Below are positions 1 to 64,000 of a stretch of 64,000 nt of DNA, in pieces. The notes under the pieces were generated by a model that did not search any database, was not told the DNA's origin, and saw only the letters and a program-made list of their open reading frames with translations. This DNA is from Zygnema circumcarinatum SAG 698-1b. Taxonomy: Eukaryota > Plantae > Zygnematophyceae. Position 1 is the first letter of the stretch. Every line of letters starts with the position of its first letter. The translations under genes were made by a program, and so were the position numbers. The stretch covers positions 3,195,361 to 3,259,360 of the forward strand of contig CM074805.1 in NCBI GenBank assembly GCA_037447605.1. Reading direction: 5' to 3'.

Positions 1-413
1 CTGTTGGTACTGATGACTAAGCTGGGGTGACAAAGAGCCACCCAAATCCATCTGTGCATTGCCCTCCAGTTGCATACAAATGACTTTTATGACGGACACA
101 AATTTTGGACACTTTCAGGAAAAGGGAAAACAAAGAGTTCAATTTCTTTGTCCCAAAAAACGGAGATCAATCGATATCAATCAATCGATCAAGACAGACT
201 ACAATTATCCTTGTAAGCGCATCTCTTAAATGAAAACCAGTATGCACTGTTACTGGTGCAACTTTCGATCGCACCCTCCCATGTGTCGCTGCAGAAAAAT
301 AGCCGAGCCCCAAAATACAGAGTCGTATAGGCGCACAAGGGAGATGAGAAATACTTCTCAAACTTATAGAACTCCTATATACACACGAAAGCAAACGCAT
401 AGTTGAGGTTTAC

Positions 414-1032
414 CTCTATACTCCCCTCGTTTGCAATGTGGCGCAGCTTTTCCCTCTCCGCAAAGGACTCCTCTTGTTCCTCCTCCGGGCCTTTACGCTT
501 TCCTTGACTCCAATCCCACGACTGCTCCGATTCAGTTGTTTTTGGAGGAGGCACATAAAGTATGGAGGGGCCGCCTCGGTAGCCATGCTTGCTCAAAGCC
601 TCATAGTCGAGTACCTGCTTTCTCGACACGACCTTCATATCAACTTCAGCCTCCTCTGACGTCTCATCTGCAGTGCCAAGAGATCGGATGTAAATAAAGG
701 ATACAAATATCGCCTTACATATGTTTTTGAAAATTTTAAAAACAGCCCTGGAAAAGAGAAACCATGCGTGTTCTTGAACAGAAACCAGATCGAAGCAGCA
801 TGTAACAAAAACACTGTTGTGCCAAAGCTCAACAAAGACCTATTCGTTGAGCCAGCCAGCTTCTTTCTCCAGTGCCTCCTTCAGAACATCATGTTTAGCA
901 GGAAGTCAACCAGTCCATATTCATACCAGAATGCCCAGCGCCTTCGCCGCTTTTGCAAACTCCTTTCTCCTCTTCCTCTTGATCTCTTCCTTCCTCATCT
1001 GAATCATCTTCCAGCCCCGCCAAGGGATCCAT
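414..1032 (-). CDS. Acidic, low-complexity protein of unknown function; 3'-partial, probably continuing left of the window
   Basis: Exon 1 (1032-927) reads MDPLAGLEDDSDEEGRDQEEEEKGVCKSGEGAGHS, with a GTATGA donor. It splices in phase via a CTGCAG acceptor to exon 2 (667-414), DETSEEAEVDMKVVSRKQVLDYEALSKHGYRGGPSILYVPPPK...IANEGSIE, which ends at a GTAAAC donor. No stop is reached. Confidence 0.7.
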
Positions 1033-1562
1033 CGCCTTCCATGGCTGAGCCATTCCTCCACTCCAGGCAGCAATGAGACCCTCCCTCGCCTTCTCTCCCC
1101 CAAGGGAATTTCTTTCCGCTCGTCCGAGGCAGATCAGAGATCAACAGGTACAGTATCTCCAAACGTATGTGGACCCACGGGCCCACTCGTTCCCGATCCA
1201 CCATCGATTATCTGTAGACGAACAATCTACGGTGTAATGGGGTGGAATCTGGCCTCAGCGAGTCTATCAACCGTCCGATTCAAAAGTTGAACCAACGCAA
1301 TGGGGCAGGTGACTGGCGGGTAACAGTTGCACGCCAGCCAATGGCGAAAGTGTAAAGGTTGATCTTTGACCCCGTTGCGTGCGTGCTTAACGTTGCAAGC
1401 ACCCGCTCGTCGGAGGGCGGGAGCCATGGCTGCCCAGTGAAGTGACTTTTTTAAACGCTGAGGAAGGAGAAAGGAGTGGGGAAGGAAAGGAGGGAAGGTT
1501 GCAAGTTTGAGGGGGAGAGGGGGGGGGGGGAGGGGGGGAGAATTTTTTGAACTTCTGCAGCC
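1033..1562. promoter_or_regulatory. Shared bidirectional promoter and 5' leaders of the left gene and TRRAP
   Basis: Two ATGs diverge 530 bp apart (1032 on -, 1563 on +). There is a CCAAT box (AGCCAAT, ~1336-1342) and a purine/G-rich leader at 1460-1540. Confidence 0.6.
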
Positions 1563-4500
1563 ATGATTCCTATCAGCAACTTCGAGCAGCATGGAAAGAA
1601 GGTTTTGGACCCTGAAACAAGTGCGCTCTCACTTTCCTCAATCTCCTTTTCTATCCCCCGCTTGAATAATGCAGGAATCATTTGGTGTTTTGTTCAGGTT
1701 TTTATGATCATTGAAGAATATCATGACTTGTATAAGTTCAAAAAAATCGTGAGGAACATACCTTACAGCTACGTTTTAGAGAATATGGGGATGGTTTTTT
1801 ATCAATAGGCCCTATACCAGCACAATTTAAGCTGAAAGCATTTATTCCATTGTTTTGAGTGAACACAAAACGGAACATGGGCTGTTCGCTGGCAATAAAC
1901 CGAAACATTCAGCTAAAGTTAGCGACTTGATAATAATGTTTGCGTTTTAAAGATCCCTGTTACATCTAAAAGTGGCCAAAGGCAGGGATAAAGGTTTTGG
2001 CTTGATTACTCAAGTCCACGTATAGGTAGCACTGAACCAGAGGTTGTTTTGAAACCAAAAACAACCTCTGGTTCAGAAACTTAACACGTTGATAAGGGAA
2101 CTTAAACTCTCACTTCGTTACTCTCTTTTTCTCTTTCATGAGCCCAGTGATAGTCTTCTTTGGGGAGCAATTGTAAGGATGGAATCTCATCATTTCCAGC
2201 TGGCACAGAATTGAATCACGGCCAAAAAAATGCGTTAATACTTCAATGTGCAAGCTGAAAACCGTACTGTTATCAATATGATGTACGTTAATGCACATTT
2301 TACGAAGTCTACATTGTAAATTTATTGTGGTCATTCATGTTGCGTCGGGAAAGGCTTTTGTCGCAGAGAGTTTCAATACTGCTTTACGTGGGAATTGCTG
2401 AGAAGCATTGTCCTACTGACAACTCTTAAGGCTTACAGGGTTGCCTTGCTTGAACTGCCATAGCTGATTAAACCAATTGATCTGGCACTTAAACTTTAGG
2501 CCAGCAGGGACCTCATCTTGAAGATAACCCATTTGGCTTTCAGAGAGGTAGCACATATTTTGCAGAAGTTAAAAGGCATTTAATTCCATATTTTTGTCTA
2601 TAAGCTTGAGGCGTCCTTGGTGAGTTCTACTTTTGGAAGTTCTTGACGTTTGTACACCTTTCATCCCTGTCATTCGAAATAGTTTGTTGATGAGTGTCAG
2701 TTTATGAATCTCAAGTTAAGTACAATAGTTTATACCAATGAAAGCAAGGTTTCTTCAGGAAATGTCACAAAAAAGTTCTGTTTGGGAAGTGGACGGCGAC
2801 TGTTTGGTCTGTTATCACCATGTAGCGACCGTGACGAGTGATTTGGCAACTTTTAAGTCATAGCGAATGACATTTTCGGCTTTGCTTTATCCTCAGTTGT
2901 CAAGGTCATTAGCACGTGACCAACACACCTCGAACAATCACTCCCTTGTCCTTATCCTGGCAGTCAGAGGCTGAGCATTTGGTGGAAAGGCTGCTATGTA
3001 CATTTTACCCAGTTGTTTGCCTGAAAAACCCATGGAAGTAACATAGAGAAGCATTCTGAACAACGGAACAAACCTCCAGCGATTTTTTAAGGAAACTCTG
3101 TGAAATGTCTTAGCTTTTGACTGCTGTGGTCTCTATCAATGTTCTTTGTTCTGTGGATACAATTTTTTCTTACCTTTAGTCATTCGCACTAAATGCTAGT
3201 CTTATTTATTGTATTTTGCAGCAACCGCTCAGCGGCTACAACTGGCAACAGAAGTGCGTGACAGCATCGAAATTGCACACACTTCAGAATATCCCAACTT
3301 TCTCAAACACTATTTTGACGTGTTCTACGCAGTGCTCATGAAGCTCACAGTGCCGCAGGTGAGACTGACTTTAAACGGTATTCATCAGCTGTGTTTTTAT
3401 CCTTCATTTGATTAAACTCTTTTCTTGCACAAAATGATGCGATGCCGTTAGTGACCTTTTTGGAATGCTGCTTTGGATACAGCCAGTAGGCAGTGTTTGA
3501 GACACCGCTGCTACTTTGGTCGAAGGATATTATGAATTGGAATCCACCTCACTTCTCGTCTGATAAGCGTCCTCTCTTGCTTGGTCGAATCGAGAAGCTA
3601 TGTTATTGGTTGTACGTCTCATTGACCATGTCTTTTCTGATTTTTTTCTTCCTGCAGGACACAGATGATGTAGAAAATAAACTGCGGTTCACAGTCCTAG
3701 AAATCCTTAACAGACTGCCCCATAATGAAGTATTGCGTCCATATGTGCCGCGACTGCTGAAGCTGGCCATGCACGTCCTTGCAATCGACAATGAGGAGAA
3801 TGCCATTGTGACTTTGCGGATGATGTTTGATTTGCACAAAACGTTTCGGCCCAGTCTTGAAACAGAAGTGCAGCCATTCCTTGACTTTGTCCGTCAGGTG
3901 AGATGAATCTGATACCCTGCTAGGGAGGCTGCAGTTTCACATCCTCATGGTTTGCTATTGGCTCTTTCATATAGGGGCGAGGCCAAACTGCAAAGGTCAA
4001 TAGTTTCCTTTTAGCATTTAGTTTATCTTCAAGCTTATCAATCAAAGTGGAATGTCTGTCTTAAATTCTATTCAAATATTTGGACCCTGAGTTGCTTGTC
4101 TCTGTCAACTGTCAGTATCAACATTTCAATCTAAGTCGTTTAGCCAGCATGTGCAGGCATTTTCACCAGCAACAGCACGATATTCCTCTGACAGATCCTT
4201 GCACTCTTTGTGGGGTTTTCACCAGATATACCAAGGATTCAAGGCCACCGTGAGCTATTTCTTTGACGAGAACGCAAATGGCGGAATGGATGCACAGGCG
4301 CAGCTTGCAGCACAGCTAGGGCCACAGCAGGGAGGCAGCAGTCTGGCATTCTTGGGCCAGAGACTGCCCGGCAGTGGTGGGCCTATCCCTGGCCAGCTCA
4401 ATCCCAGCACGCGATCGTTCAAAGTTGTGACCGAGTGCCCGCTCATCATCATGTACCTTTTCCAGCTCTACCAGCGCCTGGTGGCCCCCAATATTCCTGC

Positions 4501-7500
4501 CATCCTTCCTCTCATGTTACAAGCAATTTCTTTGCCGGGCCCTCAGAACGTGCCAAGCCATTTGAAGCAAGCTCTGGCTGACTTTAGGGGGGCGCAAGTG
4601 AAGGTGAGCTTACGAGTGCAGATGCAGTGGGTGGTTCTTCGCACAGATATGAAGAGATGGAGAACAGTCTTTTCTCAGAATTTGCTTTGGAGACTCGAAT
4701 GCTGGACAAGATTTGGATTGCACATAAGGAAGGACTCAGAAAACTTGAACTACAGGCATAGTTCTATAAATCAGTAATCTGATGTCACAAAATTATCTAT
4801 ATGTTGTATGATGTGTGAGCAGACGGTGTCGTTTCTCACTTACCTCCTGAAGACTTATGCCGACTTCATTCGGCAACATGAAGAAAGTATCGCCAAGAGC
4901 ATCGTTAATCTACTCGTCACCTGTCCTGATATGGTCTCAATCCGCAGGGTATGTGTGTTATTCGTTATTTTCCTAGAGCATCATGAATAAATTGAGAACT
5001 ATCTCAGGTACATGTCCATAGATTATCAAACCTGTAGGCCAGGGCAAGTGAAGTTATATCTGGTTCACATGTTTTGGGCTATCTTGTCACGGCAGGAATA
5101 CTCCCTTTTTTTCTCGAGACTTTGACTTTTTTTTAGGAAACTCGCGTAACCTGTCCCTCATTTCTCTTCTTGCCCCTCGTTATCCTTGTCCCAACATGCT
5201 TGCTCACCTTGGCTCAGGGCTGACGCTGACGCTAACGCTGTGGGAATTTAAGTGAAGCATGTATTGAAACTACATGTTAAACTTAGCACTGATGGAATGA
5301 TAGCGTAGTAAGGAGGAGATGCCTAATTGATGTGTAAGACAGAAGGCAAGCATTGGAAGCCGGTAGCTTTAAGCTATAGGTAATCTACTTTGTGCTAAGT
5401 CGCACTAGGTAGTTTGTGTACGTTGAGAATAATTCGATGGGACAGTGGTAAGGTACTTGCGAGGTTTTATTCGACTCTGCAATACTTGTGCAGCTGCTGC
5501 ATCATCCTTGCAGATTTCACCGATGCTTGGATAACCAGAATAGTCCCACACACGTGTCACTTTCTAATGAAGCACGGTTGTTGGTCTACAGGAATTACTG
5601 GTTGCGACAAGACATGTTCTAGCCACTGATTTCAAGCATGGATTCTATTCGCAAATAGACACGCTGCTCGATGAGAGGTGTGTGAAGTCTATGCAAACTC
5701 TGCCTACCTTATCGTTCTGTACTATATTCCTTTTTTAATAAAGCAATTTACTGTGTTTTCTACTGTGGGAGTTTGTGTGGCTTTTGTCGGTAAACGGGGA
5801 GAATTCAATATCTGATTTATTGGCCTGGTTTGTTTTGAGATAGAAGTAAGTCCGTAATTGTCTAGTAGCTCGTCTGTATGCTAATTGGTTGGCAGTTGGA
5901 TCTGGCCCTCTAAGCTGAGTGAAGTTTTAAGCGAATGTGATGTGATCGATGCACTCTTTACTGATGAGAACAGCAGTTCTTATCTATCGCGAAGGGCTGT
6001 GAGGGTAACCTACAAGGAACGAACGTCCCGTTAGAAAGCATATCCTAGGCCTGGCTTGGTTTCAATTGAGCGGTTTAAGTGGTATGGAAAGTATTGGTTT
6101 TCCTGAATACCAGGACTTTTGGGGCCCAGGAATGCAGACAATGTGAGGTTGCTTATGTATGTTCCCTCGAGCTATCCGTACACTCTCTGACTTGTAAGCA
6201 GGGCATGATGGCGCAGAGTGTTGGTGGGGTCTGGGCGGGCCTGCTACGAGTCCGTACGGCCGCTCGCGTACAGCCTGCTGGCGGAGCTCGTCCATCTCGT
6301 GCGGGCGGAGCTCAGCCTCCCACAGGTGCCCTTCTCTCTCTTGCATCACCCCACTTTTAAAGGGGCCTTCAAATTTGCTTCAAATTGGCTGAACTGAAAC
6401 CATTACTGCTGGGAGTGTTATTGTTCGTTTGTTGCGCCTGATCTCCAAGTGCGTATTTCAAAGCCATGTTTGGTGATAAGACTGTCAGTTGTAAGTGCTG
6501 CTGGTACATGCTGATAGACTTGTATCAGCACACAAGTTGAATCTCTGCTTAAGCTCAGGTGAAAGCTTCACATGGTCGCTCCTATTTATGTGTCAAGATG
6601 TACACAAATGAACTCTTACGCACTAACACAAGAGCAGTGTTTCCTTTAATGAAGCCAAGTCTAGACTTTTGCAGTCACTGCCTACTTACAGTCAAGGATG
6701 TATGCGCTTTTTGACTCCCTCTATTGGTGGTGAAATCTGTTTGGCCCTGGCAACATATCTAAATCCATTGTTACCAACTTCAACCCTTCTCTAACTTCAC
6801 TCCTTAACATGGGGTTGCGTACAGCTTTCCAGAATTGTTTACATGTTCTCCCGCAACGTTCATGATGCTTCCCTTCCCATGAGTGTGCAAACAACTTGCG
6901 TGCGGCTCATGCTCAATTTGGTGAGCTTCAATTGTCCGGCAGTTTAGAAAGCACTAGGAAAAAGGTCAAATAATTTGCACCGACACTTGTTGCGCTGTTG
7001 TCAATCTTGCTGTAATCTAATCTATCATGGTTCATCTTTGGGAATCGAAGCCTCTGCTTCAAATTTGAACTTCCATAAGTCGACTGTTTTTGAAGAGTTT
7101 TTTTTATAACCAGAACATATTTTGACTAGGAGTATTGAACAAGGCTGGGCTTAAAAGCCTATCGTTTTACTGTTATATGGTTCTGGACTGCTCTATAAAA
7201 ACGACTATGAGACAAGGCTAATTCCTTGGTTCTGAACCCAGTTCATCATGAAATGTTCATTCGACACACAGCCATGTCGATCGGGTAGCGTCAGACCCTG
7301 GGCATCTTGTAATAAGAGAGTCTAATTGTGTTATGATTATGTAGAATGTGGAATCGGAGTCACACTGACAAGCAGCCTACCTGTTCCTATTTCCCAATTC
7401 AGCTAAGGAAGGGGTCCACTAGCCGCTTTGTGTAGGTGGAGACCATATTCGCGAAGCGGCTCGGAGACCAGCTGGCGAGGGAAGAAGGCCGAGCGCTGCT

Positions 7501-10500
7501 CGTATGTTCTCTACCCCGAATGTATCTTATATATCATATGTATCTTCTGAGTCTGTAAAACAGGTTACTTTAGCTTTTGAAATTGTTTGTGGTCAAAAAA
7601 TAGTGAAAACTGAATTTTCACAGTTACGTTCGTCACGAGTAAATAAATGGGTTTCGCTTCGCGCGAAGACAAAACAGCCAACTTACTTAGTTCGCACTTG
7701 TTTAAGAGCAGAAAGTATGTACAATTTGATTGACAAACTTGTAACACTTTTATGTTTTCATGATTTTGCTATACAAATTCAGGCCAATGCCATTCAACTC
7801 ACAATCAAGCCAATTTTGTTACGCCTTTTCCCGGAAATACAGAATCACTTTGAGTTATTTGAAAACGCTCAAAGTGTTCAAATAATTTTGGTCACTTCTG
7901 CTCAAACTGAACAGGAGACTCGTCTATTGTGGACAGGTTTATATCAAAAGGAAGTCAAACAATATGTCTAATTTAGTTCTAAGAGACCATATGCGTCGAT
8001 TACTTATGGCAAAATACGAGCTTCAACGTACACAGTATAAAGCTATTTGTGAGGATCGAAATCTTCCCAATACAGTACGCTATGAATATCGTGTGAAATT
8101 GTCTCAATTACCCAGAAATAGTTCAAAAACACGAATAAGAANNNNNNNNNNAGCGCATAGTGCAGAGTGCATAGCGCCTGTCGCGAGCAAGCTCGCTAGG
8201 TTTTCCTGCGCTCGGTGAAACAAGCTACCGAAGGTCGCGCCACTCGCGAGCCAGCTCGCTCGGTTTTACCCTACGGTCGCCTGCTCCCTTCGGTCGCCCT
8301 TAGGTTGCTTGCTCTGCACTCTGCGCTACCTTCGGTAGCCTGTGACTTCGTCACGGCGCTACTTTCAGTAGCTTGTTCCACTGCGCTCGTGTCGCTCGCT
8401 GCGCTCGCTCGGTTTTACCCTACGGTCGCCTGCTCCGCCCTTCGGTCGCCTGTTCGCTTCGCTCACTGCGCTCGCTTTGCTCGCTTGCCTACGGCCCTTT
8501 GGTCGCCCTACGGTCGCCTGTTCGCTCGCTTTCACTGCGCTCGACTTGCTCGCTGCGCTCGCTCGGTTTTACTGCGCTCGACTCGCGAGCAAGCTCGCTC
8601 GGTTTTACCCTACGGTCGCCTGTGACTTCGTCACCCTTCGGTCGCCTGTGACTTCGTCACCCTTTGGTCATCCTATCAGTCGGCTGTGACTTTGTCACCG
8701 TTCGTTCGGTTGTGTCACTGCGCTCCAATTGGTCGCCTGCCTACGTCCCATTAGTCGTATGTGATTTCTTTTTGGTCACGCTCATGTGTTTGCTTTGGTG
8801 ACCCAGTCAGTCGCCAGGTTCTTTTGTCACTCGTGACAAAGCCACTAGCGACCTAGGTCGTAAGGAAGCAACCGGCTCCATTAGGTTAACTTCAACTTGT
8901 TTGAAAAGAGTACCGTTTTACTAAATCAACCAAACTCGTGGATCTTAGTCACTAAGCGTCAGCACTTTTCGTGCTACAGGTGAAAGTAAGAAGCATTGAA
9001 TACAAACACTCAATCTATGTTAAGTTTAAATAGACTTCGTTTTCATTACGAACACGTATTACGTCAAGATTTGTTATGTAAATACAATTATGCTAATATT
9101 TTCCAAATTCCGCAACTAAGCAAAATGCTAATAGTGGCACAAGTATCTTCTGAGTCTGTAAAACAGGTTACTTTAGCTTTTGAAATTGTTTGTGGGGCAC
9201 GGAATGGGACTGTGAAGCCTTTTGCTTTGCCTTTTTCTAACAACTGTAGCTCGCGATTACCTCTTGCGTTTTTTGTTTTTTGGCTTTTTTTTTATATCAT
9301 GTACGGGTTGTAGACCATAATAGAATGTTCATCATCCGTGAGGACTGACTAGAGTTAGAAGCAGGAATGGCTTTTCTCTTGATAACTTGAAGTGATGCCA
9401 ATGGTGGAGTCGTGCGGATGCCTGTTGGTGGAGCAGGGGAAAATTCTGGATGCTTTTGTGACCAAATTTAGCAGTCTCAAGAAGATTGTGCCCATGGTAA
9501 GTTCCCTGTTCGTCTGTCCAATTCATTTGCTTTCCTAGCTTTATTCGCTCCCTTTTGAAGCTCTTGGTCAGGTAGAGCAGGGTAAGAAGATTCGAACATG
9601 CTCTTTTTGTCTAGAAAGTCTATGCAGTTAATATTTTTATATACGAAGTGGAAGTGGATCAGGATTGACTATTTTTGCCCGCATTTCAAGCTTTCCAATT
9701 CAGTCTTGTCCTCTGGCCGAGCCTACAGCTTTCCTGTACGATTTCAAGAGATCCTGCTTGGACAGCTCTACGTTGGTTTAGAAATTGAGAATGCTGCCAA
9801 GTTCATGATTATGTTTGCCAGAACCAATACTTCTCCATTTGTGTCCATACAGCAGTTGAAAGGTGGTGATTAGTTTTCCTACCTATGATTGAACAAGAGA
9901 AATTTTGATTTTTGCCCTGGTCCAGTTATTGACGGAAGGGGACGAAGGCGAGTCTCGGCCTAGTCTGCGTTCTCGCCTGGAATCACCCGTGCAGGTCAGC
10001 TTTCAGTTTCTGCAGATACTGGGGCATATGCACTGCTTTAATCAAGGAAACTTTGAGCCAAGTATGCATTCTGTTCATAGAACCTGATGTTGATGTTCAC
10101 TGGGTATTCAATCTTGAGAATCCGCAGAGCATAGAGCGATCTGCATGCCGAGGACTTAAGCAAGCTTATGGATATCTTAAGCTCACATTCTGAACCTGCT
10201 GCCTTTCATATTGTTTGCATTGAGTACAGTCCTCTCCGCTCGCTGACAGAATTGGTTGTTGACGGTGGGGACGTATGCATAATCTTTCTTCCACTTGTTT
10301 CTGATTGCCCGGGCTATTTTTTTCCTCTCATAGTTGCGATCGTCCGCAAGTGCAGAACCATAGTGGAAGTCTGACGATGAGTGATGTTGCCATTGTCTGA
10401 GCCGTAATCAGGCTGCGTTAAGTTTGCAACCACCAGTGGAACATGCCAAAGAGGTCAGCGACTGCAAGCAGCTCGTGAAGACCCTTATCATGGGTAGGCT

Positions 10501-13500
10501 GCATTCCCCTTTCATATGCCTACTGCAGGCCAATTTTTGCGTCATACTCAGCTCGCACCTTGTCTTCGTCCTTTCGGGAAGAAGGAACTCATCCAGACTG
10601 CCGGAATCCTTTATCTTCAAACAGCTCGCCAGGATTTTCGAAGCTATCTGCATCTCCAAATATCAGTGTTCTATTGAAAAGTAGAGCAGGTGTAACACAG
10701 CTGTTTGAGCTCTGTTCATGTTGTGCATGCGCACGTTTCTTCGAAAACTGCTTGGAGGCAAGCATTGTTGGAGACGGATGACATTGCAATAGCTACAAAA
10801 TCTTGCAAAACTGCAGTAACTTTGAAGTGATCTATTGACAAGCAAATGTTCAGCCTGTGGTTGACAGGGATGAAGACTTTGGTCTGGAGTATCACCAATT
10901 ACAATAGTGTGGCTAAGGGTATGCGAGAGGATGAGGTATTCTTGAATCCCAGCACTCCGTAAGACTGAAAACAACGTCTGCATTTTTCGTTTGGTTAGAG
11001 CTCTACCTATCAACCGAGTTGCTGGAATTGTCGGTCCAGAATTGTCGTTGCTTTGGGGAGGATTCCCTTGCATTTGTCTGAGTAACTGAATGCTATTTGC
11101 AGTGCTAACTGAACGTGGCATACTTGCAGGTGTTGCTGGCATTAGGAGTCCCAAAGAGTGGCCTTCCCTGTCTCACATTGTTCCGAGAGAAGGATGAGAA
11201 AGAGGATATGTTTGTCCACTTCGCCCACGTTTTTAGTGTGATGGAGCCTCGCAACTATATGGATGTTTTTTCTCTGACGATGCCATTCCTATTCCAGTGT
11301 CTTTTGTCCAATACAAATCTAGTCCAGGTGTGTGCATTTAATGCCTTTCTACCATTTGAAAACTGTTCGCGTGGAGTGGATCCACTGGTATAAGTCCTGT
11401 TCGGTTATCAAAAAATGGTTTCTCTCAGCAAACGGGGAAGTGCTAGTTTTTTCCCTGCTTCCGAGAAAAGTTTGCATCTTGCTGCTGTTAAAAGCAAGAT
11501 AACCATGGTGGATGCAAAGCTTCAACTTACCCGCATCTGTTTCGCTTAACTTCTGCCGATTGAGGCCCCATCCCCCTGGGCATGCTATCGTATTGCTTTA
11601 TGGTTTGGCAATGATGCAAGGGTTCAGGATGCACGAGGATGTGTATAAGCGAGATCGTACTTTTGTTTCTTTCAGATTTAAGCTGATACATGTATTGTTT
11701 AAAGTTAGAGATCTAAGATTTGTAGCTGGAGATTGTCCCGTTGGATTTTTTATAGGAATTCTTGTATATTCGTATAGTAACTCACTCGTCAATTGTCTTA
11801 CCAAAAAGCTTATGTTTCATGCGTTTGTCACGTTTTGCGTGTTTTCCCTTTACGGATCTTGGAGAGTGAATCTTTGGTTGTTTCCAAGGACCTGGCTGAA
11901 GTCTCTCGGCTCATGCCAACTTTGTGAAGAGATTGTCTGGAAATTGCGAACCTCAAGAGTTCAACATTGAAAGCTGCAAATTTTGCAAAACGGTTCGTAA
12001 GTGGGAAAGAGTGTTCTTTTGCTCACAGCCCCCTCCAACATTTGGACTCAACTGCCCTCTCCTTTTCCTCCTTTGTGGTTACGTACTTGCAGATCTTGTC
12101 AGCCCTCCTGCAGAACCAGAAAATGTCGAAGTATTTTGCAGAAGTGCTGGCACAGTTCCTTGTCTCTTCCAAAATGGATGTTCTGAAGAACCACGACAAG
12201 CCACAAGCGCAGCTTGTTTTGCAATTATTTCGCCACCTATTTGGAGCCCTTATCAAGTATCCTGCAGAGTGTGAACGGGTCCTGCAACCTCACGTTGCCA
12301 CCTTAATGGATGCCTGCATGAAGGCGGCAACAGAGTTGGAGAAGCCTTTGGGTTACTTGCAGTTGCTGAGAACAATGTTCCGTGCTCTCGGCAATTCAAA
12401 ATACGACTCTCTGTACAGAGAAATCATTCCCACATTGCAGCCGTGTCTCAATCTCTTGTTATCTCTTTTGGACGGTCCAACAGGCCAGGACATTCAGGAC
12501 CTCCTTGTTGAGCTCTGCCTCATCCTCCCCTCTCGCCTTTCCTCACTTTTGCCTCATTTAAAGAGCCTAATGAAACCCTTAGTTTTGGCTCTCAAATCCT
12601 CAGAAGAACTTGTAGTACTTGGTCTTAGGACTCTGGAATACTGGCTGGATAGCCTTACTCCTGAATTCTTGGAGCCCACCATGGCCTCAGTTCAAGCTGA
12701 GCTTCAGCTTACCCTCTGGACCCATCTGCGGCCCAAACCTTATCCTTATGGGCCCAAGGTGGCGGTGCTTCTGGGAAAGCTTGGGGGCCGGAATCGGCGT
12801 TTTCTAAAGGAGCCTTTGGAGTCGGAGTGTCGGGACAATCCTGAACACGGATTGCGATTGGTGCTCACATTCGAGCCGAATACAGGATTTTTGGTCCCCC
12901 TCGACCGATTGGTTCACCTGGCGGAAAAAGCAGTAATGCAGCCTGTACGTTTCCTACTGGCTACTCGTCTTCTCAGTGCTGATAGAAGAAAATGGTGTGA
13001 ATTGTTCGAATATCGGCCTGATGAGAATGTGCTGATGTACCCTTTTCGTCGTTTGGTACACTAAACATGGCCAGAACGAACTGGTAAGTGTCTCATGTAT
13101 TATATTTACGAGTAGAAGGTGTCCAGACGACATTGGCTGCTTGCAGTTTTCGTTGTGTCAATGAGCTTCAACAAGAAAATGGCGTTGCGTGAACAAACGA
13201 TGGAGCGTGGGATTGCAGGGTGCTATGGAGCTTCAATATCGCAGACAAGCCCTCAAATTCTTGCGAGTGTGCCTTGTAGCAGTGCTGAATTTGGGTGGGA
13301 ACATAACACCGCAGTTTAATGTAACACCAGGTCAGATTAGCACAGTATTGCTCTCCAATATCGACACAACGCGTCGTCAGCCGGAGCATGCAGCCAATCA
13401 CAAGGTGTGCCCCGCTGCCTTAATTGGTGGAGCCACTCGATTTCATCGCAAAAGTGTGTTGATAAGTTGATGCAGTCGGCGCATGCCGAGTTTTGAGATT

Positions 13501-16500
13501 GAAACTGTAAAGATCGTCATTATCATCATCGTCACCATCACCATCATCAGTGCCTCCTCTGTCAATTTCTGCGGTGTTTTCCTCCATCGTGCTCTGTTAG
13601 TCCCAAAGCATTTGTGCCTATGTCAGAGCATCATCTCTCTCTTTCCTGAGACAGCCTCGTTTTTGTTTTTCTCTCCCTTTTTTTTTTGCTTTTGTTTTTG
13701 GAGGGTGGTGGGGGGTGGGGGGGGGGGGGGGTGTGGGGGGTGGATGTGGGTCGGGGGTACAATACGCTGGTGTTAGAGTGATCTTGGAGTGAAGACAAAG
13801 ACTCAATTAATGGCAGAACGCAGTGTCTTCAAACTGCTGTTAATGGCAGTCATTTCTGCAAGCGCGGAGCCAGAGCTCACTGTAAGTCATTGCCTTCTGA
13901 ACTTCAATTCTCAAACTGCAAAGCTATCATCTTGGAAATGATTTCCTGTTACTTTGAACGTGCCGTTAGCAGTTGCATAAACTCCTGGTTGGTGCAGTCT
14001 TTCGTACCACTATTGTGAAGACTGACACGATTGACCCTCTGTAAACAGGAGGGCAGAGATGATTTCGTCATCAACATCTGTCGTCACTTTGCTATGCTTT
14101 TCCACATTGAAGCGAACGCCAACCAGCAGCTTCAAGCCACCGCTTCCGGATCGCCCCTTTCTGAGCGACCCCCTGCGGCTGCCCAGCCGGGAGCAGTGAG
14201 CTCTATTCGATCGGGGGGGGCGAAGGAGAAGCATGCTCAACTGCCAAACTTGAAGATTCTTGACCCTCACATTTTTATGGATGCTTTGGTGGCCGTATTG
14301 GCGTCTGAAAACAGAGCACATGCCAAGGCAGCTATTGTTGGCCTGAATGCTTTTGCCGAAACCTTGCTGCTTCTTGCTAGGTCAAAGCATTCTGGAATTC
14401 CGACTACTCCCCGGGGTGTGGGCACACCTGGAACACCCATGATGGTTTCTAGCCCATCGCTGAACCCTGTTCTATCCCCTCCGCCGGGAGTGAGGGTTCC
14501 TGTGTTAGAGCAACTACTGCCTCGCCTGCTTCACTGCTGCTATGGCGGTACATGGCAGGCTCAAATGGGAGGAGTTATGGGACTCGGCGCTTTGGTGGGA
14601 AAAGCACCTGTGGACACGCTCTGCCTCTTTCAGGTCAGCAATTCGGCGATGACAGGATTGGAGTGTAAAAATAGCCAGCATGAATGTGTTCTTCCTTTTC
14701 ATTTTCTCTTGTGCTCTCGTTTTCCTGAAGTTCGGGGAAAGGATCAGATTCCTACAGATTTTCTTGTGCAAGAGTATGTCCTTCATTTGATGTCATCTGT
14801 GTGAATTCAAGGGGACATCTTGTGGGCACCTTGTTGGAATCTATCATCATCGAACACTGCGTAAGCTAGAGGACCACGCCTCTCTTGTATGTTTTTTGAA
14901 GTCACGTTTATCTCTGCAGGGATTTGTAAAACATGTAATGATAGATCTGCGTTAGCCCTTTATGTGCTTCGCTTGGATAATTGTTGTCTCCAGTGATTCG
15001 TTAGCTTTGTGGGAGTGGTCATGTTGCCATCCGTCTACGCTATAGGCACAATGGAACGCACGGCATACACATACTCACCCTGTTTAGTTGTCTTGTGCAT
15101 ATGAAAGAAGGATCGTTATTCACGAGTCTTGTTCATTTCTATGTCATTATCACCAAGAGCCTATGTCACAAGTGCACACTAAGTTGACATTTATTATTGC
15201 ATATAGGCCAGATTTCAAAGTAATGCAATTCCTTTTACCAGATTTGATTGGCCTTGTTATCGACTTCGACCTTTATCCGTTTATTGCAATTTGCTTTGAT
15301 CAACTGACATATTAGCGCTTTTTGGACCATTGTTCCCTGAACCTTTCATGTTCTCTGAAAGATTTTCATTCGGCGATTCTACATTTTTTTCTAGCGTCAC
15401 AACAATAGCATCTAGGCCAAATCTTCTACTATCTCAGTTCGTTCACCCCTCCTTGTCAGACTTATTTTCTGACAACTTGTAGACTTCAGTAAAGTGGAAA
15501 CTAGCTCAACATGCATCTCAGTTCTGGACAGCATCATCTGTCTGTTGGAGCTTTTCACAGGTGAAGGCGGTTCGCGCTCTCCTATATGTGCTGAAAAGAC
15601 TTCCTCCCCATGCCAACAAAGAGCAGGAGGAGACAGCACAAGTCCTAACGCAGGTCCTACGAGTAGTGAACAATGTCGACCAGGCAGGAGATGACCAGCG
15701 GAAAGCATCTTTCCAGGGAGTGTTGGATGTGCTCGCCACTGAACTCTTCAACCCTGCTGCTCCGCAGACAGTGCGCCGGAATGTGCAGTCATGCCTTAGT
15801 CTCTTGGGTTCAAGGACAGGCAGTGAAGTGTCGGAACTTTTGGAGAAAGTGCATGGTCCACTCCTTCAACCCCTTGTCAGCCGTTCGCTCAGACTGCGTC
15901 CGATTGAACACCAGGTGCTTTGTTTACTACTTTTCGTCAATCTAGTCTGTAAGGGGAGCTTCGTCAGTGTTGTTGAAGAAAATGTCTACGCGAGTTTGTG
16001 GAATGAGAACATGCCCATCTTACCTGTAGCGGTATTTTTGAGTCGTTGGAGTATTCCACCTGACGACGATGGCTTATTTGTTTCAGGTTGGCACGGTGAT
16101 GGCGCTGAACTATTGCTTATCACTACGCCCCCCATTGCTACGAATCACTCCTGAACTCATGCAGCTCCTTCAGGAAGCTCTGAGTTTGTCGGAGACAGAT
16201 GAGAGCATGCTTCAGAGCAAGCACATGGCTGCAAAGCAGGCTGCCCTCCTCACCAAGCTCCGTACTGCTTGCATCGAACTGCTCTGCACAGCGATGGCAT
16301 GGGCCGACCTGAAGCATCCCACTCATGCCGAATTGCGGTCGAGGGTGATAGCCATGTTCTTCAAGTCCCTCACATGCCGAACTCCAGAAATTGTGGCTGT
16401 GGCCAAAGAAGGTCTGCGTCAGGTGAGGCTGCCGTCTTCCCTCTTCCTCTTGCCTCAGTGACAGGAATGGCGAATCTTTGAATCCCCTGCAGAGGCTTTC

Positions 16501-19500
16501 ATTGGACATAAAAGCCTATACTGGCTATGCTTATGAGGAAAAAATGGACACACTTATGCTCTCCTTATGTTACTGATCCTTCCCTTTTGTTGGAAACTGC
16601 GTGATTGCTTCGTTCATAGGATGCATGATTGCTTTGTTCGTAGGGTGTTTCACATTGATCTTGACCAATAAACTTAAGGAATACTCACGATTGGGTTCGT
16701 ACAACTTTGAGGCAAGCACGTGATCAATGGATGAAACAAGTGCATGTAGTGCTGAATTCTGAAAGGAAATTTACTGAATGGAAGACCTATGTCTATGAAA
16801 TGTCTGGTGACAGGTTATCAACCAGCAGAAAATGCCGAAGGAGCTCTTGCAGAGTAGTCTTAGGCCCATCTTGGTGAACCTTGCAAACCACAAAAACCTC
16901 ACTATGCCTCTGCTGCAAGGACTGGCTCGCCTGCTTGAGCTTCTTGCCAATTGGTTCAATGTCACACTTGGAGACAAGCTGAAAGACCACCTCCGCAAAT
17001 GGCTTGAACCCGAAAAGCTCGCTCAACAGCAGCCCAAGGCGTGGAAGGCGGGGGAGGAACCGAAGATTGCAGCCGGTATGTCTAGGAGCCCTGTTCTGCA
17101 TAAGTGCCATGTTTGAATACAGAAAGCGGACCTTTGAAGAGTTATGGAGTTTGCGACCGAGGGAGGAATTGCAGCTGGCATATTGGGGAGATTTGAATGT
17201 CGGGCTCGAATTCCTAGTCTGTTTCCGTGCAAAAGTTAACTCCGGTTTGGGGATCCTCCTATAGTGGGCTTTTAAATTTTCAATCGGTAGTCCAGATTTG
17301 CAAGGCTATACTTGCATCCGAGATTCTTGGAAACTGACATTCATTCGAGCTTTTATCCGCTTTTGCAGCTATAATCGAGCTATTCCATCTGCTGCCTCCC
17401 GCAGCTTCAAAGTTTCTGGATGAGCTGGTAGTGTTGACTATTCAGCTGGAAGGAGCCCTTCCAAGTGGCAGCGTGTACAGCGAGCTCAATTCTCCGTACC
17501 GCCTCCCGCTCACAAAGTTCCTCAACCGCTACGCCGCCGATGCGGTCGACTACTTCCTTGAACGTCTGACCATGCAACCTTATTTCCGGAGGTAATTTTT
17601 TTCGTCAGATCGTTAAATTGTCGGATTGTCATGTCAGATCCATTCACTGCATAATGTGCATTTCTCTTTGGGGTCTCAGACTTCATGTTCTGAGGTGCAC
17701 ATGAGTTCTTTATGCTTTTTATTCTTCGAATGTTGCGTTGTTTTCACTTGAAGTTTTGTTTTCTTGTGTGTTCTTGGCACACGTTTTGAATGATCACTCA
17801 TTCGCACTCTCCATCGTGCTGTTAGCCAGTGACAGAAAGTACAACTTCTGGGATTTTTCCCAGCAAAAAAATTTCATTGTTTTTTAGCTTAAGCAGGAAG
17901 GTTAGCGCACCTCGTACTGACCCCCTCTGTGTATTGCATTTGCAGGTTTCTTGATATTATCCGTTCTGATGTCGGGCAGCCATTGAGAGAGGAGCTCATG
18001 CGCTCAGTAGATAAGATTATTGTCAAGGCTTTTTCCACTCCTCCGATGGCAGGCGGCGCGGAGGAGGCATCGATGGCCTTGGCATTGGCCAATGGAGGAG
18101 ATGGCTACCTCAGCCGTACACACCGTAAGTGCCATTGCAGAACTCTTCGTTTCAAACTTGATTATGGTAGATGCAGTATATCATTTGGGAGACAGGCTAA
18201 TTAAAGTGCTTCAGTCCTGTATATGATATGAATTCACTTTATTCAAATTAAAGGTACTGGTTTTCGCTTCATTATCCGTGGAACTATTTTGCCGTAAAAC
18301 CTGAATTAGATTCTCATACACAAGTGTTCTGGTGACCTCCTCTCCTGGTGACCATTCCGTGGTCATGGCCAACTGAATACCTTGTAGAGTAACTTTAACT
18401 CGTTAGACATCGCAAGACTTCCTACAGTCTCAAGGGGTCCAGAAGGTTATCATTGTCAGATTGCAAATGGTGAGATTTTGTAGAGTTGGTATTTAGTTGA
18501 GCTTTCCATAGATAAGCTAAGGAAATTTGTCAACTTAGCATGATTTAAGTGCAGCAGCTTTAATAAAATTAACTGGACGAGAAGAAGAGAAACAGGAAGA
18601 GAAGACGAGAGAAGTTGCAGAGTAGCCGAGACTAGACGGAAAGAAAACCAGACAGATAGGAGATCAGAGAAGTTCGAGAGAAGATTGACGTAGTTTCTGT
18701 AGTTTTTCTTATCCCTTTTTTACCTGCAGCATTTCCTTATTACAGAGTGCTTAGCTGAAGAACCCACTTGCCAGAGCAAACCAAAACCAAACTCAGCTAT
18801 GGCTGTGCGCTTTGCAGAGCTCGCAGGAGTAGAGCTTGTCGCCGCCCTGGTGAAGCTGCAGCCCGAGTGGCTCTCCGGGCAGCGCCCTCTCTTTGAAGCT
18901 CTTGTTCGCATCTGGCGGTCGCCCGCACGGGCCCAACGGCTGCGGAATGAGCAGGAGCTGCCTTTGCATCTGGTGGGTCATCCGCACTGCATGCATCCGG
19001 TTGGGATATGGAGTCCTGTCTTTGGAAGGAAAGGTGTCCGGCCCTCTCTGCAATGGAGTGATTGATGGTCGTAGCGAGTAAAACAGTTGGAGGTGACATG
19101 GAATCGCAGGAAGATCTTGTTGGGAATACTGTTGAGTAATCCTAAACGAGAAATCGATGAAGGATGGGACTTCGTAGCACATGATGTTGGAGCCGTCTTT
19201 TTTATCCTGTTTCAATTTGGCGTCATTTTCTGTTGAATTGGAAACTGCACGTATTGGAACCATAGCCAGGACCTGAAGAAAGCCATGCATCACAATCGAT
19301 TGATGGTTACGAATTGGAAAGGGAAGTGCCGCAGCGATTTGAGGAGGTGAATTGTGGCCAAATGAATGCAGGTGAAGGAAAGCAAGCTGATGGTTAAGTG
19401 CTTCTTGAGCTATCTTCAGTACAAGCGCAGTGAGGTGGATGTGCTCTTTGACATGCTCTCCATCTTCTTGACACGTACTCGTGTCGATTTTACCTTTCTG

Positions 19501-21626
19501 AAGGAGTTCTTCATGATCAAAGTGAGTACCATCTGTTTAGTGGAGCTTGATCCTTTTAGAAACAAGATAGCTTATTTTGCCAATGGTGCAGTGAATTGAG
19601 CTTTCTCGTTACCTTTTGGGTAGAAGCAATTATATCTGTATGGTGTTCCGAAGTGATGTACAGACACTATGTTGCCATCATTTTGTAGAATATCTACGTT
19701 GTTTCGAGGAGTATCCTAGTTGCCTCGCAGCGCTTCCATGTTGTGTTGTATTGTGTTGTGTTTTTTATCGTTAGGATGCACACTGTGTTATTGATCCCTG
19801 TCTTTTGGCACTTGTGCAGCTACCAGAGACGTATTCGGCGGAGGAGAAGAAGGCCGTGCTGAGCCGCTTCTTGGTTCTGTTTCAGAGCAGAGCTCTCGTG
19901 CAGGAGCACCGCGTGGCCGCTCTGCAGCTGCTCGTCATGCCGCTGCTCAGCGCCGCCTTTGAGCAGGGGCAGGGCCGGGACGTGCTTGTGGGCAGCGACG
20001 GGGCCATCGTCAGAACCATTGTGGAGCAGCTGCTAGACCCCCCAGAGAATGTATGTCCCCACTGCTTTGGATACTCACATTTGTGTGTTTGGATTGTGAA
20101 AGACGTCGTTTATACACGGTTTACCTTTGTAGCTTGCTGTTCTGCAATCGCACCTTGGAATGTTCTCAACTGCTTTGTGCTGCTTGACGTGCAGGTGACT
20201 GGAGAGTATGACGAGGCTCTTCGGATAGAGCTGTTACAGCTGGCAACCCTCCTTATCCGGCAGTTGCCTGGAGAGCTGAAGCAGCATCGGAAAGAGCTCA
20301 TTAAATTTGGGTGGAATCATTTAAAGCGTGAGGAGGCGGCCTCGAAACCATGGGCTTTTGTTAATGTTTGCCACTTCTTGGATTCGTATCAAGCACCTGA
20401 GAAGATTATTCTGCAGGTGGGTTTCAATAGATTTCTAGGTTTTCCATAACCAACACATTTCTGAGATGTATCACGGAGGTAAACCTAGTTTTGGTAGCAT
20501 TCCTCGTCCCCATGCTCATTCTTCATTTATCATACACCTGACGAGTTGTCGACAGGTCCTCATGTCGTTTCTCAGGGCTTTTCACTTGCATTAGTTGTCT
20601 TACAGGTAATGCCACCGTTTGCGTGCTGTCGTCCCCCACACCATATGTAGACTTGCAGATGTCCCCTGCTTGAGCAGGATGAGAATGTAAGAGTGAATTG
20701 ATGTTATAGGCTTGTGAATTTGAACCCTTGCTGAAAGGTCCCATATGGTATGGCAGGTTTTTGTGGCCCTGCTGCGAGCCTGCCAGGCCGAGACTCGGAC
20801 GCTGGTGAAGCAAGCTTTGGACGTCCTAATGCCCGCTCTTCCAAGGCGTCTGCCGCTGGTCGATGCAAGGATACACATTTGGATTCGTTATACGAAGAAA
20901 ATCCTGGTTGAGGAAGGGCATTCTCTGCCCCATCTAGTACACATCTTCCAGATTGTTGTGCGTCATGCAGATCTTTTTTATTCGTCACGCGGGCAGTTTG
21001 TCCCGCAGATGGTCAACTCCCTCCAGCGTCTCGGGCTTCCACCCAATTCACCAACAGAGAATCGTAGACTAGCAATTGACCTAGCAGGTCTTGTGGTTGC
21101 ATGGGAAGAAAGGAGGCAGAGGGAGGTTCAAGCAGCTGCAGATGGAGGTCAAGGTGGACCTGGGCAGGATAGTAATGTCCAAGCAGAAAGATTAGGCAGT
21201 GGGGGAGACGGAGGAGAGGGTGGAGGTGGCAGCATTGCTGCGATTGGTGAGAAGAGGACAGCAGAAATGGCAGGAATTGATGCTTCAGCAGAGGACATGT
21301 CAAAGCGTGTGAAGGTTGAGGCAGGAGCAGTACCTTCTTCGGCCGCCCCTTCTCAGAGTCAGTGGGGGGCTTCTGGAGGGCCGTCTATGCGGGTCCCATC
21401 TGTAGGTGGGGGGACAGAGGATGACTTCAAGCCAAACTCAGGAATGGAGGAAATGATCATCAGTTTTCTGGTTAGAGTCCTTTTTGTGGTGGAACCCAAG
21501 GATAGAGAAAGTAAAGAGACATATAGACAAGCCCTTGTCTTATTAGGTCGAGCTTTAGAAGTGTGGCCAGGGGTGAGCATGAAAATTGGCTATGTAGAAC
21601 GCCTTATTGCACAGAACCAACAGCAG

Positions 21627-21658
<32 letters not shown>

Positions 21659-24600
21659 GCAACAACAACAACAACAACAGCAGCAGGTGAGTTGGTGTCA
21701 GCAAGCCATTATTGGTCTTGGCCGGACTGTCAAAGGTGTGACATTTCTGTTTATGTCAGATAATTGGACTTATCCTCGTGAATGGACTATGACAAATGAT
21801 TGTGATGGATTTCATTGTGCAGCAGCAGGGGACGGCTTCGGCCGGAGGCCGGGAGGCATGGCACGCGCTTGCCACGGGTCTTGATGTGATGCATGTGGGC
21901 TTGGAGAAGCAGCCACAAGCTTTTATTCGTACCAACTTGTCGCTAATTGTTCAGGTGAAAAGCCTTCGAAGCGAACCCTCATGCAATGGAATAGTCAAGA
22001 GCCGATTTTGTCTCCAAACTTGCGATATGTCTTCCCAGTACCCTGTCAGCTTCTTGATCCCTAGAGTTGTGCCCTCTGTCAGTATAAATATGCTACAGAT
22101 GAATGTCCATATTTGGAGGAAACTACAGGGTTTGGTTGCAGGCTCTTGTCCACAGTATTCGGGTCCTGGCAATGAGATGCACCGTGTTGTCTATGGCTCT
22201 GACTGCAGGTATTGGAGCCCTGCTTCATCTGTCGAACGCAAGAAGTAGTGAAGTCATTTTGCGAAGTTTTGACGATGGCCCTCTCTGCTTTCCCAAGCAA
22301 TGACCCAGCCAACCCACCCCCTCCAGAATTAAGAGTACTTCATCAAAAGCTTGAAGAGCAGCTTCAGAAGGCCCTTATGGCTGCAACTGCATTGCCTCCA
22401 TCGCCTGCAACAGCTGCTGCCGGAAATCCGCCTCCGCCGGTAGCTGTGATGGATGTAAAGAATGCAAACGCACTCATTGCATGTGCCCTGCATGTGGTCC
22501 AAACCCTGTCCGAGGTGGGACTCACATCGGTTGTGGACAAGCAGTTGGCCCTAATTGCACGCGCAATCAACAGACTCCAATTAGAGTTCAAGGGGGCAGA
22601 GGCCAAGGCCGGTCGACAGGTAATTCGTCCCCCTTTAACTCTCATTCTGGAACAAATTCATGCTGTAAGCCTTGTTTCGTAGCCTAGTACAGTCTTATTC
22701 TAATTGCAAGCTTATCAGGCTTTCTGTTTTGATCCGCTATTTAAGGCTTTCAAATATGTTTGACATGTGGGATATCAAATGATAATATTTGGAATTGGAA
22801 TGCAGAAGCCTGATGCATCTGAGACATCCTCGGCCGGCACAGAATTTGGCAGCACTGTTGGCAATGTGAAGATTGCGCTAAAGCTTCTGAGCAGGCGAGT
22901 TCTCCACGTGGAACATGTGCGGAAACAGTACGGATCTGCACTGCTCAGTTTGCTTGTGGAGACAGGCATGAATGGCGCCATACTGCTCACTGTTCTTGAC
23001 ATTCTACGCGATTGGGTGGAAAACGATTTCAGGTAAGACGTCACCATAAGCACCATAAGCTGCTTTAGCGGATACCATTCTGCGGATCTCTTTGTGGGTC
23101 ATAAGCATGCAATAGCATCTCTAACTGGCTTCAACGGTGGCGTCTGCTTCACGTCAATGTTAATGAAGCTTTGCGTGTCGAAAGGCACATTCCTTCATGC
23201 AAATGAAAATGACAAGTCAATCTGCTATTGACTTTTGACTTTTCGAATAGGGTGGTCATGCTGAATAAAAGTCGCAAATGCCTGTCCAGAGGAACACCGG
23301 CCGGAGTGATAAAGCCACAAGACATGATTACTTTTCTGCACAAAATGGCTGTAGCGGATCGAAGCGGCTGCACGCCGAGTATGGAGGAAGAGCTCGAGGA
23401 TAAGCTCTTGCGTCTCATCCATCGACTATGTTCTGACCCCATGTACTTTATATTTATACTTTTGAAAGTGTTTTGACACCTTGTGGATTGCCAAGTTTTT
23501 CAGCCCAAACTATCTCAGACTAGGATGCCAAACTGTCGAACTTTCAATTCTGTGCTAGGGAGTCGTCCTCTCTATTCTTGAGTATTGAAGGCGCCATTTC
23601 TAATTTGCTTACCTTGGCAAATCGACCTCTTTTTTTTATCAGATTCCCTCCACAAGTACGCCAAGAAGTATTCTTGAAAGTGGAGCGTGCTCGCATGTTA
23701 GGCATATGTGCAACCAAGCCGGAACTTCGCAACATGTTTTTTTCTCTTTACCACGAGCAAATCCAACGCACTTTATTCCAGCGTCTCCAATACATCATCA
23801 GCGGGCAGGACTGGGAGGCCCTTGCCGGCAGCTTCTGGATAAAGCAGGCCCTTGATGTGCTACTCGCCATTCTTGTGGAGAGTGAGCCGATCACTATGGC
23901 CCCAAATGCAGCACAGCTTCTCCCTCTCATGGCTTCTGGGGGAGTCCTGGACAGACCGGGCATGCAGCTGCCCCCCCACGCAGAGGGAGCCGAAGTGGGG
24001 GAGGGTTTACCTCCAGCCCCGCTATCTTTCGTGACTTTGGTGAATCAGCATGCACGGTTTCTCAACGATATGCGGCGATTGAATGTGAGTTTATTTTTTG
24101 AGGCCGACAAGGGACAAGGGAGTCTGAAGGGATATTGTCCTCTGTGAGTCTTTTCCATGGGTGGCTATATTGGCTGGAATTGACAACCATTCAACCCTGG
24201 CTTGCTTTACTGATCAAGAGATGGAGGAGATGTTGGTCGAGAGTCTTTGTGTGTCAGCCAGTTGGTTAATGTTAGAGTATGTATTGAGTGGTGTAAGCGT
24301 TTTTCTCCTTCCCACACAAAACTGAGGTCGAAAGGGTCCCCTTTGGGATTAACGACCTTATTATGTACGGACTGTTAGTGCTGGACAATTGATTCAACCA
24401 TGTTATTATTTTTATGTTTGTTCAATAGCGGCCTGACGTCATGGACTCCTTTCCAGCAGTCAGCAAATGGGTTCTTTTGATCTCCGTGCCTGTACTTTTG
24501 CTGAAACCGAGTAAGAAACTGCTGTCTTCGCTACGAATTGCAACTAAATCTCGTTGGTGTGCTGTGGACATCTCTTCTGAGCTAATCAACCTCGCAACCA

Positions 24601-27600
24601 CTTTTGAGCAAAAGTAATGAAGCCTTCTGTTTACCTGGGTGGGCGAGGTAATCAGACCGGCCATCTCCTGTCCGCCCTCCGCGAGTTAGCGGTGGCTGAG
24701 CCTCAGGTGGCATATCACATGTGGGTGACGGTGTTCCCCATTGTGTGGGCCACCTTAAAGAAGGAAGAGCAAATGTTGCTTGCGAAGCCCATGATTACGT
24801 TACTGCATAAGGACTACCACGTCAAGCAGCTTCATCGCCGGCCCAATGTAGTGCAGGCCCTCCTTGAGGGTGTCAGGTTAGTGGATACTTCAATGACTTT
24901 TGTCTTTTCAGTCTCCCACAAAACAAAGCTCTGCAGAATCCTTGTCCCCCAATGCAGCTTACCGGTTCATGGAAAGTGTTAGAGGCATAGAGCGGCTGCT
25001 GATGCCAACTCGATATGAGCCCTATGGATGGCAGATTTATGGAATAAACGAGGGTTTAAGGGTGTGTTTTTGTTTCTAAATAATGTGATCTCTTTGCTGC
25101 CTGTTTGCTGTGCAGCTTGAGCCAGCCGCAGCCCAAGTTCCCCAGCGATTTAATCAAGTTTCTGGGAAAAACTTACAACGCATGGCACATTGCTATTCCT
25201 TTATTGGAAAGCCATGTGTCGTTATTTCCGCAGGAAACAAAATGCTTTGAAGCCCTTTGCGAGCTTTATCGGTGAGTGTCTAATGCACAGTCTGCACTGC
25301 CCAATATCCAGTTCTCATTCCGTTAAACGCTGATCTATCACTCATGCATGAGGCAAGTCTTACACGACACGTCCCAAAGCTCAGTCCATTGCTGTCTACT
25401 TGTAGGGCAGAAAAAGTGGCCTTTGACAAGCTATTTTCTCCATTGTGAGGCATGTGCAGGTGCCTAAATGAAGACGATGTGCTCTATGGCATGTGGAAGC
25501 GGAGAGCAGCCACAGCGGAGACACGTGCAGGCCTGTCATTGGTCCAGCACGGCTTCTGGCAGAAAGGGCAGGATGTCTTCTACCGGGGGCTCAGCAAAGC
25601 ATCACATGTAAGGGTTCTGCTCAAGAACTCAAGGGCATGGGACAGTAGAAGTTTAGAAACTGTCCTTAGTTTTCTTTTCATTATGAAAATGAATAAATTT
25701 CTACCGGAGGCTCAGTAAAGCATCACTAGTAAGGGTTCTGCTCAAGATGTCAAGGGCATGGGAACGTAGAAGTTTAGGAACTGTCCTTAGTTTTCTTTTC
25801 ATTATGAAAATGAATAAATTTCTCTATAAAATTGTGCAGGGCGTCTATGGCAGTGACGTCTCGAAAGCGGAAATGGGGCTCTGGGAAGAACAATGGCTGA
25901 GTTGCGCAAAGCGGCTGAGTCACTGGGAACTACTCGCAGAGTTCGGTCGCAGTGTGGAGAACTATGAGCTGATGGCAGATGTGTTATGGCGACTGCCCGA
26001 CTGGCAAGGACTGAAGGAGACTGTGTTGCCACGGGCTCAGCTGGAGGAAACACCAAAGCTCAAAATGATTCAAGCATATTGTATTCTGCAGGATGGCACA
26101 GCCCAAAGTGTGGCAGATGCTGACAACTTAATCAGTCAGGTGAGTGTGGAGGGCTTGGGGTGTGATTCCAAAAGCTATGTAATCTATGTTGGAATTTTGG
26201 CCGAAAGATTAATCTCGTCAGCTTTTTTGCGGTCTTCTTTTTCATGTTTGCTAGGCTCATATCTTGATGGAGAGGATGGTTGTTTATGGCAGGGATGGGA
26301 GCTAGCTCTCAAACGCTGGTGGCAGTTGCCGGTGATTGGAGTACAGCCTCATCTGCCGCTTCTACAACAGTTTCAGCAGCTGGTAGAACTTCAGGTAAGT
26401 TCTCTGCATGCATGTCATCGATTTTGCTTGGTGCTTTGCTTGGTACAGCTGGTATTGGTGATCTTTAAGCACAGTAATGAGTTTGTGGAACGCTCTACGC
26501 TACGTGTACTTTTGCACAGGAGTCATCTCGTATACTACTTGACATCATCAATGGACCAAATCAGTCGCTGCCTCCCCCCCAGCCATCAGCCTTACCCGGC
26601 CAACCGAATGCTTCCCTGAACAACCAATATCAAGAGCTGCGAGAGATCGTGGAGGTTTGGCGTATGCGCACGCCAAATGAGTGGGATGACCTCCTCGTAT
26701 GGTGCGACGTGCTCCAATGGCGGAGCCATATGTTCAACACCATTATCACAGCGTTCGCGGTAAGTGTGCAGGCATCATGGTGTGGTTGTGTACAACAGGT
26801 TGCACGTTACAGAGAAACAGTAATGGGAAGCAGGGGAGGAGTGTGTTGGGAAAGTGTTTCCGATTATGGTACACTCATAGTTCTGTCCTTTTTTTTACCT
26901 GTAGAGTTAGGAAAGTCTGTGGTCTCATGTCTCTACAGTAAAGAATGCTGGAAGGACTTCCAAGTGCGAGTACCACAGTTTGGGCTCAGTATGCAATACA
27001 TAGCTTGAGTGATCCCTCTTCACATATCGACACGTTAAAACTGTCTGCACTGCGTATGTTCCTGCAGACGGTGGCGGAGACAAACCCAACTTTGCACCAG
27101 TTGGGATTTAAGGATAAAGCTTGGACCGTGAACAAACTGGCCTCTGTGGCCCGCAAGCAGGGTCTCGGAGCCGTATGTGTGAAAGTGTTAACCTACATGT
27201 ACGGCTTCCCTTGCATGGAAGTGCAGGAGGCTTTTGTAAAGATCAAGGAGCAAGTGAAGGCTTATTTGGACATGAAGGGAGAGCTCCATATGGGATTAAG
27301 CCTCATTAATGGCACCAACCTCGAGTATTTTCAGAATAACAGTAAGGCAGAGGTTCTGAGATTGAAAGGCGAGTTCTTGCAGCGTTTGGGGGATGGGGAC
27401 GCTGCAAATCAGGCTTTCTCTGCAGCAATCACAATGTTCAAACATCTTCCCAAGGGCTGGATCAGTTGGGGAAGCTACTGCGACCAGGTTAGTCGTCGTG
27501 CCTATAAAAATTTCGTGGAAACCCGTTCTCTGACAACGCTAGCAGTCTGACAGCTTTGTTGCTCCCTCGTTGTGTGCTGCCGGTATCTGTCGTTCTTGTT

Positions 27601-30600
27601 CCCTATTTTCAACTTTGGCTGTGACTCTTAGCCTCAAACGCATCCGTTACTTTTTTGCATTCTCTAGCCAGAAGTTACTGATTGCACAGGAACTTATTGC
27701 TTGTATTTTCTCGTGGTCTTCTCAATCTTTACCAGTCCCCATGTAGAGTTGTTTAAACAAGTCCCTCCGTTTGCTCTTTCATCGGTGGGCGATTTTCCTT
27801 TGCCAAAACTGCTCTCTTTTCTTGCTTCGTTCATACACTCCTCCGCCTTCTCGTTGGTGTTCAGGTGTACAAGGAGACAGGGGAGCAAGTGTGGTTGGAG
27901 TACGCAGTCAGCTGCTTGTTGCAGGGAATCAAGTGTGGCAACGCAAGCGGCCGCTCCCATCTCGCCCGTGTCCTCTACCTGCTCTCCTTTGACAATCAGG
28001 AGGGCCGGGTTGGAAAGGCTTTGGATTCTTTTCGCGAGTCCATTCCCTTCTGGGTGTGGCTGCCCTGGCTACCACAGCTGCTGCTCTCTCTGCAGAGGCC
28101 GGAGGCGACGCACACGAAGTTGGTGCTCATTCGGGTAGCACAGATGTACCCACAGGTGAGTCGAACCCCTTCTTCTCCTATCACTCTTTTCAAATAGTGC
28201 TCGTCTGTTGATCTCATCCTTTTGGCCTAGAACAGTGTTCTCGGGTGATCGTGAGGTTATCGTGTGTCCAGCAGAGTGCTCGTAACGAGGGAGTTTCTGG
28301 CTATTCTTTTGAAATTGGAATTACAAGCAGATGCATATCCATTAGTTCAGGAGGCAGCCCCAGGTGAGGCTCGTCCTTGGCATGATCATGAGTGATGTTC
28401 ACAAGGTTGATTGTTGGTTTAGTCCATATATGGCGCTTCGCAAATACAAACATTGCTGACGATCTATCCATTTCATTGACCATTAAATGGGCCCAACATG
28501 GAATGGATGTGATTCGTCACCACACCATGTACTTTAACCTCGCATTTATGACCGTGAATCTCCTTTGTTACCAAGCAACCACGTAAATAGTTCTGTGAAC
28601 CTCTGAATGCCTGAGATGCTCTGTGCTCCCCCTCTCCTCCACTTATGACATCCTTGCATGGCACTTGCCCTCTTCTTGAAGTCTGCCATTTAAACCGGGA
28701 ACTTCAGATTACGTAGGTCACAGTGAGCAGGCTCAGCCTTGCCTTTATCAAGAATAACTAGCAGGAAACCTGTTACTGAGATGATTCGCCTTTTTATGAC
28801 AGGCAATTTACTATTGGCTTCGAACGTATCTCTTGGAGCGGAGAGATGTGGCACAACGTGCGGAAATGGCCCATAGAGCTGCTCAGGGCCATGGGGGCCG
28901 TCCTCAAAGCATGGGAGATGGGCGAGGAATAGCTCCCGGGGGTGGTCCGGACGGCTCCATGGCTTCTGCAGGCGGGCAGATGCAGGGAGGAGGGCCAGTA
29001 GCTCATGGAGACGCTGTTCTAGGGAGCCAATCTTCTATAACCACCATTAGCAGTGGAGATGGAAATGGCAATGTGCTTGGAGTCGGAGGAGGGGGGAGCG
29101 GCAACCTGATTTCGAGTGTAGCTGATGGGGCTGGGGGCATGGGCCATACGATGGAGGGAGGGAGTGGTGGGCTAGGGGGGGAAGGTAATCAGGGTGCGGT
29201 GCAGGCAGGAGGAGATGCAGGACAACAGGCCATGGTGCTTCGTAGGAGTGCAAGCTCAGGGATTGGATGGCCCACGAGTACAATTTCAGCCTTCGAGGCG
29301 GCAAAGGATGTGATGGAGTCTTTGCGTTTGAAACATTCGAACCTTGCCACTGAACTGGAGGTGGGTTTCCATGTGGCTTCGCAGAGTGTTGCAAGGTGCT
29401 CAATGGTAATTGACCTTGCCGGATCTGTGAGACTGTTCACATGTTCACCATATGTCAAGGAATTGTTTTTAGAAAGAAAGAAAACTGCATTTGAGGGGAC
29501 AAAACTGTTAATCGTCGTTTCTGTCTCTCTGTTTGTCTGATGTGGTTCAACGCAGGTTATGCTGACAGAGATAGGTTCGAGGTTTGTTCCACTTCCAGAA
29601 GAGCGCTTACTCGCTGTGGTTCATGCTCTTCTTCACCGATGCTACAAGTATCCCACAGCCACTACGGCTGAGGTGCCTTTGAGCTTGAAGAAGGAGCTCG
29701 GAGGTGTATGTAGAGCATGCTTCTCTGTAGATACCGTCAGCAAGCACTCGGATTTCGTCAGCGAGTACAAGCACGACTTTGAACGGGATCTCGATCCCGA
29801 CTCAGTGGATACATTTCCAAAGTCGCTTGCAGAGCTGACGAAGACTCTCAAGCACTGGGAGGGTATATTACAGGTCAGTTCGGTGCACATGCTAATTGAT
29901 GAGAGCGCCTAGACTGGTGAAGCACTTTGGGTGATTTCTTTTCCTATGGCTTTTACGTGTTATGTAAAATATAGAAAGCAAACAATCTACAACAGGTCGC
30001 TCTCATGAAGTGAACCATTGACGGCTTTATTGCTGGGTAGCATTTCTTTCTGATTTGTTGTTTTGCTGCATTCATCCCCAGAGCAATGTTGAAGAACGGC
30101 TTCCAGCAGTCTTGAAGTTGGAGGATGAAAGCCGGACACTCCGTGAGTGGAACGTGCTCGAAGTGGAGCTGCCCGGACAATATTTTAGTGATCAGGTAAG
30201 CGTCCAACCTAGTGTAGAGTACAGTGAAAGGTCAGGAGCTGAAGTTTTTAGAACGCATATTTGCTGAATCTCTTTCTGGATAATGCATCGCAGTCGTCAG
30301 TCGCCACTGTCACAATCTGTATGATTCATGAAGATTGATATACACACATTTGCTGACGACGACCTTTATGAGTACATCGTGTACGTTCTTGCCACCATCA
30401 TGTATAGGCACTGGTTTGCGTTTCTCTCTGCTCATAAACTATACTTTGTGTTCTTGTTCACATAAATGTTGCTCCTCTTGCTTATGCTAGCTGGTTTTGT
30501 TTGTGGAAAGCAGGAAGCCCCTCCAGAACACATGGTAAAGCTGGACAGCATTGGTGCGGATGTTCCGATCGTGCGGCGCCATGGCAGCAGCCATCGACGG

Positions 30601-32965
30601 CTCACAATGGTTGGAAGCGATGGCTCAAAGCGCCATTTCTTGGTGCAGACTTCACTCACTCCATCTGCGCGGAGTGACGAGCGCATGCTGCAGCTCTTCC
30701 GTTCCGTTAATAAACTGCTGGACAAACACAAAGAGTCCCGACGACGGAATCTTGCATTCCACACACCAATCCTCATTCCTGTCTGGCCACAGGTTTGACA
30801 CTTAACTGTTTGGTATCTTCATTTCAGCTTCATTTGAACATTGGGAGTGGTCTCCATCACTGAAGTCGGCTTGCACTAGACCTATTAGAGTCATAGATTT
30901 GCAATTTAGGAACAGGAGTCCTCCACACTGTGTTTCACTATTCTGGACTGGTCTTGCTCCAATCTTCTGCTGCAGGTGCGTTTGGTTGAGGACGAAATTA
31001 CATATAGCACATTTGCTGAAGTTTACGAAGTGAACTGCACGAGATTTGGGCGAGAACCGGACCAGCCGATTCAATTTTTCAAGCAGCGTCTCAATGACGC
31101 TCTCAGTCGCCAGGTCTGTGCTCACTCTTTGTGCTGCCCCTTATCACTTTCTCCATAAAGGCCATCGCCTTTATGAAGGCTTTTATCTGTGTTGTGGTTG
31201 TCCCAAACATGGATTGAATGAGTCAGGTGGTCAGGCAAGGTGGACCAGTGTAAAGAGCTGGATTTGAGAGAAGTATACTCACTATATACTTTCACTGCCT
31301 GAAATGGAATGTGTCAGGATTATTGGGACTATTTTAACGAGGCTTTGGGGCTATTTCCTAAGGGGGGATTTCTCTGCTTTAAGTACTAGTGTGCTGTGAA
31401 ATATGTGTTGCCAGTGACAGTTTTCGACCTAGCCATTGGCCAACTGTGTGGAATAGATCTCAAATAGTTCTCAAATTTAGATGTTCCACTGTGCTTAATT
31501 AGGATAGTGATGCTATGGCATCAATAGAGAGGAGAGCCGCCAAAAGACCTACCTCCTTCTTGTGTTGGGGAGTGCAGCTTCAAGGGGAGCAACTGGTTGA
31601 GCTTCGCCTCCTCACATACACTGAGATAACAAAAAGTCACCCACCGGACGGGTGGCCTACCCCCAACTACAACTATGTTTCAGAGAGCGTGCTCTCTCAG
31701 TTCATGTACAAATCGCTCCCCAGTGCCGCCCACCTTTGGACCTTCAAGAAGCAGTTTGCAGCACAGCTGGCCCTCTCAGGGTGCATTTCATACATGCTTC
31801 ACATAGGAGGGCGCTCGCCGAGCAAAATACTTTTTGCAAAGAACACTGGGAAGGTCTTCCAGAGCGACTTTCATCCAGGTGAAATAGCTTACCCTTGAGA
31901 GAAGCGAGTTAAGAGGTTGAGCTAATTTAGATCTGACAGTTCCTTGTAGGTTTTAGTCCGCAAACCCTAGTCAGTTGAGGAATGAATGAAGTGGTAGCGA
32001 AGTGAAGTGAAGTGTGAGTGAAGTGTCATCTTGCTTGAAAAGTTACGAATTCTCAGAATGCTTGGACTCCCTCGTCTTTGTGAGAAGGAAGTGACGACGT
32101 CATTTGTATCTTTGGCTGATATCTTCATGCTGGCCACGTTGTGATCCGTGCAGCATATGACCAGAACGGGCTTGTAGAGTGCCCTGAGCCCGTGCCCTTC
32201 CGGCTTACTCGGAACCTTCATACTTTCTTCACACAATTTGGAACTGATGGCCTCTTCGTCCCTGCAATGTCCGCGGCTGCTCAAGCAATGCTGGCAACAA
32301 AGGTTCATACGTCTTCCTTTGCTTGAACTGTAGGCTGTTGTTTTGGTGCTCGTCTGCCATATGCTTGAGCTTACGTCGTTTTTAAGTTATTTCGCTGATA
32401 TGAACTGAGTGGTGATGGGAGGCCCAACAGAATAAAAAGATGGAGCATCACTTGGCGATGTTTTTTCGTGATGAGCTCATTTCGTGGTCATGGAGACGGC
32501 ATCCAGCTAGCGGAATGCCTGCAGCAGCCGCAAGAGGAAACATCTCTCCCACAGAATTGAAGCAGAAAGTGACTGCAAATGTGGATAGTGTCCTTAAACG
32601 TTTGACGCTCATGGCTCCACAAACATATGCTGAAGAGGTACCTCATCTGCTTCTTGCATTCATCAAAAGGCTCACGCTGCTTGATAGGTGGCGGTAATCC
32701 GGCGAGGGTGGCTCCATTGTGCCATACTGTCCCAACGCAGTCTGTCTGTCTTTAAGTGGATAGTCGATACTCTCATGGACCTTCAATGCCCCTGTTTTCG
32801 TGCTAATTTTGATGCTCTTGGAGGGATCTGCAGGTGACCGCTGAGGAAGGTGGAGGTGAGGGGATTCCGCGGTCAGTTCAGCGCGGCGTTACTGAACTCG
32901 TGGAAACAGCGCTCAACCCTAAATGCCTCTGCATGATGGACCCCACATGGCATCCGTGGTTCTGA
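1563..32965 (+). CDS. TRRAP: Transformation/transcription domain-associated protein (TRRAP/Tra1), the PIKK-family pseudokinase scaffold of SAGA and NuA4; about 50 exons
   Basis: Starts MIPISNFEQHGKKVLDPET|TTAQRLQLATEVRDSIEIAHTSEY, matching plant TRA1 N-termini. Internal blocks include ILNRLPHNEVLRP, LGKLGGRNRRFLKEP, VWRMRTPNEWDD, GSDGSKRHFLVQ and PVPFRLTRN, and it ends in the FATC motif CMMDPTWHPWF* (TGA 32963-32965). The catalytic loop reads GGRSPSK and the DFG position reads DFH, as expected for a pseudokinase. All introns I traced are GT-AG. Confidence 0.97.
2032..2076. repeat. Perfect 19-bp inverted repeat (hairpin) in TRRAP intron 1
   Basis: CTGAACCAGAGGTTGTTTT (2032-2050), a 7-nt loop, then AAAACAACCTCTGGTTCAG (2058-2076). 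Confidence 0.9.
7540..7971 (+). pseudogene. rpl5: Mitochondrial ribosomal protein L5, C-terminal part (codons 43-185)
   Basis: VSSESVKQVTLAFEIVCGQK...FPEIQNHFELFENAQSVQIILVTSAQTEQETRLLWTGLYQKE matches the plant mitochondrial Rpl5 motifs xEIxCGQK, PELEDHFEIFE and IVTSANTQDETLLLWSG. Its stop overlaps the rps14 ATG by 8 nt. Confidence 0.88.
7964..8141 (+). pseudogene. rps14: Mitochondrial ribosomal protein S14, 5' part, cut by the N-gap
   Basis: MSNLVLRDHMRRLLMAKYELQRTQYKAICEDRNLP...KLSQLPRNSSKTRIR carries the S14 signature RDHxRRxLxAKYELxR...LPRNSSxTR. The rpl5-rps14 order is the conserved plant mitochondrial arrangement. Confidence 0.92.
8152..8760. repeat. Array of short GC-rich direct repeats and mini-hairpins, of organelle dispersed-repeat type
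   Basis: The 30-mer GCTCGCTCGGTTTTACCCTACGGTCGCCTG occurs exactly at 8254, 8403 and 8593, with partial copies at ~8190 and ~8556. The hairpin GTGAC-TTC-GTCAC occurs at 8342, 8622 and 8648, with a variant at 8686. The plus strand is very A-poor. Confidence 0.85.
9017..9195 (+). pseudogene. rpl5: Mitochondrial ribosomal protein L5, N-terminal part (codons 1-60)
   Basis: [34 protein letters not shown] matches the plant mitochondrial Rpl5 start [28 protein letters not shown]. It ends in the 53-bp repeat. Confidence 0.9.
13700..13757 (+). repeat. Intronic poly-G tract (potential G-quadruplex) just before a 3' splice site
   Basis: Several G runs, one longer than 10 nt, end about 20 nt before the TGTTAG acceptor at ~13776. 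Confidence 0.7.
21618..21686 (+). repeat. CAG/CAA repeat encoding 23 Gln in TRRAP
   Basis: 69 nt of CAA/CAG codons end exactly at the GTGAGT donor (21687). The next exon begins at GTGCAG-CAG-CAG (21817-21828). Confidence 0.95.
25578..25823 (+). repeat. Tandem ~121-bp duplication spanning a TRRAP exon/intron junction
   Basis: Unit 1 starts at 25578 (TTCTACCGGGGGCTCAGCAAAGCATCACAT|GTAAGGGTTCTGCTCAAG...). Unit 2 starts at 25699 (TTCTACCGGAGGCTCAGTAAAGCATCACTAGTAAGGGTTCTGCTCAAG...). Confidence 0.92.
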
Positions 32966-34222
32966 AGGGTGCCCTTAGTACCCACTTACACGGGCAGCTT
33001 CATCTTCAGCTTCAGCTTCGTGCCTTTGGAGAAGGATGACAAAAGGGATCGTAAGGTTCGCCAGCAGCTTTTCACACGCTTTGAGTCGCCTTCTTTGGCT
33101 TCTCGGTCATAGTAAACAGTCCTTCCTCTCACGTACATAACGAAGTTCCAAGTTTAGGACAGCATCTGAACAGTGCAGTAATGGCAGGGCGAAGCAATGC
33201 CAAATGAAATGTAACTGCTTGTGTAAATAAAGTTCCCTGCCTTTGTCTTGTTTATGTGCGTAGTGTCACTCTCACTCTTGTCTCATGAGATCAACGTTTC
33301 CCACTTCAACAGTGCTTGCTGCTAAATGCTTGCGGGCACCATTGGAAATCCTCGTGACCAGATAACCGAAATACACACTCATGTATGCCCGAAGCCTTTC
33401 ATATAATATAAAGCGGTGATGGTAGGCCTAGAATGTTGGGTTCCCTCAAGAAGTTTCCTTTCATTCCCAGGTCCCTCATGACTGGTTCACCTTTGTTTCC
33501 ACATTTTGTCTGAAGCCGTCATCGTGAGACCAATGCCATTTTTCTAAGAGGACTTAAAAATCGAGAGGCCTTGTAAATCCTCTCTAGCCAAGTCCATTCT
33601 CCAGTTGCGCTGACATTTTAATAAGAAAGCCCCGGCGAAAGGGCAGGCCTTTATATTTAAGGGAATTCGTATATATCGTCCCTTAATCCCCATAAATAGA
33701 TTCTTGCCTGTCCCTTAAAACGCATTTTTAAAGGAAAGTAGAGACTATCACTCAACGACAGGAATCCTAGAATAAGGCAACCACCTTAAACAACGTAAAC
33801 AAGTTATTTTCGGGAAATTTGAAATTAATTTAAGGTATTTGACCGTAAATACCGTGAAAACTCTAAAAAAGCCCTTTTTTTGGTGAAATTTTTTTTTTTT
33901 TGGTGAAAGCAAAGTAAAATGAATGGGCATTGCACTCACAATGGCGACGTCATCATTTGTATATGAACTTTACTTCTTGGCTTCACAATATGGCGCTAAA
34001 AATTGGTGCAAACTCTAGAACTCTTAAAAATTTGGACTTTTTACCAATCGATCAAAACACTTGTAGATTTGGCAATCACAACATATAATTACTCATTCAA
34101 AGACCCAATTGTACCAAAAAAACAAAAAAGACTTGTACGAAGAAAAGTCTCCAAAGTCTCCAAAAGTCTCGATCTCCATTTCCATCCCTCATGAATTACT
34201 CCAAATATGACCTATTTAGAAT

Positions 34223-34309
34223 GGAAAATGATAGAGCGGCCCCACTTTTTGGATATCGACGCCCCCTTTTTGGAAAAAATGTACTTTTTTTTTGGCTAAT
34301 CAGCCCCCC
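34223..34309 (+). repeat. Diverged partial copy of the foldback-element arm, truncated by the N-gap
   Basis: It matches the arm from 34478 onward (GGAAAATGATA..GCGGCCCCACTTTTTGGATATCG..GCTAATCAGCCCCCC), with 3 substitutions in 87 bp. Confidence 0.85.
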
Positions 34310-34319
34310 NNNNNNNNNN

Positions 34320-35673
34320 CGTTTTGTGCAGCCTGGAAGCAGCAACAAGGGAGTAACACTATTTTTGATTTCATTTCGAACAGTTTCTGTTTTTGTGGCT
34401 GAAAACCAAAACTTTGGAGGTTACGATTTTGAATTTAGCTTTTGAGAAGAGGTTTCCAAACTATGGTGGATTCTAAAGGAAAATGATACAGCGGCCCCAC
34501 TTTTTGGATATCGGCGCCCCCTTTTGGGAAAAAATGTACTTTTTTTTTGGCTAATCAGCCCCCCCTTGGATCTTTCGGGAGGAGAGATCTTGTAGACAAT
34601 CGGACCCCGCGCCTCGCGCGCAGGATCCGACCGTGCACCGACGTACGGCGCCGCGCATCGCGGCGCGGCCCGCGAGATGCGGCGAGCCTACGGAAAAGTT
34701 GTCCTCACCTGACCCTTTTGGGTCAGAGGTTGCCACGTGGCAGTCTGCCATTGGACAGCTCTGCTGCCGGTCACCCATGCCGATACAGTGGACCCCCATA
34801 ATATTTTCCACCTTGTACAGTGTGTCCCCAAGAAATTCGCCCCGATTTTGCCGAAACCACCTTTTTGTACGGTAACTCAATGTTAACGTATTAGGGCTGT
34901 CAACCTAACCTGACCTATTCTCCAATACAAAATCTGTTAATCGAAACGGATTTCAAACATGGGTCACGCTTTCACGCTGTACGGTAAGTACGAATAAAAT
35001 CTCTAAGTCGTACGGTATACGTACGGCACCAATAGGAGCTCGTGTATTTAAATCACGGATACGATACGATACGATACGTACGAACAGACATGAACTCTAG
35101 CATAATACCGCTCGCCTATTGGTAACACGGACCTTATATTTGCAAATTACAATATTTTCGCCCAGTATTTGCCGAAACCATGGCGAAAATATTATGGGGG
35201 TCCACTGTATCGGCATGGGGGACCGGCAGCAGGGCTGTCCAATGGAAAACTGCCACGTGGCAACCTCTGACCCAAAAGGGTCAGGTGAGGACAACGTTTC
35301 CGTAGGCTCGCAGCATCTCGCGGGCCACGCCGCGATGCGCGGCGCCGTACGTCGGTGCACGGTCGGATCCTGCGCGCGAGGCGCGGGGTCCGATTGTCTA
35401 CAAGATCTCTCCTCCCGAAAGATCCAAGGGGGGGCTGATTAGCCAAAAAAAAAGTACATTTTTTCCCAAAAGGGGGCGCCGATATCCAAAAAGTGGGGCC
35501 GCTGTATCATTTTCCTTTAGAATCCACCATAGTTTGGAAACCTCTTCTCAAAAGCTAAATTCAAAATCGTAACCTCCAAAGTTTTGGTTTTCAGCCACAA
35601 AAACAGAAACTGTTCGAAATGAAATCAAAAATAGTGTTACTCCCTTGTTGCTGCTTCCAGGCTGCACAAAACG
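34320..35673. mobile_element. Non-autonomous foldback/MITE-like element with 489-bp inverted arms and a 376-bp spacer
   Basis: The left arm 34320-34808 is the reverse complement of the right arm 35185-35673, with 7 mismatches by eye. There is no transposase ORF. The left end is hidden by the N-gap, so a TSD cannot be assessed. Confidence 0.8.
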
Positions 35674-37366
35674 GCTCTAGAACTATTGCAAACTACTCAC
35701 AAAGATCTTCGACGAGCATTCAAACCATCAAACTGCTTGCAATGAAGAGAAAAAGCACATATACGGCTTCGGCCGTACATGCATTATTTACGGGTTTTCC
35801 AAACCAATTTAAGGGAAACGCCCTTACCTTAGGCCAAATTACCTTATTTGAGGAGGCCTGCTCAACGGCTCTCAAATTTGAGGCGTCGCAAAAGGCGCTT
35901 CGCGATTTGAAGCGTGCGTCCGAGTGCTTCGAGCTGCTTGACGGAAACCACGAGTAAAAAGAAGGGAGGGAGGGAGGGACAGGAATATCACTCGGCCTCT
36001 TCTTGCGTTTGCATTCAGGTGCAACCGCATGGTGATATGGTGCCGTACTTTATGCAGTGCCGCAGTGCAGCTTTGAATGTACGTGTACATTGCAATCGTT
36101 TCTTGCCGTGGCCAACGAAGTGCCTTCGGACTTTTGAAGGCAAATGACGAGCCTGAATGAGACGAATGGGAAAAGGTATACTTTAGCTCGTATGAGAAAG
36201 TCATGTTTTGAAACAGACAAGAAGGAAAATTTTCCTCCGCATCACATTTTAAATGGTTGAACTGCCGGAGCTGCCAGACTTACAGGCTATACTGGGAGCA
36301 ACTGATTGACTTACCTACAGAAATGGGTCAGTCTGATGTATACACATTATAATGACACTGTCGGAGAGAGCTTCAACGCCATGACATTGAAGCTGTAAGA
36401 AGGATGTGCACTTGCATCTCATTCTGACCGTGTTTACATCCCTTCTGAGAATTGAAACCTGATCGCTAGCAGAGAGTTACATATGTAATCAGTTAAGTTC
36501 CAACATTTCAAAACCACTTGCACCAAGATCAAGCACAGCGTTCTTCGGCGATTTCGAAAAATCAAGCATACTAATTGGAACAAGTTATTACAAGTCTATA
36601 CAAAAAGTTTTCAGCAACACTTTTACTTGAGAAAGGTAGATTAGGTGTTCAAGTAGATGTAAAATATATTTGAAATTTGCTGCTGAATACGCGGCAAGAG
36701 CGACAAAGCAGCATAAAGCTTAAAGAAGTTTTGATTCAGCAAAAAGCATATTTCGAGAATAGGTGACAAAACAAAAGCTGGGCAACAATCTTATTTATCA
36801 TGACAGTGCGGCCAACGCCGGATTACAGTAATAGAGGTTGTTACCATGAGATGGTAAAAATACAAGTGACGGTACCACCGCTAAGCTACCACCGCTAGCC
36901 GACAAGTCTTTAACAACTGTCCACACTGTGATGTTCCGTCCTTACTCTGTAAGAATACTCGATTGAACGGACAGGAAAACTTGATTGGCAATATGAAGAT
37001 AAATGGGCAAGCTGTCTTTTGGTTTTACCAGTAGTTGCTCGACTGAGTCTGCAAACCACTCCTGTATTCTATTCTATAAACTATGGTCTATTCTATGGAC
37101 CCCCAAAGTCTCGAAACTCAGGCTGGAAGCTGGCTGAAGCTGGAAAGAAATTTTCTTAAAAAAATTTGAAGCATTTATAGATGAACCAATGTGTGCTTTG
37201 GTAAAACACTCAGATGATGAAACCATGTAGATGCAGGCCAGTTGTGGTTTACTTGTTGCTATAATTGACCGATGCCGTTTATGTCATTTGCTGTGGCAGG
37301 AGAGTCTTCTTCACTCGTCACTGTTGATTCGCTGAATGGCAGCTATTTACTAGGCGATTCATTAAA

Positions 37367-40300
37367 ATGGAACTACCCTTGGTGGCGACACCCCCATTCT
37401 CCCGCAGCATTTTGTCTACTGATAGTGCTGAGCAAACTGGCCTCCTTGGACAGTCATGGACTCCACCAGTGCTGCTTTCTCCTCTGGATATAGGTTCTGG
37501 AGAAAGGCCTTCCTCTTTGTCTTCAAAGCCCGGCCGTGATGGTGACAGAACCACCAAGAAGCGCTCTGTCAACAAAAGGCTGGAGGATTCGTTACTCCTT
37601 TGCACAACTGAAAAGAAGAGGTTAACTTTCAAGTTAACCGAAGCTGAGGAGACACGGCATCAACTGTCGTTTGACAGCCCAGAGGAACATAAAAAACTAT
37701 TCGATTTGGGGCCCGCAAAAGGTTCGCATGTGTATCTTCTTAGGGGTGCAAATCAGGAGTCTGCCCAGTCCAGACGATATGCTTTTCACTCTTTTTAGAG
37801 ACGCATTCAGATTTGTCCAGTTGTCATCAGCGTATTTGCTGAAATGAGCGTTTTGACGATTCTCATGCAACCAAGTTCGTCGTCTAGCAGCCAAATTGAG
37901 CTATGAAAGTAAACTTGAGCCACGTTGAGTTATTTCTTTTTGCTTTTACTTCGGAGATAAGAGAACTGCTGGCAATTGTACTGCTTTTCTTTATTGGCTT
38001 CTGACATGATTCCATCAAAGGGAGTGGATTTTCAGGGCAACAAGAAGAGCAGGAAAATACTTTGGAGAAGGAAAGAATCTGGGAGCGGCAGAATTTTAAG
38101 GGAAAGCAAAATCTTCAGCAATTCGATGGGTAAGTGAAAAAGCTGGGATACAATTTAATATCAGCATTTAACTTTAAAATGCCTTTAACCCATTTGTGCT
38201 ATTAAGATTCAGGAGCATTTTTTTTTTTTTTACAATACAACCTTAGCATGAAAGGTTCAACGACCTTCCAGTGACGCCATCTGCCATCGCACGTCTCTCA
38301 TTTTCTTTTGGACTTTTGGGTCCTCTCCCTTTAGCTGAATTTTGTATCCTATTAGCATCAGCTGAAGGAGTCTAGTTTATCTGTAGAGCTTGCCTCCTTT
38401 GTCAATCTGGACTAATCTGTAGTCTACCAGTCTCTTTGAAAAGCTTCCACCCTTTTACCTTGACATAAAGTAAACGAATGCCAAACCTCGTGCAACTGTG
38501 AATGGTCTTACTCACCTTTAGAAAGTTTGTCACTGTTGAATGGACTGCGCCACTCGTTTTTTTGTATGACTATGCAAATGCACTGTAAGCCAGCCAGGCA
38601 GAGAGCGTTATTAACTGTAGGACGCTGCTGGGACTTCTCATTAGCCAGTTTTCATGGCTGGAGGTAACTTGCATGTCGTTTCTTAATTGTTGCAAAGAAA
38701 CTTATTGACTTTCCTTTCACATGACCTGCAGAAGTTCAAGCTTTCCAAACGAAATTTATCCAAAGGAAATTAGTAGTCGCAAACGTAAATCATCCCCCTC
38801 AATTTTGGCAGCATTTGGCCCCCATGCGAAGCAAGATCGTCGCGAGTTTCACTTTAATCGCCATCCTCCCTCTACCATTCGCCATTTGTCCGGAAGAACA
38901 CAAGCCCAAGTTTGTCCTCAGCAGCTTTTTGTCTCCCAATTGCCAGAAGATACTGAGGACAGGAAGCTTAAGCCCCAACTTGCTTGGCAGGCAGTGGCCA
39001 TGGCTCCTCAGGGAGAAGATGCCATGCATGCCAAGCCTCAAGTGATAGCTAAAGATGCTAAGGCATCTGTTGAACGACAAGGGCCTTCTACCGTAAGGAC
39101 CATAGGGGCCACCAAAAGTAACAGCGCAAGTCTGTCTCCCGAATCAAGCACAGATATTTGTCGACGGGCTCTTGACGATGTAGAAGAGGCACTGAAGAAA
39201 AAAAAGGAAAGGTGCAGTGATCTGCTTCAAGAGGTGTCTGTGACGGAGCTTCATAAGCTCTCCAGGGACCAACTGGAAGCCTTAGAAGCAGCATTGGAAG
39301 GGAGAAATTTGTTCATTACCGGCAGGTACTTAACACATCAATTTTCCAGCGAGAATAAATTTGTCTTTGGCTTCCTTGGCTATTTCAAAATGTAAGATGT
39401 TGTGTTGAAACACTTTCTTCCCCTGAATCTGCAAGGGTAGACCAGCGATCTTTTCTATGACATTTTGTAAGCCCTGAAGGAGCTTTATGTTTGCATGCTT
39501 TCAGTGCAGGGGTGGGAAAGAGCTTTCTGGTGGCCACCATTGTGGATGCTCTGAAAGGACAGGGCAAGCAAGTGGAGGTGACCGCCTCTACAGGTGCCCT
39601 CTTTGCTCCCACTCTCTCTTCCTTGCAATATAGGATCTGCAGCTCGAGCTTGTGAAAACTCCCTTTTGGCAGGGCACTGTGTAGGCTGATTGCTCTCCTT
39701 GCAATTGCATCCTCCTCTTCAAAACCTTCGGTATGTTGCTGGTTAAGTGGTCAGTATCAACAGCCTGACCCTCTGTCGCTTGATAATTCTCGCAAATTAA
39801 GTCGCTGAGAAAATTCGTTCACCAGATCACCTGAATTAGTTAGCTACTCTCTCGTCTTGCAATTGGAGGTTTGCTGTTTTGCAGATTGCAAAAATTACTT
39901 GAACATTTCAGTATGATCTGCTTCACGAGTTTGGCTGTACCGGCTTTGATCTGTTTCCCCTCGAGTTTCCAAACACTTCTATTTTGACGCCAGGGCGTTC
40001 AAAACATGTGTTCCTCATTTTCCTCCTCGCTCTTCTTTTACAATAATTTCCAGGAATCGCGGCAGTCAGTGTTGGCGGTACAACACTTCACGCATTTGCC
40101 GGTATTGGATTGGGAGAGCAGCCAAAGGAGCGGCTTGCCAAGCTTGTGGAGAGCAAGTGGGCGAGAGAACGCTGGAAAGCAGCTGATGTTCTAGTCATCG
40201 ATGAGATCTCCATGATCAGCCAAGATGTTTTTGAAAAGGTACATTTATCTTTTCAGAACTTTGTGTTACCAGTTGCTCAGAACCGCTATGAAGACCAGAC

Positions 40301-42704
40301 ACAATGTAGAGTCGATAAATCTGCATCTATCTTGTGTTGCAAGTACGACGACGAGTTGCATCAACTTTACACCTTATACTCCTTCAAAATCCAAAATGCT
40401 ATAGCCTCATGGCACTATGGTTTACGGGCGCATAACAGGTGGAATTTGTGGCACGATATGTGAGGGGTTGGGGAGAGGACCCAAAAGTGATGCACCCAGC
40501 GCCGTTCGGCGGTATTCAAGTCATTGCAGTGGGAGACTTCTTCCAGCTTCCCCCCGTCAGTAAGGGCAGGGCGCCCGCCCCATTTTGTTTCAAGAGTGAA
40601 GCATGGACCAGCTGCAGGTTTCTAGCAGTGGAACTCACAACAGTGTTCCGCCAATTAGACAACAACTTCATTGAAATTTTGAACTCCCTTCGCAGGTATG
40701 GACCTCCTGCATTGCCTGAGGCATAATCCAAATTGGGCATATTCTGGTAAACATGGGGCGGCTTCCTTTATCATTCATGATTTGAATGAAGCTTTCATTA
40801 CAATTCTGTTTTCCCCGACAGCTTCACCACAATGCACTCGTGTATTTCCACACTTTGCTGCTCCCTCTTTCTCCCTCTTTCTTTCTTTCTTTTCACTTTC
40901 TGGTGCGCATTCATCCCTTGTTTGAAGCAGGGGAGTTAAGTCTTCGGCTATTATTCGTCAACTTCGGCAATGCAGGCGTACACTGCCGATAGAAGGAGGG
41001 GTCCTCCCGACTGTGCTGTACCCTCATAGGAAGTGCGTTGCGGGTGAAAACAAGAGCTACTTTCAGAGTCTGCCCGGGCCAGAGCAGGTGTTCTATGCGG
41101 AGGACAGGGCCCCCGAGCCATGGCGGTCCAAGCTCGACAAAGACATGCAGGCCCCCCCAGTGCTGCCGCTCAAACTGGGCACTCAGGCACGCTTCCAACT
41201 GTCTGGAAAAAGGGATACATTTCTTCGGCAGCTGTGAGCATTGCGCATCTGTCTGCATTCCTTGTCTTCGAGTGTCCACGAGCCCGCGCTTTTACTGAAA
41301 CTTGGATAGTGTTTGGCTTGCAGGTAATTCTGCTGTGCAATTTGAATGTCGACGACGGATTAGTTAATGGATCTCGAGGTGTGGTAGTGGGCTTTGAGGA
41401 GTGGCGGGGCAGCGAAGGAGTTCTGCAGGAGGAAGAGAGGAGAAATTTCTTTGGGAGGTGGCTGCATCGTCACCGACAGCTGCCCCGCGTGCAGTTTGCA
41501 GCAGGGCCGTCCCTTCTTATCACCCCACACGTGTGGGACCTTTCGGTCAACGGTAACGAAGAAAAGGTAAGTGTTGGGTGACTTCTAGTCAGTGTACAGA
41601 ACTTTCGTCTCTTAGAAGTCAAGTTTCAGTTAAAGTTTTATACTTACAAGAGGGTTCCGCTTTGCTATTCAATTCTTTTGCTCGGACAGAGCCAAATAGT
41701 AATTATGCAGTAGGTTATCGCGTGGTTTAAATAAAGAACAAGGGTAGCAACGAAGAAACTTAAAACAAATCTGAAATGCGCTGTATTTGAGGTGGTGCTG
41801 CTTCTTCTATGCTGGGGCTGAGCACCTTCCAAGAAGGGATTGCCGTTCCTTGCCATCGCTGCTCCATGAGAACGAAACTATCTTTTATTTGCAATACATT
41901 TTGTGCATGCAGATATTCCGGATTCAAGTCCCGCTGGCTTATGCATGGGCTCTGACGATACACAAGTGCCAAGGCATGACCTTGGATCGCGTAAGAATGA
42001 ATCTTGGCCAGGTGGGCCCATTGCTCACTGCCAGGATGATGCTGGATATGTGAAATGAGATAAATGTCGACTTTTGGGGTTTAAGGTTTAGGGTTTAGGG
42101 TTTCGGGTTTAAGGTTTAGGGTTTAAAGCGCAGGGTTCAGGGTTTTAGGTCCATGGCGGCGTACCTAACGCGGCGGGGCTTGCAGGTCTTTGAGGACGGG
42201 CAGGCTTACGTGGCTTTATCGAGAGCTCAGTCCCTGGAAAGTATACAACTCGACGATTTCAATCCAAGCCGCGTTACTGCAAACAAAGAGGTTCTCAAAT
42301 TCTACTCAGTAAGGCCATTGGGATTCAATGCCCCCCCTCCTGTCCAGCCCGCCTTGTCGTTTCCAGGAGAAGCAGCTGCCGTCACCCCTTCACTCTCCAC
42401 GCTTACTGCATGATGCTCGCCTTCCTTGCAGAAATTAAAACATTTGGAGGAGTTGCCGGTGTTCTCACAAGGGCCAGAGTTGGGCCCATACGGTTGGCCC
42501 ATAGCGGTCGACATGTCTCTGCAAGAAATGGTTCGAGCATCATTTCGAAGCGCTATTGCGACCACGGTCGACCGGGTCGATGTTGAGTACGTGAGGAGGG
42601 GCGTCATGCGGCTGGTCGAGGAGGCGCTGGCAGAGAGCGTGGCGGAGTACAGCGGAGGTGAAGGGGGGATGCAGCCATTGCAGCCCAGACCGTGGCCCCT
42701 TTGA
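37367..42704 (+). CDS. PIF1: PIF1-family (SF1B) 5'-3' DNA helicase with a long low-complexity N-terminus
   Basis: Spliced motifs are LFITGSAGVGKS (Walker A), VTASTGIAAVSVGGTTLHAFAG, VLVIDEISM, PFGGIQVIAVGDFFQLPPV, QVPLAYAWALTIHKCQGMTLD and GQAYVALSRA. Upstream exons (37367-37721, ~38040-38129) join the 38732 exon in phase. The start codon is less certain than the helicase core. Confidence 0.9.
42072..42149 (+). repeat. Degenerate interstitial telomeric array (TTTAGGG type) in a PIF1 intron
   Basis: About 11 units: TTTTGGGG TTTAAGG TTTAGGG TTTAGGG TTTCGGG TTTAAGG TTTAGGG TTTAAAG CGCAGGG TTCAGGG TTTTAGG. Confidence 0.85.
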
Positions 42705-42744
42705 CTCTTGCGGGTAAGGTAAATCGAACTCGATATTTGGGCGC

Positions 42745-42824
42745 ACCCACGTAAGGATTCAAACCCGGGTATCGCCAACGCCAATGGAGCAGCAGGTCTT
42801 ACTCAGCTCTCACTGAGATAGCCT
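42745..42824 (-). mobile_element. Possible tRNA-derived SINE head or tRNA pseudogene remnant
   Basis: The minus strand has an A-box-like TATCTCAGTGAGAGC (42820-42806) and a B-box-like CCCGGGTTTGAATCC (42769-42755), one mismatch from CCCGGGTTCGAATCC. No convincing cloverleaf. Confidence 0.35.
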
Positions 42825-43299
42825 TGATGTTGGGAGAGCAGAATGGCGTGGTGTATGGGTACGCTAATTGTGTCAATAACTATCTTCAAAACTGACTTTT
42901 TCTGTGTAGCACATAGTTATAGATGCAAGCATTAAAATATATACCGCATTGGCGGTATGGATAGGAGGTAGGTAGACAGGTATAGGTAGGAGGTGTTTAG
43001 CTTCGTCAATCTGTACATAGTGTTCTCACTGTAGCTATCCTCTTCAGACAACAGCGCGTACGGAACGAATGACTTCAACGAGAGGATTGCCCTAAACTGT
43101 GAAACGTGTTTTGGCCTCCTCGTCCAGCTCGTCATTTCCGGCTATCAAACTTGATCGTGGCCGAGAATTACCTGCGTGCCCAGCCTCTGAGCAATGCGGC
43201 ATCCTCTCTCTGCGCAAGGCGTGGTTCGGAGAGAGAAAGATGGCGAAAGTTTGCCCCGCGTGGTTTCGCCTGCGGGCGTCCGTGACCTTCGGACATCGG

Positions 43300-44230
43300 G
43301 AGTAACCCCCCCAGTAACCGCGCGGGGCGGGAGGGCAGCGACGTGACAGCATGCGATTGGTACACGCCCGATTCCTAGTCAACGTTGCGTGGACCTCTGG
43401 GCGCGACTTCGTTGTGCTAAACGCAGACGTGGCAGCCACGTCGGCGCCACGTTGGCAAAACGCGCCCTCATGGATCCCCTTCCCCGCGTCGCCCGTGACG
43501 GCGAACCGCTCCATGGAGTCCCGCCCGCCCCGGCCCGCCCTGCGAGGGCCGCCTCCGCAATCCCCGGAGCGCGCCACCGACCGTACGGCAGGCGGGCGGG
43601 AGGGCGGGCGGTTGCCGCCCCCCCGTGGTCGGTCGCTGTCTTCCCGCGCGGGCCGCGCCGGGCCGTACCGCAACCGCCGCCGCCGCCGCGATATTTGGGC
43701 CCGGCGGTGTCGGCGCGCCCCGCCACGTCATCCGACAGTAACCGCCCGTCCGTACGGCCCGCCCGCCGGTCCGCGGCGGTTGCCGACAACGGCGAGGCTG
43801 CCGTAACCGCCACGGAAGCCGCCACGTCAGCACGGGTGGGCCCTACCGCCCCCGCCGCCGCGCGGCTGACGTCGACTCGCCTTTGACCGCGCCACGTGGC
43901 ACACCGAGAAAAAGGCCACGTCGCCCTGCCCCGCGCCCGCAGGCCAGCCGCGTCATCCGCCTCCCAGCGACCGACCCCGTCGCAGGGTGGCCCTACGACG
44001 CCTCTCATTGGCTTGTGCGCGTCGCAGGAGTCGTGCGGCAATATCTGGCGACCCCGCGTAGAAGGTTCCGGTCCCGCGCCCTTTCCTCCCGCCCTCCCGC
44101 CCTCTCTCTCCCGCCTGCCAGCGCGCCCTCCCGCCCGCCCGCTGGCTGCCTTCCAGCACACGGCGCGGCAAAGGTCGGGACGCCGCCTCTCCTGCGTCCG
44201 CATAAGGAGGGATTAGGGTTCTGGAGGAGC
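43300..44230 (+). promoter_or_regulatory. GC-rich, CpG-island-like promoter of the DCD gene with clustered ABRE/G-box, DRE and GTAC motifs
   Basis: ACGTGGC or its complement occurs at 43427, 43435, 43446, 43722, 43821, 43891 (palindromic GCCACGTGGC) and 43915. RCCGAC occurs at 43576, 43782 and 43970; CCGTAC at 43581, 43663 and 43750; a reverse CCAAT at 44007. Confidence 0.65.
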
Positions 44231-44973
44231 TTCTTCTTCAAGCAGGACCGAGGGGTGGAGGACGGGCGCGTCTGGTGACGGTGCGGAGGGAGGAGCAGGC
44301 AGAGAGGACAGGAGGAATCCGAGGGGAGGTAGAGAGGGGAGGGAGGCTGGCAGGGGGAGTGGTGGAGGAGGGAGGGCAGGGGAGAGAGATCAAGGGCGGG
44401 GCTCTGGCGTACAACAGGGTGGGAGAGGAGGGGGGGAAGGGGCGGGGCACGAGGGGGGAAGTGTCTCAGGGAGGGAGGGAGGGCCCGAGGGGCATGTCTG
44501 ACCGCGTGCGAGGATTTGGGACCTTTGACGCGCACCACTTCTCCTTTCAAGGTTGGATGCTGCGCTATTGTCGAGGCTGTTTCGACTGTTGCAGTCTTTT
44601 GGGCAGTCTGCGCTTTAGTTTCGTGTGCTTTTTTTGGTGTTTTCTCAGCTGGGAATGATGCAGGGGAGCGTGGCGGTGCCCGGAGGTTAGGTTAGGGGTT
44701 GGGCAAGGTTCTTGTCATGGCTTCAACTTACGAAATACAGACAAATTCCTTTGCCTTAGTCTTACTGGTGTCTTGAGCAGCTCAGAAGGAAGCGCATCTA
44801 CCTTTTGTCCCCTTGCTGCATGTGGTAGAATCTGCATATCATGGATACGGGAACCCGAATTGTCATTTTCGTGTGTCGTTCGAGATATTTTTTTGAGAGG
44901 TCAGTTGCAGCAGCATGTTGCCTCGTGCATTTCTAACCTCCGGCCATTATGGACGGTGTATGCATGTCAATCC

Positions 44974-47560
44974 ATGGGAGCAGAAGAACAGCTGGCTCCT
45001 CCGTTATACTTGGAGCAGAAGGGGGGTAGTGGAGGGCTGGGAGGAGGGAGGTTCCCCTTTGCGGACTCCTATTTCCCCCAGCGGCCGACTTCTTCCTTTC
45101 CAATTATTGACATTTGGGGGGAACCGCAAAGGTGGGTTGCTTACATCTACTCGAATTAGTATATCTGTTGGATGTAGAGGGTGTGCATATGAAGGGTTGC
45201 TCCATTCTTGTTTGCTCTCTGCAGCATGGTTCTTACGGCCGTCAGAGCGAGATTAGGGTTGAGGAATGGGAGAGAAGGGGACTATGTGATAGGAATGCAT
45301 GGGACCTTTTAGGGTTTCTGGTTTTAGAATAGAGGAGAAACCAGGGCTTGTATGGTGTAGGCGCACATAATCCCTGGCTCTCTGTGCCTAGCCATCGTTT
45401 TCTTCACTATTTTCTGTCGAAAGGTCCGAAAGATCTTTTAAGGAAGGTTTCAGGATGCAAACGAATGGCAGCTCATGGAAGAATTGGTGAGTGGCAAGGA
45501 GGAGGATGCTAATGTCTGGAAAGAATTCGTTTGTTGGGCTGGAAAAAAAATGCAGGCTTCAAACTGGACCGACTCAGGCAATGACAGGGGTGTTCACTGG
45601 GAACCCGCCGTTCCAAGTGTCGCCTCCCAGTCTTGACAAACGCTTCAAATCGCTGCCGCCGGCAGAGGCCCTGCCCAGAAGCGAACCCTTGGGAGGGTAT
45701 ATTTTTGTTTGCAACAATGATACCATGGAGGAGAATTTGAAGCGGCAGCTTTTTGGTGAGCATTATAACTACTACTGAACCTTGAGACTCGGTATTTTAA
45801 GGGGAAAGCAGAGTTTGATGGGAGATGGGTTGTTCGGAACAATTAGGGTAAGATTGTGAGGTTTCTGGGTGGAGACTGAGTAGGTTGGCTGGTAAGCTAG
45901 GCGAGGTCAGACTAGGTAGGACCAGTAATTAGGGTTTGACTTTTACTGGTTTGGTTCCTCATCTTGCACGTTCAGAATTTGTGGTCGTAAGTTGGTGGAA
46001 GCTTTCCTGAAGCTCTTGAATGATTTGGAAGAGCTTTGAATGTGTAGTTGGAGGTACAGGATGTATGGCAGGAATAAGCAGCTTAGCGCAGTTGTTGGAA
46101 AAAAGAAGTGTAGCGTCTATCTAGAGGATCAGCGTCTCCGGTGCTGTAGAGAAGTGGAGGCGTTTGGAGAATGTTGCTGAACTAATCTTTCTCTTAAATG
46201 AGCGTTAAAGTTGCGATTAATCTCAACTGGCTTCACGAATCGTCATTGCCCTAGTTTTCGAGCTGTCATAAGATAGCAGAGAGTATTTCAGTTTTGTGTA
46301 GTTTTTAACACTAAGTTTTTGCTTAGTGTTACAAATTGCACAGGTTGACGAATGACCTTAGTCTGGTTCGTTAAAACTACTTGGCAGTAATTGAACTCTT
46401 GCTCTTTGAGTTTTGCAGGCTTGCCTCAAAGGTATCGGGATTCAGTCAGAGCAATTCAGCCAGGGCTTCCATTGTTTTTGTACAATTACACATCACACCA
46501 GCTGCATGGCATTTTTGAGGTGAGCGAAGTTCTTGTTCAAGATTGTTAGCCGGCAGAGCTCTTTTACCTAGTTCTTTTCTGCTGTATTTTTTCTAAGTAT
46601 TGTGGCTATAGTCATTGCTCGCGATTCGACGATCATTATTAGAGTGCATTTGGAGAGGTAATGGTGCATTTGGTGCAATTGTCATTCCTCACGTTCTGGA
46701 TGTTTTTAAGATTTTGCAATTGACTCCCGAAGCTCCTCTCTCTTGGTGCATGTCTATGCAGGCGAGCAGTTTTGGTGGATCTAACATAGACCCGACTGCC
46801 TGGGAAGATAAGAAATGTCCGGGAGAGTCGCGCTTCCCTGCTCAGGTGAGACCCTTGGATAGAATTTGTCCAGGAGTAAGAGATAGGAGGTACAAGTTGC
46901 ACAGGCAAAGCATGGCAAGGGAGGTAAGGAACTTTCCAAAGCTAGGGTTCTTGTTATAGCGGGGACATGCACATGCTTTTTGTCGAAAGAGGAGGACGAC
47001 TTTGTTAGGTGCAACTCGAACAGTAAGCTTTGCATGGAGAGTTCACAGAGTATCTGAACTCGGTTACTTGAAATGACTGATGCAGGTCCGGATTCGAATC
47101 AGGAAACGCTGCAAGGCACTGAACGAAGAACAATTTCGACCCGTTTTGCACCACTACGACGGACCTAAATTTCGGTTACAATTATCAGTACCAGAGGTGA
47201 GGTTTTAAGTTTTGTTGGGATATTCATGCAATGGTGAAGGTCAGATCAAGCGATAAGTGACAAAATGTTTAGCCTGCCAGTGTGGGGGAATGAACGATTT
47301 GGGTGCTCCATTGACCTGTTCAGAGCTGTCTTTAGGATTTGACATTGCTTTCTCATTTTCCAAACTTGAACTCCACGCCTTCATGTGTGTGGCATGGTCC
47401 GGGCAAATGAGTGACGAGCTATGTCGTGGTCTTTTTCTGAGTGCAGACATTGAGTCTTTTGGACCTTTTTGAAGAACGCGACGGTCCGGAAACACCTCCT
47501 CAGCAGGAGAGTCCCCATGGGGGAGTGCCACGAGGGGACGCACCTTTCAATTTTGGCTGA
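44974..47560 (+). CDS. DCD (development and cell death) domain protein, NRP/B2-like
   Basis: Seven exons join in phase: MGAEEQLAPP...EPQR|MQTNGSSWKNW|...DKRFKSLPPAEALPRSEPLGGYIFVCNNDTMEENLKRQLFG|LPQRYRDSVRAIQPGLPLFLYNYTSHQLHGIFE|ASSFGGSNIDPTAWEDKKCPGESRFPAQ|VRIR...LHHYDGPKFRLQLSVPE|TLSLLDLFEE...NFG*. Confidence 0.92.
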
Positions 47561-49362
47561 TGTTAGACTGGGAACAAATCGGAGGTTCCTCTATCGTTTT
47601 TGCTCGGAAGAGCGTTCATCCAGTGAGAGCCGACGCACGATGAAGATCCAAACTCCAACATGGAAGTGAGGGCAATAGCTGTGGAGGCAACATGTGTACT
47701 GTAATGGTACAGTGGCGGTCTGCATTATAGAGTTCAGGTGTAGGCGTAAGTCCAGGATCTCGCTATGGAAAGAAAGCAGAAAACAGTAAGGCAGAATGTA
47801 GAATTACAGCAGACAGTACGTGGGCAATCCCAAGTCAGGCCATTGCATTTCATTGAGTTTAACGAAGTGGTAAATAAGATGTCTATGTTCATTATAGGCA
47901 GAGCTGCGAGCTGCAGCCAGGTGGTTCTGAGGTCAACGCCTTGTCCCGCCAATTTGTAGGGAACTGCTGCCGCTGCCTCTTGTACATATATGGAGCAGAT
48001 AAGGGCGCCGCCTCTGGCTCTCAGCTAAGAACGAGAAGAGCAGGAGGTCACAAAGTCACTGCTTCTTGCACTGCTTGGAAGCTCCCTGACGGAGTTCTCT
48101 GTACAGGGTTTTGGAATACTATTCGATACACGATCGGTTCGTCAAACGATTAAACTGAGAAAACATTCTAAAGGATTATTGCTACTGGCAGTGAAATGTT
48201 GTGTTGTGGACTTTCTGGCCTTTGGAGTGCAACCCTTGCCTGTTCCCTCCCCCTCCCCCCTCAGCTCCAAACTCCTCCCCCATTCGCCCGCAGCGCTATG
48301 AAATGGTTGCAGTGTTTCCGACTCTGCGGCTCTGTACGCGTCAAGGGGATAAGCGTGAGGGGTCAGGTGTGTCTTACTGCAGTACGATCACCAAGGATAT
48401 CATGGACCATTCTGCTGCAAGTAGATTATCGATTTCATTTTTGACATGGAGCTGTATACACTGTCGTTTGAAGGCGAATGTGTGGGCTGACTGCATCTGT
48501 TGGAGTGAGCCAGTGCCTTTATCAGCCTAAGGTTTGAACAATTTTTACGTGCTGAAGGTTCTATTAAAAGGCGCCTAACTGCACTATCGCGGGAAGACCC
48601 CACCTGTCTGTCCCCACCTTGGATGAAGACCAAGGAAAGTGATGGCTGACAAAGCACTGCGCGTGCAGATCCGTCTATTAAGCGGACATACCAAGTGCCC
48701 ACCACTCTGGCCTCCCCCTCCATTTTACGAGAGGATTGCCCTCTGCACCGCCCCTGGCTCCGCACAGTGAGAATTCGCTGCTCCCATCTACGCTCTTTAA
48801 AAGCTGTGTAAGCTTGTCCCATCCCTGCTAGAGCTGCTCAGGCATGCGGACGGAGCAAGGGGTGTAAGCCGCCAGCATCACACTCAATGGCCATTCCAAC
48901 ACTTCCGGCCACAAGGCGAGCGCATGCAATCATAAGAGCACACCACGACAGAGTTCTGACACTGATGTGTGCGCCCATCCTCGAACTCACTTCAGCCACC
49001 CAACAGCACGAGCTCTCTGCACTTGCGTGAGAATAGCAATCATTTGACATTCATAGGGTCAGTCAGGGCACACCGCCCGGCTGCCAGTAAGTGGGAGGAT
49101 GCTACGGAGAGGGAGGAAGCAAACGGAACAAGTGGCAAGCTTGCAGGCCACCGCAGTAAAGGGATCAAGAGCTGTGCCACATTTGACATTGCGTCCACTG
49201 GAAACCTATGTGACAATGTTCACCGACCTAAACCTCCTCCAACTATGGGACAAAAATGTAATACCCGGCACAGTTTCAGCAAATTTGTGCTGTGGGAACA
49301 GCCAAGTCGACATTACCAGTCTACCTTCCACGTGGAGTGGAATGGGGTCAGCGGCCCCTCCG

Positions 49363-52300
49363 TCAGCCCTTTTGCTTCAGCGTGATCTTGTCCCCCAGAC
49401 TGAGAGCGATGCCCTGAGTCTTGCTGCGGATGCGGATATATCCCGCCAGCTTGCCGTCTGGCTGCTGCTCCACGCTCACATTCACCAGCGCATCCTCGCC
49501 AAAAACACTCTTTGCATACAAGTTCGCCCCCAGAAAGCCGCAGTCACCATCCAAAGCTGACCTGCAAGAGTAACCAATAGGTAATATCAGCAGCAAGTAC
49601 TCCCTTCAAATTAGTCCTACTCCAGTAATTTGACTGAAAAAAGTCAGGCGAATGATATCAGGTAGCTTTAAAGGCCTTTAGAGTAGGTGAGAATCTATTC
49701 AGAAACAAGATAGCTATGAAAGGCCTTTCATTTGGCAAGGAACTTCTGCAATAAGTGAGTCATGTACGAACCGTGCAAGCTGCACCTGCAGTTGCTTTCT
49801 GATTAGGCACACTAAACTTTTGATATGTTCATTTGCCTTGAGCTCTTATGATACGCTCTTTTCTGTTGTGACGGCGTACTGGGGGGATGATACGTACGGA
49901 GGCGTTAAGCATTTCATGTTTGTAGAGGCTACAATGTGGTCAAGAAACTCCTTAGTGTCCGTGATGGATGTATTTACCGCCACCTGTCAGTGGAGCAATA
50001 TTTCCAGAAAAAAATATATTAGAAACCTCCAATATAGTGAACTTAAGAATATCTAATTTGGAAGCTGCCACAAACTGACCAGCCTGAAAAGAGCAAGAAC
50101 GGCGGCAGTTCCAATTTCAATGAACCACTTCCACAGGAGCAAGCACATGACCAGTTACCTTCACCTAATTTCAGCCCATGAAATCACAGTAACTGAGCTT
50201 TAGAGAACTAAGCTAGTTACGTTTTTCCAGCCGCAATAACCTTTGCCCGTATTCGACAAACAGTATCCACTTCAACTCTAGCCCATGAAATGCCCCTCCG
50301 TTACTACACAAGGTGACTAGAAACGAGAGGCAACTTTCTACTTTGCTCTTGTTGCTTACCTTGTTCTCCCACTCAAACTCTGCCCACATGTTTCGGAAGG
50401 CCACATCCGCACAGTTGGCTGGTGAGATGTAGTCCATGATGTCGATGTGGATATCATTCAAGACAACCACGTTCCTGTCCAAAACACTTGTGGTCTCATA
50501 TACAATGTTACCGAAGATCACACCTGTTTCAGTCGAGGATACCTGCCATGCCATCAACAGTCAAACAGTTAAAAAAGTACTACTTTTACTGATATTGTAT
50601 ATCACGAGGAATCATTCCGGGCCACCGCTTCCCCTTGTTCCACAAAAATGCCAAATCATTACATTCGTCCTATTTAGGTACGCTCTTGTTACCCATATGC
50701 AATCTTTCATAGCATTGGCTTGTAAATGTTGTCAATTCAAACGACAGATTGCACATAGGATCTAAAAGTACATGCACCCGCCTCAGTAGCATTACTGACC
50801 TTGATATTGGCCCTAATTTGCTTGCTCTTCTCAGGAGCGAGGGTATAATTTTGTGGTCTTTCCACAAGCTTTAAGTCTCCCATGGTTGCAAGCTCCAGGC
50901 ATAAATTTTGTAGGGTCTCATTTGTCCGATTGACAACTGTGACATCGAGGACAATATCATACTGATGCACGGTCACATACGCCTCAGCATATACAGGATC
51001 GCTGAAGCCAGTAAGTTGCAAAACACGGTTGAGCTTGCGATTGCTATCACTGTCTTTTGAAAAATCTCCTGTCGCCCTCTTCAGATCACTTTGAACTTCA
51101 TCCTCCAGCTCAAGCTGTGTCAAACCCTGCAAGACCAACACAACCGGACTGAGCTTCAAACTACAATACATAATATTCTTGGGAAAACGGGAAATTGATA
51201 CCACAGAAAGCTGCCGTACTAAGGATCTCTCGGTCTTGTACAAGAAATTATCAGCGTCGCATCCGATATTGAATGATAAGGCGTCGAAGAAAGGAACAGT
51301 TGGAGCTCTGTCTTACCTTCCTGTTTTTCAAATGGTAGAAATCGATCAGGTCATCAGGCTGTGCAATTGTCACTTGGGCTTTAGCCTTCGTGTCTTCAAG
51401 CTCCCGGTGTTGCTTCTCCGTAATCATTTTCACAAAAGAATCTCGGCATGACTTAAGCCAAACGTCGCGCATCACAGTTGAAGGTGCAGACAATACACGT
51501 AAGCACAGGCTGATCCGGTCTGATGAGTCATCATCGATTGGATGTTGAAGAGCAGAGGATTGGCCTAGCCGAAGCATAGACACAAGGTATAACATCACCT
51601 CCACAGCTAGCTGTTCCAAGCCACCGGGACAGCAGAAAATAAGATTCATTTCAGTGAGGCTCACTGCCAGACAGCAAAGACCACCTAATGAAGCAGAGAA
51701 AACACATTAGACTTATTTAAAATGCAATCATGAATTTTGAAGTGAAAAGCGTTTACTGAAGCAAGCACGTTTATGTGATAAACAACCACATCTTATTGAA
51801 ACTCTGCAGTGACAGGCGGCCGTCTTATATGCTTAGAAATCGTGTACCTACAAACATGAGTTATCCTGACCAACCTCAGCAGGCTTATACTCAAAAGACC
51901 AGACGAACATGACTTGTGGTACCTAGAGCAAGTTAGTAATAGGACACAAGCCACAGGAAATAATAGGTGAATCGCGAATAACCATTCAACGTACGTCCAA
52001 ATAATTTTCTTCTAAAGCCTTTAAAAAGATAACTTTTTCGTTGCGTATTTTATTATGACCCTCTTGTCTTTCCAAAAAGACAAGGAGCAACTAGTCCTAT
52101 TTCCATATATGCATAACGAGTAGACGGAGCATTGTGATGAGGAACAAGGTGGCAAAGGATCATCAAATACTGGGCCATACTCATATTCTACAAAGCCCTT
52201 GCAAGACAGTTCAATCATTAGATTCGTGATTTCAACAACTGGATGCATATCCATAAATAGATATAAATCTGCATCATACCAGCAGGATTTCAGGAAACTT

Positions 52301-54450
52301 TACCTCATTGAAAGCTGTTCTATCATTCTGTAGATCCTCCAGTCGAAGGACCAGCTTTGTCAAAGTTGTAGCCACCACTGAACCTAGGAAAAAGTCACCG
52401 GTAAGAAGTAGCGCTCGTAAGTTTGAATTCGAAGCAGCCCCAGCAACAACTGTCGGAGCTGTGATTTCAGAGGCTGCACTTTGTGTTGCATAGGTCCCAT
52501 CAGCGAGGACAGCAGGCCGTTTAGAGCCCGTTACAGGAGCGGGAACTACTGTAACTCCAGGCGTAGCCTTGGTCTCGGTTGCCTCAGGAACCTCCTCCAC
52601 TGCCACATAGAAGGGAAGTTCCCCAAGGGACTGCTTAATAATCCCAATGCCTTGCTCTACCTCAGACAGGCCTTGGCAATACTCCCCAATTATCCAAAGA
52701 GCACACGAGCAGACGCGGGAGGATCTGATCTGATAGAAGGTGTCCAATAATCGGGAGATGATGGACTCTCGCAGCTTAGGGTTGGTCTCAATAATTTCGC
52801 GCACAAAGAAGACCACGTCAAGAGCAGATGCAACGTTCTGTCACCCAACACAGAATAATCCGCCGTATGCAGTTCGAAGTATCAGAAGCGACAAGAGGAC
52901 AAAAAAAAAAAGGGAACAAAAGAAAACGGCAACAAAGCTAGCGTTCAATAGCAGCATATGAAATGCAACAGAGGACTGCACTTGCAGGGCCTGCAGGGAG
53001 GCTCAGTTAAGGTGAGAGTGTCAGTACTTGCCATCACGCATATAATATAATTCCGTACCTTTGCTCCAAATAAATCTCTAAGCACATTATGGCGTAAATC
53101 ATGCATTTGGACAGAACCTCCAACTGCTATTGCAGGCTTCAACCTGAATCTTTCTGATGGAACACGGCCAGAGCAGTGCATTTAGCGACATTTGTGCAAC
53201 ACAAGAGCACATAGAACTCGTTGACTCACCTGATCCCCTAGGAAGTCCATAAGCAGGTGAACCACAGAGCTTGCGACATCTGGAAACTTGACAGCACAAG
53301 AATGGATAGCCTGGACCAGCATTTGACGATACTCCCCATTCTTTTCCAGCTCCTTGTTCTGGGTCTTTACAACCTCCTTCTTCAAAGTCAACACGACCTC
53401 ATCAATGTTCCTAGGAGTTATGAGGTCGAGAGCAATGTCAAGCGTTTTCCTTCTAATGTCCATGTTAGGACTGGACAGTGCCCGCAAAACGTCCATGATC
53501 ATTTCCACCATCACCTCTTGATGGTTGACTTTCAGCTCCTGTAAGCGGTCCAAAACAATGAGCTTGACATTGTTGTCACTCTGCGAAAGAAGGAGCTGAC
53601 AATAGCAGTTTGCAGCTGCACGAATGGCGGTGGGGGCGGAAGAGAGGGCGGTTAAAGTGCTTGCACACTCGTATACTACAGCAGTCGAAGTGGATGCAAG
53701 CAGAGAGAGAATGATCTTGATGTATTTTCCCTTCTCTGCGGGATTTGTCCGACAGACCTTCCGGATCAATTCCAATACTACCATTTGCACAATATCACCC
53801 CAAAGTGCTACATTTTCCAGATTGGTGAGCAGGTAGTGGACTGCACGATCTTGAGCGCAATTGTAAAGCATAAGGAAAGCATTCCTTTGTGCCGAAAGGT
53901 CCTGCTCACTGCTCAGGAACTTCTCAATCATTTCGGGAGCATCCTGAAGAAGGTGCTCTCCTTGTGGGAGTTTGAAAATAGACATTACCGCCAACACTGC
54001 ATTCCTTCGCACAAAGGGATGGCGATGATCTATGTTCAAGAGAATGGAGGGAATAAGCGGTTCTATAAGTTCTGTTTCCTGAAGCCTGCACAAGAAGCGG
54101 AGAGTAACTCCCCGCAGATACTCATTAGGGTGCTGCAGGTTGTTTCGCAGGTTCTGACAAATGAGGATCATCTCCGGAAGAATCTTCCCCTGTGAATCCG
54201 TCTTATCAATAATCTCGAGGTAAAGCAACAAAAGCTTCTGAACAGTATGGTCCTCAGACGGGAGCACATATCGCACGATTGTGATGAACAGCTGCGGAAT
54301 CTGCTCGTTGTTCAACAAGAGCATGATGGCTTTCTTCATAGCCTCCTGCTTCCGTATTGTGTCATTTCCCTCCAGAGCCTCCTTGATCTCATTGGCAAGG
54401 GCCGGCGTGCCCTTGTCAAAATGCACCAACAAAGTCGATGACTTCTCCAT
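49363..54450 (-). CDS. COPB1: Coatomer subunit beta (beta-COP)
   Basis: Starts [28 protein letters not shown] and contains [47 protein letters not shown] and [25 protein letters not shown]. Seven exons with GT-AG introns. Confidence 0.97.
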
Positions 54451-54768
54451 CTTCTCTCTCTCACCGCCTCTCGCGCATTCAGCCCCCTGATCCGCCGATG
54501 CCTCCTCCCCTTCCCCCGCCCTCCCTCCCTCCCTCCCTCCTGCAACCACAACAGCAGCAGCGGCAGCGGCAGCGGCAGCAGACGCCCTCAGGTTGCCCTC
54601 CGCCCGCCCTCCCTCTCCCGCCCGCCTGTCCCGCAGATTCGCACGTGCGGCGCTGGCCGCTCCTACCGCGTGTGAACGCCCGCCGAGGAGAGGGCGAGCG
54701 GGCGGGCGCGCGGGCCTTGGACTTCCGGGGGCTGGAGGAGCGCCCTAATGCCCCTGGTTGGGGGGGGG

Positions 54769-54832
54769 GCATGGGCTCATGGCATGGGCATGCCGCATGC
54801 ATGCATGCATGCCATGCCCATGCATGCTCATG
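54769..54832. repeat. CATG/RY-motif array upstream of COPB
   Basis: 12 CATG cores in 64 bp, including GCATGCATGCATGCATGC, in a near-palindromic arrangement (CATGGGCATG...CATGCCCATG). Confidence 0.8.
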
Positions 54833-55682
54833 GGGAGTTAAAGTCCAACCCTGTCGATTTTGGCTGCTCCATTGAGTTATTCATTTGGTACAGGATGCGT
54901 GCGGTGAGGTTCACATCAAAGGTGAAATCGTCCAGTCTTGTGAAAGTCGGGGTTGGTTCTGTGAAGATAGCAGGGCTCGTAGTCGTCTGGAACGGAATTG
55001 GGAGGCAAAGTAGGAAAAGTGACTAAATGATATATCACATTCCCATACCTTCACCGTCCTCAAGCGCCGTTCTTCTAGTTTACATTCTGAACAGGTTAAA
55101 ATGACAAAACTTATACATAGTAATCACCTGACACAACCGGAGGAAGGCGATTGTAGAGGTATTCCTGAACGCCATCAGAGCCATCTTGTTTGTAGCTAAT
55201 ATTTCACTCATGGAGCTACGCTGCAATTGGTTCAAAGCACAAATCAACCTGGCTTGGAACCTGGCGTGGTTCCTGTCCAAGCCAGGTTGCTGTTCAGATC
55301 ACATAATTGAGAGCTGCATGGCTTCTGATGAAAAGCTATACAAAGCCAAGCATTATTTCGAGGCCCTTACGTTCGAATATAAAACACAGGTCCACCGATC
55401 CAAGTAAAAGTTCGAAAGGCATATAAACACAATCGTTATTTTGTTTGATGAGTTACATTTCGGAGGATAATGTTAGAATTGAGCATTTTGATCCAGGAAA
55501 CATTGCCATTCATCTCTTCGTTCAGAGAGTGACACAACTAAAGAATAAAAGCACCGCTCTTGAGTTCCTTGAACTCAACTGCAGAACTTTCTCTTACAGG
55601 GGGCAGTGCTGTCTAGGTGTAAAGCTCGAACTGCCATCGTCGCGAATTTCAAAAAAGGACAAATATACGGCGAGGGATGAAA

Positions 55683-58600
55683 TTACAAAACTGCGATTCG
55701 CGGGCAAGCTCTTGACTTCTCTGCCTCAATGATGGCGCACACCGTTTGCACAGCTCGCTCCAGCTGCCCGTGTGAATTGACTACAACATAATCGAACTCT
55801 TTCAACCGCTTCAACTCCTCACGTGCTGTTCTTATCCGGATGAGAACTTTCTCCATTGACTCAGTTTTGCGTTCCACGAGCCTCTTCACAAGCGCCACCT
55901 CACTCTCAGCTACAAGGAAAATGAAGACAGCGTTGATACCAAGGATAGCTCGCACAGTGGCCGCACCTTGAACGTCCAACCTTAGAACCACATCCGTTCC
56001 TCTGGCCATGGCTTCTCTGACCTTTAAACACAAGCGAAAGGAGACAGACAATGGGAGAGACATAAGCAAACTCAACAACCGCAGAGATCCCAAAAACAAG
56101 GGAACAGTGGTGCTGCCAAGCCTATCGCATTGTCTTCAATGAAAACTTGATCCTTTCTCATCCAAAGATACAGGAAATGTGGGAGTAACCTAAGGAAAAT
56201 GGTTCAATTGGGGAAAAAATTGGACTTCGGGAAAGACAGAGGTAGGTGATGCCTCTAGTGTGTGAACTTTCAGAATCAAAGGAGCAGGCATGATCTAAGG
56301 TGAAAATGCGACGAAACTGCTCTGTCTCAGAAGAATGCATGCGATCCGTAGGATGTCATAGTCCAAATGCTATCTTGATATTCTGGTCCGACACCTCATC
56401 TCACCTCATATGCAGGCACTCGAGACAACTCATATTCGATGGGTGGACGACAAAGGTGGGCACTCACCTGTTTCTTGGGAATGCCTTTGTAATCTCCGTA
56501 CACGAGCGCGTGCTCCAGCAACTCGTTCTCCTGAATCATCTCTCCAAACTCGTCCTTGCTTATGAAGAAGTAATCCTGTCCATGGACTTCCCCAGGCCGC
56601 TGCGGTCGCGTTGTGGCTGTTACAACAAAGTGAAGGTCTGGGCGAACTTCTTGCAGCCGCTGCAAAACAATTTATTTCGCCGGAATCAAACAACAACATT
56701 GCATTATTTTATTTTATCTTTTTAATAACAAACACGCACAGTAGGAATCCTTGCAGAAATAGCACACAACACTATTTGCATGAAAGGCATGTGCTGCAAC
56801 ATGCATATCTCACAGTTTCTTTCAGGAAAAAGTACGTTTTCTGACTTCTAAACGAAAAGATGAAATAAGTTGCAACACCTTACTTCACACAGGTGGCCGG
56901 GAGTGACGCTATATATATGCACAATACCTATTGCAATGTCCAGGAGTCGATGGTATCAGCAATTCAGCTATTCAGCTGATATGACGCAAAGCGATACATT
57001 ATTATTTCCTGGATCTCGTCGGCTCAATCAAGAAGGAATGAACTTCAATGTACGAAACAATACAAATACAAATACAGTTAAGTTCAGTGAAGAAATGCAC
57101 AAAACTCTGGCAAAATTTCAAGGCCAGAGATGTCTTATTGTCTGCCTCCATTCCAACAGCTTCATCCGCCAAGTACTGGAAGCCTGTCCACTCTTACCCT
57201 TCCAGGCAAGTCCTCTTCCACTCTGTGTGGCATCAAGACTTGGCGTGGCCATCAAGCAGCAGTGCACCTTTCATAAGAAAGTTGGAGGAGCCAGCGCTTG
57301 GTCACCTTGATCACAGCATCTTTGCCTACTCCGCTCGGACCGCTGATGACGATCACCAGTGGTTTCGATGGCGGGGTTTGCGGGCCCGTTTCCAGTGGAG
57401 AGCCTAACGCCTTTTCTAAAGCCTTGAGGACAACAGTCTGGCCGAGGACAAAATGGAATGCAGTTAGGTGTGGCAAATGCGGATGCACCTATGAAAGGTG
57501 TGCTTGATTTAACTGCAGAAGTGAATCGAAGATCTAACAGTCTGAATGACCAAGGAGGAATAGTCGTTCGTTCACTCAGGCAGCCTTACCTGCATGAGCC
57601 CTGCACGTCCGTCCCCCAAAGATTGCTCCTTCGCTTCATCGTGAAGTTCAACTGACATGGGTACTCCTCGCTCCTCAAGAGCTACAGTGGCAGGCACTGC
57701 TGCCGTTGATACCTGATAGCATATTTACGAAAGAATGCCATCAATTGACGTCATGATCCAACCGGTCATTGAATAACGTGGAAATTGCGTCGAGATGAAC
57801 GACTTACATTTGGACGGAAAGCGGAGGAATCAAAGTCAACTAATGAGGACCCTGTGTAAATTTATGGCTAGAAGCAAGAAAGCTTGTCTTGAGCACAGTG
57901 CCTGCTTCTAATGCCAGAAGTGATAAGTATCCCAACACACAGTTCCCAGTCTCTTAAAAGCTGGAATGGCTCACTCCAGCGAAGGCTCTACTTCCCAGGG
58001 CAACGAAATCTTGGGTGCCGCAGAATTTTGTTCTGCCAGACGACTACCATGCTTAAGCAATTTTGAGCCGATCAATACCGGATTTGAGAAGTACTCTGTT
58101 TCTTATGATTTCATAATCTTTCGCGATGCTATTCCGTCCATTCTTCACAACAAGCAAAGAGCTTTAGGCATACTCTCCATGACATTGCTTTGGGGGAAGA
58201 TGCATTCTAAGGTCATAAAGTATTGCTTGCACACTCTGCAAAATGAAAAGGAGCCGCTAAGCCGCTGCAGCTATGCTGTGCATAACTTAGCATGCTACAT
58301 TATCTTGAAGGAATTACATACGTTCTTGCTCGAGTCGCAATCTGATGCCGCGGTACTGGCAACAAAAGAGGGGACTTGGATGTCGCGTCCGCTATGTGCT
58401 TCACGAAAAAAACATCTTTGCTCCTTATCCACTCTTCCAAACATCTGCATCGTTTTCTCGCCTTCCAAATTCCATGATGCGTAATTCACATTCCGAAGAA
58501 AGAAGGATCCTGAGATAGGCGGTTCCCTGCAGCAGCACTGATATTGCCTTTGAACAGTCCCTGTGGTGGCTCGAAAGAAGCTCCGCAGCGTCAATGCCAT
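55683..58600 (-). CDS. Guanylate kinase, organellar (plastid/mitochondrial) type
   Basis: [19 protein letters not shown]|[34 protein letters not shown]...[19 protein letters not shown]|[23 protein letters not shown]...FDYVVVN...AVL*. Upstream exon 57713-57591 is in phase. The start at 58600 ([16 protein letters not shown], transit-peptide-like) is tentative. Confidence 0.9.
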
Positions 58601-61098
58601 AGCTAAAACTTGTGGTGAGCTGCGAAGACTCTGGATCATATGGGCCGGCATAAATTCAGCCTGAGCAATGAATAGCCATGGAACAATGCCGAGAAGAAGG
58701 CTGCTATAGGCAACCAATCGCAGCGGCAGCAGCTTATGCACTGATGAAAGCCGCAAGCTCTCTCAGTGCAGTGCGCAGGTCTCGTAGGGTTTTGTAAAAA
58801 AGCTCACGCGCGCGCGCGCTCGCTCCCTCTCTCTCGCAGTGCGATGAAATCATCATGTCATGAGGCACGCCTTGCAGCGCCTGCGCACGGCCTGCATCGC
58901 AGTTCCTCTGCGCACCCTGAAGACTCTGCCAAACTGTTACTGCATTGCATTGCACGGTTGGTAGAGAATCTCGAGGACAACTGCTCAAGACAGAGCTATG
59001 TTGCTTCGAGGGCCAAAGCTTCACAACTTTTTCAGACGGATGTCATGTCTTCTGGATAACAAAGTCAAGATAGGCTGGTTCCACGCGGTGTATGCAAAGG
59101 TCGGCCATAACATTTGAGTTGGATGCTTGCTCAGAACTCCTTTCTTTTGGATATGGTTCTTCCTTAACAAGTATGGCGTGAAAAATCTCATGTTTTATAG
59201 AGCAATGTTCTGGAAATTATTGAGGTGAGTTGCTCGTTGTGTTGCTTTTGCAAAGTACTTTCCCGTACACGGTATGGTGCACTGAAAGGCTTCGTCATGT
59301 TACTTGCTTCCTTTATCTCTTGCTTTGCTTCAATTTTGATTCGAGATTTGTGCTGGCGAAGCATGTCAGTTGCGTGTGACAGTGTCGGCCGATTTGAAGT
59401 GTTGCACTCAACGACAGTTCTGTCCTAATTATGTTAATCTTGCATGGTCCAACAGCGCACTACGTAAGAAGCTCATCATGACGAGGTCAATCTGAACACA
59501 AAATGTCCAGGCCGCAGAAGTTAGAGCAGGTTTAGTTTCGACTTCTTGATGGGTTTCACTGGCACATCATGGAGGGCATCTAGTCTCAGCTTTTGTGGCT
59601 TAGAAGTAAATTTCATCATTTCTTGCCCAACAGCGTAGTCACATGAGGATGCCGATACTTTCAAGTGATGTTCTGTCATTTATTGTTGGACTCGAATCAT
59701 TTCTCAAGCCGCCAGCATCTAGAAATTGAAGTAGAAGTCGCATCATTTCACAGGTCGGACCATTGAACAACCACTAGATGGCAGTGGTTGTACGCCTTAC
59801 GATTGGCAGCCAGTCGGATGGTTTGGTCTATTGGACCGACCACTGCATCATCTACTCAGTAACAGAAAGCTAAATACAAGGAGTTAAATCCATCTCATGC
59901 GTGCCCTACTACGCATGTTTATATTTATTCGCGGAGGCCCGCTCGGGAGAGTTCTGCAAAGTAGGCAGCGTCAGCTCCCGGCCAGCCTTTCGCCCGCCAT
60001 AAATTCGTGCGCACGGAGGCGCGGCAGTTGGCATCGACCAACCGCTGTAGTTTTCCTTACTCATTAGTTTAAGGCAAAGAGAAAATTAAAATTTCATGAG
60101 ATTTGTAATCGAGCGAGGAGGGCTGTGCAGTTTGCATTGTGGGAGAAGTGATTTGCGCGTCCGTGGCTGCCAACGCTCGGTTCGCGTGAGAGCCCTTTAG
60201 CGCCTTCGGTCATTCCAAGCGCGCGAAGCCACTTCGGGCAGCCGCCATGGACCGCTTCGAGCCCTGGAGGGAGGCGAATGTATGTGTGGAAAGCATGTAT
60301 GGCCACGCAAAACGGGCGTCTCAGCTAAGGGAGATAAGGGAGCTTGGGAAAGGAGCCAGAGAAGATCAAAGATTGGAAGGCTGTGCTGGTGCTGTTACTG
60401 CTTGTTTGAGCAATTGGAGGGAGTGGGAGTTTCTTTTTGACGAGGTCGAGAAGAAGGCTAAGGGTTGGTAAGAGCGCCGGGATACAATGCCTCCTCAAGA
60501 GCGGAAAGTAAGGAGCACTGCGGGAACGATCATTCATTATGTCGTCGCGCTGCTTGAGTTGGTTACACTCGTGAGTATTTTCGGTTCGAGTCACAAGGTT
60601 TCAGTTTTGGACTGTGTTTTAAGGGAATTTTCTCACTTGCAGACCTAGCCATGCAGCGTAATCGAGTTTACCTGTACGGCTACCTCCGGTTCTCTTCCCA
60701 GTTTCGCAGACAAGCCGGCATTTTGTTTTGTGGCCCTCATTGTCAAAGAAAGTAAAATGGGAATGAAAAGAAGAACAACATATGGAACTGGTGCTGCTGC
60801 CTGTACATTAGGGAAAGCCCGCCTCGAGGGAAATCAGTGAACCGTCACATGCCACCGATAAGAAGCAACGCTTTGAACAGCACATCCTCCAAATTCCAAC
60901 CTTGGGGTTTTGGAAAATGCTGCAAGGATTGGAACCAAACAAGCAGGGGTGCTGTGATTGACCTCTATGCAGAAGACTGCCTTCCTCGAGCAGGATAAAT
61001 AATTTCCAGTACAGTCAATATTTCTATTCAAAGCAAGAGTTTGAATACTGCATGGAGAGGCAACTCAATGCTTTTGTTTCCAGACTCTCGGCAGAAAC

Positions 61099-61748
61099 AT
61101 GCAGAATAATGGGACGAAGTTAATAAACCTTTATGCGCGGAATGGTGATCATCATATCAAAGCAGCCGTTGTCTTATTCTCTGCATGTGGTTCCTTCATG
61201 AGCATGCAGATTTCTGGGCTTCTGATCATCTTAATGGCCCTTGTGCTCCAGAGAAGCAGAAATATTGCTGGCTGGTGAGTAATTCGAATAACACTTGAAT
61301 TCAAAGGAGCCTGGAATTGTTTCATTTGAAGTCTTTACGAAAGGTAGACGATGCCGTTTTCGCAAATTCTACTAGGTCGATTTGAATTGTGCTTTCTGGC
61401 ATAATCCCATTCTATTGCAACGTGGTATCGCTGAAGCGTACATGTTGGCTTGCTTAAAAGAGAGTCATAGGGCATGTTCTGCGGCATTTCCAAAAAAGGC
61501 TATCAGTTGATGGGCTTGCTGTACTTAGGTGGGTGATCGCTCTCGGTATTATCACCTTTTCGGCTCCTGTCCTTACAATCATTGGCGTGCGCTGCTCGCG
61601 ACTGAAGTTCATTGGCAAGGTGGCCGTAGTCTTGATGGTCTCGGCGGCGATAGGATGTGCAGCATTTACCATTTCGTTGTTTTCATCGGTGAGCTCAGTC
61701 ACCACGAACGCAATTAAAAAAGAAAAAAAAAAGCAAAAAGAAGCAAGG

Positions 61749-61779
<31 letters not shown>

Positions 61780-61789
61780 NNNNNNNNNN

Positions 61790-61820
<31 letters not shown>

Positions 61821-63687
61821 GAGATAATGAGTCTGCCGAACGGTATAAGGTAAAGCATTGGAAAGACTTTGCAAGTGGGTGCCAGGGAGTCCAGGGGCAT
61901 GTAGGCTTTTGCTCATTTCTCAATCCAAAGTGGAAGGCTCGCTTTCCAAGTGGAAAAAAGCTAAGAAAATAAAAAATCGTACAAAGACTATCTACCCATC
62001 TTTATGCATAGGCGTGCTTAAAGGATCAAATGCGCCTGACTTCCACAAGACCACAATAGACATCGCCAACAAAATTGTCAATCCGAGTTCAATGTGCAGA
62101 GGAGCAAAGTTCTAGATGGCCTCTACACGCGTCACAATTGGTCGGCAAACAATGTGAGTTTTTTTCGCTGGTCTCGCTCTTCTGCTTGGCACGTTCACAT
62201 CTCCGATATGGGTGAGCTGCTTTGAGTTTCTGTATGTTGGGGAGAAGCTTCTTCCTGGACATTACTTGTTCTGATCTGCACTCGAATTTGCTAGATATTG
62301 CAACCTCCCACGAAGCGCCTCTGGGAATCTGGGAAGGGGAAGTTGTAGTCCAAGTCCTTTGTTTCATCTTCTTGCGTTTTTATTTGGAGAGAGCTCGAAT
62401 TGTCTGTGGCCAAGCATGATGACGAACCAAACTAATTTTTTTCGCAAACTATTTGAAGTGAACCTATTGAAACTAAGCAATTCCTCGACAAATTCTATGC
62501 ATCCTTTAAAGAAGGTGAGGCTACATTTGTCCAAGCAGTGATACGTTTTCACTGAGTGCAGGTGGACACCTTCCTCAAGAGCGTACGCTGGGCGTTTTTG
62601 GCACTCTTCATTGTTGAGGTAAATCAAGGAAGCAGAGCAACATCGAATTCCTCTCTCATTTCATTTGTTCAAGCTATTTGTTTGATCTTCGGTTCGGGGG
62701 AGGTTTTGGGTAGTTTGCAGTGAACACGTCAAATTGGAAAGCATGGATGCTGTCGATGCGCACCCCTTCCGAGAAAATGCTGCTTGCTGCCTTAGGATGG
62801 CTCATTTGTAAACTAACCTGTTTGCTAACATTTGCTTTTGAAATAGGTGCTTTGCATTGTGCTCACTTACGTTAACCACAAATGGATTCCCATCGAATAC
62901 TACGAGGTAAAATTAGAGTCTCCATAGAATCTGTTAGAGCATCTGTTTAAATACTCGCTTGTGTGTACAGATCCAGAGGCTATCACGCCAGTTGCGGGAA
63001 ATGATGAGGAAGAACATACAGCTCACAATAAAAGAACTATTGGGATACTCTTTTTGTGTTTTGTGTCTGGCATGAGCTACTCAAACCCACAAATTCTTAC
63101 AACTTGATTGGGGAAATGCTGAGTTCAGACAATAGAGCAGAGCGCTCAGCGTCGAGACATGGCAATGGCAGCTGCAAAGCAGGACACGTAAGAACAATCA
63201 AATCACCAGACTTGCAAATTCTCCAGCTCCTTACAGCCTACGGATTGCCGTTCAATGCTTGTCCTACTTCTTTGGACACTCTTCAACTGACTTGCGTGTG
63301 CATGCTTCAGGTCAAGCAAGCAGGTCAAGGTGGAGAATTCTCGTGCAGCCGCTCTGGATACAAAGATGAAGCAGAAGTACGGAAAGTAAGCATGCGCTTC
63401 CCCATGACTCCCTTACTAGCTAGTTGGTGCACGGGGCAGTGGGAAAGGGGCAAGGACGGTTAAATAAAAAGGGTACGGTCAGTCTCTGGTACTAGACAGG
63501 GCTTTTTGTGTCTCATCCACAACTTCCAAGGCATGCCAAACCCTAAAAACCCTAAAAACCCTAAAACCCTAAAAACCCATTAGTAGACGTTGTGTATCTA
63601 GCTGTGTGGAAGGGGATTTCTGTGGTCAAAATTTCACTTGTGCCATAGGCGCAGATTGTTACCCACAGGTGGTGCACAAACATGTAA
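61099..63687 (+). CDS. Putative tetraspanin-like four-TM protein (resembles TOM2A type); exon model incomplete, may start near 60247
   Basis: In-phase hydrophobic exons: ISGLLIILMALVL...GW|WVIALGIITFSAPVLTIIGVRCSRLKFIGKVAVVLMVSAAIGCAAFTISLFSS|...|VDTFLKSVRWAFLALFIVE|VLCIVLTYVNHKWIPIEYYE|TIEQSAQRRDM...|...LDTKMKQKYGK. The MxxKYG tail recalls MREKYG of TOM2A-like proteins. Confidence 0.5.
61716..61819 (+). repeat. Long poly-A tract containing an N-gap
   Basis: An A-rich stretch, then about 31 A, 10 N and about 30 A, inside an intron of the four-TM gene. Confidence 0.9.
63538..63578 (-). repeat. Short interstitial telomere-like array (TTTTTAGGG/TTTTAGGG)
   Basis: The plus strand reads AAA CCCTAAAAA CCCTAAAAA CCCTAAAA CCCTAAAAA CCC. 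Confidence 0.8.
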
Positions 63688-64000
63688 TTGATCAATAGTC
63701 TCATGGTGAGATTGAGATGTCTTGTGGCAGGTGGTCCGTGGATGACTGGAGAGGCCCATAGTGAGTCGCTTCATGCTCTTTCCATTCGCCGTATTCCACA
63801 GTTAATAGGTCCAAATTGGCCTGTTCGAATCGACATAATGAAAGGAATCGTGATTCTCACATTATACACGAGGCTCATTTTGTTTTTTTAGACCACAAGC
63901 TAGCGATTAGCTGATGCTAGAGCATTGTCAACATGTATGAATAGTGCATGGGATGGCTGCACTGAGAGGAATCTCAGATTACGTTGTTCGGTGCCAGCCA

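Follow-up and report, generated by a model that had tools for sequence, protein, structure and literature searches.

A 53-bp mitochondrial fragment in a TRRAP intron of Zygnema circumcarinatum, and a probable assembly artefact built around it

Results

An intron of a TRRAP homologue is assembled with mitochondrial rpl5 and rps14

The window analyzed here, a stretch of 64,000 nucleotides from Zygnema circumcarinatum SAG 698-1b (contig CM074805.1 of assembly GCA_037447605.1), carries a Tra1/TRRAP homologue as the host gene of the features described below, recognizable by its Tra1_central, Tra1_ring and FAT domains and by the collinearity of positions 1563–32962 with a TRRAP protein of 3,886 amino acids (P0025). 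A query with a TRRAP exon against protein representatives returned P0025 at 64% identity, and no Zygnema protein. The exon at 7436–7501 (plus strand, as are all exons, coding segments and flanks given hereafter) corresponds to P0025 residues 397–417, is covered by contigs of nuclear depth and is followed by GT at 7502; its successor at 9437–9496 continues with residues 418–437, a segment to which several other TRRAPs also align, and is preceded by an acceptor AG at 9435–9436. As assembled, the intron between them is 1,935 nt long, making it the largest of the 47 gaps between TRRAP exon matches and some sixfold longer than the gene median (~296 nt between successive matches).

This intron opens with a left nuclear flank (NL, 7502–7539) and closes with a right nuclear flank (NR, 9196–9436). 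Directly after NL lies a 53-bp segment comprising rpl5 codons 43–60 (7540–7592), which recurs exactly at 9143–9195, directly before NR; the identity between the two copies stops at both edges. From the first copy the reading frame runs on through rpl5 codons 61–185 and the stop (7593–7971), such that 7540–7968 encodes Rpl5 residues 43–185, with the stop codon at 7969–7971. The resulting 143-residue product is 100% identical to UniRef A0A6N0GXN9 (P0001), the mitochondrial Rpl5 of Z. circumcarinatum, as is the part specified by codons 61–185. The first 8 nt of rps14 lie within the end of rpl5, and codons 1–59 of rps14 are present (7964–8141; match to positions 6–61 of the S14 model NF006477, E 2.6e-10) before it is cut by a gap; given the 101 positions of NF006477, ~40 rps14 codons are absent at this point.

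The gap itself (8142–8151, unstranded) consists of 10 N and is spanned by no listed contig. Its length is a placeholder, because each of the three gaps in the window measures 10 N; one of the other two lies at a repeat and the second in a poly-A run. To the right of the gap, from 8152 to ~8860, extends a GC-rich dispersed-repeat region of the mitogenome that lies upstream of rpl5 (50–65% GC), composed of the dispersed direct repeats of families D1–D4 and D6, together with short palindromes. This gives way to a left mitochondrial flank (ML, 8861–9142) holding the rpl5 5′ leader and codons 1–42, and then to the second 53-bp copy, so that Rpl5 residues 1–60 are encoded by 9017–9195, with the start codon at 9017. 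Joining 9017–9195 to 7593–7971 yields an open reading frame that agrees with A0A6N0GXN9 at 185 of 185 residues. In the records searched, no other contig encoded the full Rpl5 (P0001) or either of the chimeric open reading frames created at the borders of the insert (7504–7968 and 8996–9310), and a scan of 7400–9400 for tRNAs and Rfam families found none.

An earlier, sequence-only reading of this DNA had described the arrangement as one full turn of a mitochondrial circle lodged in a TRRAP intron. Its host assignment holds, given the domains, the collinearity with P0025 and the alignment of both bordering exons, and the same applies to the order that it gave (rpl5 codons 43–185, the 5′ part of rps14, 10 N, repeats, rpl5 codons 1–60), which the translations and the S14 match bear out, to the exact identity of the first and last 53 bp, and to the intact 185-residue Rpl5 restored on joining the ends. 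It was also correct that removing one 1,603-bp unit would leave an intron of ordinary size for the gene: the collapsed form is 332 nt, bounded by GT and AG, against the median gap given above. With regard to the full turn, the terminal redundancy and the permuted order are both present, but the turn itself was not observed; nothing in the window shows that 8141 adjoins 8152 in any molecule, and the turn is accordingly an interpretation.

Depth and contig structure place a nuclear fragment beside abundant mitochondrial DNA

We placed Logan k = 31 contigs from four public DNA runs (X1, X2, X4 and X6, drawn from three studies) on positions 6600–10100, noting that such contigs show presence rather than absence, as contig building can drop low-depth connections. 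The sequence-only reading had proposed a comparison of depth over 7593–9142 with that of the flanks, and this comparison places the flanks at 16–63x and, in X4 and X6, the unique insert at ~5,100–6,100x, with a depth jump in these two runs of ~100- to 200-fold at both 7540 and 9195 (insert depth is higher in X1 and X2, which are noisy runs). On the left, contigs of 18–58x cover NL and continue within the 53 bp as far as 7575 (X4 record 17, which is 20,058 nt long at 58x and has no differences from the window; X6 record 25; X1 record 2); on the right, NR is covered at 16–63x (X4 record 24, X6 record 32). Within the insert, rpl5 codons 61–185 and the stop are represented by contigs of ~5,140x (X4 record 18, X6 record 26) and ML by contigs of 5,500–6,100x (X4 records 22 and 23; X6 records 28, 29 and 31), in each case without differences.

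The surroundings of the gap are of another kind. In X4 as in X6, the mitochondrial contigs extend only to 8135, which leaves 6 nt up to the gap, and the sequence to the right of the gap falls in high-copy repeats; over 8121–8705, the summed contig depth reaches ~200–350x that of single-copy mtDNA (X4, X6), with hundreds of joints, and the sum within the repeat region exceeds 10^6. Contiguity of the rps14 3′ end with the region upstream of rpl5 was not seen in these contigs, which leave the gap unbridged.

Around the 53-bp segment, the k = 31 graph forms a clean X whose core measures 47 bp. On the left side, the nuclear contig runs as far as 7575 and the mitochondrial one as far as 9178; on the right side, the mitochondrial and nuclear contigs start at 7563 and 9166, respectively. 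Runs from three studies contain contigs of 16–63x that cross both junctions between nuclear sequence and the 53 bp (7539|7540 and 9195|9196). As both junctions are present at nuclear depth in independent data, there is a real nuclear mitochondrial segment (NUMT) of 53 bp or more, and the TRRAP intron does contain a small NUMT. No contig linked left flank, 53 bp and right flank, as contigs built at k = 31 cannot cross a shared core of 47 bp.

A private T marks both copies of the 53-bp segment

Relative to the ~5,500x mitochondrial contigs, the 53 bp match at 52 of 53 positions. The exception is offset 5, at which the window has T in both copies (7545 and 9148); the change is synonymous (TCT versus TCC, Ser44). 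Mitochondrial DNA has C at the position equivalent to 9148 in 65,270 of 65,270 depth units of X1, 5,500 of 5,500 of X4 and 5,481 of 5,481 of X6, and in X2, 158 of 20,596 depth units are other than C (0.8%). T was seen on the left nuclear contig only, which is unbranched up to 7575, the last 31-mer to hold it. We considered whether T at 9148 could reflect variation of the mitogenome, between strains or through heteroplasmy, and rejected this on the grounds that all four runs have C in mitochondrial and T in nuclear context. Because both copies in the window carry T where mtDNA has C, they look like one segment written twice.

In the assembly, the T at 9148 stands beside the left mitochondrial flank, a context that no contig of X1, X4 or X6 shows. 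None of the 25 31-mers that would join this flank to T (starts 9118–9142) occurs in the contigs of X1, X4 or X6, with the proviso that contigs may drop rare paths, and the left nuclear contig has no incoming branch at 7569/7570, the point at which a path combining mitochondrial left flank and T would merge. X6 does retain a 60-nt variant contig at 5.5x alongside the 5,500x form (records 29 and 30), indicating that rare paths were not systematically removed in that run; in view of the non-C depth of X2, we nevertheless take the missing words as good evidence rather than proof. Every other 31-mer in the window exists both if the intron holds only the 53 bp and if the insert is genuine, and the k = 31 graph alone thus cannot separate the two.

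The distribution of differences is informative in its own right. Across the 1,045 bp of unique insert (7593–8135 and 8641–9142), the window and the mitochondrial contigs show zero differences, and if the whole insert were one NUMT, the chance of a lone difference falling within the 53 bp would be p = 0.048, a value that concerns one base difference only. We also asked whether the NUMT might extend to 58 bp, as 3 of the 5 bases to its left agree (family D5); this was indistinguishable from chance and was set aside.

Discussion

A short NUMT and a probable assembly excursion into mtDNA

The reading that best fits the depth, the graph and the private T is one that the sequence-only reading had singled out as a serious option, namely a 53-bp micro-NUMT at which the assembler looped through mtDNA. 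We regard it as highly probable that a single nuclear NUMT of 53 bp has been written twice, with true mtDNA and a gap wrongly placed between the two copies. Under this reading, the TRRAP intron would hold only rpl5 codons 43–60, with T for C at offset 5, and the NUMT would have an exact core of 47 bp in common with mtDNA that is ~100-fold more abundant. The assembler would then leave the intron via this core into mitochondrial sequence from both sides, giving rise to two chimeric contigs: one comprising the left intron flank, the NUMT, the 3′ part of rpl5 and the 5′ part of rps14, stopping at a branch of the mitochondrial graph, and another that starts inside a high-copy repeat and comprises the region upstream of rpl5, the 5′ part of rpl5, the NUMT and the right flank. 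A scaffolder aware that the nuclear flanks are neighbors might juxtapose both contigs across a minimal 10-N gap. The duplicated NUMT would thereby bracket 1,550 bp whose proper place is the 216-kb mitogenome, and the true intron would be 332 nt. The contig ends at branches of the mitochondrial graph are what would be expected of an assembler that strays into mtDNA and stops at the next ambiguity, and rpl5 codons 61–185 with the stop (7593–7971) and ML (8861–9142) are probably true mitochondrial sequence that is misplaced here. That the left flank runs through the NUMT into the right flank is an inference, as is the exact step at which the assembler went wrong.

Two of the three nuclear assemblies were produced with SPAdes and Platanus-allee from a combination of short, mate-pair and long reads (PMC11096116, PMC9915684). 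Against the artefact, a 53-bp repeat ought to be resolved in a de Bruijn graph once k reaches 55, and a plain de Bruijn walk, or polishing by majority, would give C at 9148. A T beside the mitochondrial left flank could have come about through a mismatch-tolerant merge of contig ends, or through correction based on reads that have their anchor in the right nuclear flank, all of which would carry T if the intron holds nothing beyond the NUMT.

Alternatives in which the insert is real

It is mainly because this T is hard for an assembler to produce that we keep a small share of our confidence for a real insert of modest size. Such an insert, which we consider unlikely, would measure at least ~1.7 kb and consist either of a permuted piece of mtDNA or of two mtDNA fragments whose ends overlap by 53 bp; its source could be a concatemer, a rolling-circle product or a repeat-mediated subgenomic circle with rpl5 and rps14, and the gap would hide only the remainder of rps14 and some repeats. 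The assembly would then be right as given, with contigs set adjacent by the scaffolder, reads carrying T would be the simplest source of that base beside the mitochondrial left flank, and the remaining k = 31 words and the depths would be equally expected. Against this, the contigs of X1, X4 and X6 lack the words combining mitochondrial left flank and T, with no incoming branch at 7569/7570, and the sole divergent base of at least 1.1 kb must fall within the 53-bp overlap and in both copies (p ~0.05 or less), whereas under the artefact it can fall nowhere else, and must appear in both. A genuine insert would moreover leave the intron at ~6x the gene median, rps14 is not joined to the repeat region by any contig (the mitochondrial contigs stopping at 8135), and the published mitogenome is a single circle of 216 kb.

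A more specific form of this alternative has a subgenomic circle or concatemer with rpl5 and rps14, formed via the GC-rich repeats, integrate as slightly more than one turn. The very-high-copy repeat family upstream of rpl5 could in principle mediate such circles, and an integrated one would, if true, be a preserved record of a sublimon-type molecule from an algal sister of the land plants; we judge this form unlikely. The reading that gave the locus its first description, in which the intron has taken up one turn of a mitochondrial circle, is not supported.

Part of plant-type mtDNA occurs as concatemers and as linear molecules that are circularly permuted, and very large NUMTs are known in Arabidopsis. 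Both facts lend some color to the suggestion, also made in the sequence-only reading, that a large mitogenome insertion is concealed in the gap, in which case a linear molecule of unit length (~216 kb) plus 53 bp would have integrated; terminal redundancy is what one would expect of a molecule longer than one unit. We hold this to be very unlikely. It inherits the problems of the private T and of the missing words that attend a smaller insert, a fragment exceeding unit length by just 53 bp is very improbable a priori, and a 216-kb intron in an essential gene is implausible in a compact genome of 71 Mb in which the median gap in this gene is ~300 nt. The 10-N gap does not differ in kind from the two obviously local gaps in the window, which suggests short-range links, and the nuclear assemblies, at 67–71 Mb, agree in size with flow cytometry (PMC11096116).

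The published mitogenomes of three strains are single circles of 215,954–216,190 bp, those of SAG 698-1b and UTEX 1560 measuring 216,190 bp (circularized from one 238-kb Canu contig) and that of UTEX 1559 215,954 bp (MT040698), and they differ by extra repeats only (PMC11096116, PMC9915684). A mitogenome in the form of a single 216-kb circle removes the need for a minicircle and most of its plausibility, and we therefore assign next to no probability to the proposal of the earlier reading that the mitogenome is fragmented, with rpl5 and rps14 on a two-gene circle of ~2 kb of which the nucleus captured one turn: nothing speaks for it beyond the permuted order and its terminal redundancy, the deposited record encodes exactly this Rpl5 (PMC11096116, PMC9915684), and the circle is closed neither in the window nor in the contigs, with at least 40 rps14 codons missing.

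Relation to known systems

The real part of the locus, then, is an ordinary intronic NUMT of 53 bp, identical to mtDNA at 52 of 53 positions, and the captured circle would not be a real feature. It resembles the short intronic NUMTs of plants and algae in placing organelle DNA within non-coding nuclear DNA between flanks of nuclear depth, in its near-identity to the mitogenome, and in lacking a target-site duplication or a function; it sits at the small end of their size range and is otherwise in no way unusual. The literature that we searched made no mention of NUMTs in Zygnema.

In repeat-induced misassemblies, contig ends run on into a high-copy repeat and are joined across a minimal gap, which creates a false duplication on either side of the Ns. 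The assembled structure shares with them a central gap with identical sequence on both sides, contig ends at branch points of the graph and a 100-fold jump in depth at the repeat borders; in addition, one of its junction contexts was not seen in the contigs of X1, X4 and X6. It differs from them in that the "repeat" is here an organelle genome rather than a transposon, and for this reason the artefact takes on the look of an organelle insert that is circularly permuted and holds a split but intact gene. NUMTs that are large or exceed one genome unit are similar in that mtDNA is bounded by nuclear DNA and mitochondrial segments are duplicated internally, but they have diverged from mtDNA along their whole length, whereas the Zygnema insert diverges only in the 53 bp. 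The mitochondrial insertion on chromosome 2 of Arabidopsis is a large NUMT, and such NUMTs are backed by spanning clones and by long reads at nuclear depth. Lice and some protists provide examples of minicircular or fragmented mitochondrial genomes; the Zygnema locus has their permuted order and terminal redundancy, and departs from them in the 216-kb circle of its mitogenome and in showing no closure.

In the Z. circumcarinatum assembly, short NUMTs seem able to draw true mtDNA into nuclear scaffolds, and this serves as a warning, as the outcome resembles captured circles: "permuted organelle inserts" with intact split genes. If the artefact reading holds, the TRRAP gene model should have an intron of 332 nt at this position.

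The host gene and the mitochondrial reading frames

The host Tra1/TRRAP gene is complete within the window (1563–32962, plus strand), with ~48 exon matches that run collinear with the 3,886-residue TRRAP comparison protein P0025 at an identity of ~45–80% per exon, and a median gap between exons of 296 nt.

Within the apparent mitochondrial insert, the rps14 start codon (at 7964) lies inside the end of rpl5, such that the two genes share 8 nt (7964–7971, comprising the last codons of rpl5 and its stop codon at 7969–7971); this overlap forms a compact, operon-like junction. The Zygnema mitochondrial Rpl5 encoded by the two parts (7540–7968 and 9017–9195) is unusually divergent: it scores 23.5 bits against the Pfam Ribosomal_L5_C model (below the gathering score of 27.8), and its identity to land-plant and other zygnematophyte Rpl5 sequences is only 44–51%, with two Logan-derived relatives at 80–83%.

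Contig structure across rps14 and the GC-rich repeats

Mitochondrial contigs from both X4 and X6 (independent, Illumina-like public DNA runs of the species, read as Logan k=31 contigs) end at the same position inside rps14, 8135. This shared end marks a point where the k=31 graph branches, and a second copy of the surrounding rps14 piece (8106–8141) is therefore probable elsewhere, either as another NUMT or as a mitochondrial repeat.

The GC-rich repeats upstream of rpl5 (8152–8705) belong to a very abundant dispersed repeat family of the mitogenome; contigs from X4 and X6 that match them reach a summed depth of ~200–350 times that of single-copy mtDNA and display more than 500 joints, with depth at position 8348 split about half T and half G.

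X11 (a run of another organism) contains 18% of the 31-mers sampled from 7300–9600, and one rock metagenome and one microbial-mat metagenome contain 6% each.

Other assembly gaps in the window

The window has two further 10-N gaps. The first (34310–34319, within 34220–35515) follows an 87–90-nt element that recurs as a direct copy at 34475–34564 (96%) and an inverted copy at 35429–35515 (97%), an arrangement resembling a MITE or terminal-inverted-repeat structure. The second (61780–61789, within 61749–61819) lies within a poly-A tract at least 60 A long, a homopolymer that the assembler was unable to size.
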